Source: an uncultured Gammaproteobacteria bacterium (GTDB lineage Bacteria; Pseudomonadota; Gammaproteobacteria; SZUA-152). Taken from it: a stretch of 64,000 nt of DNA. How positions within the stretch are numbered: position 1 is the first letter of the stretch; every line of letters begins with the position of its first letter. Under the pieces are notes generated by a model. That model was not told the origin of the DNA. It made no database searches and worked only from the letters and a program-made list of their open reading frames with translations. The position numbers and the translations under genes were made by a program. This document shows positions 1 through 64,000 of the stretch, one piece after another. The stretch is from assembly GCA_913009875.1 (NCBI GenBank), contig CAJVYS010000004.1, positions 4,137-68,136 on the forward strand, in the 5' to 3' direction.

Positions 1-1257
1 TTCGACATCGCCGCTGTCTTAATCACCGCCTCGGCGCTGTTCAGCTTCATCAACCATCGCTACATCAAGCTGCCCACCACCATTGGTCTGATGCTGATCG
101 CGCTGGTGGTGTCGTTGATGCTGCTGGCGGCCGGTAAGCTGGGGCTGGGGCATATCCAAACGCACGCAGAAACTTTGCTCGGTTCCATCGATTTCAACCA
201 GACCCTGATGGAGGGCATGCTGAGCTTCCTGCTGTTCGCCGGCGCCCTGCACATCAACTTGGCCCATCTGGCCAAGCAGAAGTGGATTATCTCCAGCCTC
301 GCCACCATCGGCATTCTCACCTCGACCTTTCTCATCGGCGGCGCGAGCTATTACGTCCTCGCCTGGCTGGGCGTCCAGCTGCCCTTTATCTACTGCCTGC
401 TGTTCGGTGCGCTGATCTCGCCCACCGATCCCATCGCCGTGCTCGGCATCCTCAAGACCGCCAACGCGCCGAAGACACTGGAGACCAAGATCGCCGGTGA
501 ATCCCTGTTCAACGACGGCATGGCGGTGGTGGTGTTCATCGTCCTGCTGGGTATCGCCAGTGGCGGCGAGGAGGTCACCGCCGGGCATATCGCGATACTG
601 TTCCTCGAAGAGGCGGTGGGCGGCGTGGCCTTCGGCCTTGCCATCGGCTGGCTGGCCTATCTGATGCTCAAGCAGGTGGACAATTATCAGGTGGAGATCC
701 TGATCACCCTGGCGGTGGTGATGGGTGGCTATTCGCTGGCCTCGGCGATCCATGTCTCCGGGCCGATTGCGGTGGTGGTGGCGGGGTTGCTGATCGGCAA
801 CCATGGCCGTCTGCTGGCCATGTCCGACAAGAGTCGCGAACACCTCGATACCTTTTGGGAGCTGCTGGACGAAATCCTCAATGCGGTGCTGTTCGTGTTG
901 ATTGGGCTTGAGGTGCTGGTGTTGACCTTCAGCCCGGCGTTGCTCACCGCAGCAGTGGTGCTGATCCCGGTAGTACTCGCTGCGCGTATGATCAGCGTCA
1001 GCATCCCCGTCCATCTGCTTAGCCTGCGGCGTGCCTTTTCGCCGGGGGTGATCAAGATCCTCACCTGGGGCGGACTGCGCGGTGGTGTCTCGGTGGCCCT
1101 GGCGCTGGCCCTGCCCGCCGGCGAAGCGCGCGAAATCATCCTCGCCATTACCTATGTGATCGTCGTATTCTCCATTTCCGTGCAGGGGCTCACTATCGGC
1201 AGGCTGGTGAAGAGCGTCACCCGTGCGGGATCAAGTAGCGCAATGCGCGGCCGCTAA
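1..1257 (+). CDS. Na+/H+ antiporter, CPA1/NhaP-type. 5' end lies upstream of the window; the reading frame is open from base 1.
   Basis: Multi-TM hydrophobic protein; typical CPA1 motifs (LFGALISPTDP, GESLFNDG); frame continuous from position 1 through the annotated ORF 91..1257. Confidence 0.85.
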   Translation, partial: FDIAAVLITASALFSFINHRYIKLPTTIGLMLIALVVSLMLLAAGKLGLGHIQTHAETLLGSIDFNQTLMEGMLSFLLFAGALHINLAHLAKQKWIISSLATIGILTSTFLIGGASYYVLAWLGVQLPFIYCLLFGALISPTDPIAVLGILKTANAPKTLETKIAGESLFNDGMAVVVFIVLLGIASGGEEVTAGHIAILFLEEAVGGVAFGLAIGWLAYLMLKQVDNYQVEILITLAVVMGGYSLASAIHVSGPIAVVVAGLLIGNHGRLLAMSDKSREHLDTFWELLDEILNAVLFVLIGLEVLVLTFSPALLTAAVVLIPVVLAARMISVSIPVHLLSLRRAFSPGVIKILTWGGLRGGVSVALALALPAGEAREIILAITYVIVVFSISVQGLTIGRLVKSVTRAGSSSAMRGR

Positions 1258-1306
1258 TCGGAGGGCGCAGCGCCTATTCCCGAGACCCCGACAAACAACG
1301 GCCAAC

Positions 1307-2185
1307 GTGACCCAGCATTCGACAACTTCCCGCTCCTGGCTGATCCTGTTACTCGGTGGATTATGGCTGCTGTGCGCCACCGGCCTGCAAGCCGGCAGCC
1401 ACGCCGAATCACCCCCGGCATACCGCTTCGGCATCTTCCCCTACCTGAGCCCGACACGCATCGAGCAGGCCTATGCCCCTCTGGCCGCCGCCTTTGCCGA
1501 ACTGCTCGGCCATCCGCTGCGCCTGGGTACGGCGAAGGATCTTGACACCTTTCGTGCCCGCCTGCTGCGCGGCGACTTCGACATCGCCCTCGTGCCCCCC
1601 TTTGCCGTGGTGCCGCTGGTTGACCGCAGGGGCTACACTCCGCTGGCACGGCGGCCATCGAACCCTGCGCGCATCGTGGTGTTGATCAACAGCCCGTTGA
1701 AGCACGTCGGCGATCTGCGTGACCAGACCCTGGGCCTGCCGCCGGCCCGCTCCCTGGTCAATGTGATCATTCGGGTTGACCTGGACGAACGGGGCTTATG
1801 GGCCGGCAGGGACTTTCAGGCCCGGCATTTTCCCAGCACCCCCGCCTGCCTGCACAATCTGCTGGTCAACCGCGTCGATGCCTGTGCCACCGGCGGCGGT
1901 GCTGGCCTGCGCTCATTCGAGCGCAAGATGGGGGTCAAGCTGCGCACCCTCTATCAGACCCAACCCTTTCCGCACATGCTGTTCATCACCCGGCCGGACT
2001 TCCCGGCTGATGAGGCCAACAAGCTGAAGCAGTTTATCCTCGGTTTGGGGGAAAGCGCCGAAGGACGCGAATTGCTCCGGCAAATCGGCCCGGACAGTCG
2101 TTTTGTGCCCTATCGCCCGGCGGACTACGATGTCATTCGCCGCTACCACAAAACCATGCAACGCCATGCCCAGATTCTCCCTTAA
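1307..2185 (+). CDS. PhnD/SsuA-like periplasmic substrate-binding protein (phosphonate-ABC-type fold), sensor-associated
   Basis: Signal peptide (WLILLLGGLWLLCATGLQA) followed by a PhnD-like domain (FGIFPYLSP...DIALVPPFA...); start chosen at GTG 1307 (the ORF also opens at GTG 1223, overlapping the antiporter end); directly upstream of and overlapping a sensor kinase gene. Confidence 0.6.
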   Translation: MTQHSTTSRSWLILLLGGLWLLCATGLQAGSHAESPPAYRFGIFPYLSPTRIEQAYAPLAAAFAELLGHPLRLGTAKDLDTFRARLLRGDFDIALVPPFAVVPLVDRRGYTPLARRPSNPARIVVLINSPLKHVGDLRDQTLGLPPARSLVNVIIRVDLDERGLWAGRDFQARHFPSTPACLHNLLVNRVDACATGGGAGLRSFERKMGVKLRTLYQTQPFPHMLFITRPDFPADEANKLKQFILGLGESAEGRELLRQIGPDSRFVPYRPADYDVIRRYHKTMQRHAQILP

Positions 2186-4385
2186 ATTCCGTATCACGGT
2201 GACCATGTTCCTGCTCCAGGCCGCGATTCTTGGCGCGGTGCTGACGCAGGCCCTGTCCAACTATCTCGATGGCAGTCGCGAACAGCTGCAGCAGCAGGAG
2301 ATCGTTTCTCTTGACCTGATCGAGGGCTTTGCCCGCACCGCCCTGCTGACCAATCAGTATGATGACATCCAGCCGCAGCTGGAACAGCTCACCCGTAACG
2401 CATTCATCGAACTGGTGGTGCTGGCGGACGAATGGGGGATCATCGTTGCCTCCAGTGAGCCCGGTTGGGTCACCAAGTCACTGGTGGAAATGAAGGACTA
2501 TGCCAACTATCCACAGCGGCTGTGGAAGGAACGCATCCTGGAAAATGCCACCGGGCCACTGGGTACGCTGGGCATCGCCTTCTCTGAGGCGCCGCTGATT
2601 GCCCTGCACGACCGGGTACAGGCGCTGGCTGTCGGCTGGTCTGCCGGCGGGCTGATCCTGATCCTGCTGGTGTCCCTGCTCAGCGCCCACGTCCTTACCC
2701 GCCGCCTGGAACGCATCACCCAGGCCGCCAACGCCGTCGCCGGTGGCGATCTCAACGCCCGTTCGGGGATTACCGGCAACGATGAAATCGCCGAACTCGG
2801 CAGCGTCTTCGATGGTATGGTGTCGAGCATACGCATCGAGCGCGACCGGCTGGCGGAACGCGAACAGCACCTGTCCCTGACCCTCAACAGCATCGGTGAT
2901 GGTGTGATCGTTACCGATGCCGAGGGGCGTATCACGCGAATGAACCCGGTGGCTGAATCCCTTACCGGTTGGCACCAGGACGAGGCCGAGGGGCACCCGC
3001 TGCCGGAGGTGTTCCGCATCATCAGCGCCATCACCCGCGAGCCGGTGGACAACCCGGTGGACAAGGTGCTGGAGAGCCAGCACATCGTTGGCCTTGCCAA
3101 CCACACCGTATTGATCAGCAAGAGCGGCCATGAATACCAGATTGCCGACAGCGGTGCACCCATCATCGATGGCCACGGCAACACCCTCGGCATCATCCTG
3201 GTGTTCCGTGATGTTACCGATGAATATGCACAGCAGGCGGCGCTGAGCACGAGCCAGAAAATGCTCTCTGAGGCGCAGCGTATCTCGCATGTCGGCAGCT
3301 GGGAGCTGGAGCCGAAACACGACCGGCTGCGCTGGTCCGAGGAGACATACCGTATCTTCGAACTCGACCCGGATTCACTGAGTCATCTGTCCGGTGAGCA
3401 GTTTTTTGCGGCCCACATCGAGTATTTCCGTAACACTGTGCACCCGGACGACCTGCCGCTGCTCGATGCGGCCTATACGGCATCAGTGAAGGACCACACT
3501 CCGTTTGAAAACCGGCACCGCCTGCAGATGCCCGACGGACGCATCAAATACGTGCACGAACGCGGCGAAACCCTCTACGATAGCGACGGTACCCCCCTGC
3601 GCAGCATCGGCACGGTGCAGAATGTCACTGAACGGACGCTCGTTGAGCAGGAACTGGCGGCCTACCGTAATACCCTGGAGAAGCGAGTCGCGGCACGTAC
3701 CGCAGATCTGCTCACCGCCAATGAGGAACTGGAGGCCTTTGCCTATTCGGTGTCGCACGACCTGCGTGCGCCGTTGCGGGCCATTCATGGCTTCAGCCAG
3801 ATCCTGCAGGAAGATTACGGCAAGCTGCTCGATGATGAGGGGCGCGACTATCTGCAGCGCGTGTGCACCAACACCAAGCGCATGGGCGAACTCATCGACG
3901 ACCTGCTCAGCCTGTCCCGTATCAGTCGTCACCAGCTGAATATCAGCAGCGTATCTCTCACCGCCCTGGCCCGGGAAACCGGTGAGACACTGCAGAGGCA
4001 GAATCCCGAACGCCAGATTCACTTCGATATTCAAGCGGACGTCTCGGCCCCAGGGGACATCAGCCTGCTGCGTATCATGCTGGTAAACCTGCTCGGCAAC
4101 GCCTGGAAATACACCAGCAAATCCGACAATGTGCAAATCCACTTTGGCCGTTGTCTGCAGAATGACCATCAGGTCTTCTTCGTCCGCGACAATGGCGTGG
4201 GCTTTGACGGCCAGTACGCCAGCCAGCTTTTCACCCCTTTTCATCGTCTGCACACGGCCTACGAATTCGAAGGCACTGGCATTGGCCTGGCCACGGTGCA
4301 ACGCATCGTCCAGCGCCACGGCGGTCGAATCTGGGCCGAGGCCGAACCCGGCAAGGGCGCGACGTTTTATTTCACCCTCGGCTGA
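2166..4385 (+). CDS. Membrane sensor histidine kinase (TM - HAMP - PAS - PAS - HisKA - HATPase_c), no receiver domain
   Basis: N-terminal TM helix; HAMP-like segment; two PAS-like blocks (LNSIGDGVIVTD..., ISHVGSWELE...); HisKA H-box (SVSHDLRAPLRAI); HATPase G-boxes (GTGIGLATV); 20-nt overlap with the upstream SBP gene. Confidence 0.8.
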   Translation: MPRFSLKFRITVTMFLLQAAILGAVLTQALSNYLDGSREQLQQQEIVSLDLIEGFARTALLTNQYDDIQPQLEQLTRNAFIELVVLADEWGIIVASSEPGWVTKSLVEMKDYANYPQRLWKERILENATGPLGTLGIAFSEAPLIALHDRVQALAVGWSAGGLILILLVSLLSAHVLTRRLERITQAANAVAGGDLNARSGITGNDEIAELGSVFDGMVSSIRIERDRLAEREQHLSLTLNSIGDGVIVTDAEGRITRMNPVAESLTGWHQDEAEGHPLPEVFRIISAITREPVDNPVDKVLESQHIVGLANHTVLISKSGHEYQIADSGAPIIDGHGNTLGIILVFRDVTDEYAQQAALSTSQKMLSEAQRISHVGSWELEPKHDRLRWSEETYRIFELDPDSLSHLSGEQFFAAHIEYFRNTVHPDDLPLLDAAYTASVKDHTPFENRHRLQMPDGRIKYVHERGETLYDSDGTPLRSIGTVQNVTERTLVEQELAAYRNTLEKRVAARTADLLTANEELEAFAYSVSHDLRAPLRAIHGFSQILQEDYGKLLDDEGRDYLQRVCTNTKRMGELIDDLLSLSRISRHQLNISSVSLTALARETGETLQRQNPERQIHFDIQADVSAPGDISLLRIMLVNLLGNAWKYTSKSDNVQIHFGRCLQNDHQVFFVRDNGVGFDGQYASQLFTPFHRLHTAYEFEGTGIGLATVQRIVQRHGGRIWAEAEPGKGATFYFTLG

Positions 4386-4428
4386 TTTTCCTGCAACCCC
4401 AGCCCAAAACCTCAGGCTTGTTACGGAC

Positions 4429-4460
4429 TTGACGCAATTAATGAGAATCATTACCATTTA
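4429..4460 (+). promoter_or_regulatory. Promoter with Fur box (AATTAATGAGAATCATTACC) upstream of fbpA
   Basis: Close match to the Fur consensus GATAATGATAATCATTATC, overlapped by TTGACG -35-like hexamer; GAGG RBS then ATG 4476. Confidence 0.5.
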
Positions 4461-4475
4461 AGAGGTCCAACAGGC

Positions 4476-5498
4476 ATGGTTCTCACGATGAAAGCAAAAA
4501 GCACACTCTCCGCCCTACTACTGGGCGTCACGTTGTTCAGCGCCCTCCCTGCAGTTGCCGGCGAGGCGCTGGTGATCTACTCCGGGCGCAGCGACAAATT
4601 CGTCAAACCGGTGATTAAGGTCTTCACCGAGCAGACCGGCATTCCCGTGACCCTGCACAGCGGCAAGTCCACTGCCCTGCTTAATAAGCTCATGCTGGAA
4701 GGTGCTGCCACCTCGGCCGACCTGTTCCTTAGCAACGACGCCGGCAATCTGCAAAAGGGCAGCGACCTGGATCTGTTCCAGCCCGTTAACGCCGCTCTGG
4801 CCGCCCCCATCGCCGCCAACTACCGCGCCAGCGACAACAGCTGGATCGGCCTCTCGGCCCGCGCCCGCGTACTGGTGGTTAACACCGAGGGTGAATGGGC
4901 GAACAAGCTGGACTCCGTGTTCGATCTTGCCGACCCGGCGCTAAAGGGCAAGCTGGGCATCACCAATTCCACCAACGGCAGTTATATCGCCGGGGTTACC
5001 GTTTACATGCTTGCCGCCGGCAAGGAAAAGACCCGCCAGTGGCTCGAGGGCATCAAGGCCAACGCCGAGGGCAAGGTCTTCAACAAGCACAGCAAGATCG
5101 TCAAGGCAGTGGCTCGGGGCAAGAAACAGGTGGGGTTGGTGAACCACTATTACATCTATCGCCATCTCGCCAAGTACCCGGAGGCGCCAATCAAGATCGT
5201 GCTGCCGGATCAGGGCCCTAAGGACATCGGCGTGGCCTGGAATGTCGCTGGCGTGGCCATCAGCAGGCACAGCAAGAAACGCGCGCAGGCCGAGAAGCTG
5301 GTGGCCTTCCTGATCTCCGAGGCGGGGCAGAAAATGTTCGCCGAGATGAATATGGAGTACCCCACGCGTGACGGTGTGTCCGCTGCCAAGCAGGTGCCAC
5401 CGGCCGGCAGCTACAAGGTGGCCGATGTGCCCATGGCTGAGCTGGGTCGGCAGCGCGACGCCACCCTCGACCTCATCGAAGCCGTGGGTATGCCTTGA
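4476..5498 (+). CDS. fbpA: Fe(3+) ABC transporter periplasmic substrate-binding protein (FbpA/AfuA-like)
   Basis: Signal peptide, family-1 solute-binding fold, Fur box upstream, followed by a two-domain iron permease. Confidence 0.7.
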   Translation: MVLTMKAKSTLSALLLGVTLFSALPAVAGEALVIYSGRSDKFVKPVIKVFTEQTGIPVTLHSGKSTALLNKLMLEGAATSADLFLSNDAGNLQKGSDLDLFQPVNAALAAPIAANYRASDNSWIGLSARARVLVVNTEGEWANKLDSVFDLADPALKGKLGITNSTNGSYIAGVTVYMLAAGKEKTRQWLEGIKANAEGKVFNKHSKIVKAVARGKKQVGLVNHYYIYRHLAKYPEAPIKIVLPDQGPKDIGVAWNVAGVAISRHSKKRAQAEKLVAFLISEAGQKMFAEMNMEYPTRDGVSAAKQVPPAGSYKVADVPMAELGRQRDATLDLIEAVGMP

Positions 5499-5532
5499 TT
5501 TGGGCGTGACTACGCAACGCCTGGCCTTGAAT

Positions 5533-5640
5533 CACCACCGTGGCCGGGCAGAAGACTGTGGGAGCGGCTCATCGTGCCCTTTGGGTATCAGCCGCGAAGC
5601 TCTTGCCAAACAATGCTTCGCGGCTGAAGCCGCTCCTACA
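5533..5640. repeat. REP-type palindromic element (GTGGGAGCGGCT...GCGGCTGAAGCCGCTCCTACAGG)
   Basis: Same motif family recurs at 21.3, 28.2, 55.5 and 57.8 kb. Confidence 0.5.
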
Positions 5641-5660
5641 GGTATCCCGTGGTTTCAAAC

Positions 5661-7256
5661 ATGACCACAGCCACCCGGCCCCGCCTTCTCACTTTTCACT
5701 TCTCCCCCCTCGCCACCCTGGCAAGCCTGGTGGTGCTGGCGGCCGCCATCCCGCTGCTGTACGTGGTCTGGAACAGCCTGCAACTGAGTGGTCCGCAATG
5801 GGCGGGATTATGGACGTCGCGCCTGCCAACACTGCTATGGAATACCCTCTCTCTGGCCCTGCTGGTGGCCATCGGCAGCGTACTGCTGGGTGTCTCCAGC
5901 GCCTGGCTGATTGCGCGGCGAGAATTCGCTGGCCGACGACTGGCGGTGTGGCTAATGGTGCTGCCGCTGACCATCCCCACCTACGTCTTCGCCCATATCT
6001 ACACCACCCTGCTGGAAGACGACGGCTGGCTCGGCCAACTGTGGATCGCCCTGTTTGACAGCGACCAATACCTGCCCGATCTGTTCAACGTCTGGGGCGC
6101 CACCCTGATCCTGACCCTGGCGGGCTTTTCTTACGTTTTTCTGCTCGCGCATTCAGCGCTGGGGGTTTCCACCCGCAGCCTGGAGGAGGCCGCACGCATC
6201 CAGGGCGCCTCGCGCGCCGAGGTGTTCTGGCGTATCAACCTGCCCCTACTGCGCCCGGCCATCGCCGCTGCGCTGGCGGTGGTGGTGCTGCACGTGCTGT
6301 CCGATTTTGGCGCCGTGAGCATGCTGCAATATCAGACCTTTACCCTGAGTATTTATCTGCAAATGAGCGGCCGCTTCAATTACCAGGCCGCCGCCGGGCT
6401 GTCGCTGGTGCTGGTGCTGCTGAGTCTCACCTTCCTGCTGCTGGAGCGCTTTTTCCGCAGCCGTCAGCGCTACTACTCGACCCGTCAGCCACGCCGTCAA
6501 CTGCGCCGCCGCGCCAATATGCTGGAGACCGGCCTGATCTGGGGCTGGCTGGGGCTGATCACCCTGCTGGCCTTCGGCCTGCCGCTGGCGTGGATGCTGA
6601 GCTGGAGTTGGGTGGCCTGGCAGGAACAGCTCATCGATGCGGAATTCTGGGGCTATGTGCGCAACTCACTGCTGGTTGCCGTACTGGCCGCCAGCGTGGC
6701 ACTGGTTGTTGCCCTGCCCGTTGCCCTCTATCACGCCCGCAAGCGCAATCTGCTGGGTGGTATCCTACTGCAGCTCTCCAGTGTCGGCTTCGTGCTACCC
6801 GGGCCGGTCATCGCGCTGGGTATCCTTAGCTTCTTCCTCGCCCAGCTGCCCTTGCTCTACGGCGGTATGACGGCGCTGGTGATCGCCCTGGTGATCCGCT
6901 TCCTGCCGCTGGCGGTGCAATCACAGGACGCCGCCATGGCCCAGCTCACCCCTTCCCTCGAACAGGCCAGCCGCAGCCTTGGCGCGGGGCCGCTGGAGAC
7001 CCTGTGGCACATCACTCTGCCGATGATCCGCGGCGGCATGGCCACCGCCTGGGTGCTGGTGTTCATCGACGCATTGAAGGAACTGCCGGCGACCCTGATC
7101 CTGCGCCCCACCGGCTTCGACACCCTGCCGGTGCGGATCTGGATCGAGGCCAGTGAGGAGATGCTGGAACTGGCCGCCCCGGCGGCGCTGATGCTGGTGA
7201 TCGGCACCCTGCCGGTGCTGTGGATCCTGCTGCGCGGTGAGCGCCGCGGTGCTTGA
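5661..7256 (+). CDS. fbpB: Fe(3+) ABC transporter permease, fused two-domain FbpB/HitB-like
   Basis: ~530 aa with duplicated 6-TM permease halves (EAA-like loops); downstream of fbpA; no cognate ATPase follows. Confidence 0.7.
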   Translation: MTTATRPRLLTFHFSPLATLASLVVLAAAIPLLYVVWNSLQLSGPQWAGLWTSRLPTLLWNTLSLALLVAIGSVLLGVSSAWLIARREFAGRRLAVWLMVLPLTIPTYVFAHIYTTLLEDDGWLGQLWIALFDSDQYLPDLFNVWGATLILTLAGFSYVFLLAHSALGVSTRSLEEAARIQGASRAEVFWRINLPLLRPAIAAALAVVVLHVLSDFGAVSMLQYQTFTLSIYLQMSGRFNYQAAAGLSLVLVLLSLTFLLLERFFRSRQRYYSTRQPRRQLRRRANMLETGLIWGWLGLITLLAFGLPLAWMLSWSWVAWQEQLIDAEFWGYVRNSLLVAVLAASVALVVALPVALYHARKRNLLGGILLQLSSVGFVLPGPVIALGILSFFLAQLPLLYGGMTALVIALVIRFLPLAVQSQDAAMAQLTPSLEQASRSLGAGPLETLWHITLPMIRGGMATAWVLVFIDALKELPATLILRPTGFDTLPVRIWIEASEEMLELAAPAALMLVIGTLPVLWILLRGERRGA

Positions 7257-7274
7257 TTTGCTTACTCAAAATCA

Positions 7275-7300
7275 CCACAGAGGACACAGAGAACACAGAG
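7275..7300. repeat. Partial copy of MITE-like TIR (CCACAGAGGACACAGAGAACACAGAG)
   Basis: Matches the 26-bp terminal inverted repeats of elements at 53454-53599 and 56400-56532. Confidence 0.4.
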
Positions 7301-7338
7301 AAAGAACCCATTTTATTAGTTTCAGCTAAAGGTTAAAA

Positions 7339-7366
7339 CCACCGCCTTTAGGTGGTCAGATTTATC
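7339..7366 (+). terminator. Putative intrinsic terminator after fbpB
   Basis: CCACCGCC-TTTA-GGTGG hairpin followed by TCAGATTTATC. Confidence 0.35.
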
Positions 7367-7428
7367 AGCCATGTTTGGTGTGTGAGCGTTGAAGTTGGAG
7401 AGGGCAGTTGCCTCTCAGGTAGGATGCT

Positions 7429-7640
7429 GGTGAGCGGAGCGAACCGCATCGGTCGCGTCTCTGGAGTCTGTGCAGGCGCCCATCGGGAGGTCTTCAGCTC
7501 TCGAATGATGCGGTTCGTGGAACTCACCGGCATCCTACAGGAAGTTCCAAAGTGGCCTTCAAGAACGGGTCTATTGACCCGTATCCGGACTTTCAGTCCG
7601 TTAAACTAACCCACCAGCTTTAGCTGGTGGTTGTTGAGTG
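7429..7640 (+). ncRNA. Candidate structured RNA/repeat element, copy 1: conserved core 7507-7640 plus an upstream inverted arm 7429-7451
   Basis: Core shares ~85% identity in blocks with 37743-37892; hairpins GATGCGG..CCGGCATC, CGGACT-TTC-AGTCCG, CCACCAGC-TTTA-GCTGGTGG followed by TTGTTGAGTG; arm 7429-7451 is the reverse complement of 7507-7540. Confidence 0.4.
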
Positions 7641-7657
7641 GGTGCTAAGGTTGTGCC

Positions 7658-8401
7658 GTGAAGCTCCACATTCTGAATGACCTACATATTGAGTTCGAAG
7701 ACTTCGAGCCACCGGCAACCGATGCTGATGTCATCGTTCTTGCCGGCGATATCGGCGTGGGTACGGGTGGGCTGCGCTGGGCAGAAGCCAAGTTTCCGGA
7801 GCGGCCAGTAATCTACGTGCCGGGGAACCACGAGTTCTACCATCATGATATTGCACTGATTGACGAGCTGAAGTCAGAGGCGCCCGATAATATTCACGTA
7901 CTGAACGACGATCAGGTCATCATCGGCGAGGTACGATTCCTGGGCAGTGTCCTGTGGACGGACTTCGCCGTGTTTGGCGAGGCGGACAAGTTTTTTGCCA
8001 TGCAGCAGGCGCGACAGCAGATGGCGGATTTTTCCATTATTCAAAATCATGGGCAGCGATTCACTCCTGAGGATGCCGCCAGGCTGCACACAGCAAGTCG
8101 GGACTGGTTGGCCGTCATGCTGGCGGAACCCTTCGCCGGCAAGACGGTGGTGGTCACCCATCATGCCCCTTCATCCCGGTCGGTGCATCCAAGGTATGCG
8201 CATGACCTGCTGACCCCGGCCTTCGCCAGCAAGCTCGAAAATCTCATGGATGGCGGTCGGGCAGCACTGTGGCTTCATGGGCACATGCATGAGTCTTTCG
8301 ATTACGAGGTCTATGGCACGCGGGTAATCTGCAACCCGCGCGGCTATGCCCCAAAGGCACTGAATCCGGACTTCAGGCCGGATTGGGTCGTGAAGATCTG
8401 A
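7658..8401 (+). CDS. Calcineurin-like metallophosphoesterase (standalone, 247 aa), GTG start
   Basis: Motifs LNDLHIE (D-x-H), LAGDIG (GD), GNHE, plus later His-rich blocks; AAGG RBS before GTG. Confidence 0.75.
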   Translation: MKLHILNDLHIEFEDFEPPATDADVIVLAGDIGVGTGGLRWAEAKFPERPVIYVPGNHEFYHHDIALIDELKSEAPDNIHVLNDDQVIIGEVRFLGSVLWTDFAVFGEADKFFAMQQARQQMADFSIIQNHGQRFTPEDAARLHTASRDWLAVMLAEPFAGKTVVVTHHAPSSRSVHPRYAHDLLTPAFASKLENLMDGGRAALWLHGHMHESFDYEVYGTRVICNPRGYAPKALNPDFRPDWVVKI

Positions 8402-8572
8402 ATAGCGAAATTTTCGACAACAGTGAAGGCCATTCGATATATGCTGACCGGTCGGCACAGAACCCCGGTATATTCGTTGCCAGCGCGGCGGCCCATGGCC
8501 CGAAAAACATGCCCAACGATTTCAATGCCTGCGAAGGTCAAAATTCGTAAACGAAAAAGGACTGCAATAAAT

Positions 8573-9289
8573 GTGTTACAGCTTGAACACATCGAAGCCA
8601 TAGAAAAACGCCTCTGGAGCGCAGCCGACAACCTGCGCGGCATACTGCCCAAGAGTGAATACCAGGAGCTGGACAACCAGGTCCTCGGTGATTTTCTGCG
8701 CACCCTCAACCCCGAGGAGCTGAAGAAGGTCTCCGGCGACGTCTTCGGTCGCATCTACGAATACTTCCTTACCCAGTTTGCAGATCAGAAGGCCCACGAC
8801 GGCGGCGAGTTCTTCACCCCCGTCTCGCTGGTCTCGCTCATCGCCCATGTGCTGGACCCCGAGAGCGGCACCGTGCTAGACCCGGCCTGCGGCTCCGGCG
8901 GCATGTTCGTGCAGAGCGCGCGCATCGTCGAGGAGCACGGCGACAGCCCCACGGAAAAGCTCACCTTCCGTGGCCTGGAGAAAAACGCCACCACCATCCG
9001 CCTGGCCAAGATGAACCTCGCCGTTTACGGCCTGGAAGGGGAAGATGAAGAGGGCAATGTCATTCATCCCCTGCCCGAGTATCTCGATGCCATCCAGAGC
9101 CTGTGGGGAACCCTTGAGCCATTACGTTGCCGTCTGGTGAGCTTCGCCAATCACTATGAAAGGCGCTCGTTGCGAAGGGAAGGGCCAGATATGAAGGTGA
9201 AAAGTGCTGGTGGCGATACTGATCTATCTGAATGGCTATTGAACACCATGCTTGCTAATCAGCCAGGGAATTCTGCTTGTTTTGTGTGA
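8573..9289 (+). pseudogene. hsdM: Type I R-M methyltransferase HsdM, N-terminal fragment. Homology ends near 9040; the catalytic NPPF region is missing.
   Basis: EFFTPVSLVSLIAHVLDPESGTVLDPACGSGGMFVQS (motif I) and LAKMNLAVYGLEG; remainder of the ORF is unrelated read-through. Confidence 0.7.
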
Positions 9290-9408
9290 TAGGCTCCCCT
9301 GCTGGAGTGATAACCCTTGGTTATCAGTGAGTTATATTTGAGGTGACCCCGGTAAATCCTGCTGAATTGCCAATAGAATGTTCGATAGAAACGGAGGGGG
9401 AAGCAGCG

Positions 9409-9680
9409 AGCCATGGCGCCAACGGCCTACACCGAGGACAGCCTCGTCAGCAGACCGCCGCCGATTATCTGGAGAGGCAGTTCGGTTGGTGGTTGGTGTG
9501 TCTGCGTGGAGCGATGAGGACTTCGGGCTGGTTGGGCGAGTGGGCCGTGGTGCAGACAAGGGGGCTGTTTGGCGAGCCAGAAGCAGATGGTGGAGTTATT
9601 CGGCAAGGATATCTGGACCATCAAGGAGCACGTCGGCAACACTTTTGATGAAGGCGACGAACCTGCTGGGTAAGATCCCA
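9409..9680 (+). pseudogene. Degenerate, frameshifted copy of the HsdR N-terminus (MAPTAYTEDSLV...) followed by a RhuM-N-like fragment (KQMVELFGKDIWTIKEHVGN)
   Basis: Homologous, with one frameshift, to the 10318.. HsdR N-terminus (MASSNYTEDTLEQQTTAEHLESVLGW) and to the RhuM N-terminus at 10455. Confidence 0.4.
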
Positions 9681-9753
9681 ATCCGGAAGGCACGACGAAT
9701 GACATCAAATGATGTATTGTTTGATGCATGCAAATCAAGTACGAGGTGCTGCA

Positions 9754-9951
9754 ATGCGCACAACCCTGAACATCGACGACCAGTTGCTGGCCGAGGCCCA
9801 ACGCATTACCGGGGTATCCGAAAAAGCCGCTTTGGTGAGGGAGGGGCTGAGGGCCCTGATCGAGCGAGAGAGCGCCCGCCGGCTGGCGCGGCTGGGTGGT
9901 AGTGAGCCGCAATTGAAACCGGTACCTCGCCGCCAGTCCGACCCGGCATGA
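9754..9951 (+). CDS. vapB: Type II antitoxin VapB (ribbon-helix-helix, Rv0623-like)
   Basis: MRTTLNIDDQLLAEAQRITGVSEKAALVREGLRALIERE; GAGG RBS; ATGA overlap with vapC; imperfect palindrome TTGATGCATGCAAATCAA just upstream. Confidence 0.8.
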   Translation: MRTTLNIDDQLLAEAQRITGVSEKAALVREGLRALIERESARRLARLGGSEPQLKPVPRRQSDPA

Positions 9952-10310
9952 TCCTGGTCGATACTTCTGTCTGGATCGATCATCTGCGTACCGGAGACGA
10001 GCGACTGGCGGACTTGCTCAACCGCTGCCAGGTTGTCATGCATCCCTTTGTGATTGGCGAGTTGGCTTGTGGAAATCTGCGCAAGCGGGGTGAAGTGCTC
10101 CGGCTACTCAATGATTTGCCCCAGGCAACAGTCGCCTCTCAGGATGAGGTGCTGCACTTGATTAAGCACAAGAAACTGATGGGGCTGGGAATCGGTTTCA
10201 TCGATGCTCACCTGCTGGCTTCCGCTGCGTTGACAGATGCGGCCGTGATATGGACACGCGATAAGCGGTTGCAGAAGGCTGCTGCAAAGCTGAAGCTGGC
10301 GGTGGACTGA
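9948..10310 (+). CDS. vapC: PIN-domain toxin VapC
   Basis: MILVDTSVWIDHLR...; conserved acidic residues of the PIN fold; 120 aa. Confidence 0.85.
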   Translation: MILVDTSVWIDHLRTGDERLADLLNRCQVVMHPFVIGELACGNLRKRGEVLRLLNDLPQATVASQDEVLHLIKHKKLMGLGIGFIDAHLLASAALTDAAVIWTRDKRLQKAAAKLKLAVD

Positions 10311-10317
10311 TAACCAT

Positions 10318-10458
10318 GGCTTCCTCCAACTACACCGAAGACACCCTGGAGCAGCAAACCACGGCCGAGCATCTGGAATCGGTGCTCGGTTGGGCGTCGG
10401 TGCTTGCCTGTGACAAGGCCCTTACTGGAAAGGGTTACGATGCAAGGAGGCATTATGA
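10318..10458 (+). pseudogene. hsdR: HsdR N-terminal 46-codon remnant (MASSNYTEDTLEQQTTAEHLESVLGWASV...), terminated where the rhuM-like start overlaps
   Basis: Typical HsdR N-terminus; stops after 46 codons at TGA overlapping ATG 10455. Confidence 0.5.
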
Positions 10459-12285
10459 GTGAGCTGGTCATTTTTGAGGTGGGGGCGCAGCAGGTTGAGG
10501 TACGGTTGGAGGGGGAGACTTTGTGGGTCACCCAGGTACAGATGGCAGAGCTGTTTAATACTTCTTCCGACAATATCAGTCTGCATCTGAAGAATATCTA
10601 TAATGAATCGGAACTTATGGAACAGGCAACTACCGAGGATTTCTCGGTAGTTCGTCAGGAGGGGGAACGACAGGTGCGCAACCTGTTCGATGAGTCTCTC
10701 GGCGAGCCGAAGAAGATCATCGCCCGCAATCACCAGTTTCTTGGCGTCAATCGCGCCATTGAGGCGGTGCGAAACCGTGAGGCGCGCCACGGCAAGCTGG
10801 GCGTGTTCTGGCACACGCAGGGTTCGGGCAAGAGCTATTCCATGGTGATGTTCACCCGCAAGGTGCATCACAAGCTGGGCGGCAATTTCACCTTTCTGGT
10901 GCTTACCGATCGTGATGACCTCGACACCCAGATCTACAAAACCTTCGCTAACTGCGGGGTGATCAGCGACCAGGAGCAGTGCCGGGCCGCCACCTGAACG
11001 AGCTGCTGACTCAGCACAAGGCCGACATCTTTTCCCTGATTCAGAAATTCAACCAGAAGGTGGAGCCGGAGCAGCCCTATAGCGAACGCGATGACATCAT
11101 CGTGATTACCGACGAGGCGCACCGTACCCAGTACGGCACTCTGGCGCTGAATCTGCGCAACGCCCTGCCCAATGCCAGCTATATTGGCTGGATGCACGAG
11201 ACCCGCATGGCGGTGGTGGTGAGCGAGGAGCAGGGCGAGGTGGACAAGTTCCGCAAGTGGGATCTGGACACCACGCCGCACCGCCGGCTGATGAAGGAGG
11301 GCATCGATCTGCCCGAGGCCATGCACGCAAAGCCGGAGTACAGAAGCATGCAGAGCATGGCGCTGGATGACGCCTTCAAGGTGCAGGAGCATCCGCCATC
11401 GTGGCCTGCAAGGAGGCGGCCAACGAAAACGACGAAAGTCGTAAGCGCTTTGAGGTGATGTGCCGCGAGGTGTTCAAGAAGTTCAAGGCCTGCATCAATG
11501 TGCCGGGGGTGAATGCCCACCGCGCGGAGCGGGATGCCATCAACATTGTCTACAAGCGCCTGCAACAGGACCGCGAGCAGGCCGACATCACTAACATCAT
11601 CCGGCAGTTGCACGAGGTGGTGGATGAGGCGATCGAGGTTCAACCCGATTGGCAAGGTGAGGAACTTGCACCCTACGACATCAGCAAGATCGACTTCGAC
11701 CGCCTGCGCCAGGAATTCGAGCGCAGCCCAAGCAAGAACACCATGGTACAAAACCTCCGCCAGTCCGTGGAGCAGCGGCTGCAACGCCTGTTGCAGCAAA
11801 ACCCGCTGCGCACCGATTTTCAGCAGCACTACGAACAGATCGTTGCCGAGTACAACCGTGAGAAGGACCGGGTGACCATCGAGAAAACCTTCGAGTCCCT
11901 GTTCACTCTCGTCCAGGAACTCGACGAGGAGGAGCATCGCGCCATGCGCGAAGGGCTAGACGAGGAGTCACTGGCGATTTTTGACCTGCTCAAGAAGCCG
12001 GATCTGGATGCGGCCGAGATCAAGCGCATCAAGTCCGTCGCCGTCGAACTGCTCGAAAAATTGAAACAGGAAAAACTGCGTATCGATCAATGGCGTGACG
12101 GCGAGGCAACAAGGGATGCTGTGCGGGTGACTATTCGAGACTTCCTATGGAGTGACGATACGGGCCTGCCAGTCGACAACTACACTGAAGATGATGTGGA
12201 CACCAAGGCCGAAGAAGTGTTTCGCCACATTTATCGGGTCTATCCGACGGTGCCATCACCATACTATGCGGCTGCAGCCCTCTAG
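10455..12285 (+). pseudogene. hsdR: RhuM-N'::HsdR' fusion. RhuM N-terminal ~85 aa is joined in frame to the HsdR helicase core, with frameshifts near 10980 and 11400. The HsdR C-terminal domain is intact; the HsdR nuclease domain is absent.
   Basis: AAGGAGG RBS; RhuM signature LWVTQVQMAELF...FSVVRQEGERQV; HsdR motif I GSGKS, DEAH-box IIVITDEAHRTQYG, truncated motif III NASYIGW; C-terminal DUF3387-like domain in a third frame (11401-12285). Confidence 0.65.
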
Positions 12286-12307
12286 CCATTGAAGCGCAGG
12301 CCGGGAT

Positions 12308-12332
12308 AATGATATCACTTTATGATATCATT
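12308..12332. promoter_or_regulatory. Palindromic operator AATGATATCA-CTT-TATGATATCATT upstream of hicA
   Basis: Perfect 10-bp inverted repeat directly before the hicA start. Confidence 0.4.
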
Positions 12333-12337
12333 TGACT

Positions 12338-12592
12338 ATGAGCCGAAAGCATAGCCGCACCCTGGCGGCCATCTTCGCCAACCCTGTCCGCGCCAATATC
12401 GTGTGGACTGACATTGAGGTGATGCTTAAGGCCATCGGAGCGGAGATCTCGGAAGGTGAAGGTCCCCGCGTTTGGGTTGCGCTCAACGATGTGCGGGCCG
12501 TCTTCCACCGGCCGCACCCGGAGAAGGAAACGGACAAGGGGGCCGTGAAGTCGATGCGTACATTTTTGGAGCGCTCAGGCATCACACCCTAG
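12338..12592 (+). CDS. hicA: HicA-family mRNA interferase toxin
   Basis: YcfA/HicA-like ~85 aa; followed by the HicB partner. Confidence 0.7.
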   Translation: MSRKHSRTLAAIFANPVRANIVWTDIEVMLKAIGAEISEGEGPRVWVALNDVRAVFHRPHPEKETDKGAVKSMRTFLERSGITP

Positions 12593-12635
12593 TATTGATT
12601 AAAAGGCCTGCGGGCCATAACAGATAGGTAGCATC

Positions 12636-12962
12636 ATGTTGAAATATAAAGGTTATATAGGTCAGGTGGAATTTGATGCCGAGGCTAATATTATTCATGG
12701 CGAGGTAATCAACACCCGCGATGTAATCACCTTTCAGGGTGAATCTGTGGACGAGCTACGCCAAGCCTTTGAGGCCTCGGTCGAGGACTATCTGGCCTTT
12801 TGTGCTGAACGTGGCGAAGATCCAGACAAGCCATTCTCCGGCCAATTTCTGATCCGGGGTAAGCCAGATTTGCACCGTGATATTTTTGCTGCGGCGGCAA
12901 GGGAGGGAAAGAGTCTGAACGCCTACGTGATTGAGCAGCTAGACCGGCTCGTACACGCCTAA
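12636..12962 (+). CDS. hicB: HicB-family antitoxin
   Basis: HicB N-domain (MLKYKGYIGQVEFDAEANIIHGEV) plus C-terminal RHH-like DNA-binding region. Confidence 0.8.
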   Translation: MLKYKGYIGQVEFDAEANIIHGEVINTRDVITFQGESVDELRQAFEASVEDYLAFCAERGEDPDKPFSGQFLIRGKPDLHRDIFAAAAREGKSLNAYVIEQLDRLVHA

Positions 12963-13381
12963 TGTGATGTCAGCTCATCAAGAGCAGTTCTACTCTCTTG
13001 ATCGCACCGGTCACGGTAGGACATTAAATCCTGATAACGAATGCGGCGATGTGTTCCGGTCTTGGAGAAGGGAATGGTTCCCTCTTCAAGTAATTTCACC
13101 AAATGAGGGCGAGAGACGTTGAGTATGTTTGCGGCTTCCTGAGTCGTCAGTTCCGCATGGGTCGGTACGATCGTTACCGCATTACCCTGGGCCATTTCCA
13201 CGAGCAGTTCACGCAACAGAACCAATGCCTGTCTTGGCAAGATAAGGTCATTACCATCTAATTGCACTCTGGCACGTTTTGCTTCAGGGATTTGGCCAAG
13301 AAGGCGACTCAGCTCCTCAGCACTTGCACGAGCCAATGCTGAAGACTCTATATCTGGCAATACTTGGGGGTGAGCGGTCAT
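12959..13381 (-). CDS. Excisionase-family HTH DNA-binding protein with N-terminal domain (possible TA/regulatory component)
   Basis: C-terminal TQEAANILNVSRPHLVKLLEEGTIPFSKTGTHRRI (excisionase/MerR-like HTH); convergent with hicB and overlapping it by 4 nt. Confidence 0.55.
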   Translation of the reverse strand: MTAHPQVLPDIESSALARASAEELSRLLGQIPEAKRARVQLDGNDLILPRQALVLLRELLVEMAQGNAVTIVPTHAELTTQEAANILNVSRPHLVKLLEEGTIPFSKTGTHRRIRYQDLMSYRDRCDQESRTALDELTSH

Positions 13382-13624
13382 TATATATATCCTGAATTAT
13401 GTAAGACTTGCCCTGAAGTATATTCGAAATAAACGAAAGCGCAATATTCGAAAAGGCTGGTAAGAGTGCTCATGAGGCGGAATTCGTGGCTCTGTATCTA
13501 CGGTACACCACCCAGTTTTCACTTACTGTGCTAGCCTATTGAATTAACATGATTTTAGCTAATTGTACCGAGTACACCCTAATCTAGAATAATTAGTAAC
13601 TCGTTGATTTTACTGGTGCTCAGA

Positions 13625-13663
13625 ATCCCTTGGTCCACGGTTCGAGTCCCTGCGGGCCCACCA
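13625..13663 (+). other. tRNA 3'-end fragment (T-arm GGTTCGAGTCC + acceptor 3' strand + ACCA); relic integration/att site, not a complete tRNA
   Basis: CACGG-TTCGAGT-CCCTG T-arm, CGGGCCC, A, CCA; no matching 5' acceptor strand upstream; sits in a ~320-bp AT-rich tract (13382-13700). Confidence 0.5.
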
Positions 13664-13818
13664 ATAATCAACGGGCTCGCATGGCCCGTTAAGTCTCTCC
13701 AAGTTCGCCGATGCCATCAGGCAGGGGGCTCTATACTTGTAATGAACAAGGTGTTGCGGAGAATTTCGCGGGGGAGGGTTTTATCGAAGTCGGTGCTGAG
13801 GGTGGATGGTTTCTGGCC

Positions 13819-15291
13819 ATGGACCAGGGCGGGCATGCCAGCCGGGTGGTTGTGTTCGATGGCCGCGGGGTACAACTTGCCAGTGCCGTGCGGGCGGTGG
13901 GAGTGAGCCAGCCGCAGCCGGGTTGGGTAGAGCAGGATGCGGACAAGATAGCGCAGTCGCTACGCCTGGCCCTTGCCGATACGGCCGAACAACTCGGCGC
14001 AGATTGCCATCGCATCCGTGCGGCGGGGCTGGCCACACAGCGCTCCAATATTGTGTGCTGGGATCGTGAGACCGGGGCCGCGCTGTCGCCGGCCATCAGC
14101 TGGCAGGATCGCCGTGCGCAGGACTGGATGCAGCAATTTGCCCTGCAGCGGGCGCGGATTCGCGACATCACCGGCCTGTTGCCCAGTGCGCATTATGGCG
14201 TCAGCAAAATACACTGGTGCCTCGAACAGCTGGCCGAGGTGCGGGCCGTGCGCAAACGGGGCAGCCTTGCCTGTGGCCCACTGGCGAGCTTTCTGTTGTT
14301 TCGTTTGTTGAAGGAACATCCCCTTGTGGTGGATTCCGTCAATGCCTCACGGACCTTGCTGTGGGACTGGCGGCAACGCCACTGGTCCGCAGAGCTGTTG
14401 CAGCTGTTCGGGATGACGGATGATTACCTGCCACAGGGCGTTGCCAATCGTCATCGCTTTGGCGAACTGGACATGGCCGGTGTCCCAATCCCCATGACGG
14501 TGTGCACGGGGGATCAGTCGGCCGCCTTGTTTGCGGGCGGAAAGCCCGAAGCGGATATCGCCTACGTCAATATCGGCACCGGCGCCTTTTTTCAATGCCT
14601 CACCGCTTCGTCTGCAAGCGAAGTGGAAAATCCGGCGTCGGCAGATCTGTTGCGCAGTGTGGTCTGGGATGATGCGGAACATTCGCTTCAGGTGCTGGAG
14701 GCCACGGTGAACGGTGCGGGCAGCGCACTGCTGATGGTGGCAAACGAACTGGGCATTTCTGCACGGGGCGCTCAGAGCCAATATGCCCATTGGTTGGCGA
14801 CGGCAACAAATATTCCGCTGTACCTGAATGGGGTGTCCGGCCTGGGTTCGCCTTTCTGGTTGCCGAAGTTCGCCTCACGATTTGTCGGGCCGCACGCCAA
14901 TACGGCAATGCCACCGGAGAAAATGGTGGCGGTGCTGGAGAGCATCGTGTTCTTGTTATCGCTCAATCTGCAAGAAATGGCACGTGCCGGTGTGCCGCTG
15001 CAAGGTATTAAGATCAGTGGCGGTCTGTCGGTGCTGGATGGCCTGTGTCAGCGACTGGCCGATATCAACCGGCTGCCGGTGGAGCGAGCGTCGCAAACGG
15101 AAGCGACGGCAAGAGGTCTGGCGTATCTGCTGGCCAGGCCTGGACAGGTGTGGGGCAACAGGGGCGAAGCCTGCCGTTTTGCGCCACAGCATAATCGGCT
15201 GCTGGATGTGCGTTACCGGCGCTGGCACAGCGCTCTGCTCGTGGCAGTGAGTGCTGACAAAGTGGATGCAGAGCAAGAGGCCGACCCATGA
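13819..15291 (+). CDS. FGGY-family carbohydrate kinase (glycerol kinase-like)
   Basis: LAMDQGGHASRVVVFD start region resembles GlpK; FGGY N- and C-domains; adjacent to GDPD and G3P dehydrogenase genes. Confidence 0.75.
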   Translation: MDQGGHASRVVVFDGRGVQLASAVRAVGVSQPQPGWVEQDADKIAQSLRLALADTAEQLGADCHRIRAAGLATQRSNIVCWDRETGAALSPAISWQDRRAQDWMQQFALQRARIRDITGLLPSAHYGVSKIHWCLEQLAEVRAVRKRGSLACGPLASFLLFRLLKEHPLVVDSVNASRTLLWDWRQRHWSAELLQLFGMTDDYLPQGVANRHRFGELDMAGVPIPMTVCTGDQSAALFAGGKPEADIAYVNIGTGAFFQCLTASSASEVENPASADLLRSVVWDDAEHSLQVLEATVNGAGSALLMVANELGISARGAQSQYAHWLATATNIPLYLNGVSGLGSPFWLPKFASRFVGPHANTAMPPEKMVAVLESIVFLLSLNLQEMARAGVPLQGIKISGGLSVLDGLCQRLADINRLPVERASQTEATARGLAYLLARPGQVWGNRGEACRFAPQHNRLLDVRYRRWHSALLVAVSADKVDAEQEADP

Positions 15292-16088
15292 ACACGCCTG
15301 CACAACCCCTGACCCATCGTCTGGTGGCCCACCGTGGCTACAGCCAGTGTTACCCCGAAAATACCCTGGCCGCTTTGCGGGCGGCGTTGGCTGTCGGTGC
15401 GCGCTATGTGGAGTTCGATGTGCAATTTACCGCCGACGGGGTGCCAATGGTGTTTCACGACGATAAACTGCAACGGGTCACGGGCGTCAGCGGCAACATC
15501 CATCGACTAACGGCTGCGCAACTGGCGCCATTGCGGGCCAGCGAGGCGAAGCGGTTTGGCGACCGCTTCGTCGATGAGCCGATACCCCGCCTGGAAGATG
15601 CACTGCGGTTGTTGTCGCAGTGGCCGGATGCGACCGCGTTTGTGGAAATCAAGCAGGGCTCGGTGGCACAGTTTGGCGCTGCCGTGGTGGCGCAACGCAT
15701 GGCGTTCGAGCTGGCGCCCTTTCAGCATAACTGCATATTGATATCCTTTGATGCCGAGGTCTTGCGAGCGGCCCGGGATGCCGGTATGCAGCGCATTGGC
15801 TGGGTGCTGTCGGCGTGGAGAGGTGCCGCCCGTCAACAGGCCGAATGGCTGATGCCGGATGTACTGTTCTGTAACCATAAAAAGATACCTAAGAAGGACG
15901 TGCTATGGCCGGGCGCCTGGTCGTGGGCAGTGTATGATGTGGTGGACCCGGCGCTGGCGCTGCACTGGTTTTCACGCGGTGTGCAGTTGATCGAGACCTG
16001 GGATATTGGCGCCATGATGCGCGATCCTCGATTGCGGGTGGCGGAGGTTTCAACGTACAAGCCGGCCGGGAAAAACAATGGACAATGA
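15288..16088 (+). CDS. Glycerophosphodiester phosphodiesterase (GDPD family)
   Basis: HRGYSQCYPENTLAALRAA...EFDVQFTADGVPMVFHDD motif. Confidence 0.8.
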   Translation: MNTPAQPLTHRLVAHRGYSQCYPENTLAALRAALAVGARYVEFDVQFTADGVPMVFHDDKLQRVTGVSGNIHRLTAAQLAPLRASEAKRFGDRFVDEPIPRLEDALRLLSQWPDATAFVEIKQGSVAQFGAAVVAQRMAFELAPFQHNCILISFDAEVLRAARDAGMQRIGWVLSAWRGAARQQAEWLMPDVLFCNHKKIPKKDVLWPGAWSWAVYDVVDPALALHWFSRGVQLIETWDIGAMMRDPRLRVAEVSTYKPAGKNNGQ

Positions 16089-17298
16089 ACACTGCGATCT
16101 GCTGATCATTGGCGGCGGAATTCACGGTGTCGGCGTTGCGCAGGCTGCGGCGGCGGCCGGTTACCGTGCCCTGGTGCTGGAACAGGGTGAGCTGGCCAGT
16201 GGTACATCAAGCCGTTCCAGTAAACTGATTCATGGTGGTCTGCGTTATCTTGAGTACGGGCAATTTTCGCTGGTGCGGGAGTGCCTGCGTGAACGCGCGT
16301 TGCTGTTGAAGAATGCCCCGCGGCTGGTGAGGTTACGTCCGTTTTTTATCCCGATTTATGCCGACTCGACACGCAGCCGTTGGCTGGTGTGGGCGGGTCT
16401 CACTCTTTATTCCCTGTTGGGCGGCGCTGGGCGAGACACACGCTTTCGTCGTCTGCCACGCCGTGAGTGGGCGGCGCTGGACGGGCTTAAAACCGCCGGG
16501 CTGCGGGCGGTATTCCAGTATCAAGATGCACAAACCGATGACGCGGCATTGACGCGTGCGGTAATGGCCTCCGCTCAGACCCTGGGTGCGCGGATCAAAA
16601 CGCAAGCCACGTTTGTCGCTGCGTCCAGGCTTGAGAATGGGCAGGAAGAGTGCTGGCGGATACGTTACCGGCAGCATGAACAGGAACACACCTGCACGGC
16701 AACCGTGATGGTGAATGCCGCCGGCCCCTGGGTGAACGAGGTATTGGCGCGCATCGCCCCGGCGGCGAGCACGGTAGACGTCGAGCTGGTGCAAGGCACT
16801 CACCTGGTGTTGGACGGCAGGCTGGATCGCGGCATCTATTATCTGCAATCTCCCCGGGATCGGCGCCCGGTGTTTGTCATCCCCTGGCAGCTTACCGGAG
16901 AGCCGGAGGGCAGCGCCATTCTACTGGGCACCACGGAAACCCGCTACACGGGAAACCCCGCCGAGGTACACCCGTTGCCTGCAGAGCAGGAATATCTGCT
17001 GGAGACGTATCGCCACTATTTTTCCTCGTCGCCGCGGGTCCGCGATACGTTTGCCGGCTTGCGGGTATTGCCTGTCGGTAAGGGGCAGGCGGCCAGCCAG
17101 TATGCGGCGCGCCAGCGCGAAACCGTGTTGCATACCGATTGCCCGGACTCTCCCCGCTTGCTGACGATTTATGGTGGCAAGCTGACGGCCTACCGGGCGA
17201 CGGCGGAGAAGGTTATGGCGATGATGCAGAACAGCCTGCCGGACCGGGTGCGTATCGCCGATACGCGCACACTCACTCTGGGCGCGCTCCGGTATTGA
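16078..17298 (+). CDS. FAD-dependent glycerol-3-phosphate dehydrogenase-like oxidoreductase
   Basis: DLLIIGGGIHGVGVA dinucleotide fold; GlpD-like N-terminal region; 4-bp overlaps chain the three genes. Confidence 0.7.
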   Translation: MDNEHCDLLIIGGGIHGVGVAQAAAAAGYRALVLEQGELASGTSSRSSKLIHGGLRYLEYGQFSLVRECLRERALLLKNAPRLVRLRPFFIPIYADSTRSRWLVWAGLTLYSLLGGAGRDTRFRRLPRREWAALDGLKTAGLRAVFQYQDAQTDDAALTRAVMASAQTLGARIKTQATFVAASRLENGQEECWRIRYRQHEQEHTCTATVMVNAAGPWVNEVLARIAPAASTVDVELVQGTHLVLDGRLDRGIYYLQSPRDRRPVFVIPWQLTGEPEGSAILLGTTETRYTGNPAEVHPLPAEQEYLLETYRHYFSSSPRVRDTFAGLRVLPVGKGQAASQYAARQRETVLHTDCPDSPRLLTIYGGKLTAYRATAEKVMAMMQNSLPDRVRIADTRTLTLGALRY

Positions 17299-17331
17299 CC
17301 TGAACCATGACAGCAGTAGAGCGGCGAGCCG

Positions 17332-18900
17332 TCAGGAGCTGCACGACAGCATGGAGCAGCCGGCGCGGTTGCGGGCCCAGTCGGGGCGGCGCTGGGCGTA
17401 GGCCTCGCGGCCGGGTTGGTCGTCGTAGGGGTGGCGCAGGACATCGAGCAGTTCGTGGATACCGCTGTCGTCGCCTTGTTCGGCGCGGTCGATGGCCTGT
17501 TGTGCGAGGTAGTTGCGCAGTACATAACGGGGATTGGCGGCCTGCATGCGGGTGCGATGCTCGTCATGGTCGAGGCTGTCGTGGTGCAGGCGTGCGGCGT
17601 AGCGGGTTAGCCAGTCGTTGAAGGCGGGTGTGGCGTCGTGCCGTTTTTGTTCGTCGTAGAAGGCGTCGAGCAGGGGGGTGAGGCTGTGGCTGGCCGGATC
17701 CACATCGGCGAGGCCGCGGAAGAAAAGGGTCATGTCCACATCGGTTGTGTGCAGCAGGTGCTGCAGATCGGTCATCAGGGTGACGTCTGTGTCGCGGCAT
17801 TCGGCGAGGCCCAGCTTGGCGGCGATGTTGCGGTGCTCGCTGCGGCGATAGGTGTCGATGAAGCGTTCCAGTCCGGCGTGCAGTGCATCGTGGTCGTCAA
17901 ACAGCGGGGACAGGGCGCGGGCCAGCTGGGCCAGATTCCAGTAGGCGATCTCGGCCTGACGGCCGAAGGCGTAGCGGCGACCCTGGGCATCGGTGGTGTT
18001 GGGGGTCCAGTCGGGGTCATAGTTATCGATCCAGCCGTAGGGGCCGTAGTCGATGGTGAGGCCGAGGATGGACATGTTGTCGGTGTTCATCACGCCATGC
18101 ACGAAACCCACGCGCATCCAGTGTGCGACCATCTCTGCGCTGCGTTGGCAGACCTCGGTGAACCACGCCGCGTACAGGGCTTCGTCTTTGTGGCCGCTGT
18201 TGGTCAGGGCGGGAAAGTCTCGGTGGATGGTAAAGTCCAGCAACTGTTCCAGTAGCGGCAGGTCGCCGCGTGAGGCGGGCAGTTCGAAGTTGCCGAAACG
18301 GATGAAGGAGGGCGCGACGCGGCACACCACGGCACCCGGTTCGGCACGGGGATTGCCGTCGTAGAGCATGTCGCGCATCACCGTCTCGCCGCTGGCGACC
18401 AGGCTGAGGGCGCGGGTGGTGGGTACGCCGAGGTGGTGCATGGCCTCGCTGCAGAGAAATTCGCGGATCGATGAGCGTAGCACGGCGCGACCATCGGCCT
18501 GACGTGAATAGGGTGTCGGGCCAGCACCCTTGAGTTGCAGCTCCCAGCGTTCGCCGGTGGCGTTGATGGTTTCACCGAGGCTGATGGCACGGCCGTCGCC
18601 CAACTGGCCCGCCCAGTGGCCGAACTGGTGGCCGCCGTAGTTGGCGGCGAAGGGTTGCATGCCCTCGACGGGCTCGTTGCCGGCAAATACCTGTGCAAAA
18701 GCCGCCGTGTTGATGCTCTCTGCCGAAATACCGAGCAGCGCGGCGACCTCTGAGGAGTGGGCTACCAGCCGTGGCGCCGACACCGGTGTCGGGTTGACGT
18801 GTGAAAACAGCGCGCAACGCACCTGGCGTTGGCGCGGGCCGGTTTCGAGATCGGCGGGCAGCTCGCGGATGAAGGTGTTGTCGAAGCGGAGATTATTCAC
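17332..18900 (-). CDS. selO: Protein adenylyltransferase SelO (YdiU/UPF0061)
   Basis: Full-length SelO-like 522 aa; conserved FDNTFIRELP start and kinase-like core. Confidence 0.85.
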   Translation of the reverse strand: MNNLRFDNTFIRELPADLETGPRQRQVRCALFSHVNPTPVSAPRLVAHSSEVAALLGISAESINTAAFAQVFAGNEPVEGMQPFAANYGGHQFGHWAGQLGDGRAISLGETINATGERWELQLKGAGPTPYSRQADGRAVLRSSIREFLCSEAMHHLGVPTTRALSLVASGETVMRDMLYDGNPRAEPGAVVCRVAPSFIRFGNFELPASRGDLPLLEQLLDFTIHRDFPALTNSGHKDEALYAAWFTEVCQRSAEMVAHWMRVGFVHGVMNTDNMSILGLTIDYGPYGWIDNYDPDWTPNTTDAQGRRYAFGRQAEIAYWNLAQLARALSPLFDDHDALHAGLERFIDTYRRSEHRNIAAKLGLAECRDTDVTLMTDLQHLLHTTDVDMTLFFRGLADVDPASHSLTPLLDAFYDEQKRHDATPAFNDWLTRYAARLHHDSLDHDEHRTRMQAANPRYVLRNYLAQQAIDRAEQGDDSGIHELLDVLRHPYDDQPGREAYAQRRPDWARNRAGCSMLSCSS

Positions 18901-18954
18901 GGCCGCAGGCTGCCGGCGTGCTTCGCCGCAGGGAAGCGTATTTCTGTTGCCGGC

Positions 18955-19323
18955 TCAGCCCGCCGAGCCACAGCCGCCGCAGGCGCCGGAACCGTCGGTG
19001 GCCGCGAAGGCATTACGGAACACGAAGCTGGCGCCCATGCCCTGTTGCACGAAGTCGATCTCCACGCCGTTGAGGTAGCCCAGTGCTATGGCGTCGATGT
19101 ACAGGGTCAGGCCGTCTTTTTCGAGGATGGCGTCATACTCGCCGGGGGTCTCGGAGAAGGTCATGCCATAGGTCATGCCGCTGCAGCCGCCGCCGGAGAC
19201 GAAGATGCGCACGCCGTTGATGTCTTCCTCGCTGCTGAGCAGCTCCACCAGCTTTTCGTGGGCGGCGGGCATGATGTTGATTTCGTCGCTGAGGGTCTTG
19301 TTGAATTCGGGTTGTGCGCTCAT
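18955..19323 (-). CDS. HesB/IscA/ErpA-family Fe-S cluster insertion protein
   Basis: VSGGGCSGMTYGMTF motif; C-terminal CGGCG variant of the usual CGCG. Confidence 0.7.
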   Translation of the reverse strand: MSAQPEFNKTLSDEINIMPAAHEKLVELLSSEEDINGVRIFVSGGGCSGMTYGMTFSETPGEYDAILEKDGLTLYIDAIALGYLNGVEIDFVQQGMGASFVFRNAFAATDGSGACGGCGSAG

Positions 19324-19485
19324 GTCTGGATTCCGATAGGGTGGCTTCGAGTGCCTCTGATTCTAGCACTGCCGGCGGTGCATAAATACGCGCAGATTGG
19401 CGGGTTTTATTGGCGCAGGGGACACCCCTGAAACAAATGCGGCAATCCGTGTTCCAATGAGAAAGCCCCGTGCCAGGAGAACCGT

Positions 19486-21318
19486 ATGCACCCACGTCCA
19501 CTGTCGTCGATTTTTCTGCTGCTGGTTCTACTCCCTATGGCGGCATCGGGTAATACCCTGCGTGGCAGTGATTCTCCCTATCTCGCCATGCACGGTGATG
19601 ACCCGGTGGACTGGCAGCCGTGGTCCGCCGAGGTGCTGGCGCAGGCGAAACGGGAAAACAAGCTGCTGTTCGTCTCCATCGGCTATTTTGCCTGTCACTG
19701 GTGCCATGTCATGCAGCGCGAGACCTATCGCGACGAGGCCGTGGCGCGCTATCTCAATGAGCACTTCATTTCCATCAAGGTGGATCGGGAGCTGAACCCG
19801 GCGCTGGATGCCTACCTGATCGAATTCGTCACCCGCACCCGCGGTTCGGCGGGCTGGCCGCTGAATGTCTTTCTGACCCCCGACGGTCACCCGCTGGTCG
19901 GCATGACCTACCTGCCCACGGCCCGCTTCAAGACCCTGTTGAGTGAGCTGCAGGATCAGTGGATGGAGGCGCCGGACTATCTCAGACAGGTGGCGGCGAA
20001 GGCGGCAGAGGCCATGAAGGGTGCTCCCCTCATGCTCGCGCCCGCGCTGAAGGCTGCGGATGTGCGGCGTTATGAGGAGGTTCTGGTGAGTCAGGCGCTG
20101 GCGCTCGGCGATGAGATGTCCGGCGGTTTCGGTGAGCAGACCAAATTTCCTCTGGCGCCCCATCTCCGCAGCCTGCTGGCTGCCTGGCAATACAAGCCCG
20201 ATGCTGAACTGAAAGAATTCCTTAGCCTTACTCTCGACCGCATGGCCTTGCGGGGACTGCGTGACCAGTTGGGTGGCGGTTTCTTCCGCTACACCGTCGA
20301 CCCCGGCTGGTATACACCGCATTTCGAAAAGATGCTCTATGGCAATGCCCAGCTGGCTGTGCTGTACCTGCGTGCCGCACAGGCCTTTGATCGTTCGGAC
20401 TACGCGGCCGTGGCGCGCGATACACTGGACTTCATGCTGCGTGAAATGATGGCACCGGCGGGTGGCATGGTGGCCAGCTTCTCTGCGGTGGATGATGTCG
20501 GTGCGGAGGGCGGCTATTACCTGTGGGATAACGAAACCCTGCAGCGGATTCTCGACAAGCAACAACTGGCTCTGGTGCAGCAAGTGTGGGGTATGCAAGG
20601 GCCACCACCGCACGATGGCGGCCATCTGCCGATAGTGCAGATGTCGACTGCCGAGGCCACAGAGGCGCTGGACATGGATGCGCGTACGGCAGGGAAACAA
20701 TTCCAGTTAGCCGGAGAGCGGCTGCTCGCCGAACGCCGCAAGCGCCAGCTACCGGTGGATCACAAGATTCTGGCCGGCTGGAACGGCCTGGCACTGACGG
20801 CGTTGGTGGCGGGTGCACGGCAACTGGATGATGTGCGCTACCGGCAGGGCGCGCAAAAGTTACGCAATTATCTGCTCGAAACGCTGTGGGACGGCCAGCG
20901 CTTGTGGCGTGCGCGCGGCAAACACGGTGAACTGGGGCAGGCGACGCTGGAGGATTATGCCTTTGCTGCGCAGGGGCTGCTGGACTGGGCGGAGCTGACG
21001 AATAGCAAGGCCGACCAAAAAATGGCGCGGCGCTGGGTGGAGGATGCCTGGCGGCGTTTTCACGATGGCAGCGGCTGGCGTCTGTCCGATCAGACGCTGC
21101 TGCCCAGCGGTTACGGCGTCGCCATGTTCAGCGACAGCCCGCTGCCATCGCCATCCGTGGTACTGATGCGCACGGCCTGGCGGCTGGCTGATGCGGAGGA
21201 TGACAAGGCCCTGCGGGCGCGGGTTCTAAAGGCAGTGTCCAGCGACCACACCGAACTGGAAACGGCGGCGTTCGAATATGCCGGGCAGGTTGAGCTGCTG
21301 GTGGAAATGATGAAGTAG
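19486..21318 (+). CDS. Thioredoxin-domain protein, DUF255/YyaL family (N-acylglucosamine-epimerase-like C-terminal domain), secreted
   Basis: Signal peptide; DWQPWS...FVSIGYFACHWCHVMQRE thioredoxin-like CxxC; long alpha/alpha-toroid C-terminus. Confidence 0.75.
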   Translation: MHPRPLSSIFLLLVLLPMAASGNTLRGSDSPYLAMHGDDPVDWQPWSAEVLAQAKRENKLLFVSIGYFACHWCHVMQRETYRDEAVARYLNEHFISIKVDRELNPALDAYLIEFVTRTRGSAGWPLNVFLTPDGHPLVGMTYLPTARFKTLLSELQDQWMEAPDYLRQVAAKAAEAMKGAPLMLAPALKAADVRRYEEVLVSQALALGDEMSGGFGEQTKFPLAPHLRSLLAAWQYKPDAELKEFLSLTLDRMALRGLRDQLGGGFFRYTVDPGWYTPHFEKMLYGNAQLAVLYLRAAQAFDRSDYAAVARDTLDFMLREMMAPAGGMVASFSAVDDVGAEGGYYLWDNETLQRILDKQQLALVQQVWGMQGPPPHDGGHLPIVQMSTAEATEALDMDARTAGKQFQLAGERLLAERRKRQLPVDHKILAGWNGLALTALVAGARQLDDVRYRQGAQKLRNYLLETLWDGQRLWRARGKHGELGQATLEDYAFAAQGLLDWAELTNSKADQKMARRWVEDAWRRFHDGSGWRLSDQTLLPSGYGVAMFSDSPLPSPSVVLMRTAWRLADAEDDKALRARVLKAVSSDHTELETAAFEYAGQVELLVEMMK

Positions 21319-21336
21319 TCTATTTGTCGTTTGATT

Positions 21337-21510
21337 TCGTAGGAGCGGGCCATGCCCGCGAAAACCCACGAAAAACAACAGAATTGCGGGAGCGGCTTCA
21401 GCCGCGATTAATGGGTGGCCCTATTCGCGGCTGAAGCCGCTCCCACCGTTATTAAAATAACACCCCAGTAAAACTATCGCGGGCATGGCCCGCCCCTACA
21501 AAAGACAGCG
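21337..21510. repeat. Cluster of REP palindromes (GTAGGAGCGGGCCATGCCCGCGAA type and GCGGGAGCGGCTTCAGCCGCGA type, each with an inverted partner)
   Basis: Four REP units in alternating orientation (BIME-like) in the yyaL-like to GATase intergenic region. Confidence 0.6.
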
Positions 21511-21518
21511 CTTCAGTG

Positions 21519-22292
21519 CTAGCCCCGCGCCAGTACCCGCCCATGATGAAAGGCCAGTAATTCCCCGGGCGCCATTTTTGTCCAGTTTTCATTGTCGGTC
21601 AGCGGCAGGGTGGCGATCAGGGCTACGCGGTCATCGGGGGTGGTGAGTTCGTTGAAATCCACACTGACGTCTTCGTCGATCAGGTGTGCGGTGCGGAACG
21701 GTGCCTTGCGCAGCACATAGTTCAGGTCCGTGGCGCAGTAGGAAAACAGCAATTCTCCGTTAGAAAGCAGGAAGTTGAACATGCCATGGCGGGCGATCTC
21801 GTTGCTGATTTTACGCAGGGATTTCAGCAGCTCCACCGGTGTTGGTTGTTGCTGCGGATATTGCTGTTGCAGGGTGTTGAGGATGTGGCAGAAGGCGGCC
21901 TCGCTGTCGGTGCCACCGACCGGGCGAAAGCGGCCATTGCCCGCCGGTGCGAAGTCCTTCAGTTCACCATTGTGGGCAAATACCCAGTAGCACCCCCACA
22001 GCTCACGCTGGAAAGGGTGGGTGTTCTGTAACGCGACATGGCCATGGGTGGCCTTGCGGATATGGGCGATGACGTTCAGCGAGCGGATGGGATAGTCGCG
22101 CACCAGCTCCGCGATGGCGGATTCGGCGGAGGCCCGGTCGTCGAGAAACAGGCGGCAGCCCTGGCCTTCGAAAAAGGCAATGCCCCAGCCGTCGCTGTGC
22201 AGGTCGGTGCGCCCGCCACGGGCGCGGAAGCCTTCAAAGGAAAAGCAGATGTCCGTGGGGACGTTGCAGTTCATGCCGAGTAGCTGGCACAT
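21519..22292 (-). CDS. Class II glutamine amidotransferase (YafJ-type)
   Basis: Starts MCQLLGMNCNVP (N-terminal Cys nucleophile after Met removal). Confidence 0.75.
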   Translation of the reverse strand: MCQLLGMNCNVPTDICFSFEGFRARGGRTDLHSDGWGIAFFEGQGCRLFLDDRASAESAIAELVRDYPIRSLNVIAHIRKATHGHVALQNTHPFQRELWGCYWVFAHNGELKDFAPAGNGRFRPVGGTDSEAAFCHILNTLQQQYPQQQPTPVELLKSLRKISNEIARHGMFNFLLSNGELLFSYCATDLNYVLRKAPFRTAHLIDEDVSVDFNELTTPDDRVALIATLPLTDNENWTKMAPGELLAFHHGRVLARG

Positions 22293-22293
22293 T

Positions 22294-23454
<1,161 letters not shown>

Positions 23455-23525
23455 GGTCGGAATCTTATCATGTAGTGTTTGTCGCCGAGGGTTTAGCGGA
23501 TGAATTTCCCGACGAGAACAGAGAC

Positions 23526-24278
23526 ATGATTCAACGTGATGAATTGCTGCGGTATCTGCATGAATTGCTCGATGTGGATACCTTTTCCGATTACTGCCCC
23601 AACGGCCTGCAGGTGGAGGGGAGGGCGGAAATCCGCAAGCTGGTGTGTGGCGTGACCGCCTGTCAGGCACTGGTGGATGCCGCTGTAGCGGCTGGTGCCG
23701 ATGCCCTGCTGGTTCATCACGGCTATTTCTGGAAGGGTGAGCAGCCCACCATCACCGGCCTCAAACGCCGCCGTGTGCAGGCCCTGCTGGAGGCCGGCAT
23801 CAATCTGCTGGCCTATCATCTGCCATTGGATGCGCATCCACAGCTGGGCAACAATGCGCAGCTGGCGCAGCGTCTGGGGCTGTCGGTCAGCGGTGGTTTT
23901 GCCGGCGAGCCCGCCATTGCCCTCACCGGCAGCGTGAGTGAGCCGGTGAGCGGCGAGGCCTTTGCCGCCCGTATTGCCGACCGCCTGCAACGCGTGCCAT
24001 TACATATTCCGGGTCAGGCCGCGGAGATCCGCCGTATCGCCTGGTGCAGCGGCGGTGCCCAGGGTTATATCGAACAGGCCGCTGCGCTGGGGGTGGACGC
24101 CTATCTGACCGGCGAGGTGTCCGAGCAGACGGTGCATATTGCGCGCGAGACCGGCCTGCATTTCTTCGCCGCCGGTCACCATGCCACGGAGCGTTACGGG
24201 GTGCAGGCGCTGGGCGACCATCTGGCGGAGCGGTTTGCCCTGCAGGTCGAATTTGTGGATATCGATAACCCGGCGTGA
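23526..24278 (+). CDS. Nif3-family dinuclear metal-centre protein (YbgI/GTP cyclohydrolase 1 type 2 homologue)
   Basis: MIQRDELLRYLHELL...; conserved His/Glu metal ligands; 250 aa. Confidence 0.8.
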   Translation: MIQRDELLRYLHELLDVDTFSDYCPNGLQVEGRAEIRKLVCGVTACQALVDAAVAAGADALLVHHGYFWKGEQPTITGLKRRRVQALLEAGINLLAYHLPLDAHPQLGNNAQLAQRLGLSVSGGFAGEPAIALTGSVSEPVSGEAFAARIADRLQRVPLHIPGQAAEIRRIAWCSGGAQGYIEQAAALGVDAYLTGEVSEQTVHIARETGLHFFAAGHHATERYGVQALGDHLAERFALQVEFVDIDNPA

Positions 24279-24285
24279 GTACTGC

Positions 24286-24329
24286 AGTGTCCTGAATAGT
24301 ATGTCTTAATAGGCATACTATTCAGGACA
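24286..24329. repeat. AT-rich perfect hairpin (16-bp stem TGTCCTGAATAGTATG / CATACTATTCAGGACA)
   Basis: Lies between the Nif3 gene and the rpmE leader; possible terminator or DNA palindrome. Confidence 0.3.
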
Positions 24330-24466
24330 CGGCAGTTGGTTTGCAATTGCCGCTGACAAGCCCTAAAATACGCGGTTCCCGCGCGCCGAGGTTTCTGTTT
24401 TCCTCGGGGGAACACGACCAATCCGGGCGCGCACCCGAACAACCAATTAGTTGAGAGAGAAGCACA

Positions 24467-24670
24467 ATGAAGCCGGAAATTCATCCTGCATACCATGAGA
24501 TCGACGTGAAATGCAGCTGCGGGAACGCCTTCCAGACACGTTCCACGTTGAGTGGGTCGCTGCAGCTTGACGTGTGCTCCCAGTGTCATCCGTTCTACAC
24601 GGGCAAGCAGAAGCTGATCGACAGCGGCGGGCGTGTCGACAAGTTCCGTCAGAAGTACGGCAGGAAGTAA
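24467..24670 (+). CDS. rpmE: 50S ribosomal protein L31
   Basis: [20 protein letters not shown]...[13 protein letters not shown] zinc-ribbon L31. Confidence 0.9.
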
Positions 24671-24699
24671 GCATTCTGTATTCGGGCGACAGTGTCCGG

Positions 24700-25548
24700 G
24701 TGACGGATCGAGTCCGCAAAAAGGCGTCCCAGTGGGGCGCCTTTTTCGTTTGCGCCGGGCTGTTATTCAGCTTGCCGGCCTGGGGGCAGGATTGTCCCGC
24801 GGATCGTATCGACGAACGGGCAGCGCTGGCCCAGGTGGTCGATGGTGACACCCTGCGCCTTCGCGATGGCCGCTTGGTTCGTCTTATTGGCGTCAACACA
24901 CCGGAAATCGGTCGTGACGGAAGACCCTCCGAACCCTTTGCGCAACGGGCGCGAGATGCCGTGAAGCGGATGTTGGGCCGCAATGCGGTGGTCGGTCTGC
25001 GCTTTGGCGCCGAGCGCAGGGATCGCTATGGCCGCCTGCTGGCTCATGTTTATCACGCTGATGGCCGATCTGTGGAGGTAGCCTTGCTGACGCGGGGCTT
25101 GGCGGCACAGATCGTGGTGCCGCCCAATGTGTACGGGCTGGCATGTTACCGTGCAGCCGAGCGCGAGGCGCGGGAAAGCGGGCGCGGAGTGTGGGGGTCG
25201 GTCTATCGTCCACAGGCCGTGGAAGCGCTGCCGAGGTCGACGCGGGGATTCCGTCTCATCAGCGGCAGAATCACGTCTGTCGACGACAGCAAATACTCCG
25301 TGTGGCTGAACTTTCCGCGCAAGGCGGGTGAAAGGAAGCGCGAAGGCGTGGCCCTGCGGATTCCGCGCAAGGATCTGGTGAATTTCCCGCGCGGCTTTCT
25401 GCGTGATCTGCAGGGACGGCACGTGGTGGCACGCGGCTGGCTGTTCCGGCACAAGAAACAGCTGGTGATGGTGATCCGCCATCCGGCGGCGCTGGAGGTT
25501 CGACCAGCCGGGATGCATGTTGCATCGGTTAATGCGGCCACTGATTAA
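24700..25548 (+). CDS. Secreted thermonuclease (SNase/micrococcal-nuclease-like) family protein
   Basis: Signal peptide ...SLPAWG; SNase motifs VVDGDTLRL...RLIGVNTPE; GTG start inferred. Confidence 0.6.
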
Positions 25549-25579
25549 AAAATATTCAAAACAGCAATCAGAGAGAGTC

Positions 25580-26833
25580 ATGGACAAGAACTTCAAACAG
25601 CAGGCCCTGGACTATCACGCCGGTGAACGCCCCGGCAAGATCGCCATTGAGATTACCAAGCCCTGTGACGGCCAACAGGATCTGTCGCTGGCCTACACGC
25701 CGGGTGTGGCCGAGCCGGTGCGCGCCATTGTCGCAGATGCCGACCTGGCCTATCGCTACACCAGCAAGGGTAACCTGGTGGCGGTGGTCACCGATGGCAC
25801 GGCCGTTCTGGGGCTGGGCGATACCGGTCCGCTGGCCGCCAAGCCGGTGATGGAGGGCAAGGCTGTGCTGTTCAAGAAATTCGCCGACATCGACGTGTTC
25901 GACATCGAGGTGGATGCGCACTCCACCGCTGATTTCATCAACACGGTGGCCAACATTGCGCCCACCTTTGGCGGCATCAACCTGGAAGACATCGGTGCGC
26001 CACGCTGCTTCGAGATCGAGCAGACTCTCATCGACCAGCTCGATATCCCGGTGTTTCACGACGACCAGCATGGTACCGCCATCATCGTCGCCGCCGGGCT
26101 GCTCAATGCCTTGGAGATCCAGGGCAAGCGGCTGGAGGAGGCCAGAATCGTCTGCCTGGGCGCGGGCGCGGCCGGCATCGCCTCCATGCGCCTGCTGGTG
26201 TCGCTGGGCGCCCACCGCGACAACATCCTGATGCTGGACCGCAAAGGCGTGATTCACACCGACCGCAAGGGGCTGAACCCCTACAAGTGGGCCTTTGCCA
26301 GTGAGGATACTAGCCGCAACACACTGGAAGAGGCCCTGGTCGGGGCCGATGCGTTCATCGGTGTCTCCGGGCCCAACCTGCTTGGTGAGGCGGCCCTGGC
26401 AGGGATGGCGCCGCGGCCGGTGGTGTTTGCCCTGTCCAATCCCGATCCGGAGATCAGCCCCGCTCTGGCCCGCCAGGTACGTGATGACCTGATCATGGCC
26501 ACCGGGCGCAGCGACTATCCCAATCAGGTGAACAACGTCCTTGGCTTTCCCTTCATTTTTCGTGGTGCGCTGGACGTGCGTGCGCGCCGCATCAATGAGG
26601 ATATGATGATCGCCGCCGTGCATGCCCTGAGCCGCCTGGCGCGCGAGCCAGTCCCGGCCGAGGTGCGTGCGGCCTATGGCGTGGACAGTCTGGCCTTCGG
26701 TCCCGAGTACATCATCCCCACCCCCTTCGATCCGCGGCTGTCGGAGTTCGTGCCACCCGCGGTGGCGCGTGCGGCGGTGGACAGCGGCGTGGCGCGTCTG
26801 CCCTATCCGGCGGACTACCCCAATGTAATTTGA
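25580..26833 (+). CDS. maeB: NADP-dependent malic enzyme, MaeB-type catalytic domain only (no PTA domain)
   Basis: [10 protein letters not shown]...GLGDTGP...VCLGAGAAG motifs; 417 aa. Confidence 0.85.
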
Positions 26834-26892
26834 AAATACCCAGCACGTGTTTTCCACATCCCGCCAGCGTTCAGTAATAGCCGAGGTGCGAT

Positions 26893-28170
26893 ATGACGCG
26901 TAGCATCCACCGCCTTGTGTTGCAGCGCCTGGTCGTGGTTTGGCTGCTGCTTTCCACGGTTTTTGGTGGTGTGGTGTATTGGCTGGGTGTACGTCATATC
27001 GATGACAAGGTGGTGGATCTGATCCTGCGTGAATCGCGCATCTTTACGCCACAGGATATGAAGTTTCTCCTGAATCCGGGACCGGGGATTAATGAGGCAC
27101 TGATGCGCAAGGTGGAGTTGCTGGTCGACAGGCACTTTTCCTTGATCGAGATCTACGATCCCCAGGAAAACCACGTTGCTACCGCCCACCGTCCGGGCAG
27201 CGTGCGCCTGGAGCAGGAGCTGGAGCGTCGCCATCACAGCTTCCCCCTCGATGCCGCGCTGCATTACGAACGCTTTGTCATCGATGATGAGAATTACCTG
27301 CAGATCCTTTTGCCTCTACGAACCGAAACGGGTGAACTCGCCGGTTATCTGGAGGGGGTCTACCACATCGATGCGGAGACCCTGAGCGGGATTCGTGACC
27401 AGGTTTACCAAACCCTGATGCTGGTGATGTTAGTGATCCTGGTAACCTCCGTCGTGCTCTATCCCGTGATCCTGTTGCTCAACCGGGAGCTGCTGCGCTT
27501 CTCCCGTGAGACCCTGCGCGATAACGTCAAGCTGATGGAGGTGCTGGGTAGCGCGGTGGCGGTGCGTGACAGCGATACTCATGCTCACAACCACCGTGTG
27601 ACCCTGTATGCCATCCACCTCGCCGAGGCTCGCAAGCTGCCGGCGGAGGTGATCCGCAATCTCATCGCCGGCGCCTTTCTGCACGATGTCGGCAAGATCG
27701 GTATCAGCGACGCCATCCTGCGCAAGCCCAACGGCCTGACCGCCGAGGAATTCAGCATCATGCGCGGCCATGTCCGCCTGGGGCTGGATATCGTCAGCAA
27801 GGCGTACTGGCTGAAAGGGGCCTTGGATGTCATCGAGTTTCACCATGAAAAATATGATGGAACGGGCTATTTGCAAGGCCTCAAGGCGATGGAGATCCCC
27901 CTCAATGCGCGCATCTTTGCCATCGTCGATGTCTTCGACGCCCTTACCTCGAAGCGCCCCTACAAGGAGCCTTTTTCGCTCGAGCGCTCTCTGGCCATGC
28001 TGCGCGAACGCAAGGGCAAGGACTTCGACCCGGTGTTGCTCGAAGCCTTCGAAGAACTGGCGCCCAGGCTCTATGACAAGTTTGCCCGCGCCGATGATGC
28101 GCACCTGGAGGCGGTGCTGATGGAGAGGGTGGAGCGTTACTTTATCGAGGCCCGATTGGGGAAACTGTAG
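26893..28170 (+). CDS. Membrane-anchored HD-GYP-family phosphodiesterase (GYP motif diverged to GYL)
   Basis: Two TM segments flanking a periplasmic domain; HD domain HAHNHRV...HDVGK...HHEKYDGTGYL. Confidence 0.75.
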   Translation: MTRSIHRLVLQRLVVVWLLLSTVFGGVVYWLGVRHIDDKVVDLILRESRIFTPQDMKFLLNPGPGINEALMRKVELLVDRHFSLIEIYDPQENHVATAHRPGSVRLEQELERRHHSFPLDAALHYERFVIDDENYLQILLPLRTETGELAGYLEGVYHIDAETLSGIRDQVYQTLMLVMLVILVTSVVLYPVILLLNRELLRFSRETLRDNVKLMEVLGSAVAVRDSDTHAHNHRVTLYAIHLAEARKLPAEVIRNLIAGAFLHDVGKIGISDAILRKPNGLTAEEFSIMRGHVRLGLDIVSKAYWLKGALDVIEFHHEKYDGTGYLQGLKAMEIPLNARIFAIVDVFDALTSKRPYKEPFSLERSLAMLRERKGKDFDPVLLEAFEELAPRLYDKFARADDAHLEAVLMERVERYFIEARLGKL

Positions 28171-28230
28171 GCGCGTCTGTAAGCCGAGCATGTGAGCGGG
28201 CCACGCCTGCGAGGGCCAGCTACAAGCACT

Positions 28231-28294
28231 GTGGGAGCGGCTTCAGCCGCGAAGCAGAATCTGGCATGGCAATTGCGGCTGAAGCCGTTCCCAC
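28231..28294. repeat. REP pair (GTGGGAGCGGCTTCAGCCGCGAAG ... TGCGGCTGAAGCCGTTCCCAC)
   Basis: Inverted REP units forming a long hairpin. Confidence 0.5.
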
Positions 28295-28330
28295 ATAACA
28301 CTGCCTGTTGCCTGATCTCGGGCGGGCTAC

Positions 28331-28372
28331 AAAAAAGGGGCGTCGTGAGCAGACACGGCGTCCCTTTTTTTT
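28331..28372. terminator. Bidirectional intrinsic terminator between the convergent HD-GYP gene and hemE
   Basis: AAAAAAGGGGCGTCGTG...CACGGCGTCCCTTTTTTTT (A-tract, hairpin, T-tract). Confidence 0.55.
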
Positions 28373-28387
28373 ACCGACGGTGAGCGT

Positions 28388-29464
28388 CTATTGGTGGTAA
28401 GGCGGGCTTAGCTCGTGCACCGCCTCGATGAAGGCAGCGACGTTTTCCGGGTCGATGGTGGGGTGGATGCCGTGGCCCAGGTTGAATACGTGGCCCTCGC
28501 CCTTGCCGTAGCTGGCCAGCACGCTGGCGACTTCTTCGCGGATCCGCTCGGGGTTGGAATAGAGGATACAGGGGTCCATATTGCCTTGCAGGGCGATTTG
28601 TTGCCGGCCGTGTTTAGAAATCAGAGCGCGTGCATCGCGGAGGTCGATGGTCCAGTCCACGCCGAGACAGTCGGCCCCGGTGGCCGCCATCTTGTCCAGC
28701 CATTGTCCGCCGCCCTTGGTGAAGAGGATGACGGGGACTTTGCGGCCGTCGGCTTCACGGGTGAGGCCGTCGATGATTTGTTGCATGTAGCGCAGTGAAA
28801 ATTCCTGATAGTCACGTGGGGTGAGTACGCCGCCCCAGGTGTCAAAGATTTGCACGGCCTGCGCGCCAGCGGCAATTTGTCCGTTGAGATAGGCGATGAC
28901 GGACTTCGCCAGTTTGTCCAGCAGTTGGTGCAGGGTTTCGGGCTGGTCGAACATCATGCCTTTGATGTGGCCGTATTCCTTGGTGCCTCCGCCTTCCACC
29001 ATGTACGTCGCGAGCGTCCACGGGCTGCCGGAGAAACCAATCAGCGGTACACGACCGTCGAGCTCTTTACGGATGGTGCGCACGGCGTTCATGACATATT
29101 GCAGCTCACCTTCGGGATCGGGCATGGGCAGGTTTTTTACGTCCGTAGCGCTGCGCACGGGACGCTCGAACTGTGGCCCGTGGCCGGTGTTGAAGGTCAG
29201 GCCCAGGCCCATGGCGTCGGGGATGGTGAGGATGTCGGAGAACAGGATGGCGGCGTCCAGCGGGAAGCGTTCCAGCGGCTGGATGGTGACCTCACAAGCC
29301 AGCTCCGCATTACGGCACAGATCCATGAAGCTGCCGGCCTTGGCGCGCGTAGCGCGGTACTCGGGCAGATAGCGGCCCGCCTGGCGCATCATCCACACCG
29401 GGGTGATATCAACGGGCTGGCGCATCAGGGCGCGCAGGAAACGATCGTTTTGTAGTTTTGTCAT
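28388..29464 (-). CDS. hemE: Uroporphyrinogen decarboxylase
   Basis: [36 protein letters not shown]; full-length UroD. Confidence 0.9.
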
Positions 29465-29479
29465 GTCGGCGTTATTGAC

Positions 29480-29680
29480 GCAAAGCTCGCAAAGGCGCAA
29501 AGGTCGCAAAGGTTTTTGAAAAAAATCCCTGATTTCTTCGTCATTCCGGTGAATGCCGGAATCCAGCGGAATGCTGGATCGTGTCACTGGATTCCGGGTT
29601 TGCGCTGCGCTTCACCCGGAATGAAAAAATTTAGATTTATTTTTTTACTTTGCGATCTTTGCGCCTTTGCGATCTTTGCG
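29480..29680. repeat. ~200-bp highly structured intergenic element: outer inverted arms of CTTTGCG/CGCAAAG heptad repeats enclosing nested palindromes
   Basis: GCAAAGCTCGCAAAGGCGCAAAGGTCGCAAAGG ... CTTTGCGATCTTTGCGCCTTTGCGATCTTTGCG; inner ATTCCGGTGAATGCCGGAAT, CCAGCGGAATGCTGG, CCGGAATCCAG..CTGGATTCCGG. Confidence 0.45.
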
Positions 29681-29688
29681 TTATCTCC

Positions 29689-31200
<1,512 letters not shown>

Positions 31201-31210
31201 ATGACTTTTT

Positions 31211-35707
<4,497 letters not shown>

Positions 35708-35887
35708 GGCTGTTCGCTTCGCCGTGGCCCCTGCGGATTTCGGGGGCTGGTATTTGTTCTTTAAAATCAATAAGTCGACAGGAGTATCTGACCCGGTTAT
35801 ACGGGCTTCCCGCAGGCAAAATGGTCACGCATTATACTGGCGCGGTGGTTTTGGTTCAATCGGACGCCACTGGCGGCGGCCTGTGGC

Positions 35888-37543
35888 TTACTTGAGGGCC
35901 TGCTGGATGTCGCCGAAGCGGCGAATCCAGGGCTTTTGCTTGTGCAGGGCGCGCGGCAACTGGCTGCGGGCGCCGATGGCCTGTTGCTTGCTGGCATATT
36001 CCCCGTACACCAGGGCATACCAGGGTTTGCCCTTGCGCTGGGTTTGGTAGAAGGCGAGGTGCTGCTTGAGCTGGTGTCGAGCGATGAATTTGCGCAGCGT
36101 GTCCAGCCGCTCGCCGGCGATCAGTTGCAGGGTGAAGTGCTGCGGGTCGCGTGACAATAGCCATTCGTTGCCATGGGCGGGTAGCCAGTCTGGCAGGGGT
36201 TGCCACTGCTTGGTGAGCGGGGTGTCGGCGGCAGGTTTTGGCGTCTTGGTGGGTGGCGTTTTCGTTGATTCAACCTTGGCCGGAATGGAGCCCCCGGGAG
36301 TTGGCGTGTCGGTTTTTCGGCTGGCGGTTTTTCTCGGTACGGGTGTCTCCATCGGTTGTGGCTTGCCGCCGATGGGGTGGGGACGGTGTGGATGCAGTGG
36401 TTGATCCGGGGCTTTTTCGTGCGCGGTGTGTCCGGTTATGGCGGCAATCGCCTCGTCCATGCTGGCGGGATTGGGCGATGAGGCGGGGACATCATCGTTT
36501 TTCTGTGCCGGAATGGCCAATGCCAGTTGGCTGCGCTCGGTGGTTGCGGGTGGGGTTGCCGGGGTAGCGGACATGTCCGCCGGCGGTTCTGCCGTTGTCG
36601 TCTCCGCGCCGGATGGCGTGTCAAACAGGTCGCCGATGACATCCCAGACGATGAAGGTCAGCAGGATGACAATAATGAGACTGATGCCAATCAGCCGTTT
36701 GGGCTTGTAGAGGTCTCGGTCGGAGATACCGGGCAGCTCGGATGGGCGTTCGCTGCTGGGCAGCGAATCCATCAACAGTTTGTGCGCCAATGTGTTGAGT
36801 CGCCCGGGCCAGCCTTCGGACTGTTTGTGCAGTTTGTGCAGTGCGCCCTCGGTGAAGGGTTCGCCGGCAACGAAACGGGCGGCGGACAGGCGGTGCAGGA
36901 GGTAGTGGGTGCTGTGCTCTTCGTCGAAGGGTGGCAGGTCGATGATACGATGAGGGGTGCCGGCAAATTGCGCCAGCAGGGGATCGTCCAGCTTCTCCTC
37001 CAGGCCGGGCTCGCCGAACAGGATGACCCGCAATAGGGGCTTGTTGGTAAAACTTCGCAGGGATGCCAGCTGCAGTATCCGTTGCAGGGCGGTGATGGTG
37101 AGCAGGTGGGCGTCGTCCACCAGAAGCACGCCCTGGCGGGCGTTGTGCAGCAGACTGTCGAGGTGGTATTCCAGTTGCTCCAGTAGCTCGGGATGGGTGG
37201 CGCCGCGGAAATTCAGCTCCAGCTGGTGGTAGATCTGCTGGATCAGGTTGCGTTCGTCGATGCCGCCGCTGGCCTCGACGCGCACCACTTCCCAGGTCTC
37301 CGAGGCCCTGGCGATGTATTGCTGTAGCAGGGTGCTTTTGCCGCTGCCCTCGGGGCCGGTGACCAGCAGCAGCTCGTCGTTGTACTGGGTCAGGTGATGC
37401 AGGATGTCGAGGCGCTGGGTGCGGGTGGGTTCGGCGTAAAACAGGTCGAATTCGATGGTGGCGGCGAAGGGTTCGCGCGCCAGTCCGTAAAAGGCCAGAT
37501 AGGGAGAGGCCTGTGTCTGCTGTTTTTGTGTGCCGGGATTCAC
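35888..37543 (-). CDS. AAA-ATPase (ExeA/MshM-like) fused to a Pro/Thr-rich linker and a C-terminal SPOR domain (DamX-like, PA5037-type)
   Basis: Walker A GPEGSGKST; TM segment; low-complexity PT-rich region; C-terminal SPOR-like domain (WYALVYGEYASKQQA). Confidence 0.7.
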   Translation of the reverse strand: MNPGTQKQQTQASPYLAFYGLAREPFAATIEFDLFYAEPTRTQRLDILHHLTQYNDELLLVTGPEGSGKSTLLQQYIARASETWEVVRVEASGGIDERNLIQQIYHQLELNFRGATHPELLEQLEYHLDSLLHNARQGVLLVDDAHLLTITALQRILQLASLRSFTNKPLLRVILFGEPGLEEKLDDPLLAQFAGTPHRIIDLPPFDEEHSTHYLLHRLSAARFVAGEPFTEGALHKLHKQSEGWPGRLNTLAHKLLMDSLPSSERPSELPGISDRDLYKPKRLIGISLIIVILLTFIVWDVIGDLFDTPSGAETTTAEPPADMSATPATPPATTERSQLALAIPAQKNDDVPASSPNPASMDEAIAAITGHTAHEKAPDQPLHPHRPHPIGGKPQPMETPVPRKTASRKTDTPTPGGSIPAKVESTKTPPTKTPKPAADTPLTKQWQPLPDWLPAHGNEWLLSRDPQHFTLQLIAGERLDTLRKFIARHQLKQHLAFYQTQRKGKPWYALVYGEYASKQQAIGARSQLPRALHKQKPWIRRFGDIQQALK

Positions 37544-37742
37544 TTGGGGGTGTTCTCAATGGATTAAGACCATAACTGCCGGCCCTTTGGGTTGCGCCTG
37601 AAAAAAACGCTATGCTGCGTTGTTCGTCGTTCATTTGCAAATGAGTCAATTTCTCCCCTCACGCCTCGTCTCAGGGCGTCTACTTTGAGGGGAGGGGTGG
37701 CATCGGCAAACATCCGCGCCGGGCACTTGATCATACGCGAAC

Positions 37743-37892
37743 GATGCGGTTCGCTACCGCTCACCGGCATCCTACACGGTATTTTGAGACGTATTGTCCG
37801 GTTGGGTTTCAAAACGGGTCTACCGATCCATATCCGGACTTTCAGTCCGTAAGACTAACCTACCCGCTTTGGCGGGTGGTGGTTGTTGAGTG
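37743..37892 (+). ncRNA. Candidate structured RNA/repeat element, copy 2
   Basis: Homologous to 7507-7640; same three hairpins, terminal hairpin ACCCGC-TTTG-GCGGGT with a compensatory change, then TTGTTGAGTG; 10 nt from the stop of the convergent WGR gene. Confidence 0.4.
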
Positions 37893-37902
37893 AGAACGCT
37901 CC

Positions 37903-38145
37903 CTAATCCCCCTTGACGAAAACGACGCGAAAGCCGCGTTTGAGTTGCGCATCGCGGGCGTTAATCAGCGCCGCGACGCCGGCCTCGCGCTCGTCGAAGT
38001 GTTTTTTCGTGACCCGCCCGGAAGAGCCCTGCCGTCCGGATTCGTGCACCAGGTTCCAACCGCTGATCAGATCCTTCTGCAGGAGCAGGTGATAGTAGCG
38101 GGGCGCATTTCCACTGTCGGGCGGTGTCTGCAGGTAGATTCGCAT
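37903..38145 (-). CDS. Small standalone WGR-domain protein (80 aa)
   Basis: MRIYLQ...GWNLVHESGRQGSSGRV...LKRGF matches the WGR-domain pattern. Confidence 0.65.
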   Translation of the reverse strand: MRIYLQTPPDSGNAPRYYHLLLQKDLISGWNLVHESGRQGSSGRVTKKHFDEREAGVAALINARDAQLKRGFRVVFVKGD

Positions 38146-38174
38146 GGGGGGAAGGGTACTGGATATAGCCCTTG

Positions 38175-39335
38175 TCAGGTGAGTTTTGCCGGGGTAAAAA
38201 TGCGCTCGTATTCCTGGATGGCGTAGCGGTCGGTCATACCGGCGATGTAGTCGGCGACGGCGCGCGCGCGGCCACTGATGCCGGTTTCGGCCTCCAGTTC
38301 GGCGGCCTTGTGCTGGGCCTCTGGCGGCAGCAGCAGGGGGTCGTCGAGGAAGCTGTCGAACAGGGCTCGGATGATGCTGCGCGCCTTGGAGGTCATGCGG
38401 TGTACACGGTAGTGGCGGTACAAGTGATTGCGCAGAAACTGCTTCAGTTCCCGGTTCATGGTCTGCATGGGCTTACTGAAGCCGGCCAGGGGGGCTGGTT
38501 GGTCGAGGATGTCGTTGCGCGATTGTGGTGCGGCGGCGGCCAGATGTTCGCGGGTGGTCTCTATCAGATCCGAAACCTGGCGGTTGATCATGCGGCGGAT
38601 GATTTCGTGAATGGCGCGACGCCGTTGCAGGCTGGGGTAGGTAGCCATGACGGTTTCGTGTTGTTCGCGGAACAGCTGGATCTCGCACAGCTGCTCAATG
38701 TTGATGAGGCCGGCGCGCAGGCCATCGTCGATGTCATGATTGTTGTAGGCGATCTCATCGGCGATGTTGGTGATCTGTGCTTCCAGGCCCGGTTGTTGCT
38801 TTTTCAGGAAGCGTTCGCCGAGTTCACCCAGTTGGCGGGCGTTGTCCGCCGAGCAGTGCTTGAGGATGCCCTCGCGGGTTTCGAAGGTGAGGTTAAGACC
38901 ATCGAATTCGGCGTATTTCTCTTCCAGCTGGTCGACGATACGCAGGGATTGCAGGTTGTGCTCGAAGCCGCCGTGGTCGCGCATGCACTGGTTGAGGGCG
39001 TCCTGGCCGGCATGGCCGAAGGGGGTGTGGCCGAGGTCGTGGGCGAGGGCGATGGTCTCGGCCAGTACCTCGTTGACGCCGAGGATACGCGCCACGGAGC
39101 GGGCGATTTGTGCGACCTCGATGGAGTGGGTGAGGCGGGTACGGAACATGTCGCCTTCGTGATTGACGAATACCTGGGTCTTGTATTCGAGGCGGCGGAA
39201 GGCGGCGGAGTGGACGATGCGGTCGCGGTCGCGCTGGAATTCGCTGCGGTGTTCGGGGGGCGGTTCGTCGTGGCGTCGACCGCGCGAGTTGGCGGCGGTG
39301 CTGGCATAGGCAGAGCGTGCGGTGAGTTCCATCAC
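38175..39335 (-). CDS. dGTP triphosphohydrolase-like protein (HD domain, Dgt type 2)
   Basis: HD motif [11 protein letters not shown]...[13 protein letters not shown]; 386 aa; ATGA overlap with the aroB stop. Confidence 0.85.
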
Positions 39336-40447
39336 CGGGTTTGTGCCTCGCGGTGGAAAGCATCGAGGGTCTCGCGCAGCTTGGCGGCATCGTAATCGTC
39401 CGTGATGACGCTGCCGCCGATGCCGGTGAGTAGCACCAGACGCAGCCGGCCGTCCTGTACTTTTTTATCCACGGCCATCCATTTCAGGAATTCGCCAGCA
39501 TCCAGTTCCGGTGGAGTGTGTACCGGCAGGCGGGCGAGTTCGGTGATGGCGCGGATGCGCGTCAGCTGCCTGTCATCGAGCCAGCCCAGGCGCCGTGACA
39601 GGTCGGCGGCCATCAGCATGCCGGTGCCCACCGCCTCGCCGTGCAGCCAGACGCCATAGCCCATGGCGGCCTCGATGGCGTGGCCGAAGGTGTGGCCCAG
39701 GTTGAGCAGGGCGCGCTGACCGGATTCACGTTCGTCGGCGGCGACTACTTCGGCCTTGTTGCGGCAGGAACGCTCAATGGCATAGACGAGCTGTTGCGGG
39801 TCGCGGGTCAGCAGCTCAGGGATATGCTGCTCCAGCCAGTCGAAGAATTCGGCGTCGCGGATCAGACCGTATTTGATCACCTCGGCGATGCCGGCGGAGA
39901 GCTGGCGGTCGTCCAGGGTATTGAGGGTCTCGGTGTCGGCCAGCACACAGCGTGGCTGGTGGAAGGCGCCGATCATGTTTTTGCCCAATGGGTGGTTGAC
40001 ACCGGTCTTGCCACCTACCGAGGAGTCCACCTGCGCCAGCAGGGTGGTGGGCACCTGGATGAAGTGTACGCCGCGTTGATAGGTGGCGGCGGCGAAGCCG
40101 GTGATGTCACCCACCACGCCGCCGCCCAGGGCCAGCAGGGTACAGCTACGGTCGAAGCGGTGTTCGAGCAGGGCGGTGTAAATGGTGTTGACGGTGTCGA
40201 GGGTCTTGTACTGCTCGCCGTCGGGTAGGATCACCGTTTCGACCTGGAAGCTGGTGAGGGATTTCAATACACGTTCGAGGTACAGCGGGGCGACGGTCTC
40301 GTTGCTGACCACCAGTACCTGCCGGCCGGGGATGTGCGGTGCCAGCAGCTGCGGCTGGTCGAGCAGGCCGCCGCCGATGTAGATGGGATAGCTGCGGTCG
40401 CCGAGGTCTACCGTCAAGGTCCGCAGGGTGTCGATAGTACTGTTCAA
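39332..40447 (-). CDS. aroB: 3-dehydroquinate synthase
   Basis: [42 protein letters not shown] motifs. Confidence 0.9.
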
Positions 40448-40962
40448 AGGCCGAGATCCTTGAATTGTTGCAACAGCGAATTGGTGACGTTGCGCACCGG
40501 TTTGTTGTCAGTGATGAGAACCAGATCCGCGATTTCCCGGTAGAGGGGGTCGCGCACGGCGAGGATTTCTTCCAGTTTCTGGCGCGGGTTTTCAGTCTGC
40601 AACAGGGGTCGCCGGGTGTCGCGTGCGGTGCGTTGAAAGAGTTGCTCGACGGGGGCGCTGAGATAGACGACAAAGCCGCGCCCGGCGAGATGCTTGCGGT
40701 TGTCCGGATCCAGTACGGCGCCACCGCCGGTGGCGAGGACGATGTTCGGCTGGCGGGTCAGTTCATCGATCATGGCCTTTTCACGGCTGCGGAAACCGGC
40801 CTCTCCCTCCAGTTCGAAAATCAGCGGGATGTCGGCGCCGGTGCGGGCCTCGATTTCCTTGTCGCTGTCATAGAACGGCCGCCCGAGGCTGCGTGCCAGC
40901 TGCCTGCCGATGGTGGTTTTTCCGGCCCCCATGGGGCCGACGAAAAAGATGTTTCCGGGCAT
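40444..40962 (-). CDS. aroK: Shikimate kinase
   Basis: [23 protein letters not shown]; 172 aa. Confidence 0.9.
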
Positions 40963-41110
40963 GTGGTGTTCGATGCGTTGATTAGTGGGTGATTATATAG
41001 GGATTGGGGGAGGGGCGCACGGCCGGATATTGGAGCGATGGGAAACAAAAAAGGCGACACATCGCTGTGCCGCCTTTGCGGTTGCTTGCTTGCTGTCGGA
41101 GGAGGGCGTC

Positions 41111-43639
41111 TTACCGGGTTGAAAACTCTTCTTTGACGATCTTTGGTGTGACAAAGATGAGTAATTCTTTTTTGGTGTTCTGCTCGAGCGTGGTACGGAA
41201 CAGTACACCGACGAAGGGCAGGTCGCCCAGCAAGGGGATGCCGTCGCGCTGTTCTTTGTTGGTGGTCTCATAAACGCCACCCAGCACCACGGTTTCACCG
41301 TTGTTCATCAATACCTGGGTTTCCACCTGCTTGGTGTCGATGCTGGGTACGCCAGCGTAGATTTGGCCGACACTGTCCTTAGTAACCTTGAGGTCGAGGA
41401 TGATGCGGTCGTCCGGGGTGATCTGCGGCGTGGCGCGCAGGCTCAGCACGGCCTTCTTGAATGAGACATTGGTGGCTCCGCTGGAGGCGGCCTGCTGGTA
41501 GGGAATTTCCGTACCCTGTTCGATCACGGCCTCCTGCCGATTCGCGGTAATCACGCGCGGGTTGGAGACCACTTCACCGCGGCCTTCCTGTTGCAACGCG
41601 GACAGCTCCAAATCCAGCAGGGTATTGGCACCGAGCAGCGAGAAGGCGATACGGCCGGCATTGGTGGCTGTGAGGGGGAAGTTGACATTCATCCGCTGGT
41701 CGATGCCTAGCGGGCCCGTCGGCACCTCGATGGGGAAAGAGCTCCCTGTGTCCGCGCGGTTTGACATCGCCGAGGCGGCCATGACGTCGGTGGCATTCGC
41801 TGTGCCCGAGGTCATCAGCAGGTTGTCGCCTTGCTGGCTGACGTCGGTTACACCAAAGCGTACGCCGAGGTTCTTGGCGAAATCGTCAGAGGCGATGACG
41901 ATGCGGGCCTCGATCAGCACCTGGCGTATGGGGATATCCAGAGAGGTAATCAGGTTGCGGACGGCCTCCAGTCGATCGACGGTATCGGAGATCAGCAGCA
42001 CATTGGTGCGCTGGTCGATAGCGACTTCGCCACGTTCGGAGAGCAGGCCACCCTTGCTTTTCAACAGGTCTGCTATCTCTGTCGCCTTGGCGTAGTTGAT
42101 CTGGATAATGTCAGTCTTCAGCGGAGCCAGTTCCTCCACCTGTTTTTGCGCTTCCAGTTCAAGGCGTTCCTGGGCGGCGATTTCCTGGCTGGGGGCGACG
42201 AGGATGACGTTGCCGGCCTTGCGCATGGCAAGGCCTTTGGTCTTGAGGATAATGTCCAGCGCCTGATCCCAGGGAACATTCTTCAGGCGCAGGGTCAGGC
42301 TGCCGCGTACGGAGTCACTGGTAACCATGTTCAGGCCGGTGAAGTCGGCAATGAGCTGTAGAACGGCACGCACTTCGATGTCCTGGAAGTTAAGCGACAG
42401 TTTTTCACCGGTGTAGCCGAATTCATCCTTCTTCTTGGCGGCGGCCTTTTCCTTGGGGATCTCCTTTACTTCGATGGTGTAGGTATTGCCGGCATGGTAG
42501 GCCAGGTATTCGTAGTCACCGGATGCCGAAATAGCGAGGCGGACACGGCCATCGATCTGGCTGGCGTCGATATATTGTACCGGGGTGGCGAAGTCGATGA
42601 CGTCGAGGCGTTGCTGCAGGTTTTTGGCCAGGCTGCTGTCGGCGAACTCGACGAAGATCTGACGGCCGGATTCGCCTGTACTGACGGGGGTATTCTGGTC
42701 GGAGAGGCTGACAATGATGCGGCCTTCGCCCTGGGTGCCACGGCGGAAGTCGATGTTTTTGATGTGATGCAGGCTGGCTACGGGGCCTGCCTTTGCCGTG
42801 GACTCTCCTGTGGAGGCTGTACTTGCGGCGGTGCGGCTGCCGGCGATGGTCAGGACGACATCGTTCCCGGAGACTTCGCTTTCAAAGGGAATAAGCTGAA
42901 CGAGATTCAGGATGACACGGGTGCGATTGCCGGCCTCGACGGCGGTGACACTTTTAGCGAAGCCGATGCCGATGTTTTTATTCTTCCAGTTCAGACTGCT
43001 GCTGGTCTGCGGAAAATCGAGCACCACCCGGGCCGGGTGATCGATGGTGAAGCTGCCCGGCTTGACGGCTGGGCCATTAAACGTCAGACGAACCTGCACA
43101 CTGTCGCCGGGCAGGGAGGTAAAGGTGATGTTTTTCAGGCTGGCCAGATTGTTGTTTGCTGGTGTCTTGTTCGCCGGTCTTTTTTCTACCGTGGGTGCCG
43201 GCGCTGGCTTGGCGGCAGGTGCGGTTGTGTCGGTCTTGGTTGCACTGTCAGCCGAGTCTGCGGCCAGTGTGATGTAAAGATTTTTTCCTTCCGTGCGAAC
43301 CTTATAGTCGACAAGCTTGTCAACATTGATCATCACGCGGGTGCGGCCGCTGGCCTGCACGGCCTTGATGTCCTTCGCGGCCCCGGTTTCGATGGGTAGC
43401 GGCAGATTCCAGGGGAGGTTGTTGCTCACACCCGGCAAATCCAGTGAGATACGGGCGGGGCTTTCGCTGGTGAAGTCCTTCGTTTGTGGTACTTCGCCGG
43501 AAAGGGCCAGGCGGATTTCGACGCGATTGTCGTCGAGTTTCTTGAAATCAATGAAATCCAGGGTGGTTTCGGCAAGTGTTTGCGCTTGGGCAAAAACGGT
43601 CAGGCCAGCCAGTGCGATGCCAGTAAGTAGTTTTTTCAT
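41111..43639 (-). CDS. pilQ: Type IV pilus secretin PilQ (with extended N-terminal AMIN repeats)
   Basis: Signal peptide, repeated AMIN-like modules, C-terminal secretin domain; start at MKKLLTGIALAGL inferred. Confidence 0.85.
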   Translation of the reverse strand: MKKLLTGIALAGLTVFAQAQTLAETTLDFIDFKKLDDNRVEIRLALSGEVPQTKDFTSESPARISLDLPGVSNNLPWNLPLPIETGAAKDIKAVQASGRTRVMINVDKLVDYKVRTEGKNLYITLAADSADSATKTDTTAPAAKPAPAPTVEKRPANKTPANNNLASLKNITFTSLPGDSVQVRLTFNGPAVKPGSFTIDHPARVVLDFPQTSSSLNWKNKNIGIGFAKSVTAVEAGNRTRVILNLVQLIPFESEVSGNDVVLTIAGSRTAASTASTGESTAKAGPVASLHHIKNIDFRRGTQGEGRIIVSLSDQNTPVSTGESGRQIFVEFADSSLAKNLQQRLDVIDFATPVQYIDASQIDGRVRLAISASGDYEYLAYHAGNTYTIEVKEIPKEKAAAKKKDEFGYTGEKLSLNFQDIEVRAVLQLIADFTGLNMVTSDSVRGSLTLRLKNVPWDQALDIILKTKGLAMRKAGNVILVAPSQEIAAQERLELEAQKQVEELAPLKTDIIQINYAKATEIADLLKSKGGLLSERGEVAIDQRTNVLLISDTVDRLEAVRNLITSLDIPIRQVLIEARIVIASDDFAKNLGVRFGVTDVSQQGDNLLMTSGTANATDVMAASAMSNRADTGSSFPIEVPTGPLGIDQRMNVNFPLTATNAGRIAFSLLGANTLLDLELSALQQEGRGEVVSNPRVITANRQEAVIEQGTEIPYQQAASSGATNVSFKKAVLSLRATPQITPDDRIILDLKVTKDSVGQIYAGVPSIDTKQVETQVLMNNGETVVLGGVYETTNKEQRDGIPLLGDLPFVGVLFRTTLEQNTKKELLIFVTPKIVKEEFSTR

Positions 43640-43731
43640 CCATTTTTCCCGCGTCTTGTGAGACATGTCGCTTGTTGTGCTGATTATTTTCATGCAGTTG
43701 ATAATGCCCATTTTCAGTGTCCTCGCTGGCA

Positions 43732-44307
43732 TCATTCGCTGACGGTCAGGGTTGTACGTCTTTCGATCCAGCCACCGAGCCCGTCCGGTACAATTTCTTT
43801 CAATTCTACCTCGGTCTCGGTGATGCTGATGACTTCGCCGTTATCCTGGCCCATGTGCTGGCCGGTGGTTGTGCGATGCAGGGTGCCATCTGACGCAATG
43901 ACCAGTGCCCAGCGCCGCCCTTTTTTCTCGATGGAGCCAACCATGCGAAGGCTGCCCAGGGAATACTGTTCCAGGGCTTCGCGTTCCCGCTTCAGGTCGG
44001 GCTGAAGGTCCGTGTTGGGGCGCCGGACATTTGCCGTGGCTTTTTCCGGCGGCTCAAAGGGGTCGCGCAGTGACGTTTCGTCATAAGTAAACTTTTCGTA
44101 TTCCAGTAACTCGGGGAGCGGTGGAATAGTGCTTTTTTGCCGCTGTTCGACCTCCTGGACATAGGTTTCCAGGCCGTCCGTGTTTTTCCCCCCGCAGCCG
44201 CTAAGCCCGATGGCTGACAGAAGGGCGAGTATACACCATCCCCTGGCTGGGGCTGCCCGGCGGCCAGCCAGATGCTGTGCGCGAGTTGGGGCGTTGTGGC
44301 TCATCAT
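43732..44307 (-). CDS. pilP: Type IV pilus assembly lipoprotein PilP
   Basis: Lipobox LSGCGG; position between pilO and pilQ. Confidence 0.75.
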   Translation of the reverse strand: MMSHNAPTRAQHLAGRRAAPARGWCILALLSAIGLSGCGGKNTDGLETYVQEVEQRQKSTIPPLPELLEYEKFTYDETSLRDPFEPPEKATANVRRPNTDLQPDLKREREALEQYSLGSLRMVGSIEKKGRRWALVIASDGTLHRTTTGQHMGQDNGEVISITETEVELKEIVPDGLGGWIERRTTLTVSE

Positions 44308-44942
44308 CTGCCCTTCCTTTTGCGAGTGTTGCTGGTGGACTTCTCGTCTTCATCGAGATAACGATAGGTCTTTGCGGTGGCCGACATGGTCAGCTGACCA
44401 CTCTTGTCGTCTTTGTTTTTGGTTTTGTGTGTGATAGTGAGGTCATGCAGCGTGACGATGCGTGGTAATGCTGCGATACCGCTGACGAAATTGCCAAACT
44501 CGTGGGCCGTACCGATGACGCGTAGCTGAATGGGGAGTTCGGCATAAAACTCCTTGGGTATTTCGGCAGCGGGTTTGAAGAGTTCAAATTCAAGTCCGGT
44601 TTGAATGCCGACATGGGACACATCGACAAGTACCTCGGCCACTTCGGTCTTGCCGGGCAATTGCTGCAGCAGGGTGCCGAAGGTATGTTCCATTTCCTGC
44701 ATCTGCTCTTTATAGGCAGCCAGATTGGCGGCTTTGGCCTGTTTCTTTTCAAATTCGGCCTTAAGGGTGATTTCTTTGGCTTCCGCTTGTTCCAGGGTCA
44801 ACAGCTGGTCGCTGATATCCAGGTAGTAGCCGAGGAACAACAGGATCCCGCAGAGCAGGGCGACGACAACAGCGCGTGCCGCGACGGGCCAGCTGCCAAT
44901 GTTGTTGAAGTCGAGATTGTTCAGGTCGAGGTCGAGATTCAT
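44304..44942 (-). CDS. pilO: Type IV pilus assembly protein PilO
   Basis: Single TM, coiled coil, position in cluster. Confidence 0.8.
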   Translation of the reverse strand: MNLDLDLNNLDFNNIGSWPVAARAVVVALLCGILLFLGYYLDISDQLLTLEQAEAKEITLKAEFEKKQAKAANLAAYKEQMQEMEHTFGTLLQQLPGKTEVAEVLVDVSHVGIQTGLEFELFKPAAEIPKEFYAELPIQLRVIGTAHEFGNFVSGIAALPRIVTLHDLTITHKTKNKDDKSGQLTMSATAKTYRYLDEDEKSTSNTRKRKGR

Positions 44943-45501
44943 TTTTCTTTCTCCTCCACCTTGCCGTTGGTCAGATTCACCGTGAGCTTGAACCAGCTGT
45001 CATTCTCATAGGGCGCCTTGCCGGTCTCGATGACAGTCAGCCTGGGATTGGTAAACCACGGAGAGAGATTGAGGTTACGCATGAACTCGGAAATGTCCTC
45101 GTTGGAGTCGGCAACACCTTCGAGATGAACCGCACGCCCTGTACGGTTCAGCTTGATCAGATAAACCTGCTCAGGGATGATTCTTGCAATCTCATCAAAT
45201 AAATGGACGATTTCGGATCGGCTGCTCTGCAACTCTTGAATGATCTGCATGCGTGCCAGCAGGGCCTGTTTTTCCTTCTCCAGGCTTTCGATTTCCTTGA
45301 TCTCCGCGTCGACACGGGTGATTTGATCCTGGATGAAGGTATTACGGGCCTGCTGGCCTTCGATCATGCCATTCATATGGATGTGCGTCAGCGCAATGAT
45401 GCCAAGCATGAGTATGGCGGCGCCGGCGGCAATGTTGATAAACAGCCGTTGCCGCTCACGCCGGAGTTCTTCGCGCCAGGGGAGCAGATTAATGTGTGGC
45501 A

Positions 45502-45502
<1 letters not shown>
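44939..45502 (-). CDS. pilN: Type IV pilus assembly protein PilN
   Basis: MPHINLLPWREELR signature start. Confidence 0.8.
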
Positions 45503-46590
<1,088 letters not shown>

Positions 46591-46774
46591 TCATGCAGGT
46601 AAGCAGATTATCGGTAGTTATACGACAAACTTTACGATAGATCAAAACTGCACTGAAAAAAATAGTATTGGGTTGATCTTATTAGAGGTTTTATACTCTG
46701 TCGACTCTGTCTACGCTTAACTGCATGAACCCCATCACAGAAACCTCCTTTGGAAGCCTTGCTGCCCCCTGTTT

Positions 46775-49213
46775 ATGAAACGATTGTTATTGATATTGGC
46801 CGGACTGGGTGTCGCGGCATTGCTGACGGTGGTGCTTGGTATCTATTTCGTAGTGATGCCGAAGCTGCCGTCGGTGGACAACCTTAAAGAAGTTCAGTTT
46901 CAAGTTCCACTACGAATTTACACCCGCGACCACAAGTTGATCGCCGAGTTTGGTGAAAAGCGCCGCGCTCCGCTGGATTATGACGAGATTCCTGATCGTC
47001 TCATCAAGGCGGTGCTGGCGGCGGAAGACGACCGTTTCTTCGAGCATCCCGGCGTCGACTGGCGAGGTCTGCTGCGCGCTGCTGCCTACCTGGTCCGCAC
47101 TGGCGAGAAGGGCCAGGGTGGCAGTACGATCACTATGCAGGTGGCGCGAAATTTTTTCCTCAGCCGCGAAAAAACCTATCTGCGCAAGCTCAATGAAATC
47201 TTCCTGGCGTTGAAAATAGAGGACGAACTGAGCAAGCAAGACATTATTACGCTATATCTCAACAAGATCTACTTCGGCCATCGGGCCTATGGTGTGGCGG
47301 CCGCGGCACGGGTCTATTACGGCCTGCCTGTGGAACGCCTGAGCACGGCGCAGATCGCCATGATCGCCGGTCTGCCCAAGGCGCCGTCCACCTTCAACCC
47401 GGTGGTCAATCCGTCTCGCGCCCTGACGCGCCGAGGCTATGTGCTGGGCCGCATGCGCTTGCTGGATTACATTTCCGAGGCCGAATATCAGGTGGCCATG
47501 AGTACCCCGGACGATGCCAAGCTGCATGGCCTGTCACAGGAAGTGGTGGCGCCCTATGTGGCGGAGATGGTGCGCAGCGAGATGGTTTCTCGCTATGGCG
47601 ATGAGGCCTATTCCAGGGGCTTCCGGGTGATCACCAGCGTAGACTCGGCCATGCAGTCGGCGGCCAATGCCGCCCAGCGTGAGGCCCTGCTGGCCTATGA
47701 TTCGCGTCATGGCTACCGCGGCCCGCTGTCGCAGGCCGAGCTGGGTGAAGAGGAAACGGAAGAACAATGGGCGGAGGTGTTAAAGCCCTATAGGGAAATC
47801 AATGGCCTGCTGCCGGTGCTGGTGCTGTCGGTAGAGGGGCAGTCCGCCAGGGTCTACGAGCCGCGCCGTGGCATCTTGGCACTCGACTGGCCCGGCCTGT
47901 CGTGGGCCGCGCCGGCATTGTCGGGTGGCCGAACCGGTAAGGCGCCGGAACAGGCGGCTGATATTCTCGCCCGCGGCGACGTGATCCGCATTGCCGAACG
48001 CGGTAAAAAGGATCAATGGCACCTGGTGCAGGTGCCCAGAGTGGAGGGTGCGCTGGTGTCCGTCAGTCCGCAGGATGGAGCCATTCGCGCCCTGGTGGGT
48101 GGGTTTAATTTCAGCGCCAGCAAATTCAACCGTATTACCCAGGCCGAACGCCAGCCGGGTTCTAACTTCAAACCGTTCATCTATTCCGCCGGACTGGAAA
48201 AAGGCTTCACGCCGGCGAGTCTGATCAATGATGCCCCGGTGGTGTTCGAGGACGAAGGTCTGGAGGCCACCTGGCGGCCGGAGAACTACAGCGGCCGCGT
48301 GTTCGGCCCCACCCGTCTGCGCGAGGCGTTGGTGAAATCACGTAACCTGGTTTCCATCCGTCTGCTGCGTGCGATGGGGATTTCCTACGCCATCAATTAC
48401 GTCAGCCGCTTCGGCTTTGACAAGTCAGGTCTGCCGCGTGACCTGTCACTGGCGCTGGGCAGCGGTGCCGTGACGCCACTGGAAATCGTCACGGGTTATG
48501 CGGTGTTTGCCAATAACGGCTTCCGTGTCAAATCCTGGTTTATCGAACGCATCGAAGACCCGGATGGCGAGGTGCTGTACCAGGCGGCGCCGGCCACCGT
48601 GTGCGGCTACTGTGAGGTAACGGATGCCGCGCGTGCGGCGCAGATGGCCTTTGTCGGACCGCCCCGGCGTGATGAACAGATACCGGTCAATATTGCTCCC
48701 CGCGTGGCCACGGCGCAGAATATCTACCTGATGCGCAGCATGATGCGTGACGTGATTCAGCGTGGTACGGCACGGCGTGCGCGGGTACTGCAGCGTTCGG
48801 ACCTGGCGGGCAAGACCGGTACCACCAATGATCAGCATGACGCCTGGTTTTCGGGTTTCAGCTCGGATCTGGTGACCACGGTGTGGGTGGGTTTCGACCG
48901 TCCCCAGCCGCTGGGTAACCGGGAAACGGGTGGCCGTGCCGCACTGCCGATGTGGATTGACTACATGCGCGAGGCGCTGAAGGGCCTGCCGCCGCGGCCA
49001 CTGGAGCGTCCCCCGGGGCTGGTCACCGTGCGTATCGATCCAAAGAGCGGGCTGTTGGCGCCGGCCGGTCACCCCCAGGCCATTTTCGAAACCTTCCGTG
49101 TGGAGAATGTGCCGGCGGCGCTGGACGAAGAGACGACGGCACCGTATCGACATGGAGGCGACAGGCAGGTCCCCCGTTCCGCTGCGGATGACGTGCCGGA
49201 GGAGTTGTTTTAG
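46775..49213 (+). CDS. mrcA: Penicillin-binding protein 1A (bifunctional transglycosylase/transpeptidase)
   Basis: GT51 motifs EDxxFxxHxG and GGSTITMQ; transpeptidase SxxK; divergent from pilM. Confidence 0.9.
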   Translation: MKRLLLILAGLGVAALLTVVLGIYFVVMPKLPSVDNLKEVQFQVPLRIYTRDHKLIAEFGEKRRAPLDYDEIPDRLIKAVLAAEDDRFFEHPGVDWRGLLRAAAYLVRTGEKGQGGSTITMQVARNFFLSREKTYLRKLNEIFLALKIEDELSKQDIITLYLNKIYFGHRAYGVAAAARVYYGLPVERLSTAQIAMIAGLPKAPSTFNPVVNPSRALTRRGYVLGRMRLLDYISEAEYQVAMSTPDDAKLHGLSQEVVAPYVAEMVRSEMVSRYGDEAYSRGFRVITSVDSAMQSAANAAQREALLAYDSRHGYRGPLSQAELGEEETEEQWAEVLKPYREINGLLPVLVLSVEGQSARVYEPRRGILALDWPGLSWAAPALSGGRTGKAPEQAADILARGDVIRIAERGKKDQWHLVQVPRVEGALVSVSPQDGAIRALVGGFNFSASKFNRITQAERQPGSNFKPFIYSAGLEKGFTPASLINDAPVVFEDEGLEATWRPENYSGRVFGPTRLREALVKSRNLVSIRLLRAMGISYAINYVSRFGFDKSGLPRDLSLALGSGAVTPLEIVTGYAVFANNGFRVKSWFIERIEDPDGEVLYQAAPATVCGYCEVTDAARAAQMAFVGPPRRDEQIPVNIAPRVATAQNIYLMRSMMRDVIQRGTARRARVLQRSDLAGKTGTTNDQHDAWFSGFSSDLVTTVWVGFDRPQPLGNRETGGRAALPMWIDYMREALKGLPPRPLERPPGLVTVRIDPKSGLLAPAGHPQAIFETFRVENVPAALDEETTAPYRHGGDRQVPRSAADDVPEELF

Positions 49214-49259
49214 GCTCGAGCACTCTGTCAATATTACCTTGACGGAGTACTCGATATTT

Positions 49260-50429
49260 CTATCGCGGTTTAGGTTCCAGCTCCATGTTCAGCAGGCCGG
49301 CCCGCTGCCCCATGACGGTCGGGTCGTCCGCTTCCTCCTCCATCTTCAGGCTCGGATCCACTTCGGTCTTGCCCTCCGAGAGGCTGATCTTCAGGCGCAG
49401 GTTGTTCTGCGAATCGGCATTGCGCAGTGCCTCCTCCAAGGATATCAGGCCGTCCTTGTAGAGCTTGAACAGGGCCTGGTCGAAGGTTTGCATGCCCAGA
49501 TTGGTGGACTTCTCCATGATCTCCTTGATGGTGTGGATCTCGCCCTTGAGGATCAGATCCTGTATCAGTGGTGTACCCAGCAGCACCTCCACCGCCACCG
49601 TGCGTTTGCTGTCCACGGTGGGAATCAGGCGTTGTGAGATAAAGGCGCGCACATTGAGCGACAGATCCATCAGCAGTTGACTGCGCCGGTCATCGGGGAA
49701 GAAGTTGATAATGCGATCCAGTGCCTGATTGGCGTTGTTGGCGTGCAGGGTGGAAATGGTCAGATGGCCGGTCTCGGCAAAGGCGATGGCATGTTCCATG
49801 GTCTCGCGGTCGCGGATCTCGCCGATCAGGATCACATCGGGTGCCTGGCGCAGGGTGTTGATCAGGGCGTCTTCATAGCTGTCCGTGTCCAGTCCCACCT
49901 CGCGCTGATTGATGATGGACTTCTTGTGGTTATGAATGAACTCGATGGGGTCCTCAATGGTAATGATGTGCCCCGCGCTATTAGCATTGCGGTAGTCGAT
50001 CAGTGCCGCCAGCGAGGTGGACTTGCCCGAGCCGGTTCCGCCGACGAACAGCACCAGGCCGCGCTTCTGCATGACGATCTTTTTCAGGATCGGCGGCAGG
50101 CCCAGCTCCTCGGAACTGGGGATCTGCGTCTTGATGTGACGAATCACCATTGCCACCTGATTGCGCTGCTTGAAGATGTTGACGCGGAAGCGGCCCAGGC
50201 CCGTCTCAGAGTGGGCCAGATTCATTTCCGGCTTGATCTCGAACAGGGCGATCTGTTCTTCGCTCATCAGGCTGTAAGCCAGTTCTTTGACCTGCCCGGA
50301 GGGCTGGGTAGTCTTTTCCAGTGGTTTGAGCATGCCGTGAATCTTCGCGCTCACTGGCGCACCGACTGTGAAATAGAGGTCGGAAGCCTCATACTTCACC
50401 ATGAGTTTCAGGTAATCCAGGATCTGCAT
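49260..50429 (-). CDS. PilT/PilU-family type IV pilus retraction ATPase with acidic C-terminal extension
   Basis: Walker A GGTGSGKST, Asp box, His box; 389 aa, not adjacent to other pilT/pilU genes. Confidence 0.8.
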   Translation of the reverse strand: MQILDYLKLMVKYEASDLYFTVGAPVSAKIHGMLKPLEKTTQPSGQVKELAYSLMSEEQIALFEIKPEMNLAHSETGLGRFRVNIFKQRNQVAMVIRHIKTQIPSSEELGLPPILKKIVMQKRGLVLFVGGTGSGKSTSLAALIDYRNANSAGHIITIEDPIEFIHNHKKSIINQREVGLDTDSYEDALINTLRQAPDVILIGEIRDRETMEHAIAFAETGHLTISTLHANNANQALDRIINFFPDDRRSQLLMDLSLNVRAFISQRLIPTVDSKRTVAVEVLLGTPLIQDLILKGEIHTIKEIMEKSTNLGMQTFDQALFKLYKDGLISLEEALRNADSQNNLRLKISLSEGKTEVDPSLKMEEEADDPTVMGQRAGLLNMELEPKPR

Positions 50430-50540
50430 TTGAAAGGCCCTACGGTTAGATCTAGGTTGGATATGAGTTCACTTAGTGCCTTTCAGATATCGGTTCAGCG
50501 GGCTTATCCTTTAAGATGTGGGCAGCGGGAGGGTCAGTGA

Positions 50541-53450
50541 ATGAGCCATATCGACATTGATCCATACCTGCGCGCGATACCCGCAGCATTGCGCGATGAC
50601 CTGGCTGCGCGCTGGGCGGCCTTCGCCGATGCCGTGGACGACATGCCGTCCGTGTTGGATGATGCGCTGCTGCCTGAGCTGTGCCGTGTCTGGGCCTGTA
50701 GTGATTTTGTCGCCCAGTACTGCGTGCGTGATCCGGCGCTGTTGTTCGATCTGCTCGACAGCGGTGACCTGCACCAGGCCTATGCCGTCGACACCCTCGC
50801 CACCCGTGTGCAGGTGGCCATCGACGACGCTATCGATTTCGATGGCCTCGGCACCGCCCTGCGCCGCCTGCGCCGCCGCGAGATGCTGCGCATCGCCTGG
50901 CGAGATATCGCCGGCCATGCCGATCTCTGGCGGACCTCCACCGAGCTCTCGGCGCTGGCCGAGGCCTGCGTGCGGGGTGCCCTGGGCCGTCTGCAGGGCT
51001 GGCTGCAGACGGAATGGGGTGTGCCCACCGGCGCCGCCAGCGGCACGCCGCAGCAACTGGTGGTGCTGGGTATGGGCAAGCTGGGCGCCCACGAGCTGAA
51101 TTTCTCCTCCGACATTGACCTCATTTTCGCCTACCCCGAAAGCGGTGAAACCCGCGGTGTGCCACGCACGCGCAGCAACGAGGAATTTTTCACCCGCCTG
51201 GGTCGTGACCTGATTCGCACCCTGGACGAGAACACCGCCGAAGGCTTCGTGTTTCGCGTCGATATGCGCCTGCGTCCCTTCGGCGGCAGCGGCGCGCTGG
51301 CGCTGAACTTCGAGGCCATGGAAAACTACTACCAGGTGCACGGCCGTGACTGGGAGCGCTATGCCCTCATCAAGGCACGTCCGGTGGCCGGCCGGCCCGA
51401 AGATGGCGAACAGCTGCTGGGCCTGCTGCGTCCCTTCATCTACCGTCGTTATCTCGACTACGGCGCCTTCGCCGCCCTGCGTGAGATGAAGGCCATGGTA
51501 GCCGCCGAGGTGCAGCGCCAGGGCATGGCCGATAACGTCAAGCTGGGCGCCGGCGGCATCCGTGAAGTAGAGTTTATCGGTCAGGCCTTCCAGCTGATTC
51601 GCGGTGGTCGCGAGCCGGCCCTGCAGCAGCGTGAGATCCGCCGCGTGCTGGCATGGCTGGCCGAGCAGGACTACCTGCCGCGCTACGTGGTGGTACAACT
51701 GCTCGATGCCTACGTGTTCCTGCGCGACACCGAACACCGCCTGCAGGAATACCGTGACCAGCAGACCCATCGCCTGCCTACGGATCAGACCGCTCGCCAA
51801 CGCCTCGCTTACAGCATGGACTGCGAGACCTGGGACGACTTCATCCCCGTGCTGCGTGGCCATATGGCACGGGTGCACAGTCACTTCGAGCAGGTCTTCG
51901 AAGCGCCGCAGACCGGCGATGGCAAGGCCGCCCTGGATGCCCTGTGGCAGGGGACGCTGGACGACGTCGCTGCGCAGATGGCGCTGCGGGAGGCCGGTTT
52001 TGATGACACCGCGGCCGTGTTGCGGCAGATCACCGCATTGCGTGACAGTTCGCGCTACCGCGCCCTGCACCGTACCGGCCGTGAGCGGCTGGATCGGTTG
52101 ATGCCGCTGCTGCTGGGGGCGGCGGGGGCGCACGACGAGGCCGACGTGGTGTTGCAGCGGCTGCTGAAACTGATTGAGGCCGTGGCTCGCCGCAGCGCCT
52201 ATCTCTCCCTGTTGGTGGAGCACCCGCTGGCCCTGTCGCAGCTGGTGCGCCTGTGTGCAGCCAGCCCGTGGATTGCGGCAAGGCTGGTGCAGTACCCCCT
52301 GTTGCTGGACGAACTGCTGGATGCACGCAGCCTGTACGCGCCAGCCTCTCGCGATGAACTGGCCGCTGAGCTGCAACGCCGGCTGGACGCCGTGCCCGAC
52401 GACGACCTGGAACAGGCCATGGACACGCTGCGTCAGTTCAAGCAGGCGGCGGTGCTGTGCGTGGCCGCCGCCGATGTGATGGACGCTGTGCCGCTGATGG
52501 TGGTGAGCGACCACCTTAGCCATATCGCCGAGGTGATCCTGGAGCAGGTACTGGAACTGGCCTGGGTCGATCTGCAGCGCCGTTACGGTAAGCCCTCTGC
52601 GGCGGGCGACGCCCCCGATGAGGAAAAAGGCTTCGCCATCGTCGCCTACGGCAAGTTGGGGGGTATCGAACTGGGCTATGGCTCGGATCTGGACATGGTG
52701 TTCCTGCATGCCAGTAACGATGCTGCGCCGGTCAGCAGCGCCGTGACCGCAGGGCCGAAGGTGGTGGCGGATGCCGTGTTTTATGCCCGCCTTGGCCAGC
52801 GCATTATTCACTTTCTGACCGCCCTCACCCCGGCCGGCACACTTTACGAGGTGGACATGCGCCTGCGGCCCAGCGGCGCCTCCGGCCTGCTGGTGGTGGG
52901 CCTGCCCGGCTTCGAGGATTACCAGAAAAACAAGGCCTGGATCTGGGAGCACCAGGCCCTGGTGCGGGCGCGGGTGGTGGCGGGCGATGGAGCCGTGGCG
53001 AAGGAATTCCGCCGCGTGCGCCACGAGGTGCTGACCCGCGAGCGCGATCCGCTGCTGCTACAGAAAGAGGTACGCGAGATGCGTGAGCGTATGCGTGACA
53101 ACCTGAGCCGCGAATCCGCCGGCTGGTTCGATCTCAAACAGGGGCGCGGCGGTATCGCCGATATCGAATTTATGGTTCAATTCGGAGTTCTGCGCTGGGC
53201 GCACCAGGCTCCGGATCTGACCGACTTCACGGACAATATCCGCCTCCTGGCCGGCCTCGCCGCGCACGGCTTTTTTAATGCCCAGGAATGCCGCATCCTC
53301 AGTGACGCCTACCGCGCCTATCGTGCCGAGGTGCATCGCCTGTCGCTACAGGAACGGCCTGCGCGGGTGGATACGGCGCGCCTCAGTGGCGCGCGCGAGG
53401 CGGTGAGGGGCATTTGGCGCAAGTACCTCGAGACAGATGGCTCGAAATGA
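50541..53450 (+). CDS. glnE: Bifunctional glutamine synthetase adenylyltransferase/deadenylyltransferase
   Basis: Duplicated nucleotidyltransferase domains; 969 aa. Confidence 0.9.
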   Translation: MSHIDIDPYLRAIPAALRDDLAARWAAFADAVDDMPSVLDDALLPELCRVWACSDFVAQYCVRDPALLFDLLDSGDLHQAYAVDTLATRVQVAIDDAIDFDGLGTALRRLRRREMLRIAWRDIAGHADLWRTSTELSALAEACVRGALGRLQGWLQTEWGVPTGAASGTPQQLVVLGMGKLGAHELNFSSDIDLIFAYPESGETRGVPRTRSNEEFFTRLGRDLIRTLDENTAEGFVFRVDMRLRPFGGSGALALNFEAMENYYQVHGRDWERYALIKARPVAGRPEDGEQLLGLLRPFIYRRYLDYGAFAALREMKAMVAAEVQRQGMADNVKLGAGGIREVEFIGQAFQLIRGGREPALQQREIRRVLAWLAEQDYLPRYVVVQLLDAYVFLRDTEHRLQEYRDQQTHRLPTDQTARQRLAYSMDCETWDDFIPVLRGHMARVHSHFEQVFEAPQTGDGKAALDALWQGTLDDVAAQMALREAGFDDTAAVLRQITALRDSSRYRALHRTGRERLDRLMPLLLGAAGAHDEADVVLQRLLKLIEAVARRSAYLSLLVEHPLALSQLVRLCAASPWIAARLVQYPLLLDELLDARSLYAPASRDELAAELQRRLDAVPDDDLEQAMDTLRQFKQAAVLCVAAADVMDAVPLMVVSDHLSHIAEVILEQVLELAWVDLQRRYGKPSAAGDAPDEEKGFAIVAYGKLGGIELGYGSDLDMVFLHASNDAAPVSSAVTAGPKVVADAVFYARLGQRIIHFLTALTPAGTLYEVDMRLRPSGASGLLVVGLPGFEDYQKNKAWIWEHQALVRARVVAGDGAVAKEFRRVRHEVLTRERDPLLLQKEVREMRERMRDNLSRESAGWFDLKQGRGGIADIEFMVQFGVLRWAHQAPDLTDFTDNIRLLAGLAAHGFFNAQECRILSDAYRAYRAEVHRLSLQERPARVDTARLSGAREAVRGIWRKYLETDGSK

Positions 53451-53453
53451 TTC

Positions 53454-53599
53454 GCCACAGAGGCACGGAGGACACAGAGGGAAGAATTTTTGGCTTTCGC
53501 CAAGGCGCAGAGCCCGCAAAGAAAAGCCTTTTAATTTTTCTTTTGCGTCTTGGCGAGAAAACAAGGATCTTTTCTCTGTGTCCTCCGTGCCTCTGTGGC
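53454..53599. repeat. MITE-like element: perfect 26-bp terminal inverted repeats GCCACAGAGGCACGGAGGACACAGAG flanking a ~94-bp core
   Basis: Starts 4 bp after the glnE stop; second copy at 56400-56532, partial copy at 7275-7300. Confidence 0.5.
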
Positions 53600-53651
53600 A
53601 AAAGCTGATGGCAGTAACAACCGAATAGGGTAGAAGAGGAGTAACAGACTT

Positions 53652-54581
53652 ATGTCGATGGACGACCGCGACGGTCTCATCTGGCTGGATGGAGAAATGG
53701 TGCCCTGGCGCGAGGCCAAGGTACATGTGCTGACCCACACCCTGCACTACGGCATGGGTGTTTTTGAAGGCGTGCGCGCCTACCACACCGAGACCCGGGG
53801 CACGGCCATCTTCCGCCTGCAGGAACACACCGACCGCCTGTTCCGCTCGGCGAAGATCCTCAACATGCCCATGCCTTTCGACAAGGCAACGATCAACGAG
53901 GCCCAGCTGGCCGTGGTGCGCGAGAACAATCTCGACACCGCCTACCTGCGGCCGATGGTGTTCTACGGCTCCGAGGGCATGGGCCTGCGCGCCGACAACC
54001 TCAAGGCCCACGTCATGGTGGCCGCCTGGGAATGGGGCTCCTACCTGGGCGCCGACGGCATGGAGAAGGGCATCCGCATCAAGACCTCGTCCTTTACCCG
54101 GCACCACGTCAACGTGACCATGTGCAAGGCCAAGTCCAACGGTAACTACATCAACTCCATCATGGCCCTGCAGGAGGCCATGACCGATGGCTACGATGAG
54201 GCCCTGTTGCTGGACGTGGACGGTTTTGTCGCCGAGGGCAGCGGCGAAAACATCTTCGTGGTGCGCAACGGCGTACTCTACACCCCCGAGCTGACCTCGG
54301 CGCTGGAGGGCATCACCCGTGACACCCTCATGATCCTCGCCGACGAGCTGGGCCTGAAGGTGGTGGAGAAGCGCATCACCCGCGATGAGGTCTACGTCGC
54401 CGACGAGGCCTTCTTCACCGGCACCGCCGCCGAGGTGACGCCGATCCGCGAACTGGACAACCGCTCCATCGGCAATGGTGGTCGCGGCCCCATCACCAAG
54501 GAATTGCAGACGCTCTACTTCGACGTGGTGCACGGCCGTCACGGCCAGCACCAGGAATGGCTGGCGGCGGTTGGTAAATAG
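53652..54581 (+). CDS. ilvE: Branched-chain amino acid aminotransferase
   Basis: 309 aa, class IV PLP enzyme; WLDGEMVPWREAKVHVLTHTLHYG. Confidence 0.9.
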   Translation: MSMDDRDGLIWLDGEMVPWREAKVHVLTHTLHYGMGVFEGVRAYHTETRGTAIFRLQEHTDRLFRSAKILNMPMPFDKATINEAQLAVVRENNLDTAYLRPMVFYGSEGMGLRADNLKAHVMVAAWEWGSYLGADGMEKGIRIKTSSFTRHHVNVTMCKAKSNGNYINSIMALQEAMTDGYDEALLLDVDGFVAEGSGENIFVVRNGVLYTPELTSALEGITRDTLMILADELGLKVVEKRITRDEVYVADEAFFTGTAAEVTPIRELDNRSIGNGGRGPITKELQTLYFDVVHGRHGQHQEWLAAVGK

Positions 54582-54593
54582 CTGACGGTAGAA

Positions 54594-54678
54594 TGTAGGT
54601 TGGGGTGAGGCACGAACCCCAACAGTACAGGCTTCGTCCACCCTCGCTGTTGGGGTTCGTGCCTCACCCCAACCTACA
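54594..54678. repeat. REP-like palindrome, second family (TGTAGGTTGGGGTGAGGCACGAACCCCAAC ... inverted partner)
   Basis: Inverted pair, homologous to 31123-31200. Confidence 0.5.
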
Positions 54679-54697
54679 ACAAAACAGAGAGACGACT

Positions 54698-54898
54698 ATG
54701 TCACAAGCCCAGCAGACCATCGAGCCCAACGCGCAACACCGCTACGAGATCACCCACGCGGACCTGCCTCTGCACTGTCCCATGGACGGTATGAGCCTGT
54801 GGAACTCACACCCGCGCGTGTTCCTGCCCATTGAACGGACCGGCGGCAAGGCCAAGTGCCCGTACTGCGGCGCGGAATACGTGCTGAAGGACGACTGA
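54698..54898 (+). CDS. Small zinc-ribbon protein (66 aa)
   Basis: CPMDG...CPYCGAEY Cys4 pattern. Confidence 0.55.
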   Translation: MSQAQQTIEPNAQHRYEITHADLPLHCPMDGMSLWNSHPRVFLPIERTGGKAKCPYCGAEYVLKDD

Positions 54899-54899
54899 G

Positions 54900-55460
54900 G
54901 TGTCCATCGACGTGCCGGCCGCCATCGCGGCGCACCGCGAGGCCATCGACTTCGTCGCCGGGCTGGAGAGCGAGTTGCGCGATGTCGCGCAGCGGATCGA
55001 GGCCACCTTCGCGCAGGGCGGCACGGTCTTTGTGTGCGGCAACGGCGGCTCCGCCTCCGACGCCCAGCACTTCGCCGCCGAGCTCACCGGGCGCTATTCC
55101 ATGGATCGCCCCGGCTACCCGGCGGTAGCGCTGACCACCGATGCCTCGGCGCTCACCTCCATCGGCAACGACTACGGCTTCGAGCAGGTGTTCTCGCGTC
55201 AGCTGCAGGCCCTGTCACGCCCCGGCGACCTGCTCATCGCCATCAGCACCTCCGGCAACTCCGCCAACGTGCTGCGCGCGGTGGATTATGCTCGTGACAA
55301 TGGCATCTGCACCGTCGGCCTGCTGGGCCGCGACGGCGGCCGCCTGGCGCAACGGGTGGACACGGCGCTGACCATTGGCGTCAACGCCACCGCCCGCATT
55401 CAGGAGGCGCATATTCTCATGTTGCACCTGCTGTGCGAGGCGTTTGAGTACAAGCACTGA
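54900..55460 (+). CDS. gmhA: Phosphoheptose isomerase (SIS domain)
   Basis: GTVFVCGNGGSASDAQHFAAEL...; GTG start immediately after the previous stop. Confidence 0.85.
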   Translation: MSIDVPAAIAAHREAIDFVAGLESELRDVAQRIEATFAQGGTVFVCGNGGSASDAQHFAAELTGRYSMDRPGYPAVALTTDASALTSIGNDYGFEQVFSRQLQALSRPGDLLIAISTSGNSANVLRAVDYARDNGICTVGLLGRDGGRLAQRVDTALTIGVNATARIQEAHILMLHLLCEAFEYKH

Positions 55461-55532
55461 ATCCTGGCATTCCTGCATTCTCGGTAGGTAAGCGGGCTAT
55501 GTCCGCGATAATTGCGGGGAATACAGTCAACC

Positions 55533-55641
55533 TGTGGGAGCGGCTTTAGCCGCGAATGACCGCAGGTTCTCTTCGCGGCTAAAGCCGCTCCCACAGGGTC
55601 GACAGTCTTACCAAACCATCGCGGGCATGGCCCGCTCCTAC
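55533..55641. repeat. REP cluster (CTGTGGGAGCGGCTTTAGCCGCGAA ... inverted partner, then GCGGGCATGGCCCGCTCCTAC)
   Basis: Both REP types together. Confidence 0.5.
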
Positions 55642-55651
55642 CCGTCAGCGC

Positions 55652-56311
55652 TCACTCCGGGTCGAAGCGATAACCCAGTGTATCTATATCAGCCTTGAAG
55701 TGGACCGCCACCCGCTCGGCGGTTTCGTCGTCGTAATAGCTGCGGAAATCCTTGCGTTCCTTAGCCTGGCGTTTGTGCGGTAGTTGTCGCGGCGCGATGC
55801 CGATGCGTCGGCAGACCTCGTCGAAGTCCCCCTGCAGATTTTCATACTTGCCGATGAGATCCGTGATGATGTTGCCGTGCAAGTCGATGAGGTAGTCCGA
55901 CTGCAACTGGATGGAGGTGTCCACGTGGTATTGGTAGGGCCGTTCCGGGTCCAGCTTCCAGCGGATGAACTGGCGGAAGTCCTCGATGTGCGCCATCACC
56001 TGCGGGCGCTCGCGGCGGATGTGGTGATAAGAGCTCACCTGCAGATCCCAGGGATTGCGCACGAAGGCGAACTTGAACAGGCCGTCGAAGAATTCCACCG
56101 GCAGCATCTCCTTGGCGGCGATGATCTTGGCATGGCGCGGGAATTTGGCGCCGATGCGGTGACCGCTGAGGTGGCTCAGCTTGCTGCAGATGAACTGCGG
56201 CAGGTAGGCGGGATCACGCCAGCGCAGGTCCTCGAGGGCGGCGCGCACGCTGGTGCCGCCGGTCTTGGCGATGTGCACGAAGAGAAAGTTGTACTTGCGT
56301 GAGAGCAGCAT
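55652..56311 (-). CDS. Sulfotransferase-family protein (Sulfotransfer_2-like)
   Basis: MLLSRKYNFLFVHIAKTGGTS PAPS-binding 5'-PSB-like motif; the ORF upstream of the Met is read-through across a MITE. Confidence 0.65.
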   Translation of the reverse strand: MLLSRKYNFLFVHIAKTGGTSVRAALEDLRWRDPAYLPQFICSKLSHLSGHRIGAKFPRHAKIIAAKEMLPVEFFDGLFKFAFVRNPWDLQVSSYHHIRRERPQVMAHIEDFRQFIRWKLDPERPYQYHVDTSIQLQSDYLIDLHGNIITDLIGKYENLQGDFDEVCRRIGIAPRQLPHKRQAKERKDFRSYYDDETAERVAVHFKADIDTLGYRFDPE

Positions 56312-56399
56312 GGCGGAACGGGTCTGGGTGAAAGGAGTGGGATTATACGTGGCCGGCCGTTTTGTTTCCCCTTCAGAATTCGGGGGGCGACGGGAGTCC

Positions 56400-56532
56400 G
56401 CCACAGAGGCGCGGAGAGCACAGAGAAGGACGGGGGATGCGGCTCGGTGGTACTGGCGATCATCAAGAATACTTATTACGGAGAAATGAGAGTAAAAGAA
56501 TTTTTTCTCTGTGTTCTCCGTGCCTCTGTGGC
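56400..56532. repeat. MITE-like element, second copy (TIR GCCACAGAGGCGCGGAGAGCACAGAG ... CTCTGTGTTCTCCGTGCCTCTGTGGC)
   Basis: TIRs ~90% identical to the 53454 copy; internal core unrelated. Confidence 0.5.
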
Positions 56533-56562
56533 GAATAAGGTTTTGTCGTGAGCGGGTTGTTC

Positions 56563-57684
56563 CTAGATTTTTGCTGGACACCGCGGCAGGCCGAGGATGT
56601 CGAGGTATTCATCGGCGCTGCGGGCCACGGCAAAGTCGGCCACCGCTGCCCGCATGGCCTCGGCGGCAGGCGGCGCGGCCAGGGTGTCGAGGATGGCCTG
56701 GCCAAGACCTTTGTCATCGCCGACTGCGACCAGCGGACCAAAGCGTCCGTCCTGCAGGGTTTCGCGCGGGCCGCTGGGGCAGTCGGTGGATACCACCGGA
56801 GTGCCGCAGGCCATGGCCTCGGTGAGCACGTTGGGCGAGCCCTCCCAGCGCGAGGAGAGCACGAACAGATCGGCGGCGCGCATCCAGGCATAGGGATTGG
56901 CGGCGAAGCCGGGCAGGTCCACGTCCTCGGCCACGCCCAGCTCGGTGGCCAGGGCCAGAAGTTCATCGCGTTGGCCGCCGTCGCCGAGGATGATCAGCCG
57001 GCAGGGACGCACTTCACGGGCCTGGGCGAAGGCGCGGATCAGAGTGTGAAAGTCCTTCTGTCGGGTGAGGCGGCCGGCGCCAAGGATCACCGGCGTCTCA
57101 TGCTCGACAAACCAGGGATGCTCGAGCGGTGTTTCGGCCAGGGCCAGCAGGCGTGGGGTGATCACTGGATTATGTGCCACGCTGATGTGCTCCGGTGGCA
57201 TGCCGGTGACCCGCGCCGTGTCCTCGGCCACGCCGTGGGAGACGGCGATCACCTGCTCGGCCATGCGATAGCTCCAGCGCATGGGCAGGGTGCGTGTCAC
57301 CCGCCTCAGCCAGCCGCGCCCGGCCAGCGCCGCCGACAGGTTGGTGCCGAGACGGATGGCGATGCGCGTGTCCACCCCGGCGAGGCGCCGCGCCCACAGG
57401 GCCGCGCGGCCGGCGCGATCCTTGGCCACCAGCAGTACCGGTGGCTGGTTCCGGCGCAGCCAGCGGGCCAGGGGCGGGACGCTGGCCAGGGTGTGCTGCA
57501 CGCCGAGGCGGATCACATTGACCCCCTCTGGCAGCTCACGCAGGTGCTCACCTTCGGCGCGGATTAGCAGCAGGTCGATGTGATAGCCGCGGCGGACGAA
57601 TTCTTCCACCAGATTCAGCATCATGCGCTCCACGCCACCGGCGCCGGAGAAGGAGATGAGCACGGCGAGGCGGGGGGGAGTCAT
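56563..57684 (-). CDS. Family 1/4 glycosyltransferase (GT-B, LPS core/O-antigen)
   Basis: C-terminal EX7E-type GT4 signature region; start at MTPPRLAVLISFSGAGGVE. Confidence 0.75.
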   Translation of the reverse strand: MTPPRLAVLISFSGAGGVERMMLNLVEEFVRRGYHIDLLLIRAEGEHLRELPEGVNVIRLGVQHTLASVPPLARWLRRNQPPVLLVAKDRAGRAALWARRLAGVDTRIAIRLGTNLSAALAGRGWLRRVTRTLPMRWSYRMAEQVIAVSHGVAEDTARVTGMPPEHISVAHNPVITPRLLALAETPLEHPWFVEHETPVILGAGRLTRQKDFHTLIRAFAQAREVRPCRLIILGDGGQRDELLALATELGVAEDVDLPGFAANPYAWMRAADLFVLSSRWEGSPNVLTEAMACGTPVVSTDCPSGPRETLQDGRFGPLVAVGDDKGLGQAILDTLAAPPAAEAMRAAVADFAVARSADEYLDILGLPRCPAKI

Positions 57685-57828
57685 GTGCCGGCCCTCGTAA
57701 GGAAACGCAGAGGACGCAGAGGCGCGAAGGACGTGGAGAAAAGCGAAAAAATACCTTTGTGGTCTTTGCAGTGAAGGGCAGTTGTCGGGACAACGGCGGT
57801 GGACGGTGCCCAGTCCACGGTTTTTCTT

Positions 57829-57890
57829 TGTGGGAGCGGCTTCAGCCGCGAAGGATATGGCAAGCCCTTCGCGGCTGAAGCCGCTCCCAC
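57829..57890. repeat. REP pair (TTGTGGGAGCGGCTTCAGCCGCGAAGG ... inverted partner)
   Basis: Perfect long palindrome. Confidence 0.5.
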
Positions 57891-57975
57891 AAAACAATTC
57901 CTTTCTTGCTTTTCTTGACGCCCTTTGCGTCTTCGCGCCTTTGCGTTGAAAAGGGTCGATCGCACGGCGGACATT

Positions 57976-59802
57976 TTATGCTTCACTGATCCACTCCAGC
58001 GGATCTTCCTCGGCCGTCGGCACCCGCCCCGGCTCCTCGACGAACAGGCGATGCCAGATGGCGAATTGCATCAGTCCCCAGATCTCGCGGCTGGCGTCCT
58101 TGCCGGCCTTTTGCGCGGCGAGCATCTCGCTCACGCCCTCGGCGCGGAACCACTGGCGGATGGCCGGGTTGCGCGGCAGTTTCTCAGCCAGTCCGGCGAG
58201 GAAGTCGCCCTGCAGCCAGTCACCCACCGGCACGTGGAAGCCGCGCTTCTTGCGGTACAGGTGGTCGTGGGGCAGGTACTGCTCGGCCCAGCGCTTGAGG
58301 AACAGCTTGCCCTGGCCGGGGCGGATCTTCAGTTCGCTCGGCAGTGACAGGCCGAACTCGACGATACGGTGGTCGAGGAACGGCACCCGGCCTTCCAGGC
58401 CGAAGCCCATCAGCATGCGGTCGGCCTTGACCAGCAGGTTGTCGGGCAGGGCGGTGACCAGGTCGACGTACTGGCTGCGCTGCACGTCGTCCCAGCTGTG
58501 CGATGTGGCCTGCCAGGCGTCGATGAAGGGCTGGCGCACGGCCGCCTCCGCCGCCTGTAGTTCGGCGCCGAAGACCCGCTTCGGCCAGGGCTTGCGCCAG
58601 TGGCCGCGGGTGCGGAAGCCGCCGGAGCCGGGGGCGATCAGGTTCTTCGCCCAGCGCTGCAGGGCGGACTTGCGATAGCGGCCATAGCCGGCGAACACCT
58701 CGTCGCCGCCCTCGCCGGTGAACACCACCTTCAGTTCCCGGCTGGCGTGCTGGGCGAGGATGTCGGTGGGCAGGCTGGCGTAGTCGCGCATCAGCTCGTC
58801 GGCGGTCCACACCGTGTGCACCAGGCGCCGGAATACCGCCTGCTGGTCCAGCTTGAGCGGCGTGTGCTCGGTGCGGAACTGTTGTGCGATGCGCTCGGCG
58901 TCGTCCAGTTCGTCGCTTGAACTCGCGCCGCTGAAGCCCACGGAGAAGCTGCGGATGGGTTTTTCCTGATAGCGGTCGAGCATGGCCAGGAGAATGGCGG
59001 AATCGACGCCGCCGGAGAGGAACAGGCCGAAGGGCACGTCCGAGCGCATGTGCTCGTGCATGGCGCTGTCCATCAGCTCGTCAAATTCGCGTGCAGCCTC
59101 CTCGAAACCGCACTGGCGGGGTGTCACGTCCAGTGCCGACCAGTAGCGCCAGCGCTCCACGCGGCCGTTGGCGTCGATGCGCATGGCCTCGCCCGGCGGC
59201 AGGCGGTGGATGCCCTCGAAGATGGTCTCTTCACCGGTGTTGAACTGGCTCTGCAGGTACTGCACCAGGGCACGTGGATTGATGGCCGGTGGCGTCGGCA
59301 GCAGGGTCAGCAGGGCCTTGATCTCTGAGGCGAAGGCGATGCCGTCGGCGGTCTCGGCGTAGAACAGGGGTTTGATGCCGAGGCGGTCGCGGGCCAGGGT
59401 CAGGGTGCCTTCGCGTGCGTCATGCAGGGCGAAGGCGAACATGCCGCGCAGGCGCTGCAACCAGTCGCGCGGGTCGGCGGCGTAGGCGTGGAGGATGGTT
59501 TCGCAGTCGGAATGGGTGGCGAAACGGTGTCCGGCCGCCTGCAGTTCCTCGCGCAGCTCGACGAAGTTGTAGACCTCGCCGTTGGCCACCAGGGCCAGGC
59601 CGCGCTGGTCGTCGAACAGGGGCTGGTGACCGCCCTCGAGGTCGATGATGGACAGTCGCGTGTGCGCCAGGCCCAGGCCGCCGCGTAGATAGACGCCGCT
59701 GTCGTCCGGGCCTCGATGGTGCAGGGACGCAGCCATGCGCTGCAGGCGCTCGGCGGCGTCGGGACTGGGATGGCGATGATAGAAGCCGGCGATGCCGCAC
59801 AT
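57976..59802 (-). CDS. Asparagine synthase (glutamine-hydrolysing)-like amidotransferase
   Basis: MCGIAGF N-terminal Cys nucleophile; SGGVDS PP-loop; 608 aa; embedded in the LPS gene cluster. Confidence 0.85.
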   Translation of the reverse strand: MCGIAGFYHRHPSPDAAERLQRMAASLHHRGPDDSGVYLRGGLGLAHTRLSIIDLEGGHQPLFDDQRGLALVANGEVYNFVELREELQAAGHRFATHSDCETILHAYAADPRDWLQRLRGMFAFALHDAREGTLTLARDRLGIKPLFYAETADGIAFASEIKALLTLLPTPPAINPRALVQYLQSQFNTGEETIFEGIHRLPPGEAMRIDANGRVERWRYWSALDVTPRQCGFEEAAREFDELMDSAMHEHMRSDVPFGLFLSGGVDSAILLAMLDRYQEKPIRSFSVGFSGASSSDELDDAERIAQQFRTEHTPLKLDQQAVFRRLVHTVWTADELMRDYASLPTDILAQHASRELKVVFTGEGGDEVFAGYGRYRKSALQRWAKNLIAPGSGGFRTRGHWRKPWPKRVFGAELQAAEAAVRQPFIDAWQATSHSWDDVQRSQYVDLVTALPDNLLVKADRMLMGFGLEGRVPFLDHRIVEFGLSLPSELKIRPGQGKLFLKRWAEQYLPHDHLYRKKRGFHVPVGDWLQGDFLAGLAEKLPRNPAIRQWFRAEGVSEMLAAQKAGKDASREIWGLMQFAIWHRLFVEEPGRVPTAEEDPLEWISEA

Positions 59803-59807
59803 GGGGA

Positions 59808-60953
59808 TTACTCCGGGTTGTTGGCGCGCGCGGGTAGGCCCAGGGCGCGCAGGTAGCAGTCGGTGCTGTTTTCGATGGTATAGGGCAGGGCCGCCTGGCG
59901 CAGGTGCTTGGGGTTGGCCGGGGTGTCCAGGCTTTTTGCCATGGCTTCAGCCATGGCTTGGTGGTCGTCCACGGCCACCAGCTCGCCATATTTCCCGTCG
60001 GCGAGGATCTCGCGTGGGCCACTGGGGCAGTCGGTGGAGACCACCGGGGTGCCCATGGCCAGGGCCTCGATGAGCACAAAGCCCAGCCCTTCCCAGCGCG
60101 AGGCGAAGGCGAACAGGTCGGCATGGGCCATGAAGGCGAAGGGGTTGGGCTGGAAGCCGGCGAAGTCCACCGCGTCGGCGATGCCCAGCTCGGCGGCCTG
60201 CCGTTCCAGCTCGGCCTGCAGCTTGCCGCGGCCGAGGATCAGCAGGCGGCAGGGGCGTTGGCCGTGGAGGATGGCGAAGGCGCGCAGTAAGACGTCGTAG
60301 CCCTTGCGTTGGCCCAGCTCGCCGACGCTGAGGACGATGGGTGGGCCGTCGTTGTGGAACCAGGGGTGATCGGGCCGTGGCTGGGTGGTGTCTAAAAGCT
60401 CATCGGGTACCACCGGGCTGGGCACCACCTCGATGTGTTTGCGCGCCAGGCCGGTGTAGTCGGCCATGTCGTCGGCGACTCCGCGCGAGGTAACGATGAC
60501 CTGGTCGGCGAAGGGATACAGCCGCCCCATGGAGGTGCGCTGCAACCAGCGCTCGAAGGCACCGCGGTGGGCCAGGTCGATGGAAATGGTGGTGCCGGAG
60601 CTGAGTACCAGGCGGGTGGGCGCGCGGGCCAGGGCGCGCGCCAGCAGGGCGGTGCGGTTGACCCGATCCTTGTCGGCCAGCATCGCCGCCGGTCGCTCGC
60701 GGCGCAGGTAGCGCACGATGGCCGGCAGGCAGGTGTAGGTGTGGCGGCTGCCGAGGTCGACGATGCGCACGTTGTCCGGTACCGTCGAGAGGTTGGGGCC
60801 GTGGCGGCGCACTTTTAGCAGATCCACGGCATAGCCGCGCCGGGCCAGGGCGGGGATGAGGTGTTGCATGGCCCGGTCGACACCGCTGTGGCCGGAGGTG
60901 GATACGAAGATGGCGATGCGCGGGCCGTGAACGGTTATGTCAGAGGGTGTCAT
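59808..60953 (-). CDS. Family 1/4 glycosyltransferase (GT-B)
   Basis: Paralogous to 56563-57684 (similar N-terminal IAIFVSTSGHSGVDR / LISFSGAGGVER). Confidence 0.8.
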   Translation of the reverse strand: MTPSDITVHGPRIAIFVSTSGHSGVDRAMQHLIPALARRGYAVDLLKVRRHGPNLSTVPDNVRIVDLGSRHTYTCLPAIVRYLRRERPAAMLADKDRVNRTALLARALARAPTRLVLSSGTTISIDLAHRGAFERWLQRTSMGRLYPFADQVIVTSRGVADDMADYTGLARKHIEVVPSPVVPDELLDTTQPRPDHPWFHNDGPPIVLSVGELGQRKGYDVLLRAFAILHGQRPCRLLILGRGKLQAELERQAAELGIADAVDFAGFQPNPFAFMAHADLFAFASRWEGLGFVLIEALAMGTPVVSTDCPSGPREILADGKYGELVAVDDHQAMAEAMAKSLDTPANPKHLRQAALPYTIENSTDCYLRALGLPARANNPE

Positions 60954-61178
60954 GTTCAGAAGATTGGTCGTTTGCCAGGACAGATTGGAGTAGGTGTCAA
61001 GGGTGGATTTACAAGATGTCCCGAAGATCGTTGTGATGTTCCCCGATCAAGGTAGAGAGGCATGAGGGTATTGGTTGCTGGCGCCATGGTTGGATGATGC
61101 GAGTGGGGTCCGGTAGGTTTTCTGGGAGATGATATAGTAGCCCGCTTTGCTGGAAGTGACTATCTGGGGGGTGGTTGA

Positions 61179-61323
61179 ACCGCCCCGGGTTTGCCGGAGA
61201 CCCTATTTCTTGAGGCCGTGGGATACGCCACGCTGGAGTGGGCGGGCTGGCTCAACCACCGCCGGCTGCTAGAGCCGGTTGGCAACATCTCCCCAACAAG
61301 AAGGGGCGGCCATGGTGGCCTGA
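61179..61323 (+). pseudogene. C-terminal ~48-codon remnant of an IS3-family (rve integrase-core) transposase
   Basis: ETLFLEAVGYATLEWAGWLNHRRLLEPVGNISP... resembles the ...TLEWVDWFNNRRLLEPIGNIPPAE... transposase C-termini; no upstream ORF body. Confidence 0.5.
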
Positions 61324-61374
61324 CTCAAACAAACCGGTCTCCGGAATTCCCAGGGCGGTTCATTTGTTGACATA

Positions 61375-62679
61375 TTGAGGTTATGTAAGAGGGATTTGAT
61401 GGGATTTGTTAATGTTCTTGGTCGGGATGGTGGAGAGAATGGCTTAATGGGGCGGGTGGTGAATTATGGCGCTGTGATTATGCTCTCCTTGGTCACAGTT
61501 GCGCCTGGCTTGTCTCATGCCCTTTTTGTGTTGCTTTCTTTGGTGGGCATGGTAGCGAGAATGCCATTTGGAAGTGGGTTGAAGAGGCTGCCAATAGAAG
61601 TGTGGGCTGTGGTGCTGGTTTTTTTGGTGTCTCTCGCAGTAAGTCTCCTTTTTATCGTCATGGGGGGAGAGCTGCCTCGTTTGGGTTGGCGGAAGCTCGA
61701 GGATCTTTTCTGGCTTATTCTGCTTGTTCCGTCATGGTATCTCTTTCGTGAATATTTAAGTGTTAAGGCAATGGCATTGGGGGTCGCCGTTGGTGCACTG
61801 GTTTCTGGAGCATGGGCTATCTGGGAGGTGTTGAATCACGGAGTTGGATATCGTGCGGTCGGGATGACGGGAAAGCCGATAGTCTTTGGCATTTTGAGTA
61901 TGGGGCTGGCTACTATGGCTTTTGGGTTAAGTTTCTGCTTTGTGGAAAGGCGCTCTGTGCAGGTATTGATGTGGTGTGTGGCTGTGCTGGGGATCATGGC
62001 TGCGATCTTGTCAGGTAGTCGAGGCGCCTATCTGTTTGTTCCGATTTTGATGCTGGTCGTGTTGTACGTCTATCGTCATCAGTTTTCCGTATTGGTCAAG
62101 TGGGCATTGTTGCTGGTGTTCCTATCTGGCTCGTTGATTGCTTGGCAGTCAACATCATTGCCGGAGAGAATTGAAAAAGGCCTGGATGAAGTGGCCAGCT
62201 ATTTCGCTGAACATGATCCCAGTTTATCGGCCGTTGGAGGTACATCGCTTGGAGTGCGCTTTGAAATGTGGCGTGCGGCCGCAAGTGGGATAGCAGAACA
62301 TCCCCTGTTGGGTATTGGGCTGGGAAACATGAAAAGGTTTTTCGAAAGCAAGGCTTCGGAGGGAGGGTTCAATCCCAATGTTCGCCTGTATGATCATGCT
62401 CACAATGAGTATCTGAATGCGGCGCTGTCCAGGGGTGTTGCCGGGCTGTTGGCAACGGTTGGGGCTTTGCTGATCCCCTTGGTTTTTTTCTGGGGGAGGC
62501 TTTCTCAATATAAGTGCCTGGCTGTTTCTGGCATTGTTACCGTCCTCCTGTTTGCCTTCTCGGGCATGAGTGATTCAGTATTTTTCTTCAAAAAAGACCT
62601 GCTTCTTTACGGATTGTTCATCGTCATGTTGTCCGCCCTGATTCGAAAGGAATGTCGAAATGCCGATTCTGTTCGTTGA
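61375..62679 (+). CDS. O-antigen ligase-family (Wzy_C) membrane protein, lower GC
   Basis: Multi-TM protein; Wzy_C loop GIGLGN...YDHAHNEYL. Confidence 0.7.
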   Translation: MRLCKRDLMGFVNVLGRDGGENGLMGRVVNYGAVIMLSLVTVAPGLSHALFVLLSLVGMVARMPFGSGLKRLPIEVWAVVLVFLVSLAVSLLFIVMGGELPRLGWRKLEDLFWLILLVPSWYLFREYLSVKAMALGVAVGALVSGAWAIWEVLNHGVGYRAVGMTGKPIVFGILSMGLATMAFGLSFCFVERRSVQVLMWCVAVLGIMAAILSGSRGAYLFVPILMLVVLYVYRHQFSVLVKWALLLVFLSGSLIAWQSTSLPERIEKGLDEVASYFAEHDPSLSAVGGTSLGVRFEMWRAAASGIAEHPLLGIGLGNMKRFFESKASEGGFNPNVRLYDHAHNEYLNAALSRGVAGLLATVGALLIPLVFFWGRLSQYKCLAVSGIVTVLLFAFSGMSDSVFFFKKDLLLYGLFIVMLSALIRKECRNADSVR

Positions 62680-63922
62680 TATTGGGTCAGGTATTGTGCA
62701 GTACATGGCCGCAATGGCTGGGCGCACGCATGCTGGAGGTATATTTTACAGCAGGCGACCAACGGTAATCAGCAAGCTGAAGAAATTGCGGGTTAATCTC
62801 GCGATGGGCGAAGGTCATCGTTCTTCGGTTGTTTTGGATGATGTTAATGCTGTGCTCGACTCCAGCTCCGAGGCCAGTCTTATGTCTCGAGAAGTCGCCG
62901 AACGTTTGGCTAGAGAGGCACTGGCTGACTTGGGCAGTATCCTCTCGAGGTCAGATATTGAAGCTGTTTTCCTCTGGAATGGTTCTGGTATTTCGGCAAC
63001 TGCGGCCAGTATTCTGGCGGCAAGGCAGGGCATGCCGACGGTTTATGGGGAGAATGGCTATTTACCCGGAACAATGCAGATTGATCCGAAAGGTGTGAAT
63101 CAACTGGCGTCAATCACAGGAAAGGTCGCCGAGGGATATGCCCTGGACTCCCCCTCTGCTGAGGATGTGGCTGCCTACGATGTTACTAAGTCCAGGCATC
63201 TTGGCGGTGATAACAAATATAAGCCCCCCGAAATCAGGGTGCGTTCGTCAGTGTGCAGCAAGCTCCAAGAGAAAGTGCGAAAAGTTTCGTATGGGGGGCG
63301 AGTTTTCTCCTGGAGTGGGAGGCTGAACAGGTCGATTCCTTCCTCATTGCCTAGTGATGTGGAGGATTTCATTCTGCTGCCCATGCAGGTTGTAAAGGAC
63401 AGCCAATTAATCTGCCATTCACCCTTGTTTCACAATGATATGCCTCGCATGATCAGGGCTGTTCGTGCTGCCATGCAAGATGTGGGAGGCATAAGGCTGG
63501 TCGTGAAGGTTCACCCGGCCGAGCGAGAAGTTGATTACTCCAGGCTGGCCCAAGAGCTGCCCGACGTTGTTTTTCTTGCGGGAATGAGCGTCAAAGAGCT
63601 TTTGCCGCGCGCATCGGCTGTAGTGACGGTTAATTCAACCGTTGGATTCGAGGGGCTTGTTTTTGGCAAAGGTGTAGTGATGTTGGGGCAAAACTTTTAT
63701 CGAGTGGGAGGGGTCGTGTACCCGGTGCTCGCCGAAGATGAGATTGCCTCTTCCATAAGTAAGGCCGTGCATGGTCCTCCTTCATTTCAGGCGGTGAGCA
63801 ATTTTCTTGTCAATTGTCATGCGAATTATTTTGTCCGGGGAAGCTGGAAGGACTTCTCTGACGAGAGTTTGGATAATGTAGCCCGGCGAGTAGATGAAAT
63901 AGTGGGATTGCAGTCAGGGTGA
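62660..63922 (+). CDS. Capsule polysaccharide biosynthesis (KpsS/Capsule_synth-like) family protein
   Basis: 420 aa soluble protein resembling KpsS/LpsZ-type proteins; lower GC than flanks. Confidence 0.55.
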   Translation: MPILFVDIGSGIVQYMAAMAGRTHAGGIFYSRRPTVISKLKKLRVNLAMGEGHRSSVVLDDVNAVLDSSSEASLMSREVAERLAREALADLGSILSRSDIEAVFLWNGSGISATAASILAARQGMPTVYGENGYLPGTMQIDPKGVNQLASITGKVAEGYALDSPSAEDVAAYDVTKSRHLGGDNKYKPPEIRVRSSVCSKLQEKVRKVSYGGRVFSWSGRLNRSIPSSLPSDVEDFILLPMQVVKDSQLICHSPLFHNDMPRMIRAVRAAMQDVGGIRLVVKVHPAEREVDYSRLAQELPDVVFLAGMSVKELLPRASAVVTVNSTVGFEGLVFGKGVVMLGQNFYRVGGVVYPVLAEDEIASSISKAVHGPPSFQAVSNFLVNCHANYFVRGSWKDFSDESLDNVARRVDEIVGLQSG

Positions 63923-64000
63923 AAGAAGAAACGGGCTGGGGTCATGGAAATATGACTCCAATGGATCCGGGGTCAATGCGTGCGATGGACATTCTGGTTG

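Follow-up and report, generated by a model that had tools for sequence, protein, structure and literature searches.

A putative gene-less IS200-type element with a REPIN in place of tnpA, found as one complete copy and one right-hand fragment in a gammaproteobacterial contig

Within the IS200/IS605 family, IS608 and ISDra2 are the established models of single-stranded DNA transposition, and excision of the IS200/IS605 type requires both ends of the element. The REP/RAYT system is thought to be a domesticated relative of IS200 elements, and REPINs have been argued to pass only vertically, together with their RAYT. An individual REP is characterized by GTAG or GTGG located 0–2 nt 5' of the foot of a hairpin (PMC6006769; see also PMC3733652). 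The name PATE denotes a short gene-less unit made up of subterminal palindromes and a few transposase 3' bases, which is presumably mobilized in trans (PMC7290912, PMC10055086); the PATE-like elements described in those two papers derive from tnpB-carrying IS605-type elements. Here we describe two segments from the window, by which we mean the whole 64,000-nucleotide stretch of DNA that was analysed, from an uncultured gammaproteobacterium. We consider it very probable that both belong to a gene-less IS200-type derivative (a PATE or MITE) of the IS200/IS605 family, in which a REPIN has taken the place of tnpA.

A sequence-only reading of the window had taken the two segments for homologous structured elements in the same orientation, and had proposed that they represent either an undescribed sRNA family or an insertion-associated site. 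The homology and the shared orientation are borne out by BLASTN of copy 1 against the 64-kb window, in which positions 7502–7640 match positions 37738–37892 with 74 % identity (E 5e-22), both on the + strand. Copy 2 is the sole match of copy 1 in the window besides short REP-versus-REP matches, and the 20-mer TATCCGGACTTTCAGTCCGT has two exact occurrences there, against none expected from shuffled sequences. Three shared hairpins had been reported, and all were found in both copies on the + strand: hairpin (i), GATGCGG..CCGGCATC, at 7507–7534 and 37743–37771; hairpin (ii), CGGACT-TTC-AGTCCG, at 7586–7600 and 37835–37849; and hairpin (iii), which reads CCACCAGC-TTTA-GCTGGTGG in copy 1 and CTACCCGC-TTTG-GCGGGTGG in copy 2. 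The compensatory A:T to C:G change in hairpin (iii) is confirmed by the alignment of the two copies. The homology of copy 1 to other members of its family reaches further left than the segment originally delimited, to position 7312.

Copy 1 and its relatives

Copy 1 occupies positions 7312–7639 of the + strand (328 bp) and has the make-up of a complete non-autonomous IS200/IS605-family element, comprising a left end (LE), a REPIN, a tnpA 3' remnant and a right end (RE). Its limits are fixed by a further copy in a metagenome contig (L120), the positions 12429–12756 of which are 98.2 % identical to exactly 7312–7639, from TTTATT to GAGT, with flanks that do not align; the same limits are thus shared by two copies lying in unrelated DNA. 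Beyond this copy, the contig resembles the window only in REP and RE repeat modules and in a marginal match of 88 nt, and its GC content is 53 %, compared with 61 % for the window. As judged from these alignments, the near identity indicates that the 328-bp unit moved recently between DNA contexts and, because the GC contents differ, the move was probably a transfer between organisms. Insertion in the IS200/IS605 family takes place 3' of a conserved tetra- or pentanucleotide and duplicates no target sequence. No direct repeat was found flanking either copy 1 or the L120 copy, and inspection of the left flanks (..CCCAT, ..GGTGG, ..ATATG, ..CCATG, ..GTTGG) revealed no clear common tetra- or pentanucleotide target.

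The LE, at 7312–7362 (+) with terminus TTTATT..., matches the LE sequence TTTATTnTCCATCnAAAGGTTAAAACCACCGGCTTTAGCCGGT that precedes intact tnpA in other loci (L002, L121, L123, L124, L126, L129 and L130), and it contains a subterminal hairpin, ACCACC-GCCTTTA-GGTGGT, predicted in the DNA fold at 7338–7356 (+). The adjoining stretch, 7363–7418 (+), extends to a would-be tnpA start codon and is, by similarity, a putative remnant of the IS200 5' untranslated leader; it resembles by eye the leader of the L002 element (...GGCTGGAGGGCAAGCGC-ATG) and aligns with the L032 and L079 copies. Then follow the two arms of the REPIN. REP-a, at 7419–7455 (+), is GTAG-tagged (GTAGGATGCTGGTGAGCGGAGCGAACCGCATCGGTCG) and forms the left arm, an inverted repeat with 7502–7538; REP-b, at 7502–7538 (+), consists of hairpin (i) and the CGAAT/GTTCG stem, and its minus strand reads GTAG followed by a bulged hairpin. 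The spacer at 7539–7564 (+) shows weak similarity to tnpA and is probably a decayed remnant of the 3' end of that gene; it resembles, by eye, the tnpA 3' ends of L001 and L002 (CATCATTTTGAGCCG..AATTTCAGG), and a longer version (..ATTTTGAG..GATTTCAAAA..) is present in copy 2, L032 and L079. Next comes a hairpin, ACGGGTC-TATT-GACCCGT, at 7565–7582 (+), which in full-length elements is located directly 3' of the tnpA stop codon and is referred to here as the post-tnpA hairpin. It is followed by hairpin (ii), near-invariant in 14 family members, and by the RE at 7611–7639 (+), which comprises hairpin (iii) at 7611–7630 and the tail TTGTTGAGT at 7631–7639. This tail, noted as terminator-like in the sequence-only reading, forms the conserved end of the element. 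The LE and RE hairpins of copy 1 both lie on the + strand, and there are no terminal inverted repeats.

The nature of the right end is apparent from relatives that carry tnpA. A sensitive BLASTN search of plasmids with positions 7490–7650 returned 14 records, all matching the 3' half only, with 78–88 % identity, from hosts that include Pseudomonas, Azotobacter, Providencia, Vibrio, Paraburkholderia, Nitrosospira, Methylomagnum, Desulfolutivibrio and Deinococcus; BLAST against a phage collection gave no match. In the Pseudomonas aeruginosa plasmid NZ_CP052760 (L002), the match begins 20 nt past the stop of a tnpA gene annotated as IS200/IS605, the product of which, WP_169433272, scores 166 bits on NF033573 (NCBIfam transpos_IS200) and 155 bits on PF01797. 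Annotated tnpA genes stop 4–20 nt before the match in L002, L121, L123, L124 and L126; the RE also follows tnpA in plasmids of Vibrio, Azotobacter, Methylomagnum and Deinococcus, the same order is seen in the viral contigs L129 and L130 (IMG/VR), and the Providencia and Paraburkholderia matches lie 3' of tnpA remnants. The similarity of all relatives stops at ...GAGT. Since the same sequence directly follows tnpA in these relatives, hairpins (ii) and (iii), together with the tail TTGTTGAGT, can be identified by sequence as the RE of an IS200-type element.

A conserved segment of ~130–150 nt that stops exactly at the RE boundary is also what might be expected of a stand-alone omega RNA module of a TnpB/IscB-type IS605 element, with a scaffold ending at the RE and a guide taken from the flank, and PATEs have been reported to encode omega RNAs often (PMC10055086). 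Yet every autonomous relative seen contains tnpA but no tnpB, the RE starting 4–20 nt past the tnpA stop codon; the sequence upstream of the RE is made up of REP and tnpA remnant rather than of a tnpB 3' end; and neither Rfam, for the RNA, nor Pfam, for the ORFs, gives a match. We find such a module barely credible.

From its sequence, hairpin (i) is best identified as a GTAG-tagged REP, and the family to which it belongs, with REPs of the GTAGGATGCCGGTGAG type, is very widespread. The minus strand of both 7502–7538 and 37736–37775 reads GTAG and then, at a distance of 0 nt, the bulged hairpin GATGC(C)GGT...ACCGCATC. In a scan of species-representative genomes the pattern GATGCGG-N(8-18)-CACCGGCATCCTAC was found at at least 113 loci, many of them as close inverted doublets, and many genomes hold multiple copies of this REP; Sedimenticola SB48 and MAG OTE_88 each had at least 10 contigs matched. 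One of the loci (L069) contains, 27 nt from the REP, a RAYT ORF scoring 108 bits on NF047646 (REP-associated tyrosine transposase; cut-off 80). In copy 1 the REPIN arms, 7419–7455 and 7502–7538, are 37 nt long, 78 % complementary and 46 nt apart, and they pair as the dominant long hairpin in the single-stranded DNA fold of the element (z = -9.8); the CGAAT/GTTCG stem corresponds to the conserved GTTCGCG extension of the REP unit. Apart from the three REPs within the two elements, no REP of this family occurs elsewhere in the 64-kb window, which argues that the REPs were brought in by the element rather than inserted on site. Neither tnpA (tblastn with TnpA) nor a RAYT gene was found in the window.

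Full composite copies were identified in L032 and L079 (same MAG), L096 and L120, and the flanks are all different; copy 1 aligns over its full length with those of L032, L079 and L096, and the copy in L119 is cut by the contig start before its left end. The order of parts in the composite is LE, leader remnant, REP-a, spacer, REP-b, ~40–55 nt, post-tnpA hairpin, CGGACT hairpin and RE. The ~40–55 nt show a weak similarity, seen by eye, to the last codons of tnpA (..CATCATTTTGAGCCG..AATTTCAGG..), and by this similarity the REPIN seems to have replaced nearly the whole of the gene. Such copies are few, with only seven recovered in all from very large collections by exact pattern matches and only two loci found in a metagenome scan for the REP-to-RE composite. 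The genes neighbouring the other copies, as judged by eye from ORF translations, are cytochrome-like, metal-efflux-like, toxin-antitoxin-like and acyl-CoA-synthetase-like. A specific link with accessory islands, suggested earlier, is not upheld, the other copies adjoining ordinary genes of varied kind; the broader suggestion that the segment is insertion-associated was well founded, since the segment is itself an insertion element, and membership of a known REP/MITE family, which the sequence-only reading had named as the finding that would count against its proposal, is what the analysis found. Metagenome contigs from the same organism as the window end near copy 2 or start inside copy 1, and such contig ends could represent assembly breaks at repeats.

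Copy 2 and its gene context

Copy 2 is a right-hand fragment only, extending from about 37692 to 37891 (+) and comprising REPIN-spacer-like sequence, REP-b, tnpA 3' remnant and RE. From REP-b to RE it is 84–88 % identical to L079, L032 and L096, to which, by BLASTN, it is closer than to copy 1; the two copies in the window are therefore not duplicates of each other. Its REP-b (CGCGAAC-GATGCGGTTCGCTACCGCTCACCGGCATC-CTAC), at 37736–37775 (+), is identical to the REP in L032, L058, L074 and L079. The post-tnpA hairpin at 37814–37831 (+) contains one mismatch and one G-T pair, hairpin (ii) is intact at the position given above, and the RE hairpin with its tail, TGG-TTGTTGAGT, at 37860–37891 (+), shows a 3-nt duplication in the tail. 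The left end and REP-a of copy 2 were not detectable. A candidate for a decayed LE at about 37551–37595, suggested by MAFFT, was dropped when its local alignment score proved to be background, the score of the LE-like match at 37551–37572 being reached by 101 of 358 control chunks. As both ends are needed and no LE was detected, copy 2 should not be excisable by the IS200/IS605 mechanism and is probably immobile. A second type of REP to the left of copy 2 was also considered and rejected; the 17-nt motif concerned is common to the flank of the L120 copy, has only one occurrence in the window and is found in two of the fetched loci, one of which (L117) is a contig of the same organism.

Copy 2 sits between two co-directional genes, WGR and AAA+/SPOR, and is antisense to both, whereas copy 1 is co-directional with its neighbours, an ABC permease gene and the metallophosphoesterase gene. 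The adjacency of copy 2 to the WGR gene had been noted earlier and stands, but the gap to the stop codon is 11 nt (37892–37902) rather than 10 nt. The location of copy 2 between these genes, and that of the metallophosphoesterase start codon 18 nt beyond the end of copy 1, might suggest a domesticated cis-acting element kept for terminating or stabilizing neighbouring transcripts. REPs and MITEs have been reported to affect mRNA stability (PMC3733652), and the RE side of copy 2 is far better kept than whatever lay to its left. The two copies, however, face opposite ways with respect to host transcription, the T-tracts are weak, members of the family are found at unrelated sites, and a truncated element can be explained without selection. 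We regard domestication as very unlikely; if the segments are IS200-type elements, any effects on neighbouring genes, through hairpins in mRNA or through termination, would be incidental. The segments may nevertheless be transcribed together with their neighbours and have some side effect as RNA.

Covariation and candidate RNA functions

The claim that selection has acted on a nucleic-acid structure rather than on a peptide is supported by covariation in 14 sequences and by ORFs that have no Pfam match. In 14 related RE sequences, 93.6 % of the cells of hairpins (ii) and (iii) are standard pairs, compared with 20–49 % when the 3' partners are slid, and the apical pairs of the RE hairpin vary (AU/GC/CG/UA). 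Hairpin (ii) considered by itself is paired in 97.6 % of cells across the 14 family members, with one G-C to C-G flip. The post-tnpA hairpin is present in L001 and has compensated stems elsewhere, namely ACGCGTCG/CGACGCGT in L002, L003 and L123, ACGCGCC/GGCGCGT in L126 and AACCGGC/GCCGGTT in L125. A peptide reading was considered and rejected, the 85- and 86-aa ORFs that run across the copies being unrelated to TnpA. The strand asymmetry of a G·U pair had been offered as a pointer to RNA, but G-T pairs form in DNA too, and for this reason the asymmetry does not favour RNA. We infer that the covariation reflects hairpins recognized in single-stranded DNA by TnpA (in the case of the REPs, by RAYT) and not an RNA function.

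The proposal of an undescribed sRNA gene family, giving a transcript of ~130–200 nt with three hairpins and ending at the TTGTTGAGTG tail, must be weighed against the same data. Compensatory changes and G-U pairs are features that such a family would show; the + strand RNA folds of the two copies are better than those of shuffled sequences (z = -3.6 and -3.3), and a terminator scan marked the RE hairpin of copy 2 on the + strand. The same scan, however, called the RE hairpin of copy 1 on the minus strand only, no promoter-like site was predicted at either copy, and the copies have opposite orientations relative to the host genes. The same hairpins are needed as single-stranded DNA sites, where G-T pairs can also form, and homologues occur in unrelated contexts and unrelated organisms. 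Every module is explained by transposon or REP DNA: the conserved segment resolves in full into known mobile-DNA parts, namely a GTAG-tagged REP, a tnpA 3' remnant and an IS200-type RE. The sRNA proposal is thus not sustained, and we consider it extremely unlikely.

Searches for known RNAs point the same way. The whole window contained no match to Rfam 15 at gathering score and no tRNA or tmRNA, and at a permissive E-value positions 7250–7700 gave sub-threshold matches only. The best of these was psRNA14 (RF02351), the model of which has a 5' hairpin (ACUCAACAACCACCgGCUAAAGCcGGUGGUUGUUGAGU) that approximates the reverse complement of the RE hairpin and tail. Identity with psRNA14 was rejected: the match reached 20.2 bits where the gathering score is 60 (E 0.68), lay on the opposite (minus) strand and left the second hairpin unmatched. 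When seven loci with full-length or remnant relatives were searched, psRNA14 was absent from the matches up to E = 1, and a literature search on psRNA14 found nothing. No Rfam family for the IS ends was found in those seven loci, the matches obtained being an unrelated RNA-OUT, a sub-threshold group II intron and a weak Atu_Ti3.

Proposed movement and relation to described systems

Our working model for the IS200-type element, by analogy with the family models, is that a Y1 HUH TnpA, encoded by an autonomous relative at another site in the cell, would bind the hairpins of both ends in the single-stranded top strand. A TnpA dimer would then cut at the left boundary and after ...GAGT, freeing a single-strand circle, and the circle would insert into single-stranded DNA at a replication fork ('peel-and-paste'). 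Members of the IS200/IS605 family show an orientation bias, with the top strand on the lagging-strand template (PMC7290912). In both copies the top strand is the + strand. GC skew on this strand is positive across almost all of the window, so that it is expected to serve as the lagging-strand template, an observation that, coming from two copies, is consistent with the bias and nothing stronger.

The REPIN may have inserted between the IS200 ends by chance, with a deletion following. Alternatively, the LE-REPIN-RE chimera might act as a 'shuttle' between unrelated genomes that seeds REP populations, or might be doubly mobilizable, by IS200 TnpA and by RAYT. This idea is prompted by the 98 % identical copies in DNA of 61 % and 53 % GC, together with the finding that the same REP stands free in at least one MAG, JAJRWE01, in which the chimera is present too; we nevertheless think it unlikely. 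If the presence of REPINs within IS200 ends should go beyond chance, it would offer REPINs a route for horizontal spread and would tie the REP/RAYT system concretely to IS200 elements.

The identification as an IS200-type derivative has more immediate consequences. It removes a false sRNA lead, and it illustrates that RNA is not the only source of strong covariation in intergenic hairpins, which may also stem from the single-stranded DNA sites that HUH transposases recognize. Annotation gains a non-autonomous IS200-type element of 328 bp whose ends are exactly defined. This element occurs in marine and soil bacteria that are distant from one another, as well as on plasmids and in prophage-like contigs, and may add to contig breaks in metagenome assemblies.

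PATEs, REPs, REPINs and RAYTs are each well described. What is unusual about the window element is its REPIN alone: in the PATE and REP literature cited here we found no earlier description of a REPIN travelling between IS200 ends. With the 600-bp IS200-type element of the P. aeruginosa plasmid (L002), the elements in the window have in common the terminus ...TTGTTGAGT, the hairpins that follow the tnpA stop codon and the lack of terminal inverted repeats; unlike that element, they contain a REP doublet instead of tnpA, and copy 2 is without a left end. The definition of a PATE fits the window element, which is gene-less and has subterminal palindromes and a tnpA 3' remnant, but, unlike the PATE-like elements already described, it derives from the tnpA-only IS200 type and carries a REPIN. 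As in other REPs and REPINs, hairpin (i) is GTAG-tagged and bulged, forms an inverted doublet in copy 1 and belongs to a family that is multi-copy in many genomes; unlike the usual REPs, however, those in the window are not free-standing but lie within IS200 ends, with which they appear to move as one 328-bp unit.

Distribution of the REP and of IS200-type relatives

The GTAG-tagged palindrome found inside both copies of the element (the REP, GATGCGGTTCG..CACCGGCATCCTAC) is conserved nearly base for base in Gammaproteobacteria, Betaproteobacteria and metagenome-assembled genomes of Desulfobacterota (loci L004–L116), and it is found even in a contig binned as Bathyarchaeota (L027). This range is unusually broad for a single REP sequence type. 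Full-length IS200-type relatives with the same left and right ends are present in two IMG/VR contigs predicted to be of viral or prophage origin (L129 and L130), and their TnpA proteins are 89–99 % identical to that of the intact element on the Pseudomonas aeruginosa plasmid NZ_CP052760. Carriage on viral or prophage DNA of this kind is a possible route of spread.

Sequences and contig limits around the two copies

Three tandem repeats of the 9-mer CACAGAGAA occupy positions 7276–7302 of the window, and 9 nt separate the array from the left end of copy 1, the complete non-autonomous element. To the left of copy 2, the right-hand fragment, lies a 17-nt motif, CTCAGGGCG(T/C)CTACTTT (37670–37686), which is also present at 12307–12323 of L120, a metagenome contig carrying a 98.2 % identical copy of copy 1, where it lies approximately 110 nt to the left of the element. 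The motif could represent another GTAG-tagged palindrome, or its occurrence at both sites could be due to chance.

Two contigs of a marine metagenome (ERZ909563; L117 and L118) encode WGR and metallophosphoesterase proteins identical to those of the window. The first ends about 110 bp past the copy 2 region and the second begins within the right end of copy 1, limits that could reflect assembly breaks at the repeated element.

Genes neighbouring the element

The hsdM-like ORF at 8423–9289 matches the N6_Mtase profile only over positions 2–106 of 311, and the gene, encoding a type I methylase, may carry a truncation or a frameshift. Beside copy 2, on the minus strand (37903–39335), a dGTPase-like gene with HD and HD_assoc domains has a 4-nt overlap with the stop codon of aroB, and next to it comes a short gene for a WGR-domain protein. 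The pair is flanked by aroB and an AAA+/SPOR gene, inside a pilQ-aroK-aroB-...-gltB run. In Pseudomonas the flanking genes probably make up a conserved cluster, so the two genes between them may have been inserted together; they are possibly a defence pair acting by nucleotide depletion.

Resemblance of the right end to Rfam psRNA14

Rfam family psRNA14 (RF02351) has a 5' hairpin that is very nearly the reverse complement of the right-end hairpin and tail of the IS200-type element (window 7577–7643, minus strand). A literature search for psRNA14 found no paper. The psRNA14 family may itself be derived from the ends of IS200-type transposons.

Follow-up and report, generated by a model that had tools for sequence, protein, structure and literature searches.

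[quoted passage not shown]

We examined a 64-kb stretch of DNA from an uncultured Gammaproteobacteria bacterium (the window), in which a 6.4-kb segment, positions 7257-13700, is probably the immobilized and degraded remnant of a defense island. Its backbone would have consisted of a metallophosphoesterase (MPE) gene and a type I restriction-modification (R-M) operon with embedded HEC-01A/B, MNT-type nucleotidyltransferase (PDC-S09) and vapBC genes, an island that in one relative immediately follows an intact tRNA-Met(CAT) gene. In the window lineage, six or more deletions and at least one frameshift would have destroyed the R-M system, a third toxin-antitoxin (TA) pair (HTH_17/PIN_3) would have lost its toxin gene and left a truncated antitoxin, and a 45-nt 3' fragment of tRNA-Met(CAT) would be the distal att-type scar of integration. 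The remnant can presumably no longer excise, since the 64-kb window holds neither an integrase nor an intact tRNA. An earlier note on this DNA had listed defense-island genes around an inactivated R-M system; all its features were found at or near the places it gave, and intact relatives and independent assemblies uphold its overall description. The features are as follows.

7257-13700, no strand: defense-island remnant, 6.4 kb
7257-7657, no strand: left junction, MITE fragment plus structured repeat element
~7268-7310: MITE fragment
~7400-7645: strongly structured repeat element (fold z = -7.8; repeat family D3)
7658-8401, plus: MPE, intact, 247 aa (Pfam Metallophos, E 2e-11)
8573-9289, plus: hsdM remnant within ORF 8423-9289 (tblastn against L041 HsdM)
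9270-9392, plus: tail of a 99-aa ORF (tblastn, residues 58-98 of the L003 ORF, 66% identity)
9413-9492, plus: second hsdR 5' stub, frameshifted (tblastn, L003 HsdR residues 10-49)
9566-9670, plus: PDC-S05 fragment 1 (PADLOC E 7.6e-9, profile positions 29-57 of 82)
9754-9951, plus: vapB (Pfam VapB_antitoxin, positions 1-46 of 47)
9948-10310, plus: vapC (Pfam PIN, positions 1-119 of 120)
10316-12285, plus: hsdR remnant region, five hsdR pieces (tblastn against the intact 1076-aa L003 HsdR, as for the hsdR pieces below; also Pfam and PADLOC matches)
10328-10408, plus: hsdR stub, residues 2-28
10455-10682, plus: PDC-S05 fragment 2 (PADLOC), joined in frame with HsdR residues 253-356
10683-10994, plus: hsdR residues 253-356, then a frameshift
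10976-11191, plus: hsdR residues 354-425
11183-11395, plus: hsdR residues 585-655
11392-12273, plus: hsdR residues 780-1073
12283-12962, plus: hicAB unit, promoter-like site (12283-12310), palindrome and both genes
12338-12592, plus: hicA (Pfam HicA_toxin, positions 1-57 of 58)
12636-12962, plus: hicB (Pfam HicB, positions 1-51 of 51)
12959-13381, minus: HTH_17 antitoxin, orphan, 3'-truncated (full-length HTH_17 domain match and TIGR01764)
13382-13618, no strand: AT-rich spacer upstream of the HTH gene, GC 0.38
13619-13663, plus: 3' piece of tRNA-Met(CAT), 45 nt, anticodon loop to CCA
13619-13671, plus: the tRNA fragment with ~8 nt of conserved downstream sequence
13668-13692: hairpin after the tRNA fragment
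~37700-37890: second partial copy of the structured repeat element (repeat family D3 and alignment)

Both ends of the remnant are points where synteny with relatives stops, and these breaks coincide with a GC minimum: the segment has a GC content of 0.55 against a window mean of 0.61, the lowest among all 6.4-kb stretches of the window. The same broken layout is present in natural populations, in five contigs belonging to four metagenome assemblies (ERZ909563, ERZ909564, ERZ23499121 and ERZ1742236) at 99.4-100% identity, and it is therefore real rather than an assembly artifact. Frameshifts known from just one assembly may be errors, and one contig (L001) differs by one extra A at ~11079 inside an hsdR fragment, an indel polymorphism. 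However, the chief damage comes from deletions that remove hundreds to thousands of bases rather than from homopolymer slips, and the deletions and junctions are reproduced by all five independent contigs. These contigs refute the reading of the broken hsd genes as assembly or sequencing errors in the source genome, to which we assign almost no probability.

The comparison with relatives bearing intact hsd genes, as had been proposed, yielded two loci that serve as templates. In L041, the order is rpoD, an intact tRNA-Met(CAT), MPE (89% identical to the window MPE), hsdM (678 aa), hsdS and HEC-01A/B, so that the tRNA follows rpoD and immediately precedes an intact MPE-hsdMS island. In L003, hsdM, hsdS and HEC-01A/B are followed by a 99-aa ORF, the MNT-type nucleotidyltransferase gene (PDC-S09), vapBC and a 1076-aa hsdR, which adjoins the same kinase gene as in the window (92% amino acid identity). 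The two copies are closely related (HsdM and HEC-01A/B 91-99%, HsdS 65% identical). The MPE start and the hsdR stop lie 4.6 kb apart here, against ~11 kb, by our arithmetic, in a composite of L041 and L003.

Mapped against these templates, the R-M genes are extensively decayed. The hsdM remnant retains residues ~54-217 of the 678-aa protein, including motif I, at 81% identity to L041; residues 415-473 are matched at 34% and the rest are absent, and the N6_Mtase match in ORF 8423-9289 covers only profile positions 2-106 of 311. The gene does end after motif I, as had been noted, with the motif IV region and C-terminus gone, and ~46 N-terminal and ~200 internal codons are missing as well. The reported absence of hsdS holds, with no Methylase_S match among the window ORFs. 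L003 positions 4833-5060 align by blastn to window positions 9230-9456, and the intact 99-aa ORF lies in L003 between HEC-01B and the nucleotidyltransferase gene; its tail in the window marks the far side of a ~4.6-kb deletion that took out hsdS and HEC-01A/B. The hsdR gene indeed lacks its nuclease domain, but its damage, previously described as two frameshifts, consists mainly of three large deletions (residues 29-252, 426-584 and 656-779), and its three derived ORFs match SWI2_SNF2 positions 1-75 and 83-151 and T1RH-like_C positions 57-323. The second hsdR 5' stub, 74% identical in nucleotides to the first, and the two PDC-S05 fragments had been overlooked. With an HsdM that lacks the catalytic motif IV region, no hsdS, and an HsdR that has lost the nuclease domain and most likely function with much of the helicase domain missing, the locus is predicted to be able neither to methylate nor to restrict.

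One could ask whether such fragments have been put to new use, with the truncated HsdM serving in regulation or as a decoy, for example, or with the PDC-S05::HsdR(253-356) fusion having a function. PDC-S05 fragment 2, covering profile positions 5-78 of 82, does form an in-frame 180-aa ORF with the HsdR segment, which is also called in L001. We nevertheless consider co-option highly improbable. No catalytic module is left intact, the remnants carry indel polymorphism, the five SNPs that separate the hsdR remnants from those of L047 are all nonsynonymous (a very small count), and in L044 a related hsd locus beside an MPE gene has decayed in a different, independent pattern.

The MPE, already recognized from the letters alone, looks functional still. 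Its Metallophos match is accompanied by all five motifs (DxH, GD, GNHE, HH and GHxH), invariant in the alignment, and among its more than 7800 homologues the best 120 share at least 79% identity with it, and almost all of these have a length of 247 aa. A sequence search against the PDB gave no match, and PADLOC candidate PDC-S10 matched only residues 1-104. The closest solved fold to its AF2 model (pLDDT 79) is Mycobacterium tuberculosis PptH (6UNC; Foldseek TM 0.63, E 4e-7). The protein resembles calcineurin-like metallophosphoesterases in motifs and fold and is ~20% identical to PptH.

The two type II TA pairs described earlier as intact, vapBC and hicAB, have full-length domains and likewise look functional, hicAB also having a promoter-like site and a palindrome. 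A palindromic operator had been claimed for each pair. The one before hicA is perfect (AATGATATCA-N5-TGATATCATT, 12308-12332), whereas upstream of vapB no inverted repeat with an exact 6-nt seed was found, and visual inspection shows no more than arms of 5 nt and the palindrome TGCATGCA. The acidic PIN residues D5, E38, D86 and D105 are legible in the vapC translation, and both vapC SNPs relative to L001 are synonymous (2/2, a very small count). A homologous vapBC pair occupies the same position in L003 (87% and 68% identical). Because the intact L003 operon has this pair after its embedded modules and before hsdR, vapBC is an original, embedded part of the R-M operon rather than a later arrival.

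The gene previously recorded simply as an HTH gene is present and, judged by its homologues, is the orphan antitoxin of an HTH_17/PIN_3 pair whose PIN_3 toxin gene has been deleted. The 140-aa product is 91% identical to antitoxin P0122 in L045 and carries the excisionase-type domain (TIGR01764) of such type II pairs. In L045 and L046 the homologues have 148 aa and stand before a 187-aa PIN_3/VapC50_C gene. The window protein has eight residues fewer, ends in ...DELTSH* where the intact homologue has ...DELTAQAQEHDMGY, and has no toxin gene beside it. This truncated orphan implies that TA modules also decay in this island, toxin first. It is plausible that the remaining pairs stabilize the remnant through addiction, and they may have outlasted the R-M genes through post-segregational killing or through simple neutrality. 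The order of events in the decay is likewise something we infer.

At the left edge, the MITE fragment and the first copy of the structured element lie where the earlier note had put them. Homology with permease-bearing relatives (L049 and L050) ends at 7249-7257, homology with MPE-bearing relatives begins at 7645-7659, and the element between has no Rfam match. At the right edge, the AT-rich spacer holds a direct repeat, ATATTCGAAA, at 13420 and 13444 and has no Pfam match in any of its six frames. The tRNA 3' end beyond it is real, though it is 45 nt long and not 39. The proposed similarity search traced its parent through metagenome loci and L041: the fragment matches metagenomic tRNA-Met(CAT) genes at 42 of 45 positions and that of L041 at 43 of 45, and the 23-mer 13641-13663 is the exact 3' end of a complete tRNA gene in 18 of the 26 metagenome loci that contain it. 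By this similarity, the parental type is tRNA-Met(CAT), and on the L041 template the fragment derives from the type of tRNA beside which the island sits there. Its 5' limit equals that of attR-type fragments in L036, L027, L024 and L030; fragments with this limit adjoin an integrase and capsid gene (L029), hipBA (L036) and DUF3987 (L027), and L034 and L036, which share their downstream flank, make up an attB/attR pair. We infer that the fragment is an attR scar. Its T-stem halves (CACGG / CCCTG) pair imperfectly, which fits a hybrid att site or a point mutation, and two of its 45 positions differ in each of contigs L047 and L048, otherwise 99.4% identical. Homology with L003 and L004 picks up again only at ~13701-13712. 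As had been stated, no integrase or recombinase remains: no such domain was found by Pfam in any ORF, in six-frame translations of 13370-13720 or in the plus frames of 9280-9715. ARAGORN found no tRNA in the window.

Could the fragment instead be a decayed resident tRNA gene that once stood upstream of the kinase gene? The L041 tRNA can be aligned weakly farther 5', into the D-arm region (GTAACTC-GTTGATTTTA versus GTAGCTCAGTTGGTTAGAG), and a hairpin follows the CCA. That extension is poor, however, with three gaps, and good similarity starts at the anticodon loop, as in attR-type fragments; moreover, no tRNA or fragment precedes the kinase gene in any of L003-L007, and the fragment lies within a variable segment ~40 nt left of the resumed homology with relatives. 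A tRNA pseudogene is thus unlikely. More serious is the suggestion of two histories, in which MPE-hsd-vapBC is an old vertical islet shared with L003 and the right-hand 1.4 kb (hicAB, truncated HTH_17 antitoxin, AT-rich tract and tRNA fragment) is the tail of a later, mostly deleted element that integrated at tRNA-Met(CAT). Between hsdR and the kinase gene, L003 lacks hicAB, the HTH gene and the tRNA fragment, that is, the whole 12286-13700 segment, although it shares the right-hand core junction; the right-hand part may therefore be separate from the R-M backbone element. Its GC content (0.38-0.54) is also below that of the MPE-hsd-vapBC backbone (0.57-0.59), HTH_17/PIN_3 homologues occur in unrelated contexts, such as beside TIR, Lhr and SNF2 genes in L045, and TA genes adjoin attR-type fragments of other elements, as hipBA does in L036. 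Against this, the intact L041 backbone is itself attached to a tRNA of the same type as the fragment, which makes a single island simpler, and a deletion in the L003 lineage would explain the absence equally well. We regard two histories as a possibility to be taken seriously, but not as the probable one, and favor a single decayed island. Its R-M part may have arrived through an integrase, although L041 has no integrase between the tRNA and MPE and no relative carrying both ends of the island was seen.

As a decayed island, the locus can be compared with tRNA-associated islands, which have an intact tRNA at attL and a 3' tRNA repeat at attR. Like these, it has a GC content below that of its flanks, is absent at the same site in more distant relatives, carries at its distal edge a direct copy, 45 nt long, of the 3' end of a tRNA beginning at the anticodon loop, and has a backbone that adjoins an intact tRNA in L041. 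Unlike these, it has no intact tRNA and no integrase, its left edge consists of repeat elements beside an iron ABC permease gene, and it is not a complete island because a single att-like copy is present. Type I R-M operons with embedded defense genes are known from Vibrio cholerae VPI-2, where the T1RM system carries TgvAB (PMC11411939), and Payne and colleagues described embedded HEC and PDC candidates in such operons, within which PrrC is almost exclusively found (bioRxiv 10.1101/2024.01.29.577857). HEC-01 gave no protection in published assays. L003 and L041 follow this plan, with hsdM-hsdS, then HEC-01A/B, PDC-S09 and vapBC, then hsdR, whereas the window has a dead host R-M system, has lost HEC-01A/B and the nucleotidyltransferase gene by deletion, and keeps vapBC as the only surviving embedded gene set. 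The locus is an ordinary decayed island rather than a new kind of system, and a well-documented case of an ordinary process.

The locus is quite probably a degraded, immobilised remnant of a defence island associated with tRNA-Met(CAT), in which the type I restriction-modification (R-M) system is dead and a metallophosphoesterase (MPE) gene and two toxin-antitoxin (TA) pairs, vapBC and hicAB, are left intact. The earlier note had described a decayed defence island, and this core reading is supported, with corrections. The gene content it claimed is confirmed by the open reading frame (ORF) listing together with Pfam, PADLOC, and NCBIfam scans, which place the following genes in the island (window 7257-13700):

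7658-8401, MPE gene, intact, 247 aa (Pfam, PADLOC, NCBIfam)
8423-9289, hsdM-derived ORF, its N6_Mtase match confined to profile positions 2-106 of 311
9754-9951, vapB, and 9948-10310, vapC, domains complete
three ORFs with type I HsdR pieces, matching SWI2_SNF2 1-75, SWI2_SNF2 83-151, and T1RH-like_C 57-323
12338-12592, hicA, and 12636-12962, hicB, domains complete
12959-13381, minus strand, HTH_17 gene

A Methylase_S domain is absent from every ORF, and neither the ORFs nor six-frame Pfam scans of the unannotated spacers contain an integrase or recombinase domain, just as had been stated from the sequence. Base composition also sets the region apart: no other 6.4-kb stretch of the window has a GC content as low as the 0.55 of 7257-13700 (window mean 0.61; flanks 0.61-0.62), and the tract at 13382-13618 has a GC content of 0.38.

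Comparison with relatives carrying intact hsdMSR genes, one of the proposed checks, was made possible by two sequences. The source is a gammaproteobacterium with hydrothermal and marine MAGs among its relatives. Scanning species-representative genomes with the right-flank FGGY-type kinase gave a gammaproteobacterial MAG, L003, with 92% identity in that protein. Immediately upstream of its kinase gene lie hsdM (truncated where the contig ends), hsdS, HEC-01A/B (an AAA_21 ATPase and a DUF4276 protein, by PADLOC), a 99-aa ORF, an MNT-type nucleotidyltransferase gene (PDC-S09), vapB, vapC, and an intact hsdR of 1076 aa. A search for MPE homologues led to L041 (MPE 89% identical), with the order rpoD 3' end, intact tRNA-Met(CAT), terminator, MPE, hsdM (678 aa), hsdS, and HEC-01A/B. 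Where the two overlap, HsdM and HEC-01A/B are 91-99% identical and HsdS 65%, and jointly they give a reconstruction of the ancestral island. Measured from the start of MPE to the stop of hsdR, the composite comes by arithmetic to about 11 kb, against 4.6 kb in the window. In a different genome, L044 (1-10230; MPE 82% identical), a related hsd locus beside MPE has decayed independently, leaving a 200-aa ORF in which the two ends of HsdR are fused, N-terminal to C-terminal, and an HsdM_N fragment of 74 aa.

Set against these templates, the R-M system is inactivated in all three subunits, as had been claimed. Relative to its L041 homologue, HsdM has lost some 46 N-terminal codons, keeps residues ~54-217 at 81% identity, lacks residues ~218-414 with the motif IV region, and retains residues 415-473 at a mere 34% identity and nothing further, leaving no complete N6-adenine methyltransferase domain with motif IV. 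For HsdS, the L003 and L041 proteins have no tblastn match in the window. Gone together with hsdS are HEC-01A/B and most of the 99-aa ORF, of which a tail survives at 9270-9392. Mapped on the intact HsdR of L003, the window retains:

residues 2-28, at 10328-10408, surviving
residues 29-252 (nuclease domain), absent
residues 253-356, at 10683-10994, surviving
residues 354-425, at 10976-11191, surviving past a frameshift
residues 426-584, deleted
residues 585-655, at 11183-11395, surviving
residues 656-779, deleted, with a frame change
residues 780-1073, at 11392-12273, surviving

These pieces are spread over three frames, and no single frame encodes a nuclease together with an entire SF2 helicase motor. 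The earlier note had thus correctly seen frameshift damage and nuclease loss in hsdR, to which the two large internal deletions must be added. Its inventory was also incomplete. The place of the nuclease domain is taken by a fragment of the PADLOC candidate PDC-S05 (10455-10682, E 3e-28), which runs on in frame into the helicase piece. The earlier note had also missed a second hsdR 5' stub (9413-9492, frameshifted, 74% DNA identity to the other), behind which lies another PDC-S05 fragment (9566-9670, E 7.6e-9). Since both PDC-S05 fragments cover the same profile positions, they represent two copies rather than halves of one gene. The unit of hsdR 5' stub plus PDC-S05 fragment therefore occurs twice, at 9413-9670 and 10316-10682, on either side of vapBC, and may reflect either a duplication or a second hsd allele. 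As for the order of decay, we infer that large deletions came first, with the loss of hsdS and the nuclease domain.

The broken layout could in principle have been produced by assembly, which the earlier note had named as grounds for abandoning its reading. Looking up exact proteins recovered five metagenome contigs in four assemblies (two contigs in ERZ909563, and one each in ERZ909564, ERZ23499121, and ERZ1742236). All are 99.4-100% identical to the window and have identical fragments and junctions, which makes an artefact vanishingly improbable. Similar look-ups of the kinase and GDPD proteins gave no record, probably owing to differing start codons. One of the five contigs, L001, has a single extra A within an hsdR fragment. 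Among the small number of SNPs, five of five in the hsdR remnants are nonsynonymous, two of two in vapC are synonymous, and hicA has two of each kind; within these small counts, the pattern fits hsd genes that are dead and a vapC under constraint. That the hsd fragments have instead been co-opted for some use is very unlikely, with the HsdR pieces carrying these nonsynonymous changes.

The edges of the island can be placed by comparison. On the right, homology with L003 and with L004, another relative sharing the kinase flank, returns at ~13701-13712, and to the left of that point each genome has a different sequence. The more distant L005-L007 have a pseudouridine-synthase-like gene at the site (judged by eye from its N-terminal sequence) and no island. 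On the left, three relatives (L049-L051) with an iron ABC permease 90-92% identical are homologous up to 7249-7257 and then continue into unrelated genes. The island is thus missing upstream of the kinase gene in L004-L007 and downstream of the permease gene in L049-L051. Homology with MPE-bearing relatives starts only at 7645-7659, so that 7257-7657 is lineage-specific junction filler, which holds a MITE fragment and a structured repeat element. None of L049-L051 offers an empty site joining permease to kinase, the downstream genes differing in each. Synteny breaks right after the permease gene (7257) and right before the kinase gene (13701); of seven related genomes, the five whose flank is assembled carry unrelated genes at these points, and L004 has just 200 nt of unrelated sequence. 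L003 is the only one with the island in common at the kinase side, upstream of that gene. From these comparisons, the intergenic break points look like candidate sites of recurrent rearrangement or insertion.

The structured element (7400-7645) consists of a long hairpin followed by three short ones (MFE -125 kcal/mol, z = -7.8), and a second copy at 37700-37890 has the 3' half in common. Substitutions in the last hairpin, CCACCAGC/GCTGGTGG versus TACCCGC/GCGGGTGG, are apparently compensatory by eye. The element has no Rfam match, and its conserved 20-mer is absent from 36 loci. We considered whether it travels with MPE and rejected this, as it is not upstream of MPE in other genomes and the upstream sequences in L038, L041, and L044 are unrelated. 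Short palindromic repeats that resemble MITEs or REPs are dispersed in the window; they fall into two families, with cores CCACAGAGGCACGGAGGACACAGAG and TGTGGGAGCGGCTTCAGCCGCGAA, and a fragment of the first (CCACAGAGGCACGGAGGACACAGAG core) lies at the left junction of the island:

palindromic repeats at 7268-7310, 53450-53602, 56488-56536
palindromic repeats at 5588-5641, 21385-21446, 28229-28306, 55533-55594, 57829-57890

The tRNA 3' end reported at the right edge is present and is longer than the 39 nt first given, at 45 nt (13619-13663, anticodon loop to CCA). It is single-copy in the window and matches the L041 tRNA at 43 of 45 positions and metagenomic tRNA-Met(CAT) at 42 of 45. Its last 23 nt (13641-13663) were found in 26 metagenome loci, forming the 3' end of a complete tRNA in 18 (11 tRNA-Met(CAT), 7 tRNA-Lys(TTT)) and a fragment without a tRNA in the other eight, with similarity extending ~8 nt beyond CCA in several. 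The parental type sought in the earlier note is thus tRNA-Met(CAT), identified from the metagenome loci and L041, the same type that adjoins the intact MPE-hsd island there. ARAGORN found no tRNA in the 64-kb window and no tRNA or tmRNA in the window and L003-L007, Rfam searches of the whole window (at the gathering threshold) and of the island (at E <= 1) returned nothing, including for the tRNA model, and rpoD is not present in the window. The island may either have been separated from its tRNA or have been inserted here secondarily. In its position right behind rpoD, the CAT tRNA resembles E. coli ileX (tRNA-Ile2), and the ARAGORN "Met" may in fact denote Ile2.

Fragment-only loci begin at the same anticodon-loop position as the window fragment, and mobile-element genes lie beside them: an integrase and a capsid gene (L029), DUF3987 (L027), and hipBA (L036). 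This shared start point and these neighbours give the window fragment the anatomy of an attR-type scar, left by an element integrating into tRNA-Met(CAT). L034, with a full tRNA, and L036, with a fragment, share a downstream flank, which makes them an attB/attR pair. The imperfect T-stem pairing of the window fragment (CACGG / CCCTG) fits either a hybrid att site or mutation, and L047 and L048, otherwise 99.4% identical, each differ at two of the 45 positions, as would be expected for non-functional DNA. That the fragment is instead a resident tRNA pseudogene is improbable. An exact 25-mer of the fragment had no match in viral contigs. An A-rich motif ending in AATCAA follows CCA in the window (13664-13671) and in L012, L013, L016, L017, L026, L032, and L041, occurring with complete tRNA-Met(CAT) and tRNA-Lys genes and with fragment-only copies; it suggests that the att core of one integrase family may extend ~10 nt past the tRNA.

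Both TA pairs described as intact type II systems have complete domains. In VapBC, the matches span 1-46 of the 47 VapB_antitoxin positions and 1-119 of the 120 PIN positions, the genes overlap by 4 nt, and the translation shows the PIN acidic residues D5, E38, D86, and D105; at the sequence level this is a VapBC type II TA system. The intact operon of L003 has vapBC at the corresponding position (87% and 68% identity), which marks the pair as embedded there from the outset rather than acquired later. HicAB is likewise complete at the sequence level (HicA 1-57 of 58, HicB 1-51 of 51, hicA upstream of hicB) and is absent from L003. Palindromic operators had been proposed for both pairs. That of hicAB holds, with a promoter-like site and a perfect 10-nt inverted repeat (12308-12332) upstream of hicA, and no comparable repeat was detected upstream of vapB. 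The gene noted simply as HTH can now be assigned to a TA pair as well. Its product is one of a large family of strongly conserved proteins 148 aa long, and in L045 and L046 the HTH_17 gene is immediately followed by that of a 187-aa PIN_3/VapC50_C toxin. The window protein has 140 of the 148 aa, ending in ...DELTSH and a stop where the homologue P0122 of L045 ends in ...DELTAQAQEHDMGY, and no PIN_3 toxin gene follows, making it an orphan, truncated antitoxin. TA modules are thus not exempt from decay here, which proceeds via toxin gene loss.

The chief rival reading, which we hold tentatively and which is compatible with that of a degraded tRNA-Met(CAT)-associated island, concerns the last 1.4 kb on the right, with hicAB, the truncated HTH gene, and the att scar. 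This segment is absent from L003 and lower in GC, and may be the tail of a second element.

MPE is the sole non-TA gene left intact while the adjoining R-M system decays. Its copies lie at:

window, 7658-8401
L038, 8001-8744
L041, 531-1274
L044, 8001-8744

The alignment shows no variation in any of the five metallophosphoesterase motifs, and the best 120 of more than 7800 homologue clusters, drawn from many metagenomes, are at least 79% identical. The gene lies immediately after tRNA genes twice (tRNA-Met(CAT) in L041; tRNA-Ala and tRNA-Glu in L038), and its contexts differ but always adjoin R-M or TA genes, with hipBA in L038 and decayed hsd in L044 and the window. PADLOC candidate PDC-S10 is matched only in part, and no PDB chain was matched by sequence at E <= 0.01. 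The AlphaFold model (pLDDT 79, pTM 0.84) is closest to M. tuberculosis PptH (TM 0.63), followed by MPPED2, and this predicted fold suggests that the substrate may be a phosphodiester, for instance a nucleotide cofactor or one linked to a protein. Intactness amid R-M decay, homologue conservation, and the recurrent position at the tRNA-proximal edge of variable regions beside R-M or TA genes all point to an autonomous, horizontally spreading gene for defence or island maintenance, which we nonetheless think rather unlikely. The TA pairs and the phosphoesterase have outlasted the rest. The TA pairs may stabilise the remnant through addiction, as the earlier note proposed, and the survival of these genes could also simply reflect independent selection, or chance.

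The value of the locus is chiefly for annotation and evolution, and it raises no new mechanistic question. Automated surveys should not score it as an active R-M or defence system, and the conservation and recurrent tRNA-proximal position of the phosphoesterase are the only feature that might repay further work.

Compared with known systems, the locus falls short of a functional type I R-M system. Nor is it a complete tRNA island: it has the atypical composition, absence from the site in relatives, and distal tRNA 3' repeat, and lacks an integrase or recombinase and an intact tRNA gene, the latter seen in L041 instead. Islands linked to tRNA genes and carrying attR scars are well known, as are pseudogenised R-M systems and orphan antitoxins. 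Defence genes nested in type I R-M operons have been described in the VPI-2 T1RM with TgvAB (PMC11411939), and the survey of "embedded" systems that defined HEC-01 notes the embedding of PrrC with type I RM (bioRxiv 10.1101/2024.01.29.577857). What the present locus offers is a residue-level record of the disintegration of a type I R-M operon and the defence genes nested in it.
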